The notes below the pieces were generated by a model. That model did no database searches. It was not told where the DNA came from and was given only the letters and a program-made list of their open reading frames with translations. DNA of 64,000 bases from an uncultured bacterium (GTDB taxonomy: Bacteria; Desulfobacterota_D; UBA1144; Nemesobacterales; UBA2774): positions 31,407 through 95,406 of the forward strand of contig CAVPJU010000008.1 in the NCBI GenBank assembly GCA_963705505.1, read 5' to 3'. Numbering within the stretch: position 1 is the stretch's first letter; every line of letters begins with the position of its first letter. A program made the position numbers and the translations under genes. Shown here one piece after another: positions 1-64,000 of this stretch.

Positions 1-435
1 TTCTTTAATCGCGAGCGGCAGGTCTTTGGTCTTTCTGACGAGGTAGTTGTGCTTCGTGCACGGACGCGTTATGCCTATATGATCGGCTTCCTGGAACGCG
101 TCGCTGCCTAAATAAGGCAGCGGCACCTGCCCGGTGAATACGACGACAGGGGACGAGTCCATCTGCGCTGTCGCGATCCCCGTAACGGTGTTAGTCGCGG
201 CCGGACCGGATGTGCAAAGAACTACCCCGGGCTTCCCCGAGGCCCTCGCATAGCCGTCCGCCATGTGCGTCGCGCCCTGCTCGTGCCTGGCAAGAACGTG
301 CCTGATCCTGTCCGAGTATTTGGGCATGACGTCGTACACCTTGAGCACGTATCCCCCCGGCAGTCCGAACACCACGTCTATGCCCTCGTGTATCAGAGTC
401 TCGAAAAACATCTCGGCACCAATCATTCTTGCCAT
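1..435 (-). CDS. ilvB: Acetolactate synthase large subunit (5' part; runs off window start)
   Basis: Manual translation from ATG 435: [28 protein letters not shown]...[47 protein letters not shown], the TPP-enzyme N-terminal signature. Confidence 0.92.
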
Positions 436-497
436 TTTAAAATTACCCCCGTATTTTATGCACGGCGCTTTCTGTCACGGAGCGCGGTGCAGTTATT

Positions 498-713
498 TTA
501 TTTGTGCTTCCATTCCGCGATTTTCGCTTCCATCCTGTCCTTTAGCGAAAGCTTTATTTTCTTCAGCTTCCTGACTTCCATTTCATCGTCGAGAGTCAGA
601 GTGCCTTTACTCTCCAGGCTCCTCACGACATCGTCGAGCTCCCTGTGCTCGAAGTAGATGCGCTTAAACTCCTCGTCCCCTTCGAGCAGCTGTTCAATTA
701 TGTCCGTTTCCAT
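498..713 (-). CDS. DUF465/YdcH-like small coiled-coil protein
   Basis: 71 aa with EHRELD...LKKIKLSLKDRM pattern. Confidence 0.75.
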   Translation of the reverse strand: METDIIEQLLEGDEEFKRIYFEHRELDDVVRSLESKGTLTLDDEMEVRKLKKIKLSLKDRMEAKIAEWKHK

Positions 714-1419
714 TATGGTGTCTCCCCTTTATCGATAATTCTGCGTCTGGCTTTCTCAAATACACCGGCGCGAGCAGAAGCGCATCGTCCTCCTGTCCCG
801 CCTTAAGCCTGTTAAAACCGTAAAACGCGAGCGCTGACGCCCTCGGGTAGTTCAGATAAGGAGGGCAGAACAATGCCGACTCAAGCCCCCCCAGCTTATT
901 ATGTTCCAGAAAATCCCTATAAAGTAAAGCGCCTTCGCCTATAAATATGGTTTTTTCCTTTATTATTTCCGCAAGCGCCGCGGGCGTTATAATCATGTCT
1001 TCGGTAATCCTTGCGGCCCGCCCCTCATCAGTCCTGAATATGGCTGCGAAAAGCTCACCCTTCCTCGCGTCGAGCGCCGTGCATATCTGAAAGGACGAAA
1101 AGGGCGCGTTCATAGCCAGGAGCTCGAGTGAAGACACTCCCGCAACGGGTATCCCGAGAGAATACGCGATACCCTTCGCCGTGGAGATGCCGACCCGGAG
1201 CGCCGTAAAGGAACCAGGCCCCAGCGATACCGCGACGCCCCCGAGCGCCTTTTTGTCCATATCCAGTTCCCCGAGAAGGCGGTCGATCGAGGGTACGAGC
1301 CTCTCCGAGTGGGAAGGCCCCATATTCAAATAGTATTCCCCCAGTATCTCGCCGCCGTCTGAGACAGCGATGCTCCCCGAATACGTAGATGTTTCGATCG
1401 CCAGTATTTTCATCTTCAC
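694..1419 (-). CDS. tsaB: tRNA threonylcarbamoyladenosine biosynthesis protein TsaB
   Basis: ILAIETS, HSERL, GPGSFTALRVG, DARKGE, PVYLR motifs. Confidence 0.95.
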   Translation of the reverse strand: MKMKILAIETSTYSGSIAVSDGGEILGEYYLNMGPSHSERLVPSIDRLLGELDMDKKALGGVAVSLGPGSFTALRVGISTAKGIAYSLGIPVAGVSSLELLAMNAPFSSFQICTALDARKGELFAAIFRTDEGRAARITEDMIITPAALAEIIKEKTIFIGEGALLYRDFLEHNKLGGLESALFCPPYLNYPRASALAFYGFNRLKAGQEDDALLLAPVYLRKPDAELSIKGRHHNGNGHN

Positions 1420-1535
1420 TACTTATAAATTATATCAAATTATAACGGATTGCCTCAAGTACGGAAAGGAATTAAAACCTTTATGTTCGACCGGCGCCCG
1501 GAGCCCGCTCGTATATTTGATGTCTTGTGTGCCGG

Positions 1536-2669
1536 TTATCTCGAGGTTTGTTTCCCGAAGGTTTCTTCCCTTATCAGCGAGCCTGATCCCGATGTGATGC
1601 CCTCGATCCTCATTGCGAGGTCGTTGCGGTTCGTCGCCTGTATCATCGCCTCGTCGTATGTGATCTTGTCGCTCTTGTATAGGTTATAGAGGCACTGGTC
1701 GAAGGTCTGCATCCCGTAGTGGAGGCTCCCTTCATGTATGGCCTGCCTGATCTCCCACGTCTTCTGCGGATCCGCTATCAGGTCCTTTACACGCTCAGTC
1801 GCTATCAGTATCTCAGCCGCCGGCACGCGAGACTTTCCGTCCGCGGTGGGGACGAGCCTCTGCGATATAATCGCCTTCAGTACCTGAGAAAGCTGGTACC
1901 TGACCTGGTTGTGCTGGTGGGGCGGGAATATCGTCAGCATACGGTTTATGGACTCCTGGGCATCCAGAGTGTGGAGAGTCGTAAGCACGAGGTGCCCCGT
2001 CTCGGCGGCCGACAGGCATATCTCCATTGTTTCGAGGTCCCTCATCTCGCCGACGAGTATAACGTCCGGGTCTTCCCTGAGCGCCGCCCTCATGGCGTTC
2101 GCAAAGGACATCGTGTCGATGCCTATCTCCCTCTGGTTTATGTAGCTGGTCGCGTCCTCGTGCATATATTCGAGCGGGTCCTCGACCGTTATAATGTGCC
2201 TGGCCCTGTTCCTGTTGATGTAATCGACTATCGCAGCCAGCGTCGTGGACTTTCCGCTCCCGGTCGTCCCCGTGACGATTACGAGCCCCCTCTCCTCGCT
2301 TGCGATCTTTTCCATCACGGACGGGAGATTGAGTGAGGTGAAATTCAGTATATTGTAAGGGATCGTCCTTATCGCGATAGAGAGCGTGCCCCTCTGCTGG
2401 AAGACATTCACTCTGAACCTGGAGAGGCCGTGGATGCTGTATGCAAGGTCCATCTCGTAGAGGGTCTCGAACTTCACACGCTGGGCGGGGTTCATCATCT
2501 GGAGCGCCATGTCCCTCACGTCTTCGACCGTGAGCTCGGGCGCGTTCTTTACAGGAGCCAGCTTCCCCTCCACGCGGAGTATGGGGTGTCTCCCCGTGCC
2601 GATATGCACATCCGATGCGCCGAGCCTAACAGCAGCCCGGAGTATATCGTCTATGTTTATGGACCCCAT
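1536..2669 (-). CDS. pilT: Type IV pilus twitching-motility ATPase (PilT/PilU family)
   Basis: ASDVH, RFRVNVF, Walker A GTTGSGKST, EDPLE, LREDPDVILVGEMRD, GMQTFD. Confidence 0.9.
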   Translation of the reverse strand: MGSINIDDILRAAVRLGASDVHIGTGRHPILRVEGKLAPVKNAPELTVEDVRDMALQMMNPAQRVKFETLYEMDLAYSIHGLSRFRVNVFQQRGTLSIAIRTIPYNILNFTSLNLPSVMEKIASEERGLVIVTGTTGSGKSTTLAAIVDYINRNRARHIITVEDPLEYMHEDATSYINQREIGIDTMSFANAMRAALREDPDVILVGEMRDLETMEICLSAAETGHLVLTTLHTLDAQESINRMLTIFPPHQHNQVRYQLSQVLKAIISQRLVPTADGKSRVPAAEILIATERVKDLIADPQKTWEIRQAIHEGSLHYGMQTFDQCLYNLYKSDKITYDEAMIQATNRNDLAMRIEGITSGSGSLIREETFGKQTSR

Positions 2670-3713
2670 CTACTTCTCCTCGGTTTTCTCAGTCTTGACA
2701 ACCCCGGTTTTGGACAATATATCGCCCTTCAGCTTCTCAGCCATTTCCGGGTTGTCCTTGAGGAAAGCCCTTGCGTTCTCTCTTCCCTGTCCGAGCCTCT
2801 CTCCCCCGTACGAAAACCAGGTGCCGCTCTTCTCGACTATGTTCATCTTCGAACCCATGTCGACGAGCTCGCCCGTCTGGGAGATTCCGCTCCCGAACAT
2901 TATATCGAACTCCGCATCCCTGAACGGCGGGGACACCTTGTTCTTGACTACCTTTGCCCTGACCCTGTTCCCCGCGACCTCGTCCCCTTCCTTGATCGAG
3001 CCGATGCGCCTCACGTCTATCCTCACGGAGGAATAGAACCTGAGCGCCGTTCCGCCGCTCGTGGTCTCGGGGTTCATGTACGGGAGAGTCCCTATCTTCA
3101 TCCTTGTCTGGTTGACGAAAATAACCAGAGTATTCGACCTGCTTACAGTAGCCGTGATTTTCCTGAGCGCCTGGGACATGAGCCTCGCCTGAAGCCCTAC
3201 GTGCGCGTCCCCCATCTCGCCCTCTATCTCCGCCCTCGGCGTGAGCGCCGCGACGGAATCGAGCACTATGACGTCGACCGCGCCGCTCCTTACGAGCGTG
3301 TCCACTATTTCGAGCGCCTGCTCGCCGAAGTCCGGCTGCGATATGAGGAGGTCGTCAATTTTTACTCCCAGGTTCTGCGCGTAGTTGGGGTCGAGCGCGT
3401 GCTCGGCGTCGACGAATGCGGCTATTCCGCCTTTCTTATGGGCCTCCGCAATTACGTGCAGCGCGAGCGTCGTCTTACCCGAGGCTTCCGGTCCGAATAT
3501 CTCGATTATCCTTCCCCTGGGATATCCCCCCACTCCGAGCGCTATATCGAGCCCGAGCGAGCCCGATGATATTACGGAGAGCTGGGGAATGGGCGTCCCT
3601 GCGCCGAGCCTCATAATAGCTCCCTTTCCGAACTGCTTCTCTATGGAAGATATCGCGAGCTCTATTGTTTTTTCTTTGTCCGATGAATCCTGTGCAAATG
3701 ATTGTTTGGCCAT
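2670..3713 (-). CDS. recA: Recombinase RecA
   Basis: [35 protein letters not shown]. Confidence 0.99.
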
Positions 3714-3726
3714 AATAGCTCCTAAA

Positions 3727-4968
3727 TTATACGTTATTTAAAAAAATTTGCATAATAAAACTAAGCGCGTGAGAGGACGTGACTAACTTTATCTCCTCGC
3801 GCGTCCCGTGAAAGAGGAATTTCTCGGAGCGCGCCCCTTTTTTCTGCGAGTCGATACCAATGAAAACAGTGCCGACAGGCTTCTCGGGTGTGCCGCCGCT
3901 AGGCCCCGCAATGCCTGAAACGCCTATTCCTATATCAGAGCCCGCAAGCATCCTCACACCGCTAGCCATCGCTTCGACGACAGGGGCGCTCACGGCGCCA
4001 TGGGCCTTGATAATTTCCTCGGGCACCCCGAGTATCTTAACCTTTGCTTCGTTACTATACGAGACGACCCCTTCCAGGAAATAATCGGAGCTGCCCGGAA
4101 CGTTCGTTATCCTGTCGGCGATGAGGCCGCCGGTGCAGGACTCAGCCGTCGCGAGTGTCATTTCGTGCTTCCTCAGAAGCTTGCCCGCGACCTCTTCCAT
4201 GGTCTCCCCTTCGGTCGAGAATACATACGCGCTCAATCTCGATCGAACGTCCTTGACGAATTCCGCCATAAGCGCCTCCGCGACATCATTCGAGTCCCCG
4301 TATGCCGTGACACGCAGGTGCACCTCCGGGAAATGAGCCCTGTACCCGAGCTTGATCCCGTCCCTCTCGATACCTTCGAGCTTGATTGCGACCTCCGATT
4401 CGGGAAGGCCGAACGTCTTTATGAGCTTCGCCCGAAAAGGCTTCCTGCTGCTGTCCCGGCTCTCCAGCTCAGGGATCACGTACTCATCCATCATCGCCCT
4501 GAATTCCTTGGGCACTCCGGGGAGGAAATAAAATACAGCCCCTCCCTTTTCAATGCTGAACCCGGGCGCGGTCCCCCAGTGGTTTATCAATACTCGTGAT
4601 CCGCGCGGAAGAAAAGCCTGTTTCCTGTTCATGTCCGTAAGGACCCTGCCCCTCTTGCTTAGCCTTTCTTCGATTGACCTCACCGCCCGCATGTTCAGCT
4701 CGAGAGGGACACCGGAGAACTCCGCAGCGACCTCAGAAGTCAGATCGTCGGACGTGGGACCGAGACCGCCCGAAACTATAACTGCATCGGCTCTGCCCGA
4801 GGCGATCCCGAAAGCAGAAGAAATTCTAGCCTTATCGTCCCCGACCGTCGTGTGGAAGTCTATGCCGAAACCCCTGGACGATAGAACGTCCCCTGCCCAG
4901 GAGAAATTCCTGTCCTGAGTGAGACCGCTCATAAGCTCATCGCCCGTCGTTATGATTTCTATTCGCAT
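3727..4968 (-). CDS. cinA: Competence/damage-inducible protein CinA (MoCF domain + NMN deamidase)
   Basis: [39 protein letters not shown]; directly upstream of recA. Confidence 0.95.
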
Positions 4969-4983
4969 GTTTTAAAGGATATC

Positions 4984-5090
4984 GATTCCCGCTTTCGCGG
5001 GAATGACAAATTAAAAAACCTCGGAAACATTGCATTTAGTCCTTAAAGTTTGTTTATCTGTCATTCCCGAATGCCTGTATCGGGAATCCA
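4984..5090. repeat. Inverted pair of GTCA-tagged REP-like palindromes
   Basis: GATTCCCGCTTTCGCGGGAATGAC (4984-5007, minus copy) and GTCATTCCCGAATGCCTGTATCGGGAATCCA (5060-5090); solo copies at 16169, 31530, 45728. Confidence 0.9.
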
Positions 5091-5094
5091 TTCT

Positions 5095-5388
5095 TTACTT
5101 TATTAATTCCTCGTATAGATCATTCCAATCAGGATTAAACTGCTCTATAAGTTCAATCTTCCACTGCCTATTCCACTTCTTCAGCATTTTTTCACGTTCA
5201 ATAGCACTATAAATATCATTAGTATGTTCATAATACACGAGTTTTCGGACTTTATATTTTTTTGTAAATCCATCTAACATTTCACTTCGATGTTCGAAAA
5301 CCCTTCTTAGTAAGTCGTTAGTAACACCAATATACAGAGTCCCATTCTTCTTGCTTGCCAGGATATAAACATAATAATCCAAATTCAT
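5095..5388 (-). CDS. Stand-alone GIY-YIG nuclease (UPF0213-like)
   Basis: YYVYILASKKNGTLYIGVTNDLLRRVFEH...AIEREKMLKKWNRQWKIELIEQFNPDW; AT-rich compared with neighbours. Confidence 0.92.
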   Translation of the reverse strand: MNLDYYVYILASKKNGTLYIGVTNDLLRRVFEHRSEMLDGFTKKYKVRKLVYYEHTNDIYSAIEREKMLKKWNRQWKIELIEQFNPDWNDLYEELIK

Positions 5389-5485
5389 TACCAAACTTGA
5401 ATGCTTCTCCGTAAAAGCTGTGATCCGATTGAATAAGCTGACTTGTAATAGTATTGAGGTTGAACCAAATTAGAACGAAAATCAA

Positions 5486-5938
5486 CTACAGCAAAACCCT
5501 CGCAATAATCTGAAGCACGATGTTCGCGTACACGCCCGCCATCACATCGTCCATCACGACTCCGAGCCCGCCGTTTAAACTCTCGGCCTGCCTCGAAGGG
5601 GGCGGTTTCACTATATCAAACAGCCTGAAGAGGAAAAACCCGATTATCACGTTCGGGAGAGTGAGGGGGACGAGTATCATCGTAACGAGGTATCCGCAGA
5701 CCTCATCCGCGACTATCAGCCCCGGGTCTTTCTCCCCGAAGATGCCCTCCGCGACCCCTGCCGCCCAGACGGATAGAATTATGAATATCACGGTGAACGG
5801 GATGTAGAAATAATAAGGAAGAAACGAAACGATGTAGTAGAGCGGTACCGCGGCCAGGGTCCCCAGAGTCCCGGGCGCGTACGGGAAGTACCCGACGTAG
5901 AAAAAGGTTGCAATGAGCTTTGCAATCCTTATTTTCAC
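5486..5938 (-). CDS. pgpA: Phosphatidylglycerophosphatase A
   Basis: APGTLGT, DPGLIVADEV, FRLFDIVKP, GVVMDDVMAG. Confidence 0.95.
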   Translation of the reverse strand: MKIRIAKLIATFFYVGYFPYAPGTLGTLAAVPLYYIVSFLPYYFYIPFTVIFIILSVWAAGVAEGIFGEKDPGLIVADEVCGYLVTMILVPLTLPNVIIGFFLFRLFDIVKPPPSRQAESLNGGLGVVMDDVMAGVYANIVLQIIARVLL

Positions 5939-6431
5939 CTAAGAGATTGCCCCTTCCACCCTGAGGAGGTCTTTTTTTATATCTATACCGGATGAATAAC
6001 CGCCGAGCCCGTTCGAAGCGAGCACCCTGTGACAGGGGATCACTATCGGTATCGGATTGGCTCCGACAGCGTTCCCGACGGCCCTCGACGCTCCGGGCCT
6101 GCCGACGCTCTCAGCGATCTCCTTATACGTGACAGTCTCCCCGTAGGGTATGTCCAGGAGTTTATTCCAGACGGATATTTGAAACGGAGTGCCTTCGGAT
6201 ACGTCGATGCCGGTCTTGAATTCGGAGAGCTTCCCGTCGAAGTAGAGCTCAAGCTCATATGCCATATCAGCCGCGGCTCCTCCTTCGAGAATGTGCGCGC
6301 CGTTCAGTCCGTCGAGGTGGTTCCTGAACCCCTTCTCGCCAAATATTATTCTGGAGACGCCCTATCGGACCCGACAGAATGAAGACCTGGCCGACGCGCG
6401 TGATGACTGATGAATAATTAATTTGACTCAT
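5939..6431 (-). pseudogene. ogt: Methylated-DNA-protein-cysteine methyltransferase with a +1 frameshift near 6362-6366 (real or assembly error)
   Basis: C-terminal GTPFQ...IPCHRV intact (ORF 5939-6265). ATG 6431 reads MSQINYSSVITRVGQVFILSGP, then continues GVSRIIFG...DMAYELE only after removing one base. Confidence 0.8.
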
Positions 6432-6479
6432 TCTATTCTTCTCAACGAATCAGTTTCCACGCACTATGTTGATTGTCAA

Positions 6480-6588
6480 GGCATAATGTGTGCTCATATA
6501 CGATTCCCCCATAACTCTTCTGCCCAGCCAACTATCAAAGTCAATCCCGTTCGTCTCTCGGCACAGAATCTGCGCTCATATACGATCC
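6480..6588 (-). repeat. Degenerate copies of the AATCGTATATGAGCACACATTGTGTGCC module
   Basis: GGCATAATGTGTGCTCATATACGATT at 6480 and GCGCTCATATACGATC at ~6571 match copies at 16645, 23737, 45963. Confidence 0.7.
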
Positions 6589-6723
6589 TACATCAGTCAT
6601 CCGTGCCAGCAATAGAACCGTATGTCCGCGGCGACTCGCCGCCTTGAAATTCCCCCCAAAGTACGTAATATCTCTACTGCAATTTTAAGAGATTAAATAA
6701 CCGACAAGGGGGATTTACAGGGC

Positions 6724-7527
6724 ATGGCGCACGGACTGGAGAACAACTGGGCATTGATACTGGGAGCATCGAGCGGATTCGGCGAAGCCGCCGCCCTGGA
6801 GCTCGCATCGCACGGAATGAATATATTCGGCGTCCACCTCGACAGGAAATCCACGATGCCCAAGGTCGAGGAAATAAAAGAGAAGATAAAAGAAAAGGGA
6901 CGGCAGACGAGCTTCTTCAACGTGAACGCAGCCGACCCCGAGCAGAGGGCGGAGACCTTAGGCGAAATAGAGCAGATACTGGATGAGCACAGGAACCCTT
7001 CCGGGATAAAGGTGCTCATACATTCCCTCGCATTCGGCACGCTGAAACCCTATATCGGGGAGACGGAGAAGGACAGGGTATCCAACAAGAACATGGACAT
7101 GACGCTCGACGTAATGGCGCATTCTCTCGTTTACTGGGCTCAGGAGATAGTGAGCAGGAGGATGATGGTCGAGGGCGGAAGGATATTCGCCATGACGAGC
7201 GCGGGCGGTCACAGGGTATGGCCCACGTACGGCCCCGTCTCGGCCTCGAAAGCAGCTTTGGAATCCCACATCCGACAGCTCGCGGTAGAGCTGGCTAAGC
7301 ACAAGATCACGGCGAACGCCATACAGGCCGGCGTTACCGAGACCCCGGCGCTCAGCAAGATTCCGGGAAGCGAGGAGATTATCAAGCACGCCCTCGCGGT
7401 GAACCCGGCGGGCAGGCTTACTACCACGTCCGACGTGGCTCAGGCGATAGCCGCCCTCTCCGTATCCGGCACTCACTGGCTCACGGGGAACGTCATCAAA
7501 GTCGACGGCGGGGAGGACCTCATCTAG
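6724..7527 (+). CDS. SDR oxidoreductase, enoyl-ACP reductase FabL/FabI-like
   Basis: GASSGFG, Y-x6-K (YGPVSASK), TGNVIKVDGG. Confidence 0.8.
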   Translation: MAHGLENNWALILGASSGFGEAAALELASHGMNIFGVHLDRKSTMPKVEEIKEKIKEKGRQTSFFNVNAADPEQRAETLGEIEQILDEHRNPSGIKVLIHSLAFGTLKPYIGETEKDRVSNKNMDMTLDVMAHSLVYWAQEIVSRRMMVEGGRIFAMTSAGGHRVWPTYGPVSASKAALESHIRQLAVELAKHKITANAIQAGVTETPALSKIPGSEEIIKHALAVNPAGRLTTTSDVAQAIAALSVSGTHWLTGNVIKVDGGEDLI

Positions 7528-7578
7528 CCCGCGCACATCGCTATGGCCGGGTCGGATCAGCATTCCGGTAATTAAAAA

Positions 7579-9015
7579 ATGGAAAAGAAAGTAACCCTCT
7601 ACAACACGCTCACACAGAAAAAGGAAGAGCTCGTCCCGCACGAGAAAAACAGGATAAAGATGTACGTCTGCGGCCCGACCGTGTACGACTCCGCCCACCT
7701 CGGACACGCGAGGGCTGCCGTCACGTTCGACGTCATAGAGAGGTTCCTCTCACATCTCGGCTATGAAGTAACGTACGTGAGGAACTTTACCGACATTGAC
7801 GACAAGATAATAAACAGGGCAAACGAAACGGGAATTCCGCCCAACGAAATCTCGGAGAAGTACATACAGGAATACAGGGAAGACATGGCTTCGATAGGGG
7901 TGCGGAGGCCGACGGTCGAGCCCAAAGTTACCGAGCACGTACCCGAAATAATCGACCTTATAGAAAGGATAATCGACAACGGCTACGCCTATCAGTCGGG
8001 CGACGACGTATTTTTCTCCGTCAAGAAGTTCAAGGGCTACGGTAAGCTTTCGAAGAGAGACCCCGACGACATGCTCGCGGGGACGAGGATAGACATAAAC
8101 GAGAAGAAAGAGGACCCGCTCGACTTCGCGCTCTGGAAAGGCGCGAAGCCCGGAGAGCCCTTCTGGGGAAGTCCCTGGGGCAGCGGACGCCCCGGATGGC
8201 ACATCGAGTGCTCGACGATGAGCATGAAGTATTTGGGAGAGAGCTTCGACATACACGGGGGCGGGAAGGACCTCATATTCCCCCACCACGAGAACGAAAT
8301 AGCCCAGTCGGAAGCCGCCACGGGTAAGGAATTCGCAAAATACTGGGTCCATAACGGACTCATTCAGATAAACCGCGAGAAGATGTCGAAATCCATAGGC
8401 AATATATTGAACGTGAGGGAAGCCGTCACCATGTGGAACAGGGAAGCGATAAGGCTCTTCTTCCTCTCCCACCAGTATTTAAATCCGGCTGACTTCTCGG
8501 ATACGACAATGGACGAGGCCGAAGCCGCTCTCGAAAGGCTCTACATCACGCTCAAGCGGGCTAAAGACCAGAGGAAAGACAAGAGCGGGGACGACGCCGA
8601 GCTTGCGGGCGCGGTGGCTTCATTCAGTCAGAAATGGGTAGAGACAATGTGCGACGATTTCAACACCGCTGACGCTATAGGCAACCTCTTCGAGCTCACG
8701 CGCGCGGTTAACAGGTCGATAGACTCCAGGGGATGGACGCCCGCGCTCGATAAAGCACTCAAGGAAATAGGGCATTTCGGCACCGCGCTCGGGATACTCG
8801 AGTACGAGCCTGACGAATATCTGCAAGGGCTCAAGCTAGAGAAAAAATCTGCCGGGATCACCGAGCAGGAGATCGAAGAGCTTATAAAGGAAAGGAATTC
8901 AGCGAGGTCGGAAAAGAACTGGAAGCGCGCAGACGAGATCAGGGAGCAGCTGAGCTCGCAGGGCATACTCCTCGAAGACAAGTCCGAAGGCACAATCTGG
9001 CGTGTGAAGGGCTAA
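7579..9015 (+). CDS. cysS: Cysteine--tRNA ligase
   Basis: CGPTVYD, HLGH, GRPGWHIEC, FPHHENE, KMSKS. Confidence 0.99.
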   Translation: MEKKVTLYNTLTQKKEELVPHEKNRIKMYVCGPTVYDSAHLGHARAAVTFDVIERFLSHLGYEVTYVRNFTDIDDKIINRANETGIPPNEISEKYIQEYREDMASIGVRRPTVEPKVTEHVPEIIDLIERIIDNGYAYQSGDDVFFSVKKFKGYGKLSKRDPDDMLAGTRIDINEKKEDPLDFALWKGAKPGEPFWGSPWGSGRPGWHIECSTMSMKYLGESFDIHGGGKDLIFPHHENEIAQSEAATGKEFAKYWVHNGLIQINREKMSKSIGNILNVREAVTMWNREAIRLFFLSHQYLNPADFSDTTMDEAEAALERLYITLKRAKDQRKDKSGDDAELAGAVASFSQKWVETMCDDFNTADAIGNLFELTRAVNRSIDSRGWTPALDKALKEIGHFGTALGILEYEPDEYLQGLKLEKKSAGITEQEIEELIKERNSARSEKNWKRADEIREQLSSQGILLEDKSEGTIWRVKG

Positions 9016-9116
9016 CTAAAGCACCCCCCTCGATTCAATCTACAAACTGTCGATTTTAATTAGAGTATGAAAAGCGTCTCCTGATTTCTCGGAGCTCGAA
9101 GATATTGCGTCCGGTC

Positions 9117-10085
9117 TCAAACCCATACGCCCATGTATTCGAGCGCGCGCCTGATACTGGCCGGGGTCTGGGTCTCCCCGCGGCATGCGTACCAGCACGC
9201 CGTACATTTGGTCTCTTCGTAGAGCTTCGGCGTATATTCGGAGTAATGAGTGGTGATGGGCATTTCGGAGCACCGTTTTAAATGTCCCGACGGCGTAACC
9301 TGTATGTGGCTTATCCCTGCGGTGCATCCCGGTATCCCGCCCGTTTCGAAATACCTCGGTATCTCCTTCAGGTAATACTCTGTCGATAGTATCGTTCCCT
9401 TCCACGTCTTCCTGAGCCTTATAAGCTCGTCTACAAGTTTCTTCACCCTTTCGAGCTCTTTCGGATGTACGAAATGGGTCTCGTTGTTCGTCTTCATAAC
9501 AGAATACGAGCTGAACGAGATACCTATCCCCCACTCCCTCGCCTTCGCCGCGAGCTCGGGTATGGAGTCGATGTTGTCCTCCATGATTATAGTGTTGAGC
9601 GTCACCTTCCCCTTGGGGAATCTCTTTCCGAGCACGGGAAGAAGCTCCGAGAGGTGGTCCCAGAGCCCGGGCACCCCCCTGTAGGTGTCGTGCATCTTCC
9701 CCGGGAAATCGAGGGATATCGCTATCTGGTTTATCCCCGCGTCGTAAAGCTCCTTCGCCTTGTCCACGGTCAGGAGGTCTCCCTTCGTGACCATCGACGT
9801 GAAGATAAAATAGGACGACTCCTTCACCTGCCTGACTATATCGGGGAGGTCTTTTCTCAGCATAGGCTCGCCGCCGGTAATAACGACGACGAGAGGGTTT
9901 ATCAGCTTTATGACCGGCCTGTAATCGTAGATACGCTCCTCGTGCCTCGTCTGCCAGTAGTCGCAGAAATCGCACTTCGCGTTACAGAGCTTCGTGATCT
10001 CGAGGTTTACGAGCTTGGGGCGTCCCGTGAACCGTGTCTGGAAATATTTAATGGCCCCGAACAGGCTTTCCTGTGGTGTAATCAT
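9117..10085 (-). CDS. Radical SAM enzyme with C-terminal SPASM/Twitch-like cysteines
   Basis: CNAKCDFC, TGGEP; C-terminal CTAG...RC...CTACWYAC. Confidence 0.9.
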   Translation of the reverse strand: MITPQESLFGAIKYFQTRFTGRPKLVNLEITKLCNAKCDFCDYWQTRHEERIYDYRPVIKLINPLVVVITGGEPMLRKDLPDIVRQVKESSYFIFTSMVTKGDLLTVDKAKELYDAGINQIAISLDFPGKMHDTYRGVPGLWDHLSELLPVLGKRFPKGKVTLNTIIMEDNIDSIPELAAKAREWGIGISFSSYSVMKTNNETHFVHPKELERVKKLVDELIRLRKTWKGTILSTEYYLKEIPRYFETGGIPGCTAGISHIQVTPSGHLKRCSEMPITTHYSEYTPKLYEETKCTACWYACRGETQTPASIRRALEYMGVWV

Positions 10086-10240
10086 TATAGGATTTATACA
10101 TTACCCGCCCCGGGTTTTCAAGCGAAGCTTTCAGAATTCAATATTGAAGAAGACAACCGCCTGGCTTCGAATGGGAATAATACGACGGAAGCGACCCTCC
10201 CCTGAGCCTTTTGCAAACACAATACTCACAACAAAACGTA

Positions 10241-10269
10241 TTGACTTATCCCTGCCGATTTACTTTAAT
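10241..10269 (+). promoter_or_regulatory. Sigma70-type promoter of Zn-finger gene 1
   Basis: TTGACT-17 nt-TTTAAT. Confidence 0.65.
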
Positions 10270-10323
10270 AATTGGAATATGGCTCTGTTACGATTTTGAT
10301 CTTGTATATACAAGGTGAAACGG

Positions 10324-10629
10324 ATGTCGATGAAAACGTTAACGAGAGAGCTCTTTCAGTGCGACCATACGGACGAGAGCGGGGAGAGGTGCGAAAGGGA
10401 GGGCAACAGGGACGCGATAAAGACGTGCGGAGTTTGCGGGAAGGACCTCTGTATCACGCACTCCGAGCTCGCGACCGTGACGCTCCAGGGGACGAGAGAC
10501 TACTTCACGTACTATTTCTGCGTGCACCACACGGACGAGTTCCTGGATACGCTCGCCCGAAAGTACGGAGACACGAGGCCCATACCCCAGACGGGGTACG
10601 GCGTTACCCTGCCCCGGACGCGGCATTGA
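10324..10629 (+). CDS. Small Cys/His-rich putative zinc-binding protein (paralog 1)
   Basis: FQCDH-x7-C...CGVCGKDLCITH...FCVHH; paralogous to 10744-11028. Confidence 0.8.
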   Translation: MSMKTLTRELFQCDHTDESGERCEREGNRDAIKTCGVCGKDLCITHSELATVTLQGTRDYFTYYFCVHHTDEFLDTLARKYGDTRPIPQTGYGVTLPRTRH

Positions 10630-10657
10630 ATTCGAGGACTCGCCCTATAAAACCATA

Positions 10658-10686
10658 TTGACATAATCCGCAGGATTTAGTTTAAT
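10658..10686 (+). promoter_or_regulatory. Sigma70-type promoter of Zn-finger gene 2 with palindrome in spacer
   Basis: TTGACA-17 nt-TTTAAT; spacer contains AATCC-GCA-GGATT. Confidence 0.7.
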
Positions 10687-10743
10687 GAGAGTTGGGGCTC
10701 GCGGCGTGTGGCAATAAACGGTATTATTTAAAGGAGATTATAT

Positions 10744-11028
10744 ATGTCGAGCAAAACCATCACAGTCGAAATATTCCAGTGCGACCATGTAAACGACGAC
10801 GGCGAGCGCTGCGCGAGCGAAGGTGAGAGGATAACAATCAAAACCTGCGCCCTCTGCCATAAAGACCTATGCAGCAGGCACTACGAGCAGATAACGGTAT
10901 CCAGCCGCGGCGGAAGGGAATCGCTCACATATCATTTCTGCGACGAGCACACGCAGGAATTTATGGATACGCTCATAAATACGTTCGGCGATACGAGACC
11001 CGTCGCCTACGCCGGCATGGCGAAGTGA
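10744..11028 (+). CDS. Small Cys/His-rich putative zinc-binding protein (paralog 2)
   Basis: AAAGGAG RBS; FQCDH-x7-C...CALCHKDLCSRH...FCDEH. Confidence 0.82.
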   Translation: MSSKTITVEIFQCDHVNDDGERCASEGERITIKTCALCHKDLCSRHYEQITVSSRGGRESLTYHFCDEHTQEFMDTLINTFGDTRPVAYAGMAK

Positions 11029-11227
11029 CCGGCTCACGATGCATGGCGGAGCATCTCCGCCGATACAGGATTACTCCTTAATTCCTTGTATCAAGACAAA
11101 GAAGAGAACCATCGTTGCCTTGACTTTTCATTCCGAAATCTAATCTTTTCATCCATCCCTTCCATACGCCCTTCGCCACCCCCGCCTATACAATCCCGCT
11201 AATTTACGTTATTTTTTATGCACGCAC

Positions 11228-12784
11228 ATGAAAATAGCCACACGCGAGATTGTAAGGGACATTGACGCCAAATCGATAGAGAAGCACGGCATGCCGGGCC
11301 TCGTCCTCATGGAAAACGCCGGGCGTGCGGCTGCCGACGTCCTCATCGAGGAATTCCCCTTTGCGGATAGAGTGGCCGTCTTCGCGGGCGGCGGGAATAA
11401 CGGCGGCGACGGGTTCGTCATCGCGCGCCACTTGATGGGCCAGGGCATCGCAGTAACAACCTATCTCGCCGGAAGCTCCGGCAAATACAGGGGCGACGCC
11501 CTGACTAACCTGAAAGCGCTGAAAAAATCGGGAGGCGAAGTGGTCGAGCTTGACGGAAGCCTGAGAAAATATAAACAGGCGGACCTCATAGTGGACGCCC
11601 TCTTCGGCACGGGTCTCGACAGGGACGTGGACGGGTTTAACAGAAAGATCATAGATTTCATGAATAGCCAGCCCGTCCCGAGACTGGCCGTGGACATACC
11701 TTCCGGACTCGACGCTGATACGGGCTTCCCCTTAGGCGCGGCGGTGAAAGCCGACGTAACCGTAACATTCGTCCTCCCCAAGTTAGGCATCTCCATATAC
11801 CCCGGACTCGACTACGCGGGCAGGATTTACGTGGCCGACATCACGACGCCTAAATTCCTCGAATCAGGCATACCTTACGAATTGCTCACACACGCCTCGG
11901 TCAGAGGGATATTGAAACCGAGGCACCCCGACTCGCACAAAGGCACATACGGCCACCTGTTCATTCTCGCTGGCTCGCCGGGGAAGACCGGCGCTGCGAC
12001 TCTCGCCTCCTTGGGCGCGCTCAGGGTGGGCACAGGGCTCGTCACGGTAGGTATACCCGCAAGCCTGAACGATATAATGGAAGTAAAAACCACAGAGGCG
12101 ATGACTGAGCCTCTCCCCGAGACGGACCTCCGCACGCTCGGAAAGGCGTCGATAAAGCGGGCGAAGGAGATCATAGCAAACAGGAAAACCGCCCTCGCCA
12201 TAGGACCCGGCATCTCCACGACGGAGGAGACGCGCGGATTCCTCTATGAAATAATAAGGACGTGCGAGGTCCCGGCCGTCGTTGACGCGGACGCACTCAC
12301 GCTCATTGCGGAAGAGCCGGGAATACTCTTAAAGGCAAAGGCGCCTCTCGTGCTCACTCCCCATCCGGGGGAGATGTCCCGCCTCACGGGCATTACGATT
12401 GAAGAAATAGAGCACGACAGAATAGGCGTATCGCTCGATTTTTCAAAGAGGTATAACGTCCACCTCGTGCTGAAAGGCGCAAGGTCTGTCGTCTCGACTC
12501 CCGGAGGGAATGCGTATATAAACACCTCCGGCAACGCCGGAATGGCCTCGGGCGGCATGGGGGACGTGCTCACGGGCATAATAGGCGGCTTCCTCGCCCA
12601 GCGTTTGAGCCCCGAAGATGCGGCGAGGCTGGGCGTATTCGTCCACGGCCTCGCGGGCGACGCGGCTGTGCGCACCCACCACGGGCAGGCGGGCATAATA
12701 GCGGGCGACCTCGCAAGCGAGCTGCCCAAAGTGCTGGGCGAGCTTCCCGATTCGGACGAGGAGCCCTTCTTCCGAATCCGCTGA
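11228..12784 (+). CDS. nnr: Bifunctional NAD(P)H-hydrate epimerase/dehydratase
   Basis: LMENAG, GNNGGDG, DALFGTG, HKGTYG, TPHPGEM, GGMGDVLTG. Confidence 0.95.
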   Translation: MKIATREIVRDIDAKSIEKHGMPGLVLMENAGRAAADVLIEEFPFADRVAVFAGGGNNGGDGFVIARHLMGQGIAVTTYLAGSSGKYRGDALTNLKALKKSGGEVVELDGSLRKYKQADLIVDALFGTGLDRDVDGFNRKIIDFMNSQPVPRLAVDIPSGLDADTGFPLGAAVKADVTVTFVLPKLGISIYPGLDYAGRIYVADITTPKFLESGIPYELLTHASVRGILKPRHPDSHKGTYGHLFILAGSPGKTGAATLASLGALRVGTGLVTVGIPASLNDIMEVKTTEAMTEPLPETDLRTLGKASIKRAKEIIANRKTALAIGPGISTTEETRGFLYEIIRTCEVPAVVDADALTLIAEEPGILLKAKAPLVLTPHPGEMSRLTGITIEEIEHDRIGVSLDFSKRYNVHLVLKGARSVVSTPGGNAYINTSGNAGMASGGMGDVLTGIIGGFLAQRLSPEDAARLGVFVHGLAGDAAVRTHHGQAGIIAGDLASELPKVLGELPDSDEEPFFRIR

Positions 12785-12817
12785 TCACACTTATACTTAA
12801 ATTCACAAAAAACCGAT

Positions 12818-13324
12818 ATGACGAAGAGAGAAAGTATGGACATTCGGGTAACGGATACGGACGAAACAATAAAACTGGGTGAGATTATTGGAAAATCGCT
12901 CGAACCCGGTAGTATTATTGCCCTCAGGGGGGACCTGGGCGCGGGTAAGACGGTCCTCGTCAAGGGTATAGCCAGGGGACTCGGCATAGAAGACGAGCCC
13001 GTGAGCCCGACCTTCGTGATAATGAATGCGTATGAAGGCAGGATTCCTCTTTACCACTTCGATCTGTACAGGATTTCCGGTGCGGACGAGCTTATCGGAA
13101 TAGGCTCGGAGGAGTTTTTATTCGGCGGAGGTGTGTCGGCGGTCGAGTGGGCGGACAGGGTTGAAGAAATATTTCCTGAATATACTATATATATCGACAT
13201 AAAAATACCCGAGACCGGAAACGGCTCGGAGAACATACGCGAGATAAAAATAGAAGGGAAAAAAGAATGGGTCTCATCGTTCAGAAATACGGCGGAACAA
13301 GCGTTTCCAACCTCGACAAAGTAA
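12818..13324 (+). CDS. tsaE: tRNA threonylcarbamoyladenosine biosynthesis ATPase TsaE
   Basis: [22 protein letters not shown]. Confidence 0.95.
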
Positions 13325-14499
13325 AGTGGGTCGCGGGTCACGTAATAAAAACGAAAAAAAAGGGGAACGACGTCCTCGTGGTGGTCTCGGCAATGGCGGG
13401 CGAAACGGACAAGCTCGTTAAACTGTCCCTGGAAATCATGGACCCTCCCGACGAGAGGGAGCTCGACGTCGTGACATCGAGCGGCGAGCAGGTTTCCTCG
13501 GGACTCCTCGCCATGTCCATAAAGTCCCTCGGGCAGGACGCTGTATCTTTCCAGGGGCATCAGGTGAGGATTGTGACCGACAACGCGCACTCCAAGGCCA
13601 AGATAGTGAGGATAGACGCCGAGAAGATAAGGAGCGCTCTCGACGAAGGCAAGATCGCCGTCGTTGCGGGCTTTCAGGGAGTGGACGAGGAAGGAAACGT
13701 CACTACTCTGGGCAGGGGCGGCTCCGACCTTACGGCAGTAGCGCTCGCTGCGGCGTTAGGCGCGGACTCGTGCGAGCTCTATAAGGACGACGTGGACGGC
13801 ATATATACGTCTGACCCCGGTATGGTGCCCACCGCAAGGAAGCTCGAAAAAATATCGTACGAGGAGATGCTCGAGCTCGCGAGCCTGGGATCTAAGGTGC
13901 TCCAGGCGAGGGCGGTAGAGTTCGCGATGAAGTTCGGCGTAACGATCCACGTCCGCCCCACAGCCAAACCGGATATGGAAGGAACATGGGTAGTAGAGGA
14001 GGAAGAAATGACTCACTTGGAAAACATTCTCATATCGGGAGTATCCGCGGATAAAAACCAGGCGAAGATTACGATCACGCAGGTGCCTGACAGCCCCGGA
14101 ATAGCTGCCAAAATATTCACACCGCTGAGCGAGAGCGGAATCATAGTGGACATGATAGTCCAGAACGTGAGCATAGAGGGGTACACCGATATGACGTTCA
14201 CCGTGCCGAGGACAGATTTCAAAAAATCGATTATACTAACTGAGAAGGTAGCAAAGGAGCTCGGGGCCAAGAAAATCATATCCGACGACAAGATAGCCAA
14301 GGTTTCGCTCGTCGGCGTCGGTATGAAAACCCACTCGGGAGTAGCGGCCAGGATGTTTTCGACCCTTGCGAAAGAAGGTATAAATATTCTGATGATAAGC
14401 ACTTCGGAAATAAAGATTTCCTGCGTTGTAGAGGAGAAATACACGGAGCTCGCCGTGAGGGCGCTTCACGACGCCTTCGAGCTGGGGGAAGTAAAATGA
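13267..14499 (+). CDS. lysC: Aspartate kinase
   Basis: [17 protein letters not shown], two ACT domains, STSEIKIS. Confidence 0.97.
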
Positions 14500-16097
14500 G
14501 CCGGGATTCGGTAAAGATTTACGACGTAACGCTCAGGGACGGGACTCAGGGGGAAAGTATATCCTTCTCGATACACGACAAGCTGAGGATCGCCCAGAAG
14601 CTGGACGAGCTGGGCGTTCATTATATAGAAGGCGGATGGCCGGGGTCAAACGAAAGGGACGAAGGGTTTTTTGAGGAGGCGAAGAGGCTCAGGCTCAGGA
14701 AGTCGAAGGTCGCCGCGTTCGGCAGCACGAGACGCGCGGGAAAGACATGCGACGAGGACGGGAGCGTACAGGCGCTCCTCAAAGCAGAGACCCCCGCCGT
14801 TACGATAGTCGGCAAGAGCTGGGACTTCCACGTAAAGGAAGCGCTCAGGATACCGCTCAAGGAAAACATCGAAATAATCCACGACTCCATAACGTATCTG
14901 AAAAAACACGTCGACGAGGTATTCTTCGACGCCGAGCATTTCTTCGACGGATACAAGCACAACCCCAAGTACACGCTGGAGGCGATAAAAGCGGCAAAGG
15001 ACGCGGGCGCCGACGTCCTCGTACTATGCGACACGAACGGCGGCACGCTCCCCTGGGAGATAGAGGAAATAGTGAGGGCAGTGAACCTCAACCTCGATAA
15101 CCCTCACCTGGGCATACACACGCACAACGACGGCGAGATGGGCGTCGCAAACACGCTCTACGCCGTGAGGGAAGGCGTGAGGCAGGTGCAGGGCACGATG
15201 AACGGGTACGGGGAGAGGTGCGGTAACGCGAACCTCTGCTCGATCGTGCCTAATCTCAAGCTCAAGCTCGGCATAGACTGCATCGACGAGAACGACCTCA
15301 AGAGGCTCTACGACGTGTCCCACTTCATACACGAGCTTACTAATTTACCGCCGCTCAAGCACAGACCGTTTGTCGGAGAGAGCGCGTTCGCCCATAAGGG
15401 CGGACTCCACGTAAGCGCCGTGATGAAAAAATCGGAGACCTACGAGCACATAAGCCCCGAGGTCGTCGGGAACCGCAGGCGCATCCTGATCTCCGACCTC
15501 TCCGGGCGGAGCAACATTATCTACAAGGCGAAAGAGCTCGGCATAGAGCTCGACCCTCAGGACAAACGCATCAATAGTATCCTGAACGAGCTCAAGAAGC
15601 TCGAGAACGAGGGATACGAGTTCGAAGGGGCGGACGCTTCTTTCGAGCTCCTTGTGAGAAAGGCGCTCGGGGAATACAGAAAGCCGTTCTACCTTAAGGG
15701 CGTGCGCACGATAACCGAGAAAAGGAACGACGACGAGGAGCCCATCACGGAGGCGACGCTCATAGTACAGGTGGACGGGGTAACCGAGCACACGGCTGCG
15801 ATAGGGAACGGCCCCGTGCACGCGCTCGACCAGGGCTTGAGGAAGGCGCTCGAAAAGTTCTATCCGAACCTGAAAGAAGTCACCCTCAAAGACTACAGGG
15901 TGAGGGTCCTTGCGAGACAGCACGGGACTGACGCCGTGGTAAGGGTGCTGATAGAATCAGGCGACGGCGAGAGCGACTGGAGCACCGTCGGGGTTTCCCA
16001 GAACATAGTCGAGGCGAGCTGGAAAGCGCTCGTCGACAGCATCGACTACAAGATTCTCAAAGACGAAGCCAAACGCATGGCCAAAGCGCGAGGGTGA
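14496..16097 (+). CDS. cimA: Citramalate synthase
   Basis: [35 protein letters not shown]; C-terminal regulatory domain. Confidence 0.93.
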
Positions 16098-16128
16098 GCG
16101 GGACAGGAAATCCAACTCCATGTTTTAA

Positions 16129-16686
16129 GTCACCCTGAACTTGATTCAGGGTCTAATCATTTTCTTTTGTCATTCCCGAATGCCTTCATCGGGAATCCAG
16201 TGTTTATTCTTTTTATATAAAATTAAATCCACCCTACCCCTCCTTTACGAAAGGAAGGAAAACAAAACCCGTAGGAGCGGCATCTTGCCGCGACTCTCCC
16301 TTGCTCCATAATCCTCGATCTAACCGGCCTTGTCATGTCGAGCTGTAGCCGAGGAATCTCATTCTTTGTCATCCTGAGCCTAGTCGGAGGATGTCATTTC
16401 GACCATAGGTAGAAATCCGTATTTAAAGAAGTGAGAAACAAAAGATAGATTTCTCACATACGTTCGAAATGACGGGGTAGGTCTGGCCGAGGAGTGAAGC
16501 ACAACCCATATATGAATCCACATTGCGTACGTCCTTCCCGGCTACGGCCCGAGACTTCGCCGGGACGAGTCGCCGAGACGAGCGACAAGCTCAGGACGAA
16601 CGGGTTCGGTTGCGGTCTTGGATGGAGCAGAGAAGGAGTGACGCAATCGTATATGCGCGGAGATTCTCCGCCACACATTGTGTGCC
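16129..16686. repeat. Mosaic array of about 10 REP-like palindromes of several families
   Basis: GTCACCCTGAACTTGATTCAGGGTCT 16129; GTCATTCCCG..CGGGAATCCA 16169; ATCCACCCTACCCCTCCTTTACGAAAGG ~16227; GTAGGAGCGGCATCTTGCCGCGAC 16271; GTCATGTCGAG 16332; GTCATCCTGAG 16368; GTCATTTCGA 16393 paired with ..TCGAAATGAC 16473; CGACAAGCTCAGGACGAACGG 16583; CACACATTGTGTG to 16686. Confidence 0.88.
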
Positions 16687-17217
16687 TCACGACCATACGG
16701 GCTTCGGCAGTCCGTATGCGAAAAGGAATATTATATATACGAGCCAGTACGTGATGAGTCCCACGACGCACACCCAGATGGCGTTCCACGTGTTCTTGAA
16801 ATCGAGAGCCTGCCTCACGCCGATTATCATCGCAACGAGCGTCCACAGCCATACGAAGAGCAGCACGTAGGGTGTCAGCCAGTGGACGACCGCGAAGACG
16901 CGGAATATACCCGGCGCGCTCGCGAAGCCCAGCACCCGCATCACTTCCCCCTGGTCGGTCCTGGTCTCCGATTCGGGAAATAGCTTCGTGCCGATTATAT
17001 ATATGAGAAACGCAAGCAGTATCCAGAGCACGAAGCTCGTGATAGTACCCAATATGAAGCCCCTGTAGTCGCCCGTCTTATACGTATATATCCCCCTCGC
17101 GAGGCTCACGAGGAATACGACGACGACAGCCTGCCAGATCGCGCTCTTGTCATGCTCGACCTCTTCGTACAGCTCCGGGTCGAGCAGGAGCGCCCTTATG
17201 ACTCTTTTAATAAACAC
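16687..17217 (-). CDS. YIP1-family membrane protein
   Basis: RALLLDPELYEEVEHD, RVLGFASAPG, IIGVRQALDF; about 5 TM segments. Confidence 0.8.
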   Translation of the reverse strand: MFIKRVIRALLLDPELYEEVEHDKSAIWQAVVVVFLVSLARGIYTYKTGDYRGFILGTITSFVLWILLAFLIYIIGTKLFPESETRTDQGEVMRVLGFASAPGIFRVFAVVHWLTPYVLLFVWLWTLVAMIIGVRQALDFKNTWNAIWVCVVGLITYWLVYIIFLFAYGLPKPVWS

Positions 17218-17410
17218 GGATACGGTTCACCTCTAGTAATAGAAAATATAGGAATTACAACTTAAAGCTAAGAATCCGACAAGTCAAAATAAGATAATAA
17301 TTACTCCACCAAACAAAATTTTTCTAGTTGATTGTATGAATTAGTCCAATGAAACTCCAATTCGGATACACGCACCGCTCAGGGGGCATACCTTTGCCCA
17401 AAATACTCCA

Positions 17411-17783
17411 CTATTTCTTTTCAGCACAATGATCTACTATCTTTCGAGTATCCTCTGCAATCCGGAAAATTACTATTAGGATCTCCAGCCAAACACGTGC
17501 GATAAGAACATATAACAGGAACGAAAATAGGAGATAGAATCACTCGTAACTATTCCAGTAGCTCGCCGAATCACTAAAACCTCTAATAATAAACCAACCG
17601 CGAGAAATCGCAGTCCAAAACTATTGCTACCACGTACAAAATTTTTATAATCCGAGTCGTTATAAACTAGACAGCACGACTACGGAAACCGCCTGTCCAT
17701 CGAACCTTTATCCGCCTCGACTTCCTCTAAAGACTCGCATCCAGCTTGGAAGCCCTGATCATACGATCAACTAAACTGGCCAT
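17411..17783 (-). pseudogene. Chimeric relic: YIP1-paralog 5' end fused to DUF4282-like 3' end
   Basis: GGAGG RBS, then MASLVDRMIRASKLDASL/EEVEADKGSM/QAVSVVVLSS. From 17666: FITTRIIKILYVVAIVL...VLIARVWLEILIVIFRIAEDTRK; several frameshifts. Confidence 0.7.
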
Positions 17784-17863
17784 CTTTGTTCCTCCTTTAT
17801 GAATTTATAAATATGCACATAATAAAACTTCCGCAGGGATTCGTCAAAGCGGCAGGAAAAGTT

Positions 17864-19501
17864 TTATGCCCTGTGTCTGGACTTCATTTCTTGAGAGAGC
17901 AAATCGATGAGGGGCGCAATACGGCTCTCCGTGCAGTCCCCCATGAGCGCTATTTGAACGCAGTTCCTCTCGAGGAGATACCGGCTCCTCCAGTTGAGAT
18001 TGTAACCCGATTTTTCGAGCTTCATTCCGAGCGCGCGCGAGCTGAGCCTCTCGGGAAGAGGTATAGTGATGATCGCGGGGGACTCATGCCCCTTCTCGGC
18101 GAGTAGGCCGAACCCCGCGTCGGAAAGCCTCTCCCTCAGCCAATCAGAGAGCTTACGCAGCTCAGCGTATCTCTCTTCCGCGCGGAAATTATCGAGGGAA
18201 GCCTTGAGTGCATACAGCAGGTTCGATGAGAGCGTAAACGGCGTGCCCGGGGAGTACGCATAGAGCCCGAGATCCAGGTAGCGCGGCAGCTTCTCCGGGT
18301 GAGGCATGATTTCATGATTATAGAAAACGAATGAGAGCCCCGGATAAGACCTGAGCCCCTTCCCGCTTGCGCCCGTCGCCAGGTAAACGCGGGAGAGGTC
18401 GAGCGGCACAGTGCCGAGAGAGCTTATACAGTCGAGGCAGAGGGAGACGCCGCTGCGCCCGCATAGCTCCCCAAGCGCTCCGATGTCGTTCAATACCCCG
18501 GTCGAAGTCTCAGAATGCACAGCCCAGAGCCATGACGTTTCTCCGTATCGTGAAAGCGCGTCTTCAATCTCTTCGCGCCCGAATATATCTCCCCACTCCT
18601 TCTCTACCGTATTGAACGAAAATCCCCATCTCCGCGCATGGTCTTTCAGACGCTCGCCGAACTCGCCGTTTGAGAGCACGAGACCGTTCCCTTCCATGAG
18701 AGATAACTGCGCGGCGACGGCGTCGTTCGCGAGCGTGCCCGACCCCATCAATATCGCAGTATGCCTCGCGCTTGAGAGACCGGAGAGGAGACTCTTTACA
18801 TGATCGAGGTCGTCCGTAAACTCTTCCGTCCTGTGTGACACAGGGATAGCAGCCATCGCGCTTCTGGATGACTCGCAAACGTCCACGGGCCCCGGGAGAA
18901 GATTGAGGGGCTTTTCCGTGACCTGTCCGCTCTCCCCCATTCTCGAAAGGAGCCTCGTCCGCTCCTTCATCCCGTAATAGGACGCCGGCGTGAGGTACAT
19001 CGGCTGGTATTTTGCGCTTGCCGTTCCGACTTCGGGGCCGAACGGGATAAACCCGAGGTTCCTGTAGAGCTTTTCCTGAGAAACGTTCGCCGAGATAAGG
19101 GCGAGGTCGTATTTTTTTTCCTCGCAGTAGGCGGCGAGATGCATGAAGAGTCCCATTATGACTTTACGGTAACGGCGATCCTTCCTCACCGACAGGAGCC
19201 TGAGCTCGCATAACGAGCGCGAGGGCGGCAGGTATGAATCGAGTCCCGTGAGCTTCTCATCGAGCGAGAAAGGCCGCCTGTCCCTCACGGCCAGCATCCC
19301 TACCAGCTCTTCGCCGTCGAGGCAGATGATATAAGTGTTCTCTCCGTGGAATTTATCGACGAGCCTTTTTTCCGCGTTCTCCCCGTGCTGGGGTATCTCT
19401 TCTACAAACGTCTCGTAGTTGAGCCTGTGTATCTGCTCGTACTCGCAATCGAGGGTAGCGATCTTGAAGACCATCCGGTCATTCATGACAATCTGATTCA
19501 T
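17864..19501 (-). CDS. Fusion of N-terminal GNAT-like acyltransferase and class V PLP aminotransferase
   Basis: N: IHRLNYETF...DKFH...VGML...ELRLLSV. C: LLPGPV, GSGT, NGEFGER, HSETSTG, DCISS, SGKGL (PLP Lys). Confidence 0.85.
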   Translation of the reverse strand: MNQIVMNDRMVFKIATLDCEYEQIHRLNYETFVEEIPQHGENAEKRLVDKFHGENTYIICLDGEELVGMLAVRDRRPFSLDEKLTGLDSYLPPSRSLCELRLLSVRKDRRYRKVIMGLFMHLAAYCEEKKYDLALISANVSQEKLYRNLGFIPFGPEVGTASAKYQPMYLTPASYYGMKERTRLLSRMGESGQVTEKPLNLLPGPVDVCESSRSAMAAIPVSHRTEEFTDDLDHVKSLLSGLSSARHTAILMGSGTLANDAVAAQLSLMEGNGLVLSNGEFGERLKDHARRWGFSFNTVEKEWGDIFGREEIEDALSRYGETSWLWAVHSETSTGVLNDIGALGELCGRSGVSLCLDCISSLGTVPLDLSRVYLATGASGKGLRSYPGLSFVFYNHEIMPHPEKLPRYLDLGLYAYSPGTPFTLSSNLLYALKASLDNFRAEERYAELRKLSDWLRERLSDAGFGLLAEKGHESPAIITIPLPERLSSRALGMKLEKSGYNLNWRSRYLLERNCVQIALMGDCTESRIAPLIDLLSQEMKSRHRA

Positions 19502-19549
19502 CTTACTAGGTGTGCTTACGGGAATAAAATTATATATGATAGTTCGCGC

Positions 19550-19964
19550 TCATTCGAGGAACCTGCTCCTTATTCCGGGGTCGGGTATCATGCACTCCTC
19601 CTTCTTCCCGAACCATCTGTACCTGTTCCGGGCTATGAAGTCATAGACCGCGTCCCTGAGAGGCGCGGGGACGACGATGAATGCGTAGAGGAGACTGTGG
19701 ATTCCGCCCAGGAGCTTCTGCACCCTGAGCCCCGCTTCGGATTTGGTATAGAGCTTCCCCTCTTCGATCAATACGATCGAATCGAGGCTTGCCGCAGGGT
19801 AATTAAATTTCCCGAGGATTCTTTCCGCGGCTTCGGATTGAAAGGGCGCGAACCTGAACAAGCCCCGAGGGTCCCTTTTGATTATGAAATTGACCACACC
19901 GCAGCAGTAATTGCATACCCCGTCAAAGATTATAAGAGGGTGTTCGATATCTTACTTCACTCAC
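19550..19964 (-). pseudogene. DCC-family (DUF393) thiol-disulfide oxidoreductase with a +1 frameshift at ~19952 (real or assembly error)
   Basis: GTG 19964 MSEV|DIEHPLIIFDGVCNYC needs one A removed; downstream RDAVYDFIARNRYRWFG intact. Confidence 0.75.
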
Positions 19965-20015
19965 GTATATCTTCTCTCAAGAGGCGTTGACAATAATGCG
20001 CGGCGGAAGAGAAAT

Positions 20016-20567
20016 CTACTGCGTCTTCTCGGCCGGTTTCTCGTCGGTCTTTTTCACGGGCAGCACTATATACCAGCTCCCGTTATATTGAGTGATCGTG
20101 TTCACCATCACGCCGACCTTGGCCTTCGTTTTCGTCTCCACTCCCTTCTCGTCTTTCTTGGGTATCTCCGCTTCCGTTACAAGGACGAGCAAATCAGACG
20201 GCGCCACGGGGAAATAGAGCGTGTTATCCCTGAATTTAAGGGTCTGTGTGGGTTTATCGTACTCCGACACCTGGTCCATCGGCTCGACCACGAATTCCGA
20301 GTCCTTCGGAATCTGCAGGCTTAGGAGATTATTGATAACCATGTCGAGCTCCCCCGGATTGCCGTCCTTCATAAAAGCAATAACCTGGGGGTGAATAAGC
20401 GATTTAAGCGCGTCCTTATTCTTGGCCTTGATGCCTTCGAGTATTTTGTTTCCGAGAATCTGCGGAGTGTTAGCCCCGCTCTGGGCCCTTGCCGAAGAAA
20501 CGGGCGCCGCAAGTATGGCGGCCGTTAAAATCCATAGAGCCGCCGCATAAATAAATTTGGTCTTCAA
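20016..20567 (-). CDS. Exported hypothetical protein
   Basis: Signal peptide (..SSARA-Q), GGAG RBS, 183 aa. Confidence 0.7.
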   Translation of the reverse strand: MKTKFIYAAALWILTAAILAAPVSSARAQSGANTPQILGNKILEGIKAKNKDALKSLIHPQVIAFMKDGNPGELDMVINNLLSLQIPKDSEFVVEPMDQVSEYDKPTQTLKFRDNTLYFPVAPSDLLVLVTEAEIPKKDEKGVETKTKAKVGVMVNTITQYNGSWYIVLPVKKTDEKPAEKTQ

Positions 20568-20628
20568 ATTCTTCCTCCGTAATAAATTATTTTCGCATCA
20601 TTAGAAAGCCGGTCGGGAAACGGCAGCC

Positions 20629-21369
20629 TCACTGTCTCAGCTTCGTGAGGAGCCTCAAGAATTCGATGTAAAGCCAGATGAGAGTTACCATGAGTCCGAA
20701 CGCGCCGTACCATTCCATGTACTTCGGCGCGCCCTGGCTTGCGCCCTGCTCTATGAAATCGAAATCCAGGACGAGGTTGAGGGCCGCGATGACCACTACG
20801 AAAAGGCTGAACAGGATGCCGAACGTGCCTCCCGAGTATATGAACGGGACTTTTACACCGAAAAACCCGATCACCATGGATACAAGATAAACGACGAATA
20901 TCGCGCCCGTGGCAGCGACTACTCCGAGCCTGAATTTCTCCGTTACCTTGATAAGACCCGACCTGTACGCGATGAGCAGGGAAAAGAGGGTGCCGAACGT
21001 GAGCGCCACGGCCTGAAATACTATCCCCTTCAACTGAGATTCCGCGTACGCCGAGATGCCGCCTATAACGAGCCCTTCGAGCACCGCGTATACGGGGGCA
21101 GTGTAAGGCGCCCATGTCTTCTTGAATATCGTAATCATGGCGAAAACGAGCCCGCCTATGAGCCCCCCGTACATCCAGACCGCTACAGCCTGCATCCCTG
21201 ATTTCGTGAACATATCCCATAGCCAGAGGGCGGGAACCAGGACGAGGACGAGGAGAATTAGCGTCTTGTTTATCGTGCCGTTAACCGTCATTTGCCCGGC
21301 GGCCGTAATGTCGGGTGCGAGCCTGTCGAAAGTCTTCTCGCTTAATGCAGGGTTCGAGCTTTTCATCAT
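20629..21369 (-). CDS. Bax inhibitor-1/YccA family membrane protein
   Basis: SSNPAL, MTVNGTINKT, LDFDFIE, APKYMEWY, WLYIEFLRLL. Confidence 0.92.
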   Translation of the reverse strand: MMKSSNPALSEKTFDRLAPDITAAGQMTVNGTINKTLILLVLVLVPALWLWDMFTKSGMQAVAVWMYGGLIGGLVFAMITIFKKTWAPYTAPVYAVLEGLVIGGISAYAESQLKGIVFQAVALTFGTLFSLLIAYRSGLIKVTEKFRLGVVAATGAIFVVYLVSMVIGFFGVKVPFIYSGGTFGILFSLFVVVIAALNLVLDFDFIEQGASQGAPKYMEWYGAFGLMVTLIWLYIEFLRLLTKLRQ

Positions 21370-21680
21370 TTACCTCTTACCTCCCGTATGAGCTATCAAT
21401 ATTAACCTAACTTAGGAAAAAGTATATCACCTGAACGGCAGCTTGATAGCGGTTCGTACGGTGTCCGGGCGCGGACACTTTTAATCCGCCGCGTCAGGTA
21501 TAAATGTACCCGCACTGGTCTTATCCTGCTGCTTATCTCCGTTTACATTGATTCATCAGCTATTGCTTCCATTTGCAACAATAATTGTCATACCTGACGT
21601 TATTTGCCTCTGCAATTCGAACCAAACCGATTGCGCGGTAATAATATCCAATGATTGAAGCTGGTTATGACGATAGTTAA

Positions 21681-21696
21681 TGGCACATTTCTTGCA
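21681..21696 (+). promoter_or_regulatory. Sigma54 (-24/-12) promoter
   Basis: TGGCAC-ATTTC-TTGCA matches TGGCAC-N5-TTGC; 63 nt upstream of ATG 21759. Confidence 0.8.
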
Positions 21697-21758
21697 CACT
21701 CATCAGATTGGCTTCTATTAAATCCCGGAGTGGGATATCAGGTTGCGGAGATAGTAAT

Positions 21759-22416
21759 ATGAGCAGCGCAAGGATTATGGTTGTTGAGGACAGCGGGAAT
21801 TTCTCCGATCTTATCGGGGAGATCTGCTCACTTCATCGGGATACACGGTTCTGCCGGTTATATCCTCCGGCGAGGATGCGGTCAGGACGGCTGAGAGCAG
21901 CAGACCCGACATAGTGCTGATCGATGTCGAAGGGACGGCAAACTCGACGGTATAGAATCCGGCGGGACGGATAACGGAAAATCTCGGCATACCCGGTGAT
22001 TTTTCTCTCCGGATATACGGACGAGGACACCCTCAACAGGGCAAAGACCAAAAGAGCTGTCGGGATATCTGGTCAAGCCCTTCAATCAGACTGAGCTTAA
22101 GGCAGCGATAGAGATCGCTCTATATAAATACCGGGCGCAAGCCGGAGCGGGGAACGGCGCGGAGATACCGGGACAGAACGGCTGTGAGGAAAATCCCGCT
22201 TCAGAACTTAGAGACCCCTGGAAAGAAATTAAAGAGTATAGAGCCGAGATATGCAGACTCAACATGGAAATTGCCGAATTCAAGGAAATAATCGAGTCGC
22301 TCAACATAAGTCTCAACCAAATGCACGAGCATGAAGACACCATACTCCTTACGGAGGAAGAATCCGCTCCGCCCGAAAAGAAATTCGCCTCGATGATCGA
22401 GTTCGAGAGCGAATGA
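21759..22416 (+). pseudogene. Response regulator receiver + coiled coil, about five frameshifts
   Basis: Pieced translation: MSSARIMVVEDS../LLTSSGYTV..SSGEDAV..PDIVLIDVE/DGKLDGIES/AGRITENLGIP/VIFLSGYTDEDTLNRAKT/ELSGYLVKPFNQTELKAAIEIALYK. Confidence 0.8.
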
Positions 22417-22477
22417 TTCAATGCATATTGAATTAATCGAATGACGGCTTCTGCCTTATTTAATGAGAAGCCCTGAA

Positions 22478-23425
22478 TCAGGAAGCGGACGAGCGAAGCT
22501 CCGGCGAAGCGTCCTCCGCATAGAGCCTGCCCTGATACGTATCCCTTCTTTCGAGCTCCGCCTCAATCCCTCTTATCACCTCGATATGCGATTTATTCCA
22601 TCCGGGGGCGATAAGCAGGCTCCTCGGCGTGTCGGTGAAAAAGCGCTCGACGACTATCCGGGGCGAGAGCCTCTCAAGAAAACGCACGATAAAATCCAGG
22701 TATTCCTCGTACCCGAAAAGCTCAAACGGGCTTTCTTTATACATCCTGGCGAGCGGCGTGTTTTTCACGATGTGCAGGTTGTGAATCTTCAGGCAGTCTA
22801 TACCGAGAGCGGACACCTCGCGAGCCATCGCGAGCATCTCCTCCCTCGTCTCGGTCGGCATGCCGAGTATGATATGCGCCCCGAGCTCGAACCCCCTGCC
22901 CCTGGACATATCTATTGCGTCGAGGACAGACATGTAATCATGCCCCCTGTTCATGAATTCGAGCGACTTGTCGTACACGGACTCTATGCCGTATTCGAGA
23001 GAGACGTAGCACTCGCGGGCGAGCCTCTCGAATATATCTATCTTCTCCTCGTCCATGCAGTCGGACCTCGTACCCACTGCGATCCCCACGACGCCGTCAT
23101 ACTTAAGCGCCTCTCTGTACATCCCTTCCAATTTCCCGGCCTCATCGTAAGTGTTCGTATATGCCTGGAAATAGACGATGAACTTTTCCGCCTTGAACCT
23201 TCTTCTCAGGTAATCCATGCCGCTCGTGATCTGGTCGTGCATGGAATAGCGGGCGCGGGCGTAAGGAGGGACGAAGCTGTCGTTATTGCAGTAAACGCAG
23301 CCGCCGCGCGTGATGCTCCCGTCCCTGTTCGGGCAAGTGAACCCCATATCGACCGAGACCTTGTTCACACGGCACCCGAACCTCTCTTTGAGATAATCGT
23401 GGTATGAGTTGTAGCGTTTGTTCAT
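22478..23425 (-). CDS. TIGR01212 (YhcC-like) radical SAM protein
   Basis: FTCPNRDG..GGCVYC, YFQAYTNTY, LKIHNLHI. Confidence 0.92.
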   Translation of the reverse strand: MNKRYNSYHDYLKERFGCRVNKVSVDMGFTCPNRDGSITRGGCVYCNNDSFVPPYARARYSMHDQITSGMDYLRRRFKAEKFIVYFQAYTNTYDEAGKLEGMYREALKYDGVVGIAVGTRSDCMDEEKIDIFERLARECYVSLEYGIESVYDKSLEFMNRGHDYMSVLDAIDMSRGRGFELGAHIILGMPTETREEMLAMAREVSALGIDCLKIHNLHIVKNTPLARMYKESPFELFGYEEYLDFIVRFLERLSPRIVVERFFTDTPRSLLIAPGWNKSHIEVIRGIEAELERRDTYQGRLYAEDASPELRSSAS

Positions 23426-23539
23426 GCCTTACTGAAACAATGTAATTATATTGAGTTTCCTGCTGATATTATACAGGTTATGGAGGGTAGTATCATATCG
23501 TCAAAAACACTCGAACAGGTTCAGTCGCTTAACCGAACT

Positions 23540-23768
23540 GTCATTGCGAGCGCAGCGCGGCAATCTCACATTTAGCCCTCAATTCCCTCCTCAGAAAAAG
23601 AATCCGCCATCCGCCAACCTTCCCGAACATATACCCCGCGGAGCTTGGCGGATTGGCGGAAACTTCCATGAAAAAAAGATGAGATTCCGGGTCAAGCCCG
23701 GAATGACAAGGTAAGTTAGGCTGAGGGGTGAAACAGAAATCGTACATGAGCACACATTGTGTGCCCCC
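23540..23768. repeat. REP mosaic between converging/adjacent genes
   Basis: GTCATTGCGAGCGCAGCGCGGCAATCTC 23540; TCCGCCATCCGCCAA..TTGGCGGATTGGCGGA 23603-23660; GATTCCGGGTCAAGCCCGGAATGAC 23683; AAATCGTACATGAGCACACATTGTGTGCCCC 23737. Confidence 0.85.
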
Positions 23769-24446
23769 TCACACCATCCCCGCCGACGGGCAGAGGTGGC
23801 TTATCGCGCATTCCCCGCATCTCGGCTTCCTGGCGAAGCAGACCGTCCTCCCGTGGTCGCCGAGCGCGTTCGAGAAGAATGTCCATTTCTTTTCCGGTAT
23901 AAGCGCCCTCAAGTCATACTCTATTTTCTCGGGATCCGTGTGTGATGTGAGCTTGAGCCTTTTTGAGAGCCTCATGATATGCGTATCGACGATTATCCCG
24001 GGTATGCCGAAGTAATTCCCGAGCACGACGTTCGCCGTCTTCCTCCCCACACCGGCGAGCTTCGTCAGCTTCTCCATCGACGCCGGAACCTCGCCCCCGT
24101 ACTGCTCAACAAGCGCTTTGGCGCAGTTTAGTATGGATTTAGCTTTGGCCCTGAAAAACCCGCAGGAATGTATCTCTTCCTCGAGCTCCGCCCTGTCCGC
24201 GGCGGCGAAACGGGAGGCGGTCGGGTACTTCCTGAAGAGGTCCTTCGTCACCTCGTTCACCCTCTTGTCCGTGCACTGGGCCGACAATATGCACCCGATC
24301 AGGAGCTCGAGAGCATTTGAGTAGTCGAGGTGGCATTTTGCTTCCGGGTACTCCTCACCGAGAATCCGGAGTATCGAGAGCGCCCTCTTTTTCTTTTCCG
24401 CGGGACTTTCTCTCCCGCTTATCTTTTTAATCCCTTTTTCAGCCAT
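23769..24446 (-). CDS. nth: Endonuclease III
   Basis: LSAQCTD, HhH LAGVGRKTANV, VDTH, C-x6-C-x2-C-x5-C; start likely MAEKG at 24446. Confidence 0.96.
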   Translation of the reverse strand: MAEKGIKKISGRESPAEKKKRALSILRILGEEYPEAKCHLDYSNALELLIGCILSAQCTDKRVNEVTKDLFRKYPTASRFAAADRAELEEEIHSCGFFRAKAKSILNCAKALVEQYGGEVPASMEKLTKLAGVGRKTANVVLGNYFGIPGIIVDTHIMRLSKRLKLTSHTDPEKIEYDLRALIPEKKWTFFSNALGDHGRTVCFARKPRCGECAISHLCPSAGMV

Positions 24447-24455
24447 CTCAAGGAT

Positions 24456-24491
24456 AAAAAAAAGGGGACATGCCGCGGGCACATCCCCTTT
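24456..24491 (-). terminator. Rho-independent terminator after ferredoxin
   Basis: Minus strand AAAGGGGATGTGCCCGCGGCATGTCCCCTTTTTTTT. Confidence 0.7.
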
Positions 24492-24530
24492 CGCTTTTAT
24501 TTTCGAATTCAGTCCCCGCGCCGGGAAAGC

Positions 24531-24797
24531 TCAATCCTTGCGGGCGGGCTCGAGACCTTCCTTGCCTTCGAAGAAATCCGCATTCTTGGCAGTATATTCG
24601 TTCCATTTTTCGGGGAGCTCGTCCTCATGAAAGATTGCATCGACCGGACACGGGTCCACGCAGGCTCCGCAGTCTATACACTCTTCGGGATGAATGAATA
24701 ACTGGTCTTCGCCCTCGTATATGCAGTCAACGGGGCACGCTTCAACACAGGCTTTATCCTTAACTCCTATGCATGGCTCCGCAATAATGTACGCCAT
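24531..24797 (-). CDS. 7Fe-type ferredoxin (FdxA-like)
   Basis: [31 protein letters not shown]. Confidence 0.93.
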
Positions 24798-24918
24798 TCT
24801 GAATACCTCCGAATAATTGTAATGTTTAATATACTTAATGCGCCTTTGAGGCGCAAGGAAACAATAGGTTATTACCTTGCAGAGGTCCCGTCAGCACATT
24901 GTAAATTTAAAGACGTTC

Positions 24919-25419
24919 TTACTTTTTATTTTGTCCCGCGTCCTGAGCGCCGTTAGTGCTGTCTCCCTGCTTCTTGCCCTGTCCCTCTGTCGGTTTTTCC
25001 CCGCTTATGGTCCCGGTCGCTTTTCCGTCTCCGGGCTTCGTACCGGTTTCGTTCGCTGCCGGTGTCTCAGGCGAAGTCGCCTTCCCTCCCGGAGCGGTAA
25101 CGCCGGCAGGGGCTTCTCCCTGCGGCGCTTTCTCTTCTACGGCCGGCTGCCCTTCATCGGTAATTACGGACTTGCTCACCGAGCTTGCAGCGAAATATCC
25201 GAGCGAAAGGGATGTCAGCATGAACAGTATCGCGAGTCCCCTCGTCACCTTGACTAGGAACGGCACCGCGCCGCTCGAGCCGAAAATGGATTCGCTCGTC
25301 CCGCCGCCGAATATCGATCCCAGGTCCCCGCTCTTTCCGGGCTGCAGCAATACTACTATGATGAGCAGTATGCTCACGATTATATGAATTATCTTTACGG
25401 AAAATAATATTAATTCCAC
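24919..25419 (-). CDS. secG: Preprotein translocase SecG with long low-complexity tail
   Basis: VLLQPGKSGDLGSIFGGG; follows tpiA. Confidence 0.92.
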   Translation of the reverse strand: MELILFSVKIIHIIVSILLIIVVLLQPGKSGDLGSIFGGGTSESIFGSSGAVPFLVKVTRGLAILFMLTSLSLGYFAASSVSKSVITDEGQPAVEEKAPQGEAPAGVTAPGGKATSPETPAANETGTKPGDGKATGTISGEKPTEGQGKKQGDSTNGAQDAGQNKK

Positions 25420-25421
25420 TT

Positions 25422-26180
25422 TTACTCTCCTGCTGTCTCGATTATGCCCGCCATAGACTCCGCCCTCAGGCTTGCGCCTCCGACGAGCGCGCCGTCTATA
25501 TTCGGCTCTGCAAGAAACTCCCTGATATTTTCTTCATTAACGCTCCCCCCGTAAACGATCCTTATGCGGGAGGCTGTATCCCCCAATATATTACCCGCAA
25601 TTTCGCGGATTGTACCCTGCACGAATTCCGCTTCCGCAGGGGTCGCGTGATGGCCGGTCCCTATAGCCCATACGGGCTCGTAAGCGATCACAAAACCTGC
25701 CGGGTCGTCGATGCCGATTCCGGCAAGAGCCTTTTCCACCTGCCCGTCCACGGTCTTTATGGTCTTCCCGTGCTCCTTCTCCTCGAGCGTCTCGCCGACG
25801 CATACGATCACGTTTAGCCCGCGCCCGAGGGATGCGCCTATCTTTTTCCTCACCATATCGTCCGTCTCGCGGAGTATATGCCTCCTTTCCGAATGGCCGA
25901 TGATTACCCACGAGCAGCCGGCATCGGCTAGCATACCGGGTGAAATCTCACCTGTAAACGCCCCTTTCTCCTCCCAGAATACGTCCTGGGCCCCGAGCAT
26001 TATGCCGGTCCCCCTGAGCTCCTGCCCGACGACGTCGAGCGCCGTAAACGGGGGAGCCAGTATTATATCAATTTTTTCGGCATACCCTTTCGTACTTTCC
26101 ACGACCCCGCGCGCAAGCTCCCTCGCCTCCCCCCTCAGCATATTCATCTTCCAATTGCCTGCAATAAGCGTTTTTCTCAT
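25422..26180 (-). CDS. tpiA: Triosephosphate isomerase
   Basis: AGNWKMN, GHSERR, AYEPVWAIGTG, YGGSV, LVGGASL. Confidence 0.98.
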   Translation of the reverse strand: MRKTLIAGNWKMNMLRGEARELARGVVESTKGYAEKIDIILAPPFTALDVVGQELRGTGIMLGAQDVFWEEKGAFTGEISPGMLADAGCSWVIIGHSERRHILRETDDMVRKKIGASLGRGLNVIVCVGETLEEKEHGKTIKTVDGQVEKALAGIGIDDPAGFVIAYEPVWAIGTGHHATPAEAEFVQGTIREIAGNILGDTASRIRIVYGGSVNEENIREFLAEPNIDGALVGGASLRAESMAGIIETAGE

Positions 26181-27370
26181 CTGATCCGGTTCTCGAGTGC
26201 CGTAATCGCGGGCAGAGTCTTATGCTTTATAAACTCGAGAGCCGCCTCCCCTCCGCTGGACAGATAACTCTTCCCGGCTTCGAGTCCCATATCCGTGAGA
26301 GCGTTAAGCGTGCTCTCCCCCACTATCCCGCTCCACGCATCCGACTCCTGGAGCGCCCTTGCAAACGCGGCTGTGCCCTCTCCGAACCCGGCCCGCTCGT
26401 ACATGCCCAGGGGCCCGTTCCAGAGAACCGTTCGCGCTCTTGAGATATGCTTTGCGAACTGCAGGCGTGTTTCGGGTCCGATATCTACTACCATGGAGTC
26501 ATTCGGGATACGGCCGCCGGAAATTATATAGGATGCGGGTTCATTGTTCAAATCCCCCCTTACGGCGATGAAGTCCTCGGGGATTACAAATCTAATGTCC
26601 CTCGACAAGGCGGAGGATATGAGCTTCTTCGCGCTGTAAATCGTGCCCTCGTCTATATCCGAACGGCCGATCTCTTTACCGAGCGCTTTAAGGAAAGTGT
26701 TGGCGAGGGCGCCCCCGACTAAAAATGTGTCGGCCCTGTCCATGAGACTCTCCATGAGCTCGATTTTCCCGGGCGAGCAGCTCCCTCCGATCACGGCAGC
26801 GAAAGGACGCTCGGGATTTTCGAAGCGGCCGAGGTTCTGCATTTCGTCCTTGAACCTGAGCCCGACGCATACGGTATCGAAGCAATCGGCAATGGCGAGC
26901 GTGGAAGCCCTCTTCTGATGTGATACCGAGAAAGCCTCGTTGACGTATATGTCCCCCACCTCGGAGAGCTTCCTCGCGAACTCGGGGTTATTGGCGAGCT
27001 CGCCCTTATGGAACTCAAGGTTCTCCAGCAGCATGACGCAGCTTGACAGCATGTCTCCGGATATTTTCCTGACGGCGTCCCCGATCGAGTTTTCAGGGAA
27101 GTATATCTCGCAGTCGAGGAGCTCGGAGAGCTTGCTGCCCAGGGGTTCGAGCGAGTATTTCCGGCTCATCCTGCCTCCGGCCCCGCTCAGGTGAGACGCT
27201 ATAATCACCCTCGCCTTCTGACCTATGGCGTATCTTATCGTGGGGAGCGCGAGGTGGAGCTTCCGGGCGTCCTCGATTTCCCCCGAGCGGGAGATGGGCA
27301 CGTCGAAATCGACCCTTATAAGCAGCTTTTTATCCCTGATATCAATTTCTGCGATCGACGGTATTGTCAT
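26177..27370 (-). CDS. pgk: Phosphoglycerate kinase homolog with degenerate active site
   Basis: PGK landmarks RVDFDVP, LENLEF, DIGPET, WNGPLG; position in pgk-tpiA-secG. Confidence 0.85.
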   Translation of the reverse strand: MTIPSIAEIDIRDKKLLIRVDFDVPISRSGEIEDARKLHLALPTIRYAIGQKARVIIASHLSGAGGRMSRKYSLEPLGSKLSELLDCEIYFPENSIGDAVRKISGDMLSSCVMLLENLEFHKGELANNPEFARKLSEVGDIYVNEAFSVSHQKRASTLAIADCFDTVCVGLRFKDEMQNLGRFENPERPFAAVIGGSCSPGKIELMESLMDRADTFLVGGALANTFLKALGKEIGRSDIDEGTIYSAKKLISSALSRDIRFVIPEDFIAVRGDLNNEPASYIISGGRIPNDSMVVDIGPETRLQFAKHISRARTVLWNGPLGMYERAGFGEGTAAFARALQESDAWSGIVGESTLNALTDMGLEAGKSYLSSGGEAALEFIKHKTLPAITALENRIR

Positions 27371-28521
27371 TGTGTCTTCTTTTTCGTTTTGCCGAGATAC
27401 TCTCCGAGCCTCCTCATCCCCTCCTCTATGTCGGATACGGAAGCGGCGTAGGAGAACCTGAGATAGCCCTCTCCGCCCTCCCCGAAGTCTATACCGGGAG
27501 TGACGGCGACATGCGCGTTCTCGAGTATATCGAACGCGAGCCTGTGGGAGTCGGGGTCTATGCCGGAAGCATTTACGAACACGTAAAAAGCCCCCTGCGG
27601 CTCTGTTTTAAGGGTGAACCCGAGCTCCGTGAGCCCTTCTATCATTGCCCGCCTCCTGAGGTCGAATTCCCCGACCATCCGGAGCGCATCGGTCTTCCCG
27701 CGCCTTATTGCCGCGGCGCCCGCCCTCTGCACGAAAGGGTTCGGTGAAATGAAGAGGTTCTGCTGGAGCTTCTGCACGGGGCGGACGAACTCATCGGGCA
27801 CTATAAAATACCCGAGCCTCCATCCGGTCATCGAATAGAGCTTCGAAAAACCGTTCACGGCTATGGCCTCCTCCGTGAACTCGAATATCGTCCTCGCCTC
27901 GCCGCCGTATTGAATGCCGTGGTATATCTCGTCCGAGATAACGAATATGCCGAGCGAGGCAACGTCCCCGATTACGCCGGGCATTAGCACCGCTCCGGTG
28001 GGGTTTGCGGGCGAGTTTATCAAAATTGCCTTAGTCTTCGGGGTGACCGCTTTTTTTAATCCGGCTATATCGATCTGATAACCCTCTTCCTCGTACACCC
28101 TCACCGTCCTGGGCACGCCTCCCGCTATCATTATCAGCTGCGGGTAGCATGCGTAATGCGGGTCCGTGATTATCACCTCGTCCCCCGGATCGAGCAGTGC
28201 GAGCATAGCGAGGAATAACGCGGGCGAGCTGCCCATCGTGATAATAACCCTTCCGGGAGAGATACTGACTCCGTATGTTTTTTCATAATCCTCGGAGATA
28301 GCCTCCCTCAGCTCAGGTATCCCGAGGCTGTGCGTATATTTCGTGTCCCCTTCCTTTATCGCTTTAACCGCTTCGTCGCAAATCACGGCGGGCGTGGGGA
28401 AATCAGGCTCTCCGACTTCGAAGTGTATGACACTCCCGCCCCGGGACTCAATCTCCTTCGCCCTCTCCAGCACTTCCATCACGTAAAATGGGGAAATATT
28501 TTCCGAAAGCTTGGACGGCAT
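27367..28521 (-). CDS. Class I/II PLP aminotransferase
   Basis: GEPDF, NSPANPTG, SDEIY, FSKLYSMTGWRLG. Confidence 0.95.
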   Translation of the reverse strand: MPSKLSENISPFYVMEVLERAKEIESRGGSVIHFEVGEPDFPTPAVICDEAVKAIKEGDTKYTHSLGIPELREAISEDYEKTYGVSISPGRVIITMGSSPALFLAMLALLDPGDEVIITDPHYACYPQLIMIAGGVPRTVRVYEEEGYQIDIAGLKKAVTPKTKAILINSPANPTGAVLMPGVIGDVASLGIFVISDEIYHGIQYGGEARTIFEFTEEAIAVNGFSKLYSMTGWRLGYFIVPDEFVRPVQKLQQNLFISPNPFVQRAGAAAIRRGKTDALRMVGEFDLRRRAMIEGLTELGFTLKTEPQGAFYVFVNASGIDPDSHRLAFDILENAHVAVTPGIDFGEGGEGYLRFSYAASVSDIEEGMRRLGEYLGKTKKKTQ

Positions 28522-28637
28522 GGGGTTTTATTCTATTTGCAAAGCCGGGGGTTGTCTAGGTGAACGGGCTCCCATAGCTTAAGAGGTGCGCCGTTCCGAG
28601 GCGAGGCGCGGTAATCTGGTTTTTATTTTTTCTTTCC

Positions 28638-28754
28638 CCGACATTACAGAATTTGCGTTAAGAAAATCACGTGTTTAAGCGTGAAAATCTTTCAGCTTCC
28701 CATTTGAAAGATTTTAGATTAAACACAAGATTTTTAGCATAATTCTGTAGTCGG
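28638..28754. mobile_element. MITE-like long imperfect palindrome (copy 1)
   Basis: Arms CCGACATTACAGAATTTGC...AAAATCTTTCA and TGAAAGATTTT...GCATAATTCTGTAGTCGG; homolog at 37676. Confidence 0.7.
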
Positions 28755-28903
28755 ATGATTTTTGCTTCTTTCCAGGCTAGGCAGACTCCGCCCTGACGAT
28801 TCATCAAGGAAAAGAAGGATAAAAAAATAGCATTCCTCCTTGTCTTTATAAGCGTGGTGAAACGCAGCACGGCGGTCACATACAAAGAAAAGACCGCTCC
28901 TCG

Positions 28904-28934
28904 TCAGGAGGTCATCATCAATACGGCCTCCTGA
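28904..28934. terminator. Hairpin downstream of thaumatin-like gene
   Basis: TCAGGAGGTC-11 nt-GGCCTCCTGA. Confidence 0.45.
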
Positions 28935-28980
28935 TCTACTCTTTTCTATTTATCATCGCATACAATACATACCGTCAGCG

Positions 28981-30687
28981 TCATTCCTCAGTCGCCGCGG
29001 GCTCCAACGTGGGCTGCGGCGTGGGCTGGGGATTGCCGCTGCTGCTGCAGAGCGTGACTACGTAATTTATATCGTCGCCCTGACAGGTAAAGAGCGCGTT
29101 CGCGAGACCTATCACCTGGTTCCCGTCGTCGAACGACCACGCGTATGCGCCCGCCTGATTCCCTCCCGTATTATCCCCGCACGCAGTGTGGACGTTATCG
29201 ATGTACGCCGTCGTCTTTTTTGTCCCGCCGTCGTACGTCGGCCACGCGGCGGTCCTGTTCAGGTTCGTATCGCACTGTCCGTACGGGTCGCACATATTCA
29301 GGGGAGAGTCGCAGCAGGGCGGGGTCGAGTTGCCCGTAGGCTGCACGTTCGTATTTACAGCGCATGTGGTAGGCGAGCTCATGGCACAGCTATTGGCATT
29401 ATCCCCGAAGCTGGTCATGCACACGCCCCACGCGTCATTGTTAGTCCACGGCGTTATGTCATAGTCGGAGGAAACGCAGCCAAGCCTGTTCGCGTCGGCC
29501 GTGCTCAGTGAATCGAGCGGCGGAAGCCCTATCGAGGCCATATTGAACGGCGAGAGGCATGTGCCGATCTCACCCCCCGTGCTCTGCACAAAGCCCCCTA
29601 TATTGCCCGGCGCGTCAGGCTCGAAAACGTATGTGTCCCACGGGCATGTCGGCATCTCCGTACACCCGGCCCCGGCGCTCCCGCAGCCGCTCTGACAGGG
29701 CGCGGTTTCGATCAGCACGTTGAAGCCGGCGACGAATGAAACGTCATAATTATCCATACCGTTGCAGTTTTTGGGAATCCCTCCGTCGAACGTGAACTCG
29801 GCCAGAGAAGCGGGCTTGGGACCGTTTATCCCTCCGCAATTCTCGACGCCCGTAGTGCCGCCGCAATTGCCCGTTTCGCAGGTGAGGTTTCCATTGGAGG
29901 CAGTACAGCCTGTCCGGGCAACAAGAATTCCCGAATCCCAGCAGTCGGGGATCGTCAATTCTCTTACGCCGCCAAGCCCGGTCGTATCGCCGGCCTTGGT
30001 CGGTATTTCCCACGTCGCGGTTCCGTCGGCGGCCCATGGGGGCGGCCCCACCCATGCGGAGTTGTTCGGGATTGTATTGCTCCCTTGCCCACCTTGCGGC
30101 CCGCAGTCGCCTATAGCGGGGGACCCGCTAGTGTTCGCCGCGCAGAGGAGAGGAGTGAAGCTTATGCTCTCCGCTCCAATCCATACCGATTCCGTACATT
30201 CGTTCACTATGCGTATCGTGTGTGTCCCGGCCGGTCCGGGCGAGGGGCACGGTACAGGCGCGGGAGTTGGTTCGGGCGTAGGTGCGGGTGTAGGCTCAGG
30301 GGTCGGAACCGGAGTGGGCACTGGAGTAGGTTCAGGAGTCGGTTCGGGTGTAGGCTCGGGTGTGGGCACGGGAGTCGGAACCGGCGTAGGCTGCGTTCCT
30401 ATAACACAGGCAGCCGGGAGGTCGGACTCGCAGGTCGTGTCTTCGGTTACCTGTTGGACAGAGCCGCATGCGGCGGGATTGGTCAGGGTGCAGCAGGCAG
30501 CCAGGCCGCCTTCCGCGCAAACCTCGCAGCCCGAGTCCGAGCCAGTGAGGTCGCATGTCCGCAATTCCGTATCGTCGTCATCGCCTGAACTCTCCCCGGG
30601 CGTCTCGCATCCGCCGATGTTCCCTAGACCGATGATAACAAAGAGAGAATAGACCAGTAGAACGTGAATCCAGTTGGATTTATTCAT
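28981..30687 (-). CDS. Thaumatin-like (PR-5) domain lipoprotein with Pro/Thr linker
   Basis: Lipobox-like IGG-C; [63 protein letters not shown]. Confidence 0.85.
30250..30390 (-). repeat. Coding 12-bp degenerate tandem repeat ([12 protein letters not shown])
   Basis: About 11 PTPx units in translation. Confidence 0.9.
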
Positions 30688-30725
30688 TTTATCCCCTTCT
30701 ACACACGATGAGTTTCTAAAACTAT

Positions 30726-30776
30726 TGCATCTATGATTCCAATGTATCTATAATTCCAATGCATTTATAATTCCAA
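30726..30776. repeat. Three 17-bp direct repeats upstream of thaumatin-like gene
   Basis: TGCATCTATGATTCCAA / TGTATCTATAATTCCAA / TGCATTTATAATTCCAA. Confidence 0.85.
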
Positions 30777-31005
30777 CACTCTATTACGGCTAAAAATACA
30801 GCCGGAAGGCATTTAGCACAATATATAAAATATTAAATATTGTCAGACTATATGATTAGTAAAAAAGCTTGTAAAACACTGCTCCCGTCACGGACGCCGA
30901 CGTATGCCGATCCCGGCAAAAGAAGGAGACACACACAATCCTTGAAAAGATATTCAAACATGAGATAATCTGAATTACGGTAGAACTTTTCAGGAGGCTG
31001 ATGAT

Positions 31006-31443
31006 ATGAAATTAACGAGCCCCGATTTTGAAAACGAAGGCATGATACCGTCGGACCTGACGTGCGACGGCAGGGACGTATCACCCGAGCTTCTGATAAC
31101 GGGAGTCCCGGAAGGGACGAAATCCCTCGCGCTCATAATGGACGACCCCGACGCCCCGAGAGGGACTTTCGTTCACTGGGTCGTATGGAACATACCGGAT
31201 GATACGAAAAGGATAGAGCGCGGGAAGGAGCCGAAAGGCAATCAGGGCACGACAGGCTTCGGAGGGAGAGGATACGGAGGGCCCTGCCCCCCGTCGGGCA
31301 CGCACAGGTATTTTTTCAAGCTCTACGCGCTCGATGACGAGCTTCACCTGAAAGAAGGAGCAAGAAAAGAAGCGCTCGAGGAAGCAATGGACGCGCATAT
31401 AATCGAAAAAACCGAGCTAATGGGGAAGTACCGGAGGAAGTAA
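31006..31443 (+). CDS. YbhB/YbcL (PEBP) family protein
   Basis: DDPDAP..FVHW, YGGPCPP, HRYFF. Confidence 0.95.
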   Translation: MKLTSPDFENEGMIPSDLTCDGRDVSPELLITGVPEGTKSLALIMDDPDAPRGTFVHWVVWNIPDDTKRIERGKEPKGNQGTTGFGGRGYGGPCPPSGTHRYFFKLYALDDELHLKEGARKEALEEAMDAHIIEKTELMGKYRRK

Positions 31444-31529
31444 GGCAATAAACACTTCAAATTATCGCACAAGAAATCTCATTAATCGTCGTTACGAGGA
31501 ACGGTTCTCGCGATGACAGAAAAGTACCT

Positions 31530-31555
31530 GTCATTCCCGAGAAATCGGGAATCCA
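31530..31555 (+). repeat. GTCA-tagged REP
   Basis: GTCATTCCCGAGAAATCGGGAATCCA, preceded by degenerate ..CTCGCGATGAC (to 31517). Confidence 0.85.
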
Positions 31556-31638
31556 TTTCTTTTATTCGTCATTTCCTTTGATGTTTTTAATGAGGAGCTA
31601 AAACTTGCGGGTAAAGCAAAAAGCATGGAGGATGAAAA

Positions 31639-32214
31639 CTACATCACGGCGTATCTCTTCTCTTCTTTCCCGAGCGCCTTCTCTATCTTGCGCTTGAGGA
31701 GCTCGCGTTTAAGTCGCGAGAGCCTGTCGATGAATAGAATTCCGTCCATGTGGTCTATCTCGTGCTGGAATACCCGCGCAAGGAGGTCCTGGGCTTCTAT
31801 CTCCATTAATCTGCCTTCCCTGTTGTAAGCCTCGATCGTTACCTTCTGCTTCCTCTTTACCTCGCTCACGAACCCCGGGATGCTCAGGCAGGCTTCCTCG
31901 CCGGTAACCTCGCCTTCCGAGGAGACTATCTCCGGGTTTATCAGCTCGATGAGCCCAGGCCCATCGTATTCTATTTTCTCTCCCTCGTCCTCGTCTTCAT
32001 CATCCCCGTCCGTTTTCCTCGGGCTTACATCGATGACGACTATCCTTTTATCCACGCCGATTTGAGAAGCCGCGAGTCCCACCCCGCGTGCGTCGTACAT
32101 GGTCTCCACCATATCGTCGAGCAGCTTCAGCACTTCTCCGTCGATCTCCTCGACAGGAGCGCATTTTTTTCTTAAATACGGGTCTGGATATAAAAGTATT
32201 TTCCGTAACGCCAT
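31639..32214 (-). CDS. def: Peptide deformylase
   Basis: GVGLAASQ, EACLS, QHEIDH; start likely MALRK at 32214. Confidence 0.96.
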   Translation of the reverse strand: MALRKILLYPDPYLRKKCAPVEEIDGEVLKLLDDMVETMYDARGVGLAASQIGVDKRIVVIDVSPRKTDGDDEDEDEGEKIEYDGPGLIELINPEIVSSEGEVTGEEACLSIPGFVSEVKRKQKVTIEAYNREGRLMEIEAQDLLARVFQHEIDHMDGILFIDRLSRLKRELLKRKIEKALGKEEKRYAVM

Positions 32215-32345
32215 AAAAAAAAGGCTATCGGATACGACTGGATTGTCAATGTATTCCGGATAGGTAAGCACGGCTCACGGGCGAAAATCCGCGCCCGGCT
32301 GTAAGAAACGTTAAGCCCGCCTAATACGGCTCGAACGGATTAAAG

Positions 32346-32630
32346 CTATTCGCTTCCGCCGTTCAGTTTGGTGATAAGTTCCCTGCTCGGCCTGAAATGA
32401 GGCAGCTTCTTCTGAGATACCGTGACCTTCGAGCCGGTCCTCGGGTTTCTGCCTTCATAGGACCCGTAGCTCTTGGTAAAGAAGCTTCCGAAGCCTCTGA
32501 TCTCGATCCTGCCGCCGCCCTCGAGCACCTGAGTCATATGCTCAATTATGGTATCGAGTATCTGCTCCGATTGCGAAGGTTGAAGATTAAATCTGTCTGC
32601 CAACTCCTTTTCTATATCTGAACGCTTCAT
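32346..32630 (-). CDS. ihfB: Integration host factor beta / HU family
   Basis: RIEIRGFGSF, GRNPRTG, PHFRPSREL. Confidence 0.85.
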   Translation of the reverse strand: MKRSDIEKELADRFNLQPSQSEQILDTIIEHMTQVLEGGGRIEIRGFGSFFTKSYGSYEGRNPRTGSKVTVSQKKLPHFRPSRELITKLNGGSE

Positions 32631-32798
32631 AGCTCGACTCCCAACCATTTTAGTCCACCGTAACGCCCGCCCCGCACCTACACTTCCAATTTAGATAATT
32701 CTCAAGTGTTTGTCAAGTGTTAGATTGATTCGGAATTAAATATTTTTCCGCGCCTTAAATGCGGCATTACACTCAGGCCGGCCTTGTTTTCTCTTGAA

Positions 32799-34217
32799 TT
32801 AAGCCTTTATCTTCTTTTTTGCGCCGCCCGCAGCCCTCGCTTCCCTGCCGCCGGCTTTTTGCCCCGCGCGCCCGCGCGCCTCCTGGTGGTGGCTCAGGAA
32901 CTTATTCAGGTGCATGTCCGAGTACGAGCCCTTGGGATAGTACTTGTCGTAGAACTCGACGTCTATGTTCATCGCCTGGAATACGAGCCTCATATACATC
33001 GGATCGACGAATGCGGGGAACCTTCCGTACGTGTCGTATATATAATTCGCGACGTCTTTCACGATCTGTATCGTGTTCTCGGTAGGCTTCGGCGCCCTCA
33101 TAAGGTGCTTGTCGGGTTCTGTATAAGGGAAGGGTTTTTCGGGCTTCCACGCTTCGCTCTTGTGATGGTGAAACGCATCGATCGCCTCGTCCATGTTTTT
33201 ATAATAAGGCGGGCAGTAGGATTCGAATACACCGTCCTTTCCGACGGGGACGGTAGGCGGGGGGTCTATAACCCCTTTCTTCGGCTGTATGAACCTGAAA
33301 CCGAGCCCCTTAAAGAGATGGGGCGCCGCGCCCATCGCGAACCTTGGTATGAACCCGCTGAACGTCCAGCCGGCAAGGCCCAGCGCCTGGAGCGCAAGGC
33401 TCATGTTCTGGCATATAAACGCCTGCTCCACGTTGAGCCCCGTGAGTATCCTCACCTCGAGGTCAAAGAGCGACATCTTCACGCTGTCCTTGAGCCTCCC
33501 CTTCGCTATCCACTTCTCGACGCCCGCGGGCTTCCCCGTGAGGTCGTCTATGATCGTGAACCCGTAGGTGTAGCTGCAGTAGAGGTGAAGGAGGTTGAGG
33601 TACTCCTCCGTTACGTCCGTAACGGGGATGAAGACGGACGTCCCCGGCTTGTTAGTATTCCACTCGTTGAATTCGAAGAGGCCCGGCATGCGGTCGGGGA
33701 GGTCGGCCCTCCCGTCCTCGAGCTTTACGAGGCTCTCGCGGTATAGCTCGAGAATCCTCTCGATCCTCTCGTTGCGGCTCATGCGGAAGAACATGTCGAG
33801 CTCGTGGTTCTTGGGCAGCATGTGCTTTACGTTCACATGGTAAAGCCCCTTGTCGTTTGTGAAAAAAAGCTCAGTCCCGTGGTTGTTGCACGCCGAAGGC
33901 CACGTGCGTCCCGTCCACTGGCAGAGGAGGTCTATCCCCGTTTCGGGAGGCAGGTCGGCGAGGCAGAGACCGGTGAGACCCGTCCCCGCCCATACTAAAA
34001 GCGCCTCTTCCATCTCCTCGAGCGGTATCGGTTCGTGGCGGGATTCGAACCCGAGAGTCGTGTCCACGAGCTTCATACCGAGGCCGAATCTACGGGAGCG
34101 CCTGTTGAATATAGAGTCGAATAGCGGGTAGTTAAGCGCCTGCTCGTACCTTTTGCTTAGAACGAATTTCCCGTTCCCCTTCCCGTTTTCGCCCTTATTT
34201 CTGCCGACCTTAGCCAT
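32799..34217 (-). CDS. Hypothetical protein with nitroreductase/SagB-like motifs
   Basis: GGAGG RBS before ATG 34217; RRSRRF, GRTWPSA..GTELF, EQAFICQNMSLALQALGLAG. Confidence 0.65.
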   Translation of the reverse strand: MAKVGRNKGENGKGNGKFVLSKRYEQALNYPLFDSIFNRRSRRFGLGMKLVDTTLGFESRHEPIPLEEMEEALLVWAGTGLTGLCLADLPPETGIDLLCQWTGRTWPSACNNHGTELFFTNDKGLYHVNVKHMLPKNHELDMFFRMSRNERIERILELYRESLVKLEDGRADLPDRMPGLFEFNEWNTNKPGTSVFIPVTDVTEEYLNLLHLYCSYTYGFTIIDDLTGKPAGVEKWIAKGRLKDSVKMSLFDLEVRILTGLNVEQAFICQNMSLALQALGLAGWTFSGFIPRFAMGAAPHLFKGLGFRFIQPKKGVIDPPPTVPVGKDGVFESYCPPYYKNMDEAIDAFHHHKSEAWKPEKPFPYTEPDKHLMRAPKPTENTIQIVKDVANYIYDTYGRFPAFVDPMYMRLVFQAMNIDVEFYDKYYPKGSYSDMHLNKFLSHHQEARGRAGQKAGGREARAAGGAKKKIKA

Positions 34218-34418
34218 AGTATTCCTCCGGATTAATAACAAAAAATTATAAGCGGTAAATCATCCCCCCAATTAGAAACTTTAAAATAACTTGACAGAAA
34301 ATGCAAGGTAGTAAGGAGCCCCGTGAGGCGACGTCCGTTTTAGACCGGGTCATGCGGGCATCCCTTTGTCAATCAGGCTGATTGCCCGATACGGACAAGA
34401 AGCGGAAGCTACGGCAAA

Positions 34419-35288
34419 TTATATGGATCTCCCCGTCAACAGCCGTTTCTCCGAAGGCGATTTCGACCCGCCGTCGGATTCTATCGTGACGATGAATTTT
34501 TCTATCTTTTCCGTCTTCCCGTATTTTTTTAACGAATCGACCTTCACGACACTGTTCCCTTCCTCGTCCACCTTGAAAACTCCGATGCTCTTGGGCACCC
34601 CTTCCACGACAACCCACCACTCGTAGGTCTTTCCGGGCGGCGCATCGGGAAGATGAAGACAGTAAAGGAGCGCGTCGTTCTCTTCTCTGTCCCAGAGCAC
34701 CCTGCCCGCGGCGTGTACTTCGGGCTTTGTAGTTTGGAGTTTTATAAGTACTATCTCCGGGTCCTTCATGAACTCCGTTACCTCTTTCAAGCTCGCGAGC
34801 TTGGCCTGGAGCCCTCCGACCATACCCTCCCTCTCCGCCAGCAGGTTCTTGAGCGACTTTATCTCCTCCTCCTGGCCCGAGACCTTCCCCTCGAGATTCC
34901 CCACAATGGCTTTCTCTTCCTTAAGCGTCCCCCTGAGCGATAAGTTGTTCATAAAAAGAAAGACGATCACCGCTGCCGCAATAGCACCGCTAAGACCGAA
35001 CCATATCGAGCCGAGCCCTTTGAACAGTCCGCCGCTCCCCGCGGGCTCGCGCCTGACCGCGGTCTTCCTCGCGTACTCCAGAATCTCGCGCCTGACTTCA
35101 GGCCCGGGCATGACCGCCCCCGCCGAATAAGGGAGCAGAGATGCCACCCTTTCGTATTCCCTCAAAAGCTCCCTCGCACGGGGCGTGTCCTCGCCTATCA
35201 GACGCTCCGCTTCCCTGAGCTCCTCCCCTTCCAGCACACCGAGCACATAGAGGGGAATCAATTCTTCCAGTCTCGAGTTATCAGTCAT
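34419..35288 (-). CDS. Anti-sigma-K factor RskA-like
   Basis: LIPLYVLGVL N-term, one TM, coiled coil, C-term GKTYEWW..GVF..VTIESDGGSKSPS. Confidence 0.88.
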   Translation of the reverse strand: MTDNSRLEELIPLYVLGVLEGEELREAERLIGEDTPRARELLREYERVASLLPYSAGAVMPGPEVRREILEYARKTAVRREPAGSGGLFKGLGSIWFGLSGAIAAAVIVFLFMNNLSLRGTLKEEKAIVGNLEGKVSGQEEEIKSLKNLLAEREGMVGGLQAKLASLKEVTEFMKDPEIVLIKLQTTKPEVHAAGRVLWDREENDALLYCLHLPDAPPGKTYEWWVVVEGVPKSIGVFKVDEEGNSVVKVDSLKKYGKTEKIEKFIVTIESDGGSKSPSEKRLLTGRSI

Positions 35289-35360
35289 ATATCTATCAAT
35301 TTTTAACGATTATCCAAGGCTTTACAAATAATATAAAACAAGCCGGCGTCCAATTAAATA

Positions 35361-35385
35361 TACGGATGTGAAAGAGTTTCGGTTT
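35361..35385 (-). promoter_or_regulatory. Putative ECF (SigK-type) promoter of anti-sigma gene
   Basis: AAACC-16 nt-CGTAT on minus strand; same spacing at 49672 and 55452. Confidence 0.6.
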
Positions 35386-35578
35386 AACCGGGCGTACGTA
35401 TATTATAACCGCTTAGAACCGCACGGGAGAACGTTGCCCGGCCCCGGCGACCCGTGAAAGCGAAGATAAAAACCGCACGGGAAAATATGCCAAATATGTT
35501 ATAGTCGTGTAACACAATTTTTTCAGATCGGGTTTATCCTTTATTAAGTCGTTTAATAATCAGGGACGCGGTGGACGG

Positions 35579-36163
35579 ATGACAATGCCTTCGGCTGATA
35601 CGACAGGCTTACCCGAAATCGAGCGGGAGCTGAGAGAGCTCCTGAGAAAAATCGCGCGCGGCTGCGAGTCGGCGTTCGGCAAGCTCTACGACAGGACAAT
35701 AGCCCAGGTCTACGGCCTCGCCCTTAAGATTCTGAGAAGCAAAACCGAAGCGGACGAAGTATCGGTCGATGTATTCAAGCAGATATGGGACAAGGCTTTC
35801 GATTACACGCCCGACCGCGGTACCCCTACAGCTTGGCTCATCATGCTCACGAGGAGCCGGGCGATCGACAGGCTGAGGTCGGATACGAAGAGGAGAAGCC
35901 TCCAGGACCCTCTGCACGACGACATCCCCTCCCCCGCCGACCCTCCGGATGAAAGCACCGAGACGAGAGAGAAACGCGCACTCATCGAAAGAGCCCTTTC
36001 CGAGCTCACCCCCAAGCAGCGGGAATCCATAGAGCTCGCATATTTTTACGGGCTTACGCAGACGGAGATATCGGACCGCATGAAAGAGCCCCTCGGCACT
36101 GTAAAGAGCTGGATGAGGGCGGGGATGGCGAGGCTCCGCGATATAATCGGCTCGGGATACTAA
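35579..36163 (+). CDS. ECF RNA polymerase sigma factor (SigK-like)
   Basis: AFGKLYD, AWLIMLTRSRAIDRLR, LAYFYGLTQTEI, PLGTVKSW. Confidence 0.92.
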   Translation: MTMPSADTTGLPEIERELRELLRKIARGCESAFGKLYDRTIAQVYGLALKILRSKTEADEVSVDVFKQIWDKAFDYTPDRGTPTAWLIMLTRSRAIDRLRSDTKRRSLQDPLHDDIPSPADPPDESTETREKRALIERALSELTPKQRESIELAYFYGLTQTEISDRMKEPLGTVKSWMRAGMARLRDIIGSGY

Positions 36164-36178
36164 CGAGTCGTCCCGGCC

Positions 36179-36529
36179 TCAAAGAGGCAGACCGAGCTTC
36201 CTCCCGAGAGCGGCATAGGCGAGATAAAAAACCACCATCACCACTGCAGACACGGCCATAGACAGCCAGAAATTGAAATTATGCCTAAGGAGCCAGGGGA
36301 GTATCAAAAAGAAAAGCAGAGTCGGCAGCACGAGCCAGAATATTGCGACGGAGAGGTCGGCGATGCGTCCCGCATCCTTCGTATCCGTATAGAGCCAGAC
36401 CATCGCAAGGAGAGAGGTCAGGGGGAGAGCCGCGAGCATAGCGGCGAAAGCCGTGTGCCTTTTGCCCAGCTCAGATACCCCGACGATTATTACCGCGGTT
36501 AAAATGGTCTTGATGACGATATATAACAT
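36179..36529 (-). CDS. DUF3147-like membrane protein
   Basis: VSELGKR..AALPLTSLLAMVWLY, FWLVLPTL. Confidence 0.75.
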   Translation of the reverse strand: MLYIVIKTILTAVIIVGVSELGKRHTAFAAMLAALPLTSLLAMVWLYTDTKDAGRIADLSVAIFWLVLPTLLFFLILPWLLRHNFNFWLSMAVSAVVMVVFYLAYAALGRKLGLPL

Positions 36530-36665
36530 CGCTGCACCTTCCCACCTTATATAATTGGTATTAAAATACTCCCAGTCCGCTATGCTTACAATGACCGGGA
36601 CTACGGGATTAAAAGAGCCGGAAACAGCCGGGCTCGATAACGCTTAACGCATCGGAGGTAGAGGC

Positions 36666-37631
36666 TTGAGAGTAATTTCTTACATTATTGGTGACAATCT
36701 GCTTCTTGAGGAAGAGACATCGGCGTTGGCTCTCTCCGATAGATTAAAAGACGGCAAGCCGAGATGGGTCGATATAGTAAGCCCGAACGACGACGAGCTC
36801 AGGAATCTCATCAAGCCTCTGGTCCTGGACGATACGATAATCGAGGAATTTATCCTGAAGGAGCGCAGCCTGCCCGTTGCGCATTCGGAAAACGAGCTCT
36901 ACTTCGAATTCCCGATTATAAGGGACATGGTTACGTTCGATCACGAATACATAGCATTCCTCTGCATGCCGTCTCTGCTCATTACGATCCACGACAATGA
37001 AATCGAGGTGCTGAACAAGCTGTCCCAGGACCTCTGCAAACACCTACACCTGCAAAGGGCTACGATAGCTTCACTCCTCTTCAACCTCACGGCCGAGCTC
37101 GTGGAAAAAAACTACTTCCTCTATATGGACCAGCGGGAAAAGATCACAAAGCTGAGCAACAAGGTTATGAAGGGACAGAACTCGATCGACGTCAGGACGA
37201 TCCTTCATTTAAAGAAGAATATAGGGCGCATAAACATCATGATCGAAGACCAGCTCTACTGTATAAACACCATACAGATATACGAAGGAGTGGCTTTCGA
37301 TATCGGCAAGCAGCGGAGAAACTTCGACAACCTCGAGGACGAGGTGCGTAACGGGTTCAGGTTCCTGAGCAGGTATGAGAACAGGCTCGAGGACATACAC
37401 AAGCACTATGAGCTCATGCTCCAGGAGAAGACCAACAACAGGCTCAAGGTGCTGACCATAGTGGCGGCGATATTCCTGCCCCTTAACCTCGTAGCCGGAA
37501 TCTACGGAATGAACTTTCAGTATATACCCACCCTCGATTGGGCTTTCGGATATCACGCCGCGCTTGGCTTAATGGTTTTAGTCGCCTTCTCAATGGTTTA
37601 CTACTTCTACCGCACCGGCTGGTTTAAGTGA
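36666..37631 (+). CDS. corA: CorA-family divalent cation transporter
   Basis: LTIVAAIFLPL..GIYGMNF, two C-terminal TM; GGAGG RBS + TTG. Confidence 0.9.
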   Translation: MRVISYIIGDNLLLEEETSALALSDRLKDGKPRWVDIVSPNDDELRNLIKPLVLDDTIIEEFILKERSLPVAHSENELYFEFPIIRDMVTFDHEYIAFLCMPSLLITIHDNEIEVLNKLSQDLCKHLHLQRATIASLLFNLTAELVEKNYFLYMDQREKITKLSNKVMKGQNSIDVRTILHLKKNIGRINIMIEDQLYCINTIQIYEGVAFDIGKQRRNFDNLEDEVRNGFRFLSRYENRLEDIHKHYELMLQEKTNNRLKVLTIVAAIFLPLNLVAGIYGMNFQYIPTLDWAFGYHAALGLMVLVAFSMVYYFYRTGWFK

Positions 37632-37675
37632 CGTGCTCAAACAGGGTAGAAATCTATCTCTTGCTTTTTCCTTCC

Positions 37676-37884
37676 CCGACATTACAGAATTTGCGTTAAA
37701 AAAATAGATTGTTAACGCGTATAAAAATGTTTTACGGGACGATTCCGAGCAAGCAAGGAATCGGACGCCATTCGCTAAGTGCAATAATGTCATGAGTCTT
37801 GTTTCGCTAAGCCTTAATACTAATTGGGGTGGAATTAAAACATTTTAGCGTTAACATGAGATTTTTAGCAAATTCTGTATAGTC
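37676..37884. mobile_element. MITE-like element (copy 2) with ~55-bp imperfect terminal inverted repeats
   Basis: GACATTACAGAATTTGC..TGTTAACGC..AAAATGTTTTA and TAAAACATTTT..GCGTTAACA..GCAAATTCTGTATAGTC. Confidence 0.7.
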
Positions 37885-37886
37885 TT

Positions 37887-38183
37887 GATTTTTGCTTCTT
37901 TGTATCAAGACAAAGAAGAAAGAAAATTTGCCTTTGCTTTTCCTTTTGCCTTAGTATTCCCATGTCGCTTCTCACGAAGAGTTATCTGCAAATATAATTT
38001 AGGTGCCCCCTCACCCTTCACCCTCTCCCCACTATGTGGGAGAGGGAAATTGATGTGCGGGCTCTTGCCTGACGTTGGTTCTGTGCATGACGGGAAGAAA
38101 AAGAAAAATCCACCCTAACCCTCCTTTACAAAGGAGGGAATTAAAAGATTAAAGACGAGATGCTGAAATAAATTCAGCATGAC
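37887..38183. repeat. REP mosaic
   Basis: CTTCTTTGTATCAAGACAAAGAAG; CCCCCTCACCCTTCACCCTCTCCCCACTATGTGGGAGAGGG 38006; ATCCACCCTAACCCTCCTTTACAAAGGAGGGAATT ~38108; AGATGCTGAAATAAATTCAGCATGAC 38158. Confidence 0.85.
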
Positions 38184-38324
38184 GGTGAAAGATCCCTGCG
38201 AAGGTGCAAAGTCCGTCATTTCAATATGCCCTTCCAAACAATCAAACCCCAATTCCCCAGAACCTGATGTAAAATATAAGTCAGCCTCAATAAAAATTCC
38301 TTAAAGAGAGCGTGAAGGAAGCGA

Positions 38325-40559
38325 ATGAATTTCGAGCGAATGTTCCTGTCAACAACCGTCCTGATCCCCCTCGCTCTCGTCATAGTCGTCACCATAGTCC
38401 TCACTTTCTTCCCGCTGGCAGGTGCGCTCGGCTTCGAGTTCTCAGCCGTTACGGGGTTCGTACTCTCGTTCATATCGGTATTCATATCGGCTGAGCTTAT
38501 AGGAAGCGACAATAAACTCCACTCGGCAGGCAAAAGGATTTCCGACAGGGTATCGTCCATACTCCTCATTAACTTCGTGTTCCTGGGCGTCGTCTATCTT
38601 ATCGGGCTCTTAAGCTCGCTCTTCAAAGGGGACTGCTTCATAAAGGAGGGAACGATTTTCTTCCTGCTCATTCCCGTCGTGAGCGTGTTCTTCTCCGCCT
38701 CCCTGGGACTCCTCGCCGGGTTCATCACGAAGAGACGGGGCTTCTTCGCGGGAGCGCTCATACTTATCGGGATATTCGTATATTCGCTGCTCAAGCTCTA
38801 CAGAGACCCCTCGCTCTTTGTTTACAACCCGCTCTTCGGGTTCTTCCCCGGCCCTATATACGACGAGGCAATCCCGGTCACGCTCACGCTCGTGACGTAC
38901 AGGGGGATAACCGCCCTCTGGGGATTCCTTTTTCTGATACTCCTGACCCTGGCAAACGGTTTTAGCTACAGGCGGGTCGGAGCCTGGGATTTCGTAAAGC
39001 TCCTCACCGTGGGAATTTCCCTCTTCGTCGCGTATTCCCACGAGCACGAGATCGGAATAAGCTACAGCCGCGAGTACATAACCGGGGAAATACTCCCCGC
39101 GTCGGTGGAAACGGACCATTTCATCATTTACTACGACCCCGCGTCGCCCGAGGCAAAGCATATCGCGCTCATAGCCGGAGACCACGAATGGAGGTACGCC
39201 GAGCTCAGCAAATTCCTTAAGACCGACTCTCACGAAAAGATACGCTCCTACATCTATCCCGATGAGGAGACGCGGAAAAGAGTGGTCGGGGCGGGCGAGA
39301 CGACGATCGCAAACCCGATTCACAAGGAGATACACCTCGTCTACGAAACCTTCCCCCAGCCGGTGCTCAAGCACGAGCTCACCCACGTAATGGCCGGGGA
39401 CTTCGGGACGGAGATTCTCAGGATGAGCCCCAAGGTCGGCCTCCTCGAAGGGCTCGCAGTGGCCGCTGACTGGAGCGGGGACAGCTACAACCCTCACCAG
39501 TGGTCAAAGGCCATAATCAGGAACGGCATGGCGCCCGACATGGAAGAGATAACGGGTTTCGGGTTCTGGTACGCGCCCCCGGGTCTGAGCTATACGCTCA
39601 TGGGCTCCTTCTCCAGATACCTTATAGACACGTACGGGATCGAGAAATTCAAGACCGTTTACAGGACGGGCGATTTTTCCGTATACGGAAAGAGCCTCCC
39701 GGAGCTCGTCGCCGACTGGAAAAAGTTCCTCGAAGGCGTGGACACGCCCGAAGAGGCATTTGCGATAGCGAAAGCCAGGTTCGGCGCGCCCAGCATTTTT
39801 ACAGCCGCGTGCCCGAGGAGGGTAGCCGCGCTCAAGGCCGAAGGTTTTAAATACTACGCCGGCGACGATTACTGGAGGGCGCGCGAGTCGTTCAGCAAGG
39901 CGCTCCTCTATGACGGGAGCGACCCAGTGCTACTTAACGGGCTTGCGTACTCGAATTATTACCAAGGGGACTACGATAAGGCCGCCCGCGTAGCGGACTC
40001 CGGAGCACAGCTCTCCCAGGTTGACAGGGCGGCTCTCGAAAACCTGAAGGGGAACGCGCTCTGGCAGTCGGGCAATAAGGAGCAGGCGGAGAATATCTTC
40101 CGGTCCGTTCGAATGAATCCCCTGCCCCAGGACCTCAAGAGGGAGATCGACATAAAGGTCTCCGCGATCGGGGAAGGGGACGGAGCGGGCGAGAGCATAC
40201 GCGAGTTCTTCTCCACGAGGGACAGGGCCATCCAGGCGGCCTCTCTCTCGGAGTCGATATTGAATTCCCCTGAGTACCCGCCGCCTTATTATCTGCTGGG
40301 CAGGCTGTTCTTCAACTCAGGCGAGTACGAAAGGGCGATACCTTATCTTTCCATGGCGGAATACCTCGGGCTTCCCTCGGACGAGATCACGGACGAGAAC
40401 CTCCGTATCCTCGGCATATCCCTCTTCGCCTCGGGAAGGTATGACGAAGCGGCGGGGATATTCACGCGTATCGCCTCCGGCGGCGACAGTGAAAAAAAGG
40501 AGTACGCCCTCGACTTCCTCGAAAGGATAGGGTGGGCCCGGACGAACCGTTTGAAGTAA
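38325..40559 (+). CDS. Multi-TM membrane protein with gluzincin-like metallopeptidase domain and TPRs
   Basis: About 7 N-terminal TM; HELTH followed by LLEGLA; C-terminal TPR-like repeats. Confidence 0.8.
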   Translation: MNFERMFLSTTVLIPLALVIVVTIVLTFFPLAGALGFEFSAVTGFVLSFISVFISAELIGSDNKLHSAGKRISDRVSSILLINFVFLGVVYLIGLLSSLFKGDCFIKEGTIFFLLIPVVSVFFSASLGLLAGFITKRRGFFAGALILIGIFVYSLLKLYRDPSLFVYNPLFGFFPGPIYDEAIPVTLTLVTYRGITALWGFLFLILLTLANGFSYRRVGAWDFVKLLTVGISLFVAYSHEHEIGISYSREYITGEILPASVETDHFIIYYDPASPEAKHIALIAGDHEWRYAELSKFLKTDSHEKIRSYIYPDEETRKRVVGAGETTIANPIHKEIHLVYETFPQPVLKHELTHVMAGDFGTEILRMSPKVGLLEGLAVAADWSGDSYNPHQWSKAIIRNGMAPDMEEITGFGFWYAPPGLSYTLMGSFSRYLIDTYGIEKFKTVYRTGDFSVYGKSLPELVADWKKFLEGVDTPEEAFAIAKARFGAPSIFTAACPRRVAALKAEGFKYYAGDDYWRARESFSKALLYDGSDPVLLNGLAYSNYYQGDYDKAARVADSGAQLSQVDRAALENLKGNALWQSGNKEQAENIFRSVRMNPLPQDLKREIDIKVSAIGEGDGAGESIREFFSTRDRAIQAASLSESILNSPEYPPPYYLLGRLFFNSGEYERAIPYLSMAEYLGLPSDEITDENLRILGISLFASGRYDEAAGIFTRIASGGDSEKKEYALDFLERIGWARTNRLK

Positions 40560-40592
40560 TCGTTTAATCCTATATAATCTTAGCTTCCGAAA

Positions 40593-41078
40593 ATGAAGAG
40601 ATACAGAACCGCTGTCATCATTACCGCCCTGGTAGTCATAATCGACCAGATCTCCAAATGGCTCGTGGTCAGGTACGTGCCGCTTTACGGGAAGGTAAGC
40701 CTGCTGCCCTTCCTCGACGTCACCCATATCAGGAACCCCGGGGCAGCGTTCGGTATCTTCCGCGAGATGCCCGAATCCCTGAGGCTCCCGTTATTCATTG
40801 CCGTCCTCATTACGGCGGTCATAGTCATAATCTACTTCCTCTCCAAGACAGGGACGGGCGACAGGCTCCTCGTCTTCTCGCTCTCTTTAATACTGGGCGG
40901 CGCGATAGGGAACTCGATAGACAGGTTCACGCTCCGGTACGTAACGGATTTCATCGACTTCCACTGGTTCGGGAACCCGGCTCTCCACTGGCCCCCTTTC
41001 AACCTCTCGGATTCCGCTATCACGATCGGTGTTATACTCATATTGCTCGACACTTTCATACTTAAACGGGGCAGGTAG
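40593..41078 (+). CDS. lspA: Lipoprotein signal peptidase
   Basis: DQISK, NPGAAFG, GGAIGNSIDR, VTDF, FNLSD. Confidence 0.96.
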   Translation: MKRYRTAVIITALVVIIDQISKWLVVRYVPLYGKVSLLPFLDVTHIRNPGAAFGIFREMPESLRLPLFIAVLITAVIVIIYFLSKTGTGDRLLVFSLSLILGGAIGNSIDRFTLRYVTDFIDFHWFGNPALHWPPFNLSDSAITIGVILILLDTFILKRGR

Positions 41079-41080
41079 CA

Positions 41081-41713
41081 ATGTTTACGGGGATTGTAGA
41101 GGACATAGGGACGGTCACGGAGATAAAGCGCCGCTCGAAAGAATCCACACTCTCGATCGCGGCAAACAGGATCGATTTAAAAGAAGTCAGGCCGGGCGAC
41201 AGCATATCCGTGAACGGCGCGTGCCTCACCGTAACTTCACTCGGCGGCAATACGTTCACCATGGACGCGTCCCGCGAGACCCTTTCGAGAACCAACCTCG
41301 GGAGGCTCAGGGCAGGCAGCAGAGTGAACCTCGAGCGCTCCTTGAGGGCCGGGGACAGGATGGGCGGGCACATAGTGAACGGGCACGTCGACGGTGTCGG
41401 AAGAGTCAAAGCGAAAAAGAAGAGAGGGAAGTCTATAGAATTCCGGTTCACAGTCCCTGAGGACCTTTCGAGATATATCGTACAAAAAGGCTCTGTCGCC
41501 ATAGACGGCGTTAGCCTGACAGTAAACTCGGCCGGCGGAGACGAATTCGCGGTGAATATAATCCCCTATACGCTTTCGGAAACTACCTTCGGCGGCCTTA
41601 AAACCGGAAGCCGCGTAAATATAGAATGCGATATAATCGGCAAGTATGTGGAAAAGTTCATGACGGGCGCCCGAGAAAAGGAGACCGTCTACCAATCTCC
41701 CGATGAGTCCTGA
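41081..41713 (+). CDS. ribE: Riboflavin synthase (alpha chain)
   Basis: MFTGIV, SVNGACLTV, GGHIVNGHVD, DGVSLTV. Confidence 0.97.
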   Translation: MFTGIVEDIGTVTEIKRRSKESTLSIAANRIDLKEVRPGDSISVNGACLTVTSLGGNTFTMDASRETLSRTNLGRLRAGSRVNLERSLRAGDRMGGHIVNGHVDGVGRVKAKKKRGKSIEFRFTVPEDLSRYIVQKGSVAIDGVSLTVNSAGGDEFAVNIIPYTLSETTFGGLKTGSRVNIECDIIGKYVEKFMTGAREKETVYQSPDES

Positions 41714-42227
41714 ACGGAGGAATTTGAGGAACATTTTTCTTGTCGGCTTCATGGGGGCGGGCAAGACCACGGTCGGCAGGATATTGGCCGGGAGACTCGG
41801 GTACAGGTACTGCGACTCCGACAAGGTCATAGAGACGAAAGCCGGAAAAACGATCCCCGAGATATTCTCGGGGCTCGGGGAAGACCGTTTCAGGGAGCTC
41901 GAGTCGGAGACGCTCGAATCCCTGTCCGGGAAAATAAAGCAGGTGATCGCAACGGGGGGCGGGGCCGTGATGAGGGACAGGAACTGGGATGCGATGAAAA
42001 AGGGCGGAGTCACCGTTTATCTCAAAGCCCCTGCCGAAGTGATATGGAACCGCATAAAACACAGCAAGACCAGGCCCCTTCTCAATGTCGATAACCCTCT
42101 CGAGGCCGCAAAGGATCTGCTGGAAAAACGCATTCCCTTCTACGAAAAGGCCGACCTTACGGTGGACACGGAGAGCCTCTCCGTCGATGAAATCGCTTCC
42201 GAAATCATAAAAAAGCTCCGTATTTAA
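41703..42227 (+). CDS. aroK: Shikimate kinase
   Basis: GFMGAGKTT, FRELE, ATGGG, RPLL. Confidence 0.96.
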   Translation: MSPERRNLRNIFLVGFMGAGKTTVGRILAGRLGYRYCDSDKVIETKAGKTIPEIFSGLGEDRFRELESETLESLSGKIKQVIATGGGAVMRDRNWDAMKKGGVTVYLKAPAEVIWNRIKHSKTRPLLNVDNPLEAAKDLLEKRIPFYEKADLTVDTESLSVDEIASEIIKKLRI

Positions 42228-42284
42228 AGCGGTAATGTTAAGCCGTTTGTTCTTCACGGAAAAATTGATTAAGATTACGGAGCT

Positions 42285-42974
42285 ATGCAGATGCGTTCCC
42301 CGAAACCCGAGGGCAGCAAGAAGAAAAGCCACGAGCTCGGCTCCGAGGACTGGATAGATATATCGGTGCCGCTCTCGGACGGCATGGTGCGCTGGCCCGG
42401 CGACCCTCCCGTGAGGATATTCCGCCTTCAGGACATGGAGAAGGGGGACGATTGCAACCTTACCGCCCTCTCGATGACCGTACATACGGCGACGCATATG
42501 GACGCCCCCTCTCACTTCACGAAATTGAGGACAGGCATAGATAAAATGCCCCTTTCGGCAGTCGTCGGAAACGTGCGTGTAATAGAAATAGACGACAGGG
42601 AAACTATCGGCGTCGGAGAAGTACGCCCCCACCGCATAAGAAAGGGAGAGCGCATACTGTTCAAGACCCGGAACTCGAAAAGGAAGTGGGACAAAAAGCC
42701 ATTCGATGAAAAATTCGTCCACCTCTCGACCGAAGCCGCGATGTACCTGGTCGACCGTCAGGTCCAGACCATAGGGGTCGATTACCTGTCGATAGGGGGA
42801 TATGAGGGGAACGTCGCCGAGGTCCATCACATAATCCTGAACGCCAGGATATGGGTCATAGAGGGACTCGACCTCTCGCGGGTCGAGCCGGGGGATTACG
42901 AGCTCATCTGCCTCCCTATAAAGATAGAGAACTGCGAAGGCGCCCCCGCCCGCGCGCTCCTGCGCCCGGTTTAG
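42285..42974 (+). CDS. Cyclase family / kynurenine formamidase-like
   Basis: HTATHMDAPSH, GVDYLS, IEGLDL, GAPARA. Confidence 0.9.
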   Translation: MQMRSPKPEGSKKKSHELGSEDWIDISVPLSDGMVRWPGDPPVRIFRLQDMEKGDDCNLTALSMTVHTATHMDAPSHFTKLRTGIDKMPLSAVVGNVRVIEIDDRETIGVGEVRPHRIRKGERILFKTRNSKRKWDKKPFDEKFVHLSTEAAMYLVDRQVQTIGVDYLSIGGYEGNVAEVHHIILNARIWVIEGLDLSRVEPGDYELICLPIKIENCEGAPARALLRPV

Positions 42975-43000
42975 ATATAACACGCTCTTCTCACCATATT

Positions 43001-43220
43001 GTCATTTCGAACCAGAGTGTGAGAAATCTATCTTTTGTGTTTCAATTTCTTAAAGACAGATTTCTCGTTTGCACTCGAAATGACAGCGTATGTTAGATTG
43101 ATAAAACGGCAAGGCGAGAACGAAGCTCCCCTTCCTCCTCTGCACCAGCCAACACACGAATCCAACCCGTTCGTCCCGAGCAGGAGCCTGTCCTGAGTTT
43201 ATCGAAGGATCGAAGGACGC
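43001..43220. repeat. REP doublet plus nested CGAAGG-type module
   Basis: GTCATTTCGAACCAGAGTGTGAGAAATCT 43001 and AGATTTCTCGTTTGCACTCGAAATGAC 43058; 43128-43181 is the reverse complement of 45907-45960. Confidence 0.88.
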
Positions 43221-43334
43221 ACGCCGGCTCAATTTCAGGACGGGAGCGCGGACATCAGCACCAACCCTCCGATACCACATAACACCCCGATTATGTATCA
43301 TTTACGAAAGAACAATAAAAAAGGGAGGCCCCAC

Positions 43335-44648
43335 ATGTACGACGGCTCACCGCTTGAATTCTATATAAAGAAATTCTCCGACTACGACCCCATAATCTCC
43401 GCGCACGTGATAGAGACAATGGACGTCGAGGAGAGCGCGGAGGTGTTCAAGAGCCTGCCCGTGAGCGTATCGAAGACAATTTTCGAGAACCTCCAGAACG
43501 AGTACGCGGCGAAGCTCCTGGGCCTGCTCCCCGACGAAATAGCCGGGGAGATCATCCGCAGCATAGAGCCGATTAAGGTCTCGCTCATTGTGAGCGTATG
43601 CCCCATGGCGCTTAAGGACAAGATCGCCCACAACCTCACGGAGAAGCAAAAGCGCGAGATAGGAGAGCTCCTCGAATACCCCAGGGACAGCGTGGGTTAT
43701 ATGATGAGCCCCATTTTCCTGGCGCTCCGGGAGGACCTCAGGATATCCGACGCCGTGAACAAGATTAAGCTCCTGGCGGGGCAGGATAATACACCCCTCT
43801 CCTATGTTTACGTTGTGGACGCGGATTTCAAGCTCGCGGGAGTGCTCAGCATGAGGGACCTGCTCATCGGCGAGCCTCATAAGAAACTCTCGGAGGTGAT
43901 GATTAAAAACGTCTTTTACTTAAACGCGTTCATGGGCCTGGAAGACGCGGCGAGCATAGTATCGAAGCAGAAGTTCTTCGCCGTGCCCGTCGTCGACAGT
44001 AACCAGAAGCTCGTCGGCATAGTGAACACGAGCCAGCTGCTGAGCGACATGCAGGAGGAATATTCGACCGACATACAGACGATATTCGGCGTCTCGAGCG
44101 ACGAAAGGCCTTTTTCAAGCACGCTTTTTTCGCTCAAAAAGAGGCTCCCGTGGCTGAACATAAACCTCGCGACCGCCTTCCTCGCGGGAGGCGTGGTGGC
44201 GATATTCGAGAGCACCATAGCGAAATTGACGGTGCTTGCGGTCTTCCTGCCCATAGTCGCAAGCCAGGGAGGGAACGGGGGCGCCCAGTCCCTCGCCGTC
44301 GTGATGAGGGGGCTCGTGATGCGGGAGATATCGAAGAGCGACTTCCCGAAGCTCCTCTGGAAGGAGGTAAAGCTCGGGCTCATCAACGGGATAATCACCG
44401 GTCTCATTACTGCGCTCATAGCATACCTATGGCAGGGGGACGTTATGCTCGGAGTGGTAGTTGGGCTTGCAATGATTATAAGCCTTCTGATCGCGGGCCT
44501 CTCGGGGGCCATGATACCGATAGGGCTCAAATCCCTGGGCTACGACCCGGCGCAGTCGTCCATGATCATTCTTACGACCGTGACGGATATAATCGGGTTT
44601 GCGGCATTTCTGGGATTAGCTACAATTCTATTCAGTTTGAGTAGATGA
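43335..44648 (+). CDS. mgtE: Magnesium transporter MgtE
   Basis: CBS pair, KRLPWL, GGNGGAQS, DPA, TTVTD; GGAGG RBS before ATG 43335. Confidence 0.93.
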   Translation: MYDGSPLEFYIKKFSDYDPIISAHVIETMDVEESAEVFKSLPVSVSKTIFENLQNEYAAKLLGLLPDEIAGEIIRSIEPIKVSLIVSVCPMALKDKIAHNLTEKQKREIGELLEYPRDSVGYMMSPIFLALREDLRISDAVNKIKLLAGQDNTPLSYVYVVDADFKLAGVLSMRDLLIGEPHKKLSEVMIKNVFYLNAFMGLEDAASIVSKQKFFAVPVVDSNQKLVGIVNTSQLLSDMQEEYSTDIQTIFGVSSDERPFSSTLFSLKKRLPWLNINLATAFLAGGVVAIFESTIAKLTVLAVFLPIVASQGGNGGAQSLAVVMRGLVMREISKSDFPKLLWKEVKLGLINGIITGLITALIAYLWQGDVMLGVVVGLAMIISLLIAGLSGAMIPIGLKSLGYDPAQSSMIILTTVTDIIGFAAFLGLATILFSLSR

Positions 44649-44663
44649 GTGGGACCATCCGGG

Positions 44664-45191
44664 ATGGCGAAGAAAAAAATAAAACTGCTCATAGGAAGAA
44701 AGGAAAAGGTCGATTTCCCGAAGTTGAAGCTCTTCGGGATAGACGCAAAGGTGGACACGGGGGCTTATACCTCGGCGATCCATTGCGACAGCATAAGGGC
44801 GGTGAGAAAAGGCGGCGAGAGGTTCGTGAGATTCAGGCTGCTCGACCCCTCCCACCCCGCTTATGACGGGAAGGAGATCAGGAAGCCCCTCCTCGGAAGA
44901 AGGAAGATAAAGAACTCCTTCGGTCAGACCGAATTCAGGTACATCATAAAAACGCTGATCGAGATTTTCGACAGGAAGTTCGACATAGAGCTCTCGCTCT
45001 CGGACAGGTCCAAAATGGAGCACCCGATACTGCTAGGGAGGAAATTCATACAGGATAAATTTGTCGTGGACGTATCCAGGTTCGACCTTTCGAAGAGAAA
45101 AAAAGCTATCGCTATCAATGAAAACGGGAGACCGGCCGGCGGGAAATCCGGAAAGCGCACTGACGCAGGAAAACCGGAAGCCGAATCCTGA
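44664..45191 (+). CDS. RimK-associated putative aspartic/Zn protease (DUF785-like)
   Basis: IGRKE, AKVDTGAYTSAIH, LSDRSKM..LLGR. Confidence 0.85.
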   Translation: MAKKKIKLLIGRKEKVDFPKLKLFGIDAKVDTGAYTSAIHCDSIRAVRKGGERFVRFRLLDPSHPAYDGKEIRKPLLGRRKIKNSFGQTEFRYIIKTLIEIFDRKFDIELSLSDRSKMEHPILLGRKFIQDKFVVDVSRFDLSKRKKAIAINENGRPAGGKSGKRTDAGKPEAES

Positions 45192-45219
45192 AGATTCGAT
45201 CCGGCGAAGCTCTACCAAC

Positions 45220-45420
45220 CTAGCCCGTCACCTCGACCGCCTCATTCATGAGCGCTTCGGGGAACCTTGCGACCCTGCCGTCCACGAACTGCACCCTGTA
45301 GGACTTCCCGTGGGCGAGATCGAACTCCTCCACTATCGTTCCCTTGAGCCCCTCCTCGAACCGCTCTTTCTTGCCCTCGATCGACCGCTTCAGTACTACC
45401 TTCAACCCTTTTTTATACAT
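45220..45420 (-). CDS. Small hypothetical protein (SH3-like beta pattern)
   Basis: GAGG RBS, MYKKGLKVV..GTIVEE..YRVQF. Confidence 0.6.
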   Translation of the reverse strand: MYKKGLKVVLKRSIEGKKERFEEGLKGTIVEEFDLAHGKSYRVQFVDGRVARFPEALMNEAVEVTG

Positions 45421-45528
45421 CCCGCACCTCTGGTCCACGGAATAAAACGAATGAGAATATATACAAATCCGGGGCTCTTTTGCAAATTGGACGAAAAAAA
45501 TCTAAACCGCGGCGCAAACGGTAGTAAG

Positions 45529-45993
45529 CCCTTCGACTATGCTCAGGATAAACTCCGCGCGGCAAACAAGCCTTTTCTTTAACTTTCCTCTCCCCACTGT
45601 GGGAGAGAACTATTTCGACGAAGAGGAGAAATAGGATGCCATTACCATAACAGCACTTAAGCTAATTGAGCTCTGCCTCATTGTTCCCTAATCCAAATTA
45701 AGGTGAGGGGGGTACCTCAACCTTTTTGTCATTCCCGCGAAAGCGGGAATCCACTTCTTTATTGTTTCCCCATTTTATAAAAACCTAAATCCCCCTTTAA
45801 AAAGGGGGAAAACAATTTTTTAAGCCTGTAATTCCCTCCTTTTATAAAGGAGGGTTAGGGTGGATTTTTTCTTACTATTCGTGTGTAGCTTTCGACCCTT
45901 CGACAAGCTCAGGGTGAACGGGTTAAGATTCGTGTGTTGGCTGGTGCAGAGGAGGAAGGGGGAAATCGAATATGAGCACACATTGTGTGCCCC
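45529..45993. repeat. REP mosaic
   Basis: CCCTTCGACTATGCTCAGGATAAACT 45529; split CCTCTCCCCACTGTGGGAGAG..AGGTGAGGGG; GTCATTCCCGCGAAAGCGGGAATCCA 45728; CCCCCTTTAAAAAGGGGG; AATTCCCTCCTTT..GGAGGGTTAGGGTGGATT 45830; CCCTTCGACAAGCTCAGGGTGAACGG 45896; CACACATTGTGTGCCCC to 45993. Confidence 0.9.
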
Positions 45994-46068
45994 TGCCGTG
46001 CCCGCTTCTACTACTCCCTTACATTGAATCCCTAAAAGTTATATAATGTGATGACGGAGGTGACGCCG

Positions 46069-46776
46069 ATGGCAGAGTTCCTCGATAAGCTGAAAGTCAG
46101 GATTGACAAGGGCATCACGACAGTCAATGTCAAGTCTAAGGAAATAATAGAGAGGCAGAAGATCAGGCTCCATCTGTCGGAGCTCGAGGCCGAGAAAAAG
46201 CTCGTATTTCAGGAGCTGGGAAATCTGACGTACGGCTACTATCAGTCCTGCGGAGGAGAACCGGATTTCACGGGCGGGAAAAAGGTTTCACCCGCCGATG
46301 TGCCCCCGACGCTCGACAAGTGGGACGAGTCCGTTCTCGAAGTGCTGGGGGATATCTCGAAAGGCGCGCTCAAAAACATCCTGTTCGAGGATACGGCCAA
46401 GCAGTTCAAGGTCACCGCGAAGACCCTCTACGAGGAAGTTGAAAAGCTCATTCCGGAATCTGAGAAAAAAGGCCAGAACCTCCAGTGGCTCGGCCGAGTG
46501 CTCGGGAAATTCGGGCTTGCGGCGAAGAAGGTTTCAAAGAGGATAGACGGCGAGCGCGAGACCGTATACGTGTTCGACAAAGAGAAAACACGCTCGATCC
46601 TCGAAAGCGCGGCTCTACGGGCGGGAAAAAGCGAGACTCCCGAAAAACCCGGGAAGGACGTTACCGGCGCTCCCGACATGAACGCTATACTCGCCGGGTG
46701 TAAAAAGCTGGCCGAGATAGATTCCAAGATTGACAAGCTTGAAAAACAGCTGAGGAAGATAGGTGAAAAGGATTAA
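46069..46776 (+). CDS. Hypothetical coiled-coil protein with central globular insert
   Basis: GGAGG RBS, MAEFLDKLK; heptads at both ends. Confidence 0.75.
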   Translation: MAEFLDKLKVRIDKGITTVNVKSKEIIERQKIRLHLSELEAEKKLVFQELGNLTYGYYQSCGGEPDFTGGKKVSPADVPPTLDKWDESVLEVLGDISKGALKNILFEDTAKQFKVTAKTLYEEVEKLIPESEKKGQNLQWLGRVLGKFGLAAKKVSKRIDGERETVYVFDKEKTRSILESAALRAGKSETPEKPGKDVTGAPDMNAILAGCKKLAEIDSKIDKLEKQLRKIGEKD

Positions 46777-46806
46777 GAAGTAAGCCTTTACATCGATGAA
46801 GCCGGA

Positions 46807-47136
46807 TCAGAGCGCTTTTCCGACGACCCTCTCGATCTCACCCTTGGGCACCGCGCCTATAATCTGCTCGACGGCCATCCCCCCCTTGAAAATTATGATC
46901 GTGGGAATGCTTCTTATTCCGAACTTCATTGTCGTCTGCTGGTTTTCGTCAACGTTGAGCTTTCCAACCTTCAGCCTCCCCTGATAAGAAGAAGAAATCT
47001 CCTCGACTATGGGTGCGATCGCCCGGCAGGGTCCGCACCAGGGGGCCCAGAAATCAACCAGCACGGGTGTCTCGCTCTTGATCACTTCCGTGTCGAAGTT
47101 AGAGTCGCTTAATTCGATAATTCCGTTGGCGGCCAT
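46807..47136 (-). CDS. trxA: Thioredoxin
   Basis: WAPWCGPC, IRSIPT. Confidence 0.98.
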   Translation of the reverse strand: MAANGIIELSDSNFDTEVIKSETPVLVDFWAPWCGPCRAIAPIVEEISSSYQGRLKVGKLNVDENQQTTMKFGIRSIPTIIIFKGGMAVEQIIGAVPKGEIERVVGKAL

Positions 47137-47219
47137 AAAAATCTCCTTTCGTATAAACTGAAAAGTATTATATCAGAAATCTTAACCGTGTCACATATTC
47201 ACACGTTTCGCAGCCGGCG

Positions 47220-48776
47220 TTACCGGGATTCCACTTTGTACTCGTGGGTATTGTTTTTGGGCCCGAAGTCCTCGATCTGAACGCTGTTTTTCTCGAGGAT
47301 AGTCCCCTTGGCGTACTCGAGCTCGGCAAGCGAGATGTTATAGCTCGTAATTGCCGTGATCTCCCTCACGCCCGCGTCTATGAGGTCCCTCTGTGCCTCG
47401 AGCACCTCGCGCGTCGTGCCGATGCCGACGTTTAACCTCTCCTGCTCGTTATTAACGACTTCCTTCGCAAGGTCTGTCGACACCTTAGCGGCATCGATTG
47501 CCCGGAGGCTGTTCTGTATCTGTCTTATAGCGCTCCTGACGTCGAGGGCCACGTCCTCCTTCGTCTGGCTCAATACTATGACGCTCCTGTCGAGGTCCGC
47601 CGAAGCCTTTATATAATTACCCTTCGCCGTCCTGTTGAAGATCGGGTAGCTGAAGATGCCGAGCACCTGCCACGTAGTGAAATCGCCTCCCCAGATCTGC
47701 CTGAAAGCGTCGCTCGGGCTGTTGAACTCGGGCGGTATAGGTTCGGGTTGATCACCAAAGCTCAGGCGGTCGGGGTTCTCGTCACCTCCGAGGCCCTGTA
47801 GCTGTATGCTCCCCTCGACGGCGAGACTCGGGAGCCTCTGGTTGGAATAGTATTTCTTCAGCGTCTTCTTGTTTTCTATATCGAGCTCGACCTGGTCTAT
47901 TTCCGGGCGTTCCTCGTAAGCCACCTTAAGCGACTCGTCCTCGCTGAAATGGTAGACCTCCGTCGTAGGCTCATCGACTGCCGCGATCTTCTGGGCAAGG
48001 TCCATCGCCAGAAGGTTTTTCAGGTTATCCTGCGCGGCCTGAAGGACGTTCTCAGCCGTTATAACGTCGACTTCCCTCGCCGCTACCTCCGACTCCGCCT
48101 GCGTAACGGAGACAGGGGGTAGGACTCCGACATCGACCTGTATCTGGTTACGGTTCTTGAGGTCGATCGCGAGATCGAGCGCCGTCCTTTCGAGCTCCAG
48201 GTTCTTCTTCGCAGCCACAACGAGCCAGTAGCGCCTTTCCACCTCGAGGAGGACTTTGGAAACCTCTTTCTCAAGCTCCTTCTCCGAAATCTGGCTTGTC
48301 CTCTTGGCCGTGATAATGAAAGCCCTGTTCACGTCGAGCCCGAAGTTCTTCAAGAGCTCCTGCCCTATGCTGAAATTAACGTTGTTGAACCAGTTGGGGC
48401 TCAGGTCTTCGAGCGGGTTGTTTGTTTTCGTCCAGGTCGTAGAGAAATTAAGGAGGTTGTAAAATGTTCCGGTGGGGAGAGAACCCTGGACATTGGCTTC
48501 AGCGTTGAACTCCTTCTGTATGACCGTTCCGCTCGGGATGAATGTGCTCAGCTCCGGGGTTTGCCCGTCGTTAAAGAACGACACGAGGTTGATCAACGGG
48601 TCGAACACGCCTTCCTGCGTTTTGATCTCTCCCACAGAGACTTCGACATTCTTCTCCTGTATCTGAATGTCCCTGTTATTCTCGAGCGCGATCTTCACCG
48701 CGTCCCTGAGAGTGAGGTCGAGCACACCGCCCGTTCCTGTCATCGAGATCAAAATCAATAAAAGCGTCTTGGTCAT
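47220..48776 (-). CDS. TolC-family outer membrane efflux protein
   Basis: LTLRDAVKIALENN, two OEP-like helical repeats. Confidence 0.9.
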   Translation of the reverse strand: MTKTLLLILISMTGTGGVLDLTLRDAVKIALENNRDIQIQEKNVEVSVGEIKTQEGVFDPLINLVSFFNDGQTPELSTFIPSGTVIQKEFNAEANVQGSLPTGTFYNLLNFSTTWTKTNNPLEDLSPNWFNNVNFSIGQELLKNFGLDVNRAFIITAKRTSQISEKELEKEVSKVLLEVERRYWLVVAAKKNLELERTALDLAIDLKNRNQIQVDVGVLPPVSVTQAESEVAAREVDVITAENVLQAAQDNLKNLLAMDLAQKIAAVDEPTTEVYHFSEDESLKVAYEERPEIDQVELDIENKKTLKKYYSNQRLPSLAVEGSIQLQGLGGDENPDRLSFGDQPEPIPPEFNSPSDAFRQIWGGDFTTWQVLGIFSYPIFNRTAKGNYIKASADLDRSVIVLSQTKEDVALDVRSAIRQIQNSLRAIDAAKVSTDLAKEVVNNEQERLNVGIGTTREVLEAQRDLIDAGVREITAITSYNISLAELEYAKGTILEKNSVQIEDFGPKNNTHEYKVESR

Positions 48777-48895
48777 CTTTACCTCCTGTACAGGTAACTC
48801 TACCGGGGGTATTCATTTATCAATCCGGGCAACTATATATAATTGATCAAATAGGGTTTTTCAATCGGTCACTTTGCTCGTTTCGCCGGGTATTC

Positions 48896-48945
48896 TTGAC
48901 ACCCCGAACCATGACTGGTAATTTGTAAGTAATTACTTACTTACA
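48896..48945 (+). promoter_or_regulatory. tetR promoter with palindromic operator
   Basis: TTGACA-17 nt-TAATTT, immediately followed by perfect palindrome GTAAGTAATTACTTAC (48925-48940). Confidence 0.8.
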
Positions 48946-48965
48946 GCCTACAGGGATAAATCAAA

Positions 48966-49604
48966 ATGTCAACAGATAAGGCGCTTGAGAAAACCGGATT
49001 AGCGGCCAGAGAGAAAGTAAACACCAGGGATAAAATACTCGAGGCTGCGATAAAACTTTTCTCGGAAAAAGGGTTCAACGGCACGACCACGAAAGAAGTC
49101 GCGGAGCTGGCCGAGGTGAACGAAGCCCTTATTTTCAGACACTTTTCCACGAAAAGGGAGCTCTACGGCGCTATAATCGAACGCAAGATACACGAGGAGC
49201 CGGGAATAGAGTTTTCGCTCGAAACCCACAGGGACTCCAAGGACGACCGCCTGGTATTTACGGCGATCGCTTCACGCATGTTCGAAAAATGCGGCAACGA
49301 CCCTTCGTTCATGAGGCTGCTGCACTTCAGCGCGCTCGAGGGACACGACCTCTCCGACATGTTTTTCGATACCTACGTCGAGTACATCAACATGCTCCTC
49401 TCCGATTATATCGAGAGCAGGATATCGGACGGGGCTTTCAAGAACCTGAGCCCCTTTTATGCCTCAAAAGCATTTATCGGGATGGTAGTCAACCAGATAA
49501 TCGTGCAGGAGCTGTTCGGGGAAAAGAAGAAAAATAAAGTTGACCTCGATCAAATGATCGGCACTTTCGTCGAAATTTTTCTCGAAGGCATAAAATCTAA
49601 GTAA
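48966..49604 (+). CDS. TetR/AcrR family regulator
   Basis: ILEAAIKLFSEKGFNGTTTKEVAELAEVNEALIFRHF. Confidence 0.95.
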   Translation: MSTDKALEKTGLAAREKVNTRDKILEAAIKLFSEKGFNGTTTKEVAELAEVNEALIFRHFSTKRELYGAIIERKIHEEPGIEFSLETHRDSKDDRLVFTAIASRMFEKCGNDPSFMRLLHFSALEGHDLSDMFFDTYVEYINMLLSDYIESRISDGAFKNLSPFYASKAFIGMVVNQIIVQELFGEKKKNKVDLDQMIGTFVEIFLEGIKSK

Positions 49605-49671
49605 AACTTAAAGCGCCCGTTTAATAAAGCAAAAACGGGCGTACACCTGAATTCTCCAAGATAAGAATACA

Positions 49672-49696
49672 AATCCGATTCCGGCAAACATCCGTA
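49672..49696 (+). promoter_or_regulatory. Putative ECF (SigK-type) promoter
   Basis: AATCC-16 nt-CGTAA just upstream of ATG 49710. Confidence 0.5.
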
Positions 49697-49709
49697 AGTA
49701 ATAGGCGAT

Positions 49710-50585
49710 ATGAAAGCTACCGTCACTGACTGGATTCCTGTGCTATTCCTTCCTGCGCTGGCGATATTAATCGCGCGGCCCGCTTTGCCGAGCTGGGGTT
49801 TTCTTTTCGCGATCGCTTTCTCGATTTTCTACGGCTTCAAGTGGCTCACATACAGGAGGGCTCTGGCTAAAGGGGTAAGACCCGGATTTAAAAGGTCGCT
49901 CGGATATATATTCTGCTGGGTCGGTATGGACGCGGGAGCGTTCTTCGACAGGACGGTTAAAGTCCCGCGACCGTCGAGTGCCGAATGGATATTAGCTCTC
50001 TTCAAGACCGCTCTCGGCCTCTCCCTCTTCTTTCTTATCGCGCGCCTTTTTTATCCGTCACACACTCTCCTTGCGGGCTATATAGGACTAACGGGCTTCC
50101 TTCTGTTCACATTCTTCGGCTCCTTCCACGTCCTCTCACTCATCTGGAGGCGGCGCGGAGTGAACGCAGTGCCCATAATGAAATCACCCCTCGTCCCCTC
50201 GTCGCTTTCCGATTTCTGGAGCAGCAGGTGGAACCTTGCGTTCCGCGATATCGACCGCACGTTCGTATTCAGGCCCGTCCTCAGGAGTAAAGGCATCGTC
50301 TGCGCTGTAATTGCGGCTTTCGTATTTTCGGGGATCCTCCACGACCTCCTCATCTCCCTACCCGCAGACGCCTGGTACGGCCTCCCCACCCTCTTTTTCC
50401 TGATTCAGGCCGGGGGAGTGTTCATCGAAAAATCGGAATTCGGAGTAAGCGCGGGTCTCAACCGGGGATTCAAAGGATGGCTCTACGCGGCTTTCTTTAT
50501 TCTCGTACCGCTCGTCCTCCTCTTCCACCCGCCATCGATAGAGAATTCGATGGTCCCGTTCATGAAGACGCTCCGCGCGCTGTAA
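49710..50585 (+). CDS. MBOAT (wax synthase-like) acyltransferase
   Basis: SLSDFWSSRWN, FSGILHD; multi-TM. Confidence 0.85.
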   Translation: MKATVTDWIPVLFLPALAILIARPALPSWGFLFAIAFSIFYGFKWLTYRRALAKGVRPGFKRSLGYIFCWVGMDAGAFFDRTVKVPRPSSAEWILALFKTALGLSLFFLIARLFYPSHTLLAGYIGLTGFLLFTFFGSFHVLSLIWRRRGVNAVPIMKSPLVPSSLSDFWSSRWNLAFRDIDRTFVFRPVLRSKGIVCAVIAAFVFSGILHDLLISLPADAWYGLPTLFFLIQAGGVFIEKSEFGVSAGLNRGFKGWLYAAFFILVPLVLLFHPPSIENSMVPFMKTLRAL

Positions 50586-50648
50586 AGACCGAATGGACTT
50601 CACCCTCCGCCGTCGTTAAACTGAACTCGGTTATACGGTTTACGAATC

Positions 50649-51257
50649 ATGCTCTTCTCCGCAAAGAATAAACTCGCGCTGTCCCTCATACTGACGCTTG
50701 TATTCGCATCCGTTTCACTCTTTCTTAAACATTTATTCGGCCTCGAATGGAATTTATATATCGGTGAAGGGACCCTCATGCAATTCATTCTCGGTCTCGG
50801 CTCCATACTCGCCTCGGATCTCGTTATCAGCTTCGCGCTCGTCCTCTTGTTCCGTACAGCCTATGTCCGTCTCTGGATGGAAATGGCCGGATATTTCAGC
50901 CCTCAGCGGTGGTACGTCATATTAGCAGGAGGCATGCTCGCCGGCAGCGAGGAGATTTTTTTCCGCGGGGTCTTAATTCAGTACATGATTCATGTGCTGG
51001 ACTTCGAGACCGTCTACGCGGTCATATTATCAGCGGCAGTATTCGGCTTATTCCATATCATAAGGAAAAAACGCCTCGCGCTTTTTTCGCTCTGGGCGTT
51101 CTGGGAAGGTATAGTCCTCGGGGCGATCTATATTTATACGGACTCGCTTCCGGTCGTCGCGGCCGTACACGCGGCTCACGACGTGCTGGGTTTCACACTC
51201 TTCTCCCTCCAGCGGAGGCGGGGGTTCCTGCCCCTGAAAAAGAAACCGGGGTTTTGA
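50649..51257 (+). CDS. CPBP/Abi (CAAX protease-like) membrane metalloprotease
   Basis: EEIFFRG, FGLFH, HAAHD. Confidence 0.9.
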   Translation: MLFSAKNKLALSLILTLVFASVSLFLKHLFGLEWNLYIGEGTLMQFILGLGSILASDLVISFALVLLFRTAYVRLWMEMAGYFSPQRWYVILAGGMLAGSEEIFFRGVLIQYMIHVLDFETVYAVILSAAVFGLFHIIRKKRLALFSLWAFWEGIVLGAIYIYTDSLPVVAAVHAAHDVLGFTLFSLQRRRGFLPLKKKPGF

Positions 51258-51320
51258 GAAGCCGTGTACATGGTAAAATGTATCGCCTTGGAATAACGAA
51301 TCGAAGCCGTGGAGTATTAA

Positions 51321-52322
51321 ATGAACTATGAATCGGAATTAAAAGCGGCAGTCGAGGCCGTACACAAGGCTTCAAAGCTGTGCATAAGAGTGCAGTCCTC
51401 ACTCGTATCCGAAGAGACTGTAAGAAAGAAGGACGATTCCCCCGTCACCGTCGCCGACTTCGGCGCGCAGGCAGTGATATGTCACGAGCTCATGAAAGCC
51501 TTCCCCGATATTCCGATCGTAGCTGAAGAGGACTCATCGGAATTGAGGGCGGAAGGGGGAAACGCACTCGCCGCCCGCGTGCTCGAATACGCGTCCGAGG
51601 TATTCCCCGGGATGGACGAAGCGAGCCTCATCGCGGCTATAGACTCAGGGGACTACGGCGGAGGGGAGAGCGGCAGGTTCTGGACACTCGACCCCATAGA
51701 CGGGACTAAGGGTTTTTTAAGGGGGGAGCAGTATGCCGTAGCTCTTGCGCTCATCGAAGACGGGCAGGTCGTGATAGGCGTCCTCGGGTGCCCCAACCTG
51801 CCCCTTGATCTCAAAAACCCTGAATCGCAAACGGGCTGCATCCTGACGGCTGTGAGAGGGGAAGGCTCATCCATGCGCCCGCTCGAGCACAATACGCCCA
51901 AACACATAGCGGTCTCCGATATCGATGATCCGAAACACGCGCCATTCTGCGAGTCGGTCGAATCGTCCCACTCCTCGCACGGCGATTCGGCGCGCATAGC
52001 GGAGCTTCTGGGCGTAAAGGCGCCGCCGATAAGGATAGACAGCCAGTGCAAATACGCGGTGCTCGCAAGGGGCGACGCTTCGATATACCTGAGGCTCCCG
52101 ACGAAAAAAGATTACGTCGAGAAGATATGGGACCATGCGGCAGGCTCGATAATAGTCGAGGAAGCGGGCGGCATTGTTACGGATGTGAACGGTAAAACTC
52201 TCGATTTCTCCCTGGGCAGGACTCTTTCCGGCAATAAAGGGATAGTCGGGACGAACGGCCTCATTCATGAGAAGGTGCTCGCCGCGGTCGCGGAAGTCCT
52301 CGACTCCGATCAGGCAAGCTGA
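51321..52322 (+). CDS. 3'(2'),5'-bisphosphate nucleotidase (HAL2/SAL1-like)
   Basis: SPVTVADF, AEED, DPIDGTKGF, GCPNLP, DSQCKY, EKIWDHAAG. Confidence 0.92.
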   Translation: MNYESELKAAVEAVHKASKLCIRVQSSLVSEETVRKKDDSPVTVADFGAQAVICHELMKAFPDIPIVAEEDSSELRAEGGNALAARVLEYASEVFPGMDEASLIAAIDSGDYGGGESGRFWTLDPIDGTKGFLRGEQYAVALALIEDGQVVIGVLGCPNLPLDLKNPESQTGCILTAVRGEGSSMRPLEHNTPKHIAVSDIDDPKHAPFCESVESSHSSHGDSARIAELLGVKAPPIRIDSQCKYAVLARGDASIYLRLPTKKDYVEKIWDHAAGSIIVEEAGGIVTDVNGKTLDFSLGRTLSGNKGIVGTNGLIHEKVLAAVAEVLDSDQAS

Positions 52323-52333
52323 CGGAATAAAAT

Positions 52334-53327
52334 TTAATCCCTGTATTTAAAATTAGCCGAAACCTCGTCGAGGTAAGCGAGGTCTTCGTCGGAAAGCCTG
52401 AAATTCATGGACGCGGCGTTATCCCGCGCCTGCCCCACGCTCGTAGCTCCGGGTATGACGACGATTGTATCTCCGTGAAAATTCATGAGCCAGTTAAGGG
52501 CGGCCTGAGAGGGGGTCGCGTTATATTTAGCTGCTACGGTCTTCAGGGCCTCCGCGACAGGTCTTGACCTCTCCAAACGCTCCCTGTTGAGAGAGCCGTA
52601 GAACCTCCTGAAAAAGTTCTTCTCCCTCAGGAGCTCCGGGCGGTCGTGGAACTTCCCGGTCAGCATCCCGCGCGCAAGCGGCGAGTACGCAATGATCGTA
52701 ACGCCCAGGTCTTTAGCCGCATCGAGCACCCCGTTCGTCTCGATCTCCCGTCTTATCATACTGTAGTTCACCTGGTTAGAGACGAGAGTGAGACCGAGGC
52801 GCGAAAGCTCGAGATGAGCCTTCCTCATCCCGTCTGCAGAGAAGTTGCTCACCCCAGCGTATCTCACCTTGCCGTTCCCGGCGAGCTTCGCCATTTCCCT
52901 CATCTGAGACCCGATCGAGGAAAACGAAAACGGGTTATGTATCTGGTGCAGGTCTATGTAGTCAGTGTTAAGGAAGCGGAGCCTGTCGTCTATGGATTTA
53001 CCTATCGATCCCGCAGTCCTGAGTGCGGGCCACCATTTGGTCGCGACGACTACGCTGTCCCTCTTGATATTCAGCTCCCCGAGCGAGCGCGAAAGGGCTT
53101 TCTCCGATTCCCCCCACCCGTAGAGCTCGGCCGTGTCGAACCAGTTAATCCCGCCTTCGACCGATACGCGGACGATCTCCCTTATGTCCTGAGCGGTCAG
53201 GGGCGGCCACAGGAGGCCCGACAGTCCCTTCCCCCTGCTGAACTGGACGCATCCGAGACCCGACCGGGGAAACGAACATGCCCGATGTACCTAACCTCCT
53301 TTGCTCACGCGTGTGCTCACCTTTCAT
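52334..53327 (-). pseudogene. Aldo/keto reductase with a single +1 frameshift at 53259-53261 (real or assembly error)
   Basis: MKGEHTREQRRLGTSGMFVSPV|GLGCVQF...WFDTAELYG...ATKWW...LHQIH is continuous with ORF 52334-52903 after removing one G. Confidence 0.82.
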
Positions 53328-53377
53328 GAACTGCGGCCTCGCTTTCAATAAACGGGGAATTTAAATATAATAGCCAC

Positions 53378-54148
53378 ATGACCCCCAAAAGACGAATAAT
53401 CGATCTCGGTATCACCGTAGAGCCCGCTCCCGGCCCGGAGCACCAGAGGCTCGAGATAAAATATGAAAAGCACGAAGATACAGCCGAATACATGATGATG
53501 CGGTTCGAATGCGAAAGAGGCGACCTCCCCGGCGGGCTCGGCTGGGCAAACGAATACGTCACGCTCGGCACTCACGTCGGCACTCACATGGACGCCCCCT
53601 GGCACTATCACCCCGTTTCCGAAGGAAAGAGGGCGAAGACAATAGACGAGCTGCCCGTAGAATGGTTTTACGGGGACGGCGTCGTTATAGACATGAGGCA
53701 TAAAAAACCGGGCGATCTAATTTCGACTGACGATCTCAAACGATCCCTCCGTGAGATGAATTATCTACTGAAACCATTCGATATAGTCCTCGTCATGACC
53801 GGTGCTGACAAGCTCTGGGGCAGGGAGGAATACTGGTCTCAGTTCCCGGGGCTGGGAAAGGAGTCCACTCTCTGGCTCGCGTCTCAGGGGGTGAAGGTTA
53901 TGGGGACTGATTCCGCGGGGTGGGACAGGCCCTTCCGGACAATGGTGGATGAGTTCAAGAGGACGGGTGATTCGAGCGTCATATGGGGGGCCCATTTCGC
54001 GGGCATAGACAGGGAATACTGCCAGATAGAGAAGCTCACTAACCTCGACCTGCTCCCTCCGCACGGGTTTAAGGTCGTATGCCCTCCGATAAAAATACTT
54101 AACGCGAGCGCCGGATGGGTGAGGCCGATAGCTATCGTTGAAGCTTAG
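53378..54148 (+). CDS. Cyclase family protein
   Basis: HVGTHMDAPWH, GTDS, QIEKLTNL, SAGWVR. Confidence 0.9.
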   Translation: MTPKRRIIDLGITVEPAPGPEHQRLEIKYEKHEDTAEYMMMRFECERGDLPGGLGWANEYVTLGTHVGTHMDAPWHYHPVSEGKRAKTIDELPVEWFYGDGVVIDMRHKKPGDLISTDDLKRSLREMNYLLKPFDIVLVMTGADKLWGREEYWSQFPGLGKESTLWLASQGVKVMGTDSAGWDRPFRTMVDEFKRTGDSSVIWGAHFAGIDREYCQIEKLTNLDLLPPHGFKVVCPPIKILNASAGWVRPIAIVEA

Positions 54149-54695
54149 CCCTCTTTAACCCTCCCTCTTTCGGGGAGGCGAAAACGACTGTCCAGTAAGT
54201 CTTATTCTTCGTGTCCTTGTTGTGAAAGCACGCGCCGCCTATCTCCGTGTAGCTCGCCGTCATTATATTCTCGCAGTGCTCGGGGCTCCTTAACCATGCC
54301 GCCACCACTTCTTCCGAGCTCTCCCGTCCGGCGGATATGTTCTCGCCGACGCTCATCCACTCGTAGTCAAGCTTCTCCACCCTCTCATCCACATGGCTCC
54401 CGTCGGAGCCCGCATGGCTTACGAAGTCCCCGGTCGCCATATCGACGGAATGGTCCAGAGCGACCCTTGCCAGGGTGGGATTCCACGTGACCTGTCCTGC
54501 GGGGGTGAATATTTTATAGCCGCAGTTCCGGCTCTGCGCCCTCGCCCTGTTTATGAGGAAGAGCATCTTTTCCTTGGTGACTTCGAAATCCTCGCAACGG
54601 TAGGAGTCGTTCGCGAGGACGTAAACGATTTCGTTATTTTTCCCGCAGCCGCTGAGAAACATAACGACTGCCGTTATGGTTAGCAGTCTCGTCAA
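54132..54695 (-). CDS. CAP/SCP domain lipoprotein
   Basis: LSGC lipobox; INRARA, HSVDM, GENI, WLRSPEHCENI. Confidence 0.9.
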   Translation of the reverse strand: MTRLLTITAVVMFLSGCGKNNEIVYVLANDSYRCEDFEVTKEKMLFLINRARAQSRNCGYKIFTPAGQVTWNPTLARVALDHSVDMATGDFVSHAGSDGSHVDERVEKLDYEWMSVGENISAGRESSEEVVAAWLRSPEHCENIMTASYTEIGGACFHNKDTKNKTYWTVVFASPKEGGLKRAKLQR

Positions 54696-54741
54696 CGGCT
54701 ATATTATACTCGGTGCGCCTGAAAATAGCACCGGTTTTTCT

Positions 54742-55386
54742 TCAGTGACTGGCGGCTGCAGCCGCCCCCCAGTACTCCTTAATGAACCGGTCCCTGCCGG
54801 AGCCTGCCCTGTAAGTCTTATAAGTAACCGGGTCCTTGAGATAGAACTTCTGGTGATAGTCCTCAGCGGGGTAGAACTCAGTCGCCTCAACTATTTCAAC
54901 TACGATAGGCTTATCGAACCTGCCCGACTTATCGAGCTTTTCCTTCGAGGCTTCCGCGGCCTTCTTCTGGGCCTCGTTGTGGTAGAAGATCGCGGGCCTG
55001 TACTGCTTCCCCCTGTCGACGAACTGGCCGCCCGAGTCGGTAGGGTCTATATTCATCCAGTAAACGTCGAGAAGCTCATCGTACGTGACCTTCCCCGGAT
55101 CGTAAACTATCTCAATCGATTCCGCGTGCCCCGTCTTGCCGTAAGACACCTGCTTGTATGTCGGGTCCTTTTCCGTCCCTCCCGTAAAGCCCACTGTCGT
55201 TCTTACGACTCCGTTCAACTTGTCGAACGGGGGCTGGATACACCAGAAACACCCTCCCGCGAAGGTGGCAGTCTCAAAATTGGCACCCTGAGGCTGAGCC
55301 TTGCCGACGTTTTCATCCGCACGCAGGATACCGCCCAGCCCTAAAAGCAAGAGCGATACCAGAATTACCGAAAGTTTTCTCATCAC
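54742..55386 (-). CDS. msrA: Exported peptide-methionine (S)-sulfoxide reductase
   Basis: GGCFWC, GHAE, AEDYHQ; N-terminal signal peptide. Confidence 0.96.
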   Translation of the reverse strand: MMRKLSVILVSLLLLGLGGILRADENVGKAQPQGANFETATFAGGCFWCIQPPFDKLNGVVRTTVGFTGGTEKDPTYKQVSYGKTGHAESIEIVYDPGKVTYDELLDVYWMNIDPTDSGGQFVDRGKQYRPAIFYHNEAQKKAAEASKEKLDKSGRFDKPIVVEIVEATEFYPAEDYHQKFYLKDPVTYKTYRAGSGRDRFIKEYWGAAAAASH

Positions 55387-55451
55387 TGTCTCCTGTTCCG
55401 TTTTAGAATCCCTTCAACAACCGGGCCTCTTTAATACATGCAGGATATATA

Positions 55452-55476
55452 TACGCTTTTTAAAGGGAAAAGGTTT
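55452..55476 (-). promoter_or_regulatory. Putative ECF (SigK-type) promoter of msrA
   Basis: AAACC-16 nt-CGTAT on minus strand. Confidence 0.6.
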
Positions 55477-55567
55477 CAGGGAGCTTCGATTTCGGAGTCG
55501 AATTTCTTCCGGTCCCGGAAAAATCGGAATGCCGGAGGCACGATACTAACCGCCGTCCCCTTTCCGT

Positions 55568-56941
55568 TCAGCTGAGGAGTCCCCACTTCTTCATCCGGTA
55601 GCGGAGCACCTCGCGTGTGATTCCGAGCATTTCGGCGGTCCTGGTCTGGTTCCAGTTGTTGAGGTCGAGCGCTTTTGTTATGACCTTCTTTTCAATTTTG
55701 TACAGTGAAGCTTCTTCTCTAGGGACGTCTATAACCATCTTTTCGTCAGAATTCTGCACCCTGAGGCTATCCCCCTCCTCGAGCATTATATACTTCGGAT
55801 TAAGGACTCCGTCCTCGCTAAGGAGTACAGCCCTCTCGATCGTGCTCCGAAGCTCCCTCACGTTCCCCGGCCAGTTGTAATTCATGAACGTCTTCCTGAC
55901 CTCATCCGGGATTACAGTGATATTCTTACTGAGGTCCGAGTTGAAGTATGCTACGAAATGATCCGTAATCGCAGGGATATCCTCCTTTCTGTCCCTGAGC
56001 GGGGGCATCTCGAAGCTTATCACCCTGAGCCGGTGATAAAGGTCCTCCCTGAACTCGCTGTGCTTTACCAGAGATTTGAGGTCATGGTTCGTGGCCGCTA
56101 TGACGCAGAGGTCAACCGATATATCCCTGTTGCCGCCCAATCTCCTGAATGAGCGTTCCTCGACCGCTTTAACGAGCTTTGCCTGGAGGGCGAGGCTCAT
56201 ATCCCCTATCTCGTCGAGGAAGACCGTCCCCCTGTCCGCCTGCTCGAGTATCCCCTTCTTCATCTTTTTCGCGTCGGTAAATGCGCCGGCTTCATGGCCG
56301 AAGAGCTCGCTCTCGAGGAGGGTCTCCGGTATAGCGGCGCAGTTGATCTCGATGAACGGGCCCTGTTTCCTTATTCCGTTGTAATGGAGTATCTTCGCCG
56401 CAAGCCCCTTCCCCGTACCGCTTTCGCCGGTAATCAGGATAGTCCGCGGGTCCGTCTCAGTGAGCTTCTTGAAGAGCTTGGCCAGTTCCCGTATGGACTC
56501 GCTCGTTCCGATAAGGGATTCGAGGCCGTACTTCTCCTGAGCCCTCATCGCGGCGGCGCTCAGGCTGTTCTTGAGCTCGCTCGTCCTGAGCGCGTTACGG
56601 ACCATTACTTTCAGCTTATCGAGCGGAAACGGCTTCTCTATAAAATCGTACGCCCCCACTCTTATAGCGGTGACTGCGACTTCCACGTTCCCGTGCGCGG
56701 TCATCATGATGGTCGTCGGCGGGCGTTCCCACTTCGAAAACGCCTTCAGGACCTCGAGTCCGTCCTTATCGGGGAGCTTGAGGTCGAGGAGGACCAGGTC
56801 CGGGTCCTCCCTCTTCGCGAGGTCTATCCCTTCGCCGCCCTCAAAGGAGGTGATGACCGAATAGCCCTCCTGGGTGAGCGCCTTATGGAGCTGCTTACAT
56901 AAAAGCCTTTCGTCTTCGATGATAAGTATGAGTGAACTCAT
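55568..56941 (-). CDS. Sigma54-dependent response regulator (NtrC family)
   Basis: Receiver (LLDLKLPD), GESGTGK, ESELFGHEAGAFTDA, FLDEIG, WPGNVREL, Fis HTH. Confidence 0.96.
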   Translation of the reverse strand: MSSLILIIEDERLLCKQLHKALTQEGYSVITSFEGGEGIDLAKREDPDLVLLDLKLPDKDGLEVLKAFSKWERPPTTIMMTAHGNVEVAVTAIRVGAYDFIEKPFPLDKLKVMVRNALRTSELKNSLSAAAMRAQEKYGLESLIGTSESIRELAKLFKKLTETDPRTILITGESGTGKGLAAKILHYNGIRKQGPFIEINCAAIPETLLESELFGHEAGAFTDAKKMKKGILEQADRGTVFLDEIGDMSLALQAKLVKAVEERSFRRLGGNRDISVDLCVIAATNHDLKSLVKHSEFREDLYHRLRVISFEMPPLRDRKEDIPAITDHFVAYFNSDLSKNITVIPDEVRKTFMNYNWPGNVRELRSTIERAVLLSEDGVLNPKYIMLEEGDSLRVQNSDEKMVIDVPREEASLYKIEKKVITKALDLNNWNQTRTAEMLGITREVLRYRMKKWGLLS

Positions 56942-56971
56942 ATATATTTTGCCTTCTGCTCACTTTTCGTA

Positions 56972-58303
56972 TTAATTAAGTTTACTGTGATTGGCGGCCT
57001 GCGCTCCGGAAGCCTTGTCCCGGGCTTCGAGCTCTATATTCAGATCGTTCGGTATTTCCACGACGAACGTTGACCCCTCGCCCACCCGGCTCGTGATGTG
57101 GAGCTTGCCTCTGTGAGCCTCCACTATTCTGCTCGAAATTGCAAGTCCGAGCCCCGTTCCCGTCTCCTTTGTCGAATAGAAAGGCTGGAGTATCTTTTCC
57201 ATCTCCTCGTCTGGCACGCCGCACCCGGTATCGGAAACGGAGATCTCGACGGAGCCGTTACGGCTCCTGGTTGCGACCCTCACTTCACCGCTGCTCCCTG
57301 TAGCGTCTATGCCGTTTATAAGAAGATTCAGCACCACCTGCTCTATCTGCTCGTGGTCCACATAAAAATTGTTTCTGCAGGCGAGGTCTTTCTTGATGGT
57401 TACCCCTTTTTCCTTCGCCTTCATGCTTACGAGGTTGAGCGCCCTCTCGACTATGTCGTTCGGCGTGCATTCGATGAGCTGGAGGCTCTTCGGGTGTCCG
57501 AGCTGAAAGAGTCCCTTCACTATCCGCTCGAGCCTCGATATCTCATGGAGGATGTCCGTTATGGTCTGCCTGTGCTCCTCGTTCTCCGTCTCGTCCTTCA
57601 TTAGCTCGAGCGCGAGCCCTATACCGGAAAGCGGGTTCCTCACCTCGTGGGCGACACCTGTCGCAAGCTCGCCTATCGCGGCCAGCTTCTCCGACTTCAT
57701 CAGCTCCCAGTGCTTCTCCTCTATCTCGCGCGTCGCCTGGGCGATCTCCGACTCCAGGAGCTCGTTAAACCTCCTCGTAGTCTCGAGGAGCTTCATTATC
57801 TCCTCGTTCTTCATCTGAAGCTCCCTGTTCTTCCTGTCTATGTTGTCGATCATATTGTTGAACGCCTTCACGAGCGTATCTATCTCGCTCGATGTCTTGA
57901 GGTTTTTCAGCCGGACGGAATAATCCCCCGCGGCCACGGACTCGGCCGCGTTGAAGAGGCTCAGTATAGGTTTCGTTATCACTCTCGGAATAAAAATCGT
58001 AAGCACTATGCCGAACAGCATCGTGACGCCGACGACGGTCAGTATCATAACGTAGGAATACTTGATCTGTTTGTCCGAGATCCTTATAGCCTCGAGAAGC
58101 ATCTCGTTCGCGAATATACCCTGCTTCCCCTCTTCCTTTTCACTGACGATCTTCGAGAGTGTATTGTAGCGGCCCCTGATGTTCGATGCCGTATTGTCAA
58201 GGTTGTAGATGCTGTAAATGGACAGCCCGCTGACGAGCAGCATAAAGAAAAACATGAGAGCATATCCGAGTGTTATCTGTTTACTGAGGTTCAAGGGACT
58301 CAC
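56972..58303 (-). CDS. HAMP-domain sensor histidine kinase
   Basis: Two TM, HAMP, AHEVRNPL, NLLING, DTGCG, GTGLGL. Confidence 0.95.
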   Translation of the reverse strand: MSPLNLSKQITLGYALMFFFMLLVSGLSIYSIYNLDNTASNIRGRYNTLSKIVSEKEEGKQGIFANEMLLEAIRISDKQIKYSYVMILTVVGVTMLFGIVLTIFIPRVITKPILSLFNAAESVAAGDYSVRLKNLKTSSEIDTLVKAFNNMIDNIDRKNRELQMKNEEIMKLLETTRRFNELLESEIAQATREIEEKHWELMKSEKLAAIGELATGVAHEVRNPLSGIGLALELMKDETENEEHRQTITDILHEISRLERIVKGLFQLGHPKSLQLIECTPNDIVERALNLVSMKAKEKGVTIKKDLACRNNFYVDHEQIEQVVLNLLINGIDATGSSGEVRVATRSRNGSVEISVSDTGCGVPDEEMEKILQPFYSTKETGTGLGLAISSRIVEAHRGKLHITSRVGEGSTFVVEIPNDLNIELEARDKASGAQAANHSKLN

Positions 58304-58663
58304 ACCGCAAATTATCCGCTTATCTTTCCTTTAGAGAATTTTACCCGTTATTGACGGCAGCTCATATCGAAATTTCGACCGCCGTCATTAGATATTAACA
58401 CGCCGGGCCGGAAAACAGGCGCCGCCCCTTATTATAGGCCCGGCCCCCCTGAAAGATAAGAGTACCCGGATTATGGGAGACTCCTCGTAAAGACGGATCC
58501 CGTCCGTTGCTGAAGAACGGGGGATTTTATACCGGACTGCCTGTCTTTACACGCCTTTTTCAAGCCCCCTCACCCTTCCGAAAAATTCCGCAAACCCGTT
58601 ATAGATAAATTCGGAGAATCTGGTAAAGTATATGCCCTTGGGTGCATATTCTTAACCTTTAAG

Positions 58664-59263
58664 ATGAACATCAGGCATTTTATACCGGTTTCTATATTAG
58701 TTCCTTTCATGCTCATAGTTATTGCCGGCTGTTACCCTAAAACGGACGGGATGCAGGAACTTTACGACAGGCAGACCGCTCTCGAAGCCAAGATAGACAA
58801 GCTTTCTCATGACCTGGAAACAGGGCTTTCCCAAATTGACCAGAACATCGACAAAGTGGAGGTCAGCCAGCAGAAGCTCACGGCAGACGTGGAGACTCTT
58901 AAGGAGAAGAACGCCGCGGCGGAAAAGAAGGTTGAGAAGGTTGAGAATAAGAAAAACACGAAAAACAACAAAACCGCACAGGTAAAGCCTAAAGCGCCTG
59001 CGAATACCCCCGAATTCATATTTTCCAGGGCGGCTGCGAGTTATAACGACGGCCAGTTCGAGGACGCGATCCTGGAGTACCAGAGGCTCATCGACACCTA
59101 TCCCAGGGACAAGAGGGTCCCTGAAGCATACCTCAGACAAGGGCTTTCCCTCATTAACCTCGGAAGGAAGCAGGAAGCCAAGTACTTCCTCAACACCCTC
59201 ATAGACAAATACCCCAACTCCAGCGAAGCAGAGACCGCCAGAGAGAAGCTGAAAACGATTTAA
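58664..59263 (+). CDS. CpoB/YbgF-like coiled-coil + TPR lipoprotein
   Basis: IAGC lipobox, coiled coil, TPR ending LIDKYPNSSEA. Confidence 0.8.
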   Translation: MNIRHFIPVSILVPFMLIVIAGCYPKTDGMQELYDRQTALEAKIDKLSHDLETGLSQIDQNIDKVEVSQQKLTADVETLKEKNAAAEKKVEKVENKKNTKNNKTAQVKPKAPANTPEFIFSRAAASYNDGQFEDAILEYQRLIDTYPRDKRVPEAYLRQGLSLINLGRKQEAKYFLNTLIDKYPNSSEAETAREKLKTI

Positions 59264-59499
59264 CGGTTCCCCGCTCCCGATACAAGGTCCCTTTTCCATT
59301 ATTCCGTTATGCCGTGTGAAATAGAAGGTCCGCCCAGCGCGGCCCGGCAAGTTGTCCATCGATCAAACGAGGCTGCCGAGCCCGGACCCCGAAAATTTTT
59401 CTCCTTTCAGGCCAGACACTTGTAGATGCAAGTATAGATATCCTGCATCCCTCCCGTTTTAAGATCATCACAATCGTAAAAATCATAAGGAGGTGCTTC

Positions 59500-59970
59500 A
59501 TGACGAAGCTCAATTTATTTGCGGCTGCTTTGTTAATGGTGTTCGGTCTCACCGCATTCGGCGGATCGGCCGTGCGCGCGGCTGACGGGACAGAGGTCGC
59601 GACCGCGGGTGATGGCGGATACGACGTTGTATCCTATTTCACGGAATCGAAGCCCGTGAGGGGGAACGGCAGGCACACGGCGGAGTATCAGGGCGTAACT
59701 TATCTTTTCTCGAGCGAGCAGAACAAGAATACGTTCGAGAAGGACCCTCAGAAATACCTTCCCGCTTTCGGCGGCTACTGCGCTTACGGGGTCGCGAGAG
59801 AGAAGAAATTCTGGGGAGACCCCGAAGTTTGGGAGATAGTGGACGGCACCCTTTACCTGAACCTGGATAAAAGCATCCAGCAGGAATGGGACAAGGACAA
59901 ACCGGGATACATCACAAAAGCGAATTCGAACTGGAATACGATAAAGGATAAATCCCCCGGGGATCTTTGA
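59500..59970 (+). CDS. Exported YHS-domain protein
   Basis: Signal peptide; GYDVVSYF, YLPAFGGYCAYG, LYLN. Confidence 0.9.
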   Translation: MTKLNLFAAALLMVFGLTAFGGSAVRAADGTEVATAGDGGYDVVSYFTESKPVRGNGRHTAEYQGVTYLFSSEQNKNTFEKDPQKYLPAFGGYCAYGVAREKKFWGDPEVWEIVDGTLYLNLDKSIQQEWDKDKPGYITKANSNWNTIKDKSPGDL

Positions 59971-60002
59971 TCCTTATACAGCACTGTCAGCAGAAATACA
60001 GT

Positions 60003-60042
60003 CGGGAGGGCGTGGACAAGTACGGTCCGCGCTCTCCGTTTT
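60003..60042 (+). terminator. Probable Rho-independent terminator
   Basis: GGAGGGCGTGGAC..GTCCGCGCTCTCC followed by GTTTT. Confidence 0.55.
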
Positions 60043-60102
60043 AATTTTTGTTCGGAGTAATATGGGAATAGCCGATTCTTCGGGGTTATAGCCGGTTAAG
60101 AT

Positions 60103-61494
60103 TTACGCGGACTTTTTCGAGGCGGCGATCAGTACCGCCACCGCGCAGGACGCGAGCTTGGTGCGCAGCGAATCCGCCCTGCTTGCGAGTACTATCGGGA
60201 CGCGCGCCCCGAGGACTATCCCCGCACCCTCCGCCCTCGCCATGAACGTAAGCTGCTTCGCGAGCATGTTGCCGGCTTCGAGGTCGGGCACTATCATTAT
60301 GTCGGCGTCCCCCGCGACCTCCGACTTGATCCCCTTTATCTCGGCCGCCTCCCTGCTAATCGCGTTGTCGAACGCGAGCGGCCCGTCGAGTATCGCACCC
60401 GTTATCTGCCCCCTCTCGGCCATCTTGCAGAGCGCCGCGGCTTCGAGCGTCGAACGAATCTTCGACGTAACCGTCTCCACGGCCGAGAGTATCGCGACCT
60501 TGGGCGTCTCGACTCCGAGTATGTGCGCGAGCTCAATCGCGTTCTTGCATATATCCACCTTGTCGTCGAGCCCCGGATATATGTTTATAGCGGTGTCTGT
60601 AATTATAAGGGTCTTATGGTAAGTAGGGACGTCCATGATATAAGCGTGGCTCAACCGGCGCTCCGTCCTGAGCCCCGTATCGTGCTTGACGACTTCCGAC
60701 ATCAATTCGTCCGTATGCAGGCTGCCCTTCATGAGGACCGTGCACCCGCCTTCCCGGACGAGCCTCACGGCTTCCGCGGCGGAGGCGTGGCTGTGAGGCG
60801 TGTTGACGATCTTGAGCCCGGATATATCTATGCCGTTTTCCTCCGCCACCTTTTTTATCCTCTCTTCGGGGCCTACGAGCACAGGCTCTATCAGGTCCTC
60901 CTGCCAGGCGGTTACGACTGCCCTGAGCGAAGACTCATCGCAAGGGTGAGCGACCGCGGTAAGAGGGGTTTCGAGCTCGGCGCACTTCTCTATAAAGTGC
61001 TCGTACTTGTTATAGGTCTTTACTATTATCTCGGGGCTCTCCGCGAGGGGAACGGACACCTTCTCCACGGGGGCTATTACAGTTGCGGTACCCGTCATAA
61101 CGGTCTCGCCCTTCTGGTTCCTGCAGAGACAGTCGAAGCTGACGACCTTGGTCTTCGGCTCTTTCCTGTTCGCCCTGATAGTCAGGGTTATCGTATCCCC
61201 GACCTTGAGTGTCTTTAAGTAATCGAGCTTCTGCGATACAAAAACCGCACCCGGCCCGGGGAGCTCGGAACCGAGAAGGGTCGACGCCAGGAGGCCGCTC
61301 CATAGGCTCTGTGCGGCAAGTTTCCCCGAATTATATTTTTTCGCGTAACCCTCATCCAGGTGGATAGGGTCGAGGTCCCCCGTCAAAGCCGCAAATTCCT
61401 CGAGGTCCTCCTTTTTCAGGGTCTTCGAAATACTCGCCGTATCCCCGATTTTTATCTCGTCAAAAGTCCTGTTCTCAAGCTTTTCGCCTGTCAT
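60103..61494 (-). CDS. Bifunctional MaoC-like enoyl-CoA hydratase / phosphate acetyl(butyryl)transferase
   Basis: GDLDPIH..LPGPG hotdog domain; MKGSLHT, DGPLAFDNA, GNMLAK, SRAD. Confidence 0.92.
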   Translation of the reverse strand: MTGEKLENRTFDEIKIGDTASISKTLKKEDLEEFAALTGDLDPIHLDEGYAKKYNSGKLAAQSLWSGLLASTLLGSELPGPGAVFVSQKLDYLKTLKVGDTITLTIRANRKEPKTKVVSFDCLCRNQKGETVMTGTATVIAPVEKVSVPLAESPEIIVKTYNKYEHFIEKCAELETPLTAVAHPCDESSLRAVVTAWQEDLIEPVLVGPEERIKKVAEENGIDISGLKIVNTPHSHASAAEAVRLVREGGCTVLMKGSLHTDELMSEVVKHDTGLRTERRLSHAYIMDVPTYHKTLIITDTAINIYPGLDDKVDICKNAIELAHILGVETPKVAILSAVETVTSKIRSTLEAAALCKMAERGQITGAILDGPLAFDNAISREAAEIKGIKSEVAGDADIMIVPDLEAGNMLAKQLTFMARAEGAGIVLGARVPIVLASRADSLRTKLASCAVAVLIAASKKSA

Positions 61495-61596
61495 TGCCTT
61501 CCTTTCCGCGTATTAATTATAACCCCTGTTTATCCACGGATTATTATGCCCGATTTATATGAACCGGATGTTAAGACGCTGATATGAACAAGAGCG

Positions 61597-62544
61597 CTAA
61601 CTCCTGTGCATATTCTTTTTGTACCACTCGATTGTTTCAACGAGCCCTTCCATTAAGGGCATTTCGGATTCAAAGCCGAACTCCTCCTTTGCCCTTGAGA
61701 CATCGAGATTCCTCCTCTCCTGGCCGTCGGGACGCGTAGTGTCCCATTCGACTTCCCCGTCATAACCGACCAGTTCCCTTATCATATAAACAAGCTCCCC
61801 TATCCTGATTTCCTCTCCCGAGCCCAAATTCACAGGGTCGCCTTTTTCGTATCTCTCGGCGGCCATTACTATCCCGCGCGCAGCGTCCTTTACATAGAGG
61901 AACTCCCTGGAGGGATTTCCAGTGCCCCATGCCGTAACCTTTTTCAAGCCCTTTTCCTTTGCGTCGCAGAATTTAAGAATTAATGCCGGGATGACATGGG
62001 CGTCTTCCGGATCGAAGCGGTCCCCGGGACCGTACAGGTTTACGGGCACCAGATATATCGCGTTAAAACCGTACTGTTTCCTGTAGGACTGCGCCTGAAC
62101 AAGGAGAGCTCTCTTGGCCACGCCGTAAGGGGCATTCGTCTCCTCGGGATACCCGTCCCATAAATTCTCTTCCTTAAAGGGCACGGGCGAGAACTTCGGA
62201 TACGAACAGACCGTCCCGACGGCGACAAACTTTTCCACCCCCTTTTGTCTCGCCGCTTCCATAAGTTGTATCCCCATAACGGCGTTATCGTAAAAGAGCT
62301 CACCGGGGAACTTCAAATTAAAGCCTATCCCCCCCACCCTCGCCGCGAGATGAATAACTATGTCCGCATCGTCCACGGCTTTCAGACAATTCTCCCACTT
62401 CCTGAGATCGAGGTCCCGGCTCCGGGGGATTCTTACGTTCTCTCTATTCACCCCTCTCGCAGCAAGCTCCCCAGCGACGAAAGTGCCGAGAAACCCGCTG
62501 CCGCCGGTCAGGAGTATTTTTTTCGAACTGAAATCCTTAACCAT
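61597..62544 (-). CDS. fcl: GDP-L-fucose synthase
   Basis: GGSGFLG, AARVGGI, YGVAK, NLYGP, HVIPAL, REFLYV. Confidence 0.95.
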   Translation of the reverse strand: MVKDFSSKKILLTGGSGFLGTFVAGELAARGVNRENVRIPRSRDLDLRKWENCLKAVDDADIVIHLAARVGGIGFNLKFPGELFYDNAVMGIQLMEAARQKGVEKFVAVGTVCSYPKFSPVPFKEENLWDGYPEETNAPYGVAKRALLVQAQSYRKQYGFNAIYLVPVNLYGPGDRFDPEDAHVIPALILKFCDAKEKGLKKVTAWGTGNPSREFLYVKDAARGIVMAAERYEKGDPVNLGSGEEIRIGELVYMIRELVGYDGEVEWDTTRPDGQERRNLDVSRAKEEFGFESEMPLMEGLVETIEWYKKNMHRS

Positions 62545-62608
62545 GTCCTCAAGCCACCGTTCATGTTATATGTGAAGAGATTAACACGCATCCGCCCGGC
62601 TGCTGTTA

Positions 62609-63652
62609 TTAATCTTTCTTCCACCATCTGTTCGGGAATTTTTCTTTCAGTATCCTGTCCCCTTCACCCACAGGCTCAAGACCCATGCTCCTCATATCCG
62701 CGTCGACCATTATCCGTACTAGGTCCCCGAACCTGATTCGCGCATCCCAGCCCAGGATATCCTTTGCCCTGGCGCAATCCGCTCTCAGACTATGGACCTC
62801 GGTAGGCCTGAAATAGTTCGGATCGGTCTTGACGTACTTCTTCCAATCAAGACCGGCGTATGAGAAAGCCTCTTCGACGAGCTCCTTAACCGAATGTGTC
62901 TCGCCTGTCCCGATCACCAAATCCCGCGGGCTCTCTTGCTGAAGCATCTTCCACATCATCCCGACATACTCCGGCGCATACCCCCAATCGCGTGTCGGCT
63001 CCATATCCCCCAGGAATATAGAGTCCTGCTTGCCTGACAGTATGTTCGATACCGCCTTCGTTATTTTTCTCGTTACGAATGTCTCTCCCCGTCTCGGGGA
63101 TTCATGATTAAAAAGTATCCCGTTAACAGCGTAGAGACCGTACCCGTCCCTGTAGTTCACTACCGTCCAGTGAGCGAGCAGCTTCCCGCACGCGTAAGGG
63201 CTCCTCGGTCGGAAGTCCGTCGATTCGTTCTGCGGCGGAGGCGAAGCGCCGAACATCTCACTGCTCGACGCGAGGAAAAACCGGCACTTAATGCCGCTCC
63301 TCCTGACAGATTCGAGGATCCTTACCGCGCCGAGCCCCGTAATGTCACCGGTGTACTCGGGCATATCGAAACTCACCCTCACATGGCTCTGGGCGGCCAG
63401 GTGGTATATCTCGTCGGGCCGAATTTCGTATATCAGGTTCGTCAGGTTGCCGGAATCGCTCAAGTCCCCGTAGTGGAGATAGAGCCTGGCGTTAGGCTCG
63501 TGCGGATCGACGTATATGTGATCGATCCTCTCCGTATTGAAGCTGCTCGACCTTCTTATCAGACCGTGGGTTTCGTACCCTTTGGACAATAAGAATTCCG
63601 CAAGGTATGACCCGTCCTGTCCCGTTATTCCCGTTATAAGAGCCTTTTTCAT
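62609..63652 (-). CDS. gmd: GDP-mannose 4,6-dehydratase
   Basis: [31 protein letters not shown]. Confidence 0.98.
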
Positions 63653-63883
63653 TATTAACCCCGGCAGGTCCTGATATCGAGCATGTATTCCCGGCTTAAG
63701 ACATCAGCCGAAACCGATGTCTTAATTGCCGCCGGCTGCGAAAAGTATCATATTACAATATAAGAAGGAACCAGCAGCCTCTCCTTCGAATTACGTCTCA
63801 TTGCCGCACTTAAAGTGTATATCAAAATCTACGGAAGCCCGAAATTATTTGTGATCAAGCTGACCGTTCAGCCCGATGAGGAC

Positions 63884-64000
63884 TCAGACTATAATTTCTT
63901 TCGCGTATAAGCTTGCATAGTGAGAGAACCAGGAGCCGGGAGGGAACCTCACCAGTATCTCGCTTTTCGCCAGTAAAAACATCTCGATTAAAGTGGCTGC
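63884..64000 (-). CDS. C-terminal fragment of a probable fucosyltransferase (GT11/GT23/NodZ-like)
   Basis: AATLIEMFLLAKSEILVRFPPGSWFSHYASL* resembles fucosyltransferase C-terminal motif III; upstream of gmd-fcl. Confidence 0.45.
   Translation of the reverse strand, partial: AATLIEMFLLAKSEILVRFPPGSWFSHYASLYAKEIIV

Follow-up and report, generated by a model that had tools for sequence, protein, structure and literature searches.

The window, by which we mean the whole 64-kb stretch of DNA that was analysed, carries on its minus strand a single-domain GIY-YIG open reading frame of 97 aa from an ATG at 5388, or of 99 aa from a TTG at 5394. This gene, termed ssn here (5095..5388, alternative TTG start at 5394), was recognised from its open reading frame, from a Pfam match to GIY-YIG (PF01541, E 3.7e-15, residues 5-78), from its homology to genes of the genus Neisseria and from the residues that are invariant among its homologs. 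The Pfam search of the window protein returned no second domain above the cut-off and no DNA-binding domain, and a PADLOC search returned 0 families. The gene lies between pgpA (5486-5938) and cinA-recA (CinA, 3727-4968; RecA, 2670-3713), all on the same strand, and its GC content is 0.32 compared with 0.534 for the window. A first-pass annotation of the window had described an AT-rich solo GIY-YIG gene of about 97 aa inside the pgpA-cinA-recA run; the reading frame, the PF01541 match and the GC content of 32% agree with that description. The AT-rich leader from the pgpA stop to the ssn start (5389..5485, minus strand) contains no 5' hairpin and has no similarity to the leader of the complete units found in relatives. 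Scanning of positions 4900-5600 revealed no sigma-70-like site and no T-run terminator on the gene strand; ssn is probably co-transcribed with pgpA, cinA and recA.

Two hairpins of one family (family A) are found in the 110 nt next to the 3' end of ssn and none at its 5' end, so that the gene is flanked on one side only. The 3' flanking hairpin (5060..5090, plus strand) has an 8-bp ATTCCCGA stem with a loop of 9 nt, placed between an unpaired GTC tag and a CCA tail, and its tag is on the strand opposite ssn. The ssn stop codon (5095-5097) is 4 nt from the CCA tail of this hairpin and 7 nt from its stem (11 nt in a second count), and a counterpart of the hairpin was found 11-13 nt past the ssn stop in a related genome, G002, and in two copies of the gene in another, G012. 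The second hairpin (4984..5007, minus strand) is of the NTS type described below, has a 4-nt GAAA loop, is tagged on the ssn strand and precedes the cinA start codon by 15 nt. Together the two form a head-to-head doublet with a 52-nt spacer (5008..5059), and the coordinates agree with the earlier description of an inverted hairpin pair 4 nt from the ssn stop. Folded as ssDNA, the doublet region gave -18.9 or -17.5 kcal/mol, depending on the strand (z about -2.8). Three solo family-A hairpins, all intergenic and on the plus strand, were found elsewhere in the window: one with a 9-nt loop (16169..16199), one with a 4-nt GAAA loop and the ATTCCCGA stem (31530..31555) and one of the NTS type (45728..45754). 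These gave -7.3 to -9.0 kcal/mol when folded as ssDNA (z -3.4 to -3.9). The relationships between the copies noted at first pass were reproduced: positions 4984-5007 (minus strand) and 45728-45751 share one and the same 24-mer, the segment 5060-5089 differs from the copy at 16169 by 2 loop bases, and the copy at 31530 is a relative with a 4-nt loop. All five family-A copies lie outside ORFs of at least 90 aa. The pattern ATTCCC-N(4-24)-GGGAAT occurs in the window five times (4985, 5063, 16172, 31533 and 45731) where 0.30 occurrences are expected, and the maximum in 100 shuffles was 2.

Small single-domain GIY-YIG proteins have been described as Ssn nucleases; SsnA of N. meningitidis has 94 aa and belongs to CDD cd10448 (GIY-YIG_unchar_3), and the enzymes characterised are those of Neisseria and Wolbachia (Chenal et al. 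2025, Nat Commun, PMC11893778). SsnA binds a tagged hairpin, the 28-nt NTS, which contains the old dRS3 core; binding takes place in single-stranded DNA and on one strand only, the cut is made just upstream of the hairpin, and a Neisseria Ssn homolog had no activity on double-stranded DNA (PMC11893778). With homology defined by E < 1e-10, SRM motifs were reported on at least one side of 71% of Ssn homologs and on both sides of 42%, and the association of Ssn with SRM extends across phyla (PMC11893778). Loss of ssnA led to approximately 5-fold more transformation with NTS-bearing DNA; the same authors proposed ssDNA-cutting tools and raised the mobility of Ssn cassettes as a hypothesis in their Discussion (PMC11893778). 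The same repeats had been classed before as CGTC-tagged REPs, apparently without a dedicated transposase, which lie mostly 3' of coding regions and of which many are plausibly transcribed (Di Nocera, De Gregorio, Rocco, BMC Genomics 2013, PMC3733652); the sections of that paper available to us draw no link between the repeats and a nuclease. In the literature that was searched, Ssn terms were found in Chenal et al. 2025 only, and a combination of GIY-YIG and REP terms gave nothing relevant.

The window protein was compared with proteins from Neisseria genomes that were reached via loci containing the exact 28-nt NTS, a sequence detected in at least 120 stretches from many phyla. Homologs were present in 12 of 41 Neisseria-genus genomes, with E values of 1e-26 to 1e-32 and 48-58% identity. 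BLASTP against the 94-aa ORF of one Neisseria-genus locus (L189), which served as the Neisseria reference and is not established as NMV_0044 itself, showed 57% identity over 90 ungapped residues (E 1e-38). This ORF is embedded in an NTS array, with 11 hairpins of the NTS type around it in 3.3 kb. Of the eight Neisseria loci that were fetched, three (L191-L193, 48-52% identity) contained no GTCATTCCC-type hairpin. With the window protein as query, no Ssn match was detected in the genomes of N. lactamica and N. mucosa. Each of these genomes gave two matches when searched for the Pfam GIY-YIG domain, and the small N. lactamica match was a YhbQ-like protein of 91 aa that BLASTP found not to be similar to the window protein and that has no NTS in its vicinity. 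The small GIY-YIG proteins of the UPF0213/YhbQ type (PDB 1ywl, EF2693) have the same fold family and the same size as the window protein; 1ywl, its sole match in PDB, was matched marginally (E 0.0036). The residues invariant in 18 aligned homologs (Y8, Y19, G21, R29, H33, E54, R65, E66, K67 and N85) are all kept in the window protein; they include both motif tyrosines (GIY and YIG) and, presumably, the acidic residue that binds the metal. Judged by homology and by proxies for cd10448 (the YhbQ-like type and 1ywl), the window protein is by sequence a member of the Ssn family.

The likeness of the hairpins to Neisseria dRS3, suggested at first pass, could be made more specific. The family-A copies of the window match 26 (45728), 25 (4984), 24 (31530), 14 and 14 of the 28 NTS positions. 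The published SRM search string fits one of these five copies, that at 45728. Compared with CGTC-1, this copy has the same 8-bp stem starting with AT, the same 4-nt loop and CCA tail and the same tag, save a T in place of the first C of the tag. More generally, the hairpins resemble the CGTC-1/dRS3 REPs (PMC3733652) in their unpaired GTC tag, 8-bp stem beginning with AT, CCA-like tail, loops of 4 or 5 nt (families A and B), head-to-head dimers and lack of a dedicated transposase; they differ from CGTC-1 as it is described there in that the tag is usually TGTC and many family-A loops are 6 or 9 nt long.

The census was then extended from the window to the whole genome assembly (2.88 Mb, 93.6% complete). 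The published SRM string gave 19 matches genome-wide against 8-23 in 10 shuffles, that is, no enrichment. Because of this, and because the string catches one of the five window hairpins, it was replaced by family seeds with a reversed-sequence control. Seeds of 10 nt, each comprising tag plus stem, were defined for four GTCA-tagged families and occurred 49, 62, 48 and 27 times genome-wide (186 in total), compared with 5, 7, 6 and 2 times in the reversed-sequence control. Family-A copies with 6- and 9-nt loops, which the SRM string misses, dominate in the genome. In a generic census of 2430 perfect-stem hairpins (stem of at least 7 bp) the commonest flank was GTC/A (61), slightly above the others, and for this reason that census was used solely for finding families. 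A candidate for a third SRM family (family C, GGCGTC-tagged, with co-varying stems) turned out to lie inside genes for a family of paralogous secreted proteins, at their 3' coding ends, and was therefore excluded from all counts. Only two ssn-type genes were found in the genome, the window copy and a paralog on contig C9; the paralog is 46% identical to the window protein and has hairpins of family D (TTTCGA-type) on both its sides. Families B and E are also abundant, and a matching nuclease subfamily was found in this genome for neither of them. The seeds showed no replication-strand bias of the tagged strand (64 G-rich versus 48 C-rich, no family significant; contigs >100 kb, low power). No match to the RAYT transposase domain (Y1_Tnp, PF01797) was detected in the whole assembly, which extends to 93.6% of the genome the earlier observation that the window lacks a RAYT.

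We asked whether tagged hairpins accompany ssn in other genomes. Ssn matches were found in 18 of 31 related genomes and in 38 of the 120 genomes of the phylum. The association was measured in 29 homolog loci, one of the original 30 having been dropped for overlap with another in the same tandem array. Strict GTC-tagged hairpins occurred at 3.13/kb within 200 bp of ssn (at least one hairpin in 16 of the 29 loci), at 0.42/kb in the remainder of the same loci and at 0.07/kb in 30 cinA control loci, an approximately 45-fold enrichment near ssn over the control loci. The first-pass proposal that the flanks of homologs would be enriched for such hairpins within 200 bp was borne out in these data. 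The other 13 of the 29 loci lacked a strict tagged hairpin in this interval. The hairpin family changes with the nuclease subfamily: family A (ATTCCCG) hairpins accompany the copies that share at least 69% identity with the window protein, family B (CTGAA stem, 5-nt loop) accompanies those that share 49-53%, and the copy in genome G018 has family E (TTGCGA-type) on its flanks. The tags usually point outward; in G024 and in the Neisseria locus they point inward, so no strict orientation rule applies.

The number of hairpins was also compared with the presence of the nuclease, as the first-pass annotation had suggested. Exact family-A hairpins numbered 26-89 in each of the six genomes where a copy reaches 69% identity or more, eight of the 13 genomes without an Ssn match contained zero, and the reversed-pattern control was zero in all genomes. 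Within the genus the two did not go together, and family-A hairpins were present at 9-49 copies without an intact close homolog. Two genomes with no Ssn match (G006 and G008) had 9 and 19 of them, and six genomes in which the Ssn matches were distant or stop-containing only (G001, G003, G004, G005, G007 and G009) had 14-49.

In the relatives, pgpA and cinA were adjacent in 28 of 30 loci, and the other two loci end at contig ends. In the 18 of the 30 loci whose spacers were inspected, the distance between the two genes was 17-76 bp in six genomes that are less closely related and 139-230 bp in five ssn-less species of the same genus. Spacers with ssn were found in the window genome (G000, 522 bp), in G002 (596 bp) and in G018 (430 bp). 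The G002 gene, the one ortholog at this site, is 78% identical to the window protein and carries the same 3' doublet in its spacer, and cinA of G002 has the same altered start; a relative with the gene at this site but without hairpins had been named at first pass as a counter-case. The G018 gene, from a genome of the same family, encodes a protein with 52% identity to that of the window and has inverted TTGCGA-type hairpins on its two sides. Pieces of such hairpins were found without the G018-type gene as well: a remnant of a TTGCGA-type hairpin upstream of the G002 ssn, a 15-nt piece of the G018-type 3' hairpin in two ssn-less spacers of the genus (L004, exact; L005, one mismatch), and a further variant of that piece in the ssn-less 432-bp spacer of G005 (L006). 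These remnants suggest that the pgpA-cinA spacer may long have been host to such elements and may have been re-used. Between G000 and G002 the divergence of ssn (78% identity) is close to that of cinA (79%) and pgpA (83%), which fits vertical descent with losses. A tie of ssn to cinA-recA as a general rule was considered and rejected, as ssn stands beside cinA in G000, G002 and G018 only, just three of approximately 73 ssn places in 120 genomes.

The limits of the unit to which ssn belongs were visible in a sister genus, g4. In G012, three dispersed copies are 86-88% identical over 413-422 bp, from the 5' hairpin to the 3' hairpin, and their flanks are unrelated. The same unit limits were observed in four places in G017, G138 and G140, and the g4 copies overall are 86-89% identical and approximately 415 bp long. 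When the window copy was aligned with a complete unit from G012, homology extended from the coding start to the 3' hairpin only. Since the homology begins at the coding region, the window copy is without the 5' end of the complete unit. The window ssn cassette is most likely old and vertically held, and its 5' hairpin was either lost or never present. No pair of filled and empty sites was obtained at nucleotide resolution, as contigs ended at repeats or flanks had diverged too far: the G013 spacer was too diverged, and the flanks in G017, G139 and G141 were on other contigs or rearranged. No target-site duplication was visible at three unit ends.

We consider it highly probable that ssn encodes an Ssn-family nuclease, a GIY-YIG protein of about 95 aa with no separate DNA-binding domain, and that its cognate Ssn-related motifs are the ATTCCCG stem-loops with a GTCA tag, which would be CGTC-tagged REPs of the NTS/dRS3 type. 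An Ssn gene beside hairpins of the cognate type makes the locus a new example of a known system and not a system of a new kind. By analogy with the characterised enzymes, the window Ssn would bind the hairpin in single-stranded DNA only and on the tagged strand only, with cleavage a few nucleotides 5' of the tag, and would spare double-stranded DNA and RNA. Such cleavage would fragment motif-bearing ssDNA, for example incoming transforming DNA. The cleavage chemistry, the position of the cut and the biological role in the host organism are accordingly modelled on the relatives of the protein and are offered as predictions. The first-pass annotation had proposed the GIY-YIG protein as the enzyme of the hairpins, acting to cut or spread them or using them as landing sites. 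Its pairing of enzyme and hairpin is supported by the 57% identity to a Neisseria-genus gene embedded in NTS and by the biochemistry of homologs (PMC11893778), and none of the three counter-cases named at first pass was observed (flanks of homologs without enrichment, the gene at this site in a relative without hairpins, a RAYT elsewhere in the genome). Spreading of the hairpins by the nuclease and their use as landing sites are hypothetical; the window copy lacks the 5' hairpin that bounds complete units, and the seeds show no replication-strand bias. The idea that a nuclease, not a RAYT, partners these hairpins is correct and had already been published in 2025 (Chenal et al., PMC11893778). 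Three observations go beyond the sections of that paper available to us: the hairpin-bounded unit of approximately 415 bp, the window copy without a 5' end and the spacer with cassettes of two subfamilies.

A further proposal, compatible with this explanation, is that the hairpin-ssn-hairpin unit is an autonomous mobile element in which Ssn moves both the unit and the gene-less hairpins, in the style of RAYT/REPIN or IS200/IS605. The homology bounded by hairpins and set in unrelated flanks (three places in G012, four in three further genomes) speaks for this proposal, and so do the patchy distribution over 38 of 120 genomes, the up to 6 matches in G012 and the in-frame stops in the matches of several relatives. 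Homologs 70-80% identical in MAGs labelled as other phyla do so too, whereas the same-spacer copy of a genome of the same family is just 52% identical; the idea was also raised in PMC11893778. Several points count against it: no clean filled/empty pair was obtained, no target-site duplication was found at the three unit ends, copies 86-89% alike include none that is recent, the 64 versus 48 seeds show no replication-strand bias, and ssn has diverged between the window genome and G002 to much the same extent as pgpA and cinA, which fits vertical descent. GIY-YIG enzymes hydrolyse DNA and are not known to rejoin it, which counts against mobility driven by Ssn. Taken together, these points leave the proposal a possible but doubtful one. 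We hold with similarly little confidence its wider form, in which the unit of approximately 415 bp would be self-mobilising and among the smallest enzyme-encoding mobile units, the 186 gene-less seeds would be its non-autonomous offspring, with each subfamily having a family of its own, and hairpin-laden spacers such as pgpA-cinA would be re-used as landing pads, with two subfamily cassettes in two genera.

The hairpins could instead work mainly in RNA, as terminators, attenuators or mRNA stabilisers in the manner of classical REPs, the link to the nuclease being secondary. All five window copies lie outside ORFs of at least 90 aa, REPs are mostly 3' of coding regions and in many cases plausibly transcribed (PMC3733652), and the hairpins persist in genomes without a nuclease match. 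Yet no T-run terminator was detected at the cassette, it is the nuclease and not an RNA role that accounts for the conserved, unpaired GTC tag and for flanks specific in orientation (PMC11893778), and hairpin families co-vary with nuclease subfamilies; we regard a role mainly in RNA as improbable. A free-standing homing endonuclease that cuts double-stranded DNA, with the hairpin sequence as its homing site, appears very improbable. It is suggested by weak matches to a PHROG family of GIY-YIG homing endonucleases (E 2.5e-5) and to TIGR01453 (below the cut-off) and by the presence of two subfamilies in the same pgpA-cinA spacer, whereas the protein has 97 aa only and no DNA-binding domain, its Neisseria homolog is inactive on double-stranded DNA (PMC11893778), and the three of approximately 73 ssn places beside cinA do not define a conserved homing site. 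Coincidence between an AT-rich acquired gene and unrelated REP-like repeats in a tolerant spacer deserves hardly any credence. Although hairpins of various kinds occur in the genus between pgpA and cinA also where ssn is absent (L003 and L006), chance does not account for the approximately 45-fold enrichment near ssn over control loci, the pairing of subfamilies with hairpin families or the published association across phyla (PMC11893778).

The favoured reading, an Ssn nuclease with cognate hairpins, places the locus close to the Ssn/NTS system (PMC11893778) with regard to the single-domain GIY-YIG protein of about 95 aa, the tag, stem and loop shared with NTS, the lack of a RAYT and the arrangement of the window hairpins, which are clustered beside the gene and also dispersed in intergenic DNA. 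It differs from that system in its host, an uncultured environmental lineage with its nearest named homologs in MAGs labelled Candidatus Dadabacteria, and in the 9-nt loop of the hairpin adjacent to the gene, which the published SRM string misses (PMC11893778). Further differences are that the window copy has no 5' hairpin and that at least four hairpin families stand against two ssn genes. The REP/REPIN-RAYT systems likewise combine short tagged hairpins, often in inverted pairs, with few enzyme genes that are flanked by repeats and mostly inherited vertically. Their tag is GTAG and not GTC(A), and their enzyme is a HUH Y1 transposase of the kind whose domain, PF01797, was not found in this assembly, not a GIY-YIG hydrolase. 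The locus extends the Ssn/hairpin system to an environmental lineage outside the Proteobacteria and indicates that four families of tagged hairpins can coexist with just two nuclease genes in a single small genome. It also offers natural enzyme/site pairs for ssDNA-cutting tools of the kind proposed in PMC11893778, among them the site with a 9-nt loop. Homology that stops at the unit limits, and a spacer used again by a second subfamily, are relevant to whether such cassettes move.

The view taken at first pass was partial with regard to the number of families, as four GTCA-tagged families occur genome-wide and the window carries eight further seeds that belong to the three families other than A. 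A family-B GTCA-tagged hairpin with an 8-bp stem and a 5-nt loop (16129..16153, plus strand) shares its spacer with the family-A copy at 16169. Inverted pairs of family-D seeds (GTCATTTCGA type) were found at 43001..43084 and at 16393/16473, as seeds only in both cases, and the seed census placed a family-E hairpin (GTCATTGCGA type) at 23540..23567 on the plus strand.

The cassette formed by the ssn nuclease gene and its hairpins in the pgpA-cinA spacer is accompanied by a difference at the start of cinA. In both cassette-bearing genomes, G000 (the genome of the window) and its relative G002, the N-terminus of CinA was MRIEI (window 4950-4970), whereas comparison of this region with loci L002-L005 and L010 showed MCV(R/K)IE in species of the genus without the cassette. 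A new start codon and a new 5' end of cinA thus come from the cassette side.

We detected ssn units and hairpin arrays in related genomes as well. In G012, two complete ssn units in convergent orientation bracketed a 5.3-kb operon (L198, G012:C38:9800-16700) encoding a circularly permuted ATP-grasp protein, an Alpha-E protein, a proteasome-like subunit and a transglutaminase. The matching contig of G017 appears to stop at both ssn units. In G023, a 1.4-Mb genome in a single contig, all 13 of the 13 exact family-A hairpins were identical, and all were located within a single array of 2 kb that surrounds two copies of ssn (L038/L051; G023:C1:1388700-1390700). In comparison with the window protein, these two copies scored the same, at 58% identity and E 4.1e-33. 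A scan of genome contigs for the exact 28-nt consensus of NTS, the hairpin target of Neisseria Ssn nucleases (Chenal et al. 2025, PMC11893778), detected at least 120 stretches (L062-L181). The matches listed carried many phylum labels, taken as they stand in the records, including Chloroflexota, Planctomycetota, Nitrospirota, Verrucomicrobiota and Gemmatimonadota, and also included a candidate-phyla-radiation MAG.

Within the window, hairpins of three families were stacked in a single intergenic spacer (16098-16500). This stack, consisting of family B hairpins at 16129 and 16368, a family A hairpin at 16169 and an inverted family D pair at 16393/16473, is a BIME-like mosaic. Further short palindromes, with C-runs and G-runs flanking an A/T centre, were observed at 16225-16262 and 45780-45860; they lack the GTC tag and adjoin tagged hairpins, and similar palindromes were also found in spacers of relatives (L012).

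A third small GIY-YIG gene of G000, encoding 80 aa, is located outside the window (contig C10:149750-149992; L197 851-1093) and starts 188 nt past the tmRNA gene. Its product shares 36% identity with the window protein and is a member of another subfamily. Tagged hairpins were not noted next to this gene.

Contigs C9 and C5 of G000 (e.g. C9:24390-30500; L059) carry arrays of paralogous secreted-protein genes of about 170 aa each. Their 3' coding ends share a GGCGTC-tagged hairpin, in which the stems co-vary and the 10-nt loop is conserved, and a hydrophobic tail that resembles a sorting signal, putatively of the IPTL-CTERM type. Across the genus, 80-190-bp pieces recurred tens of times.
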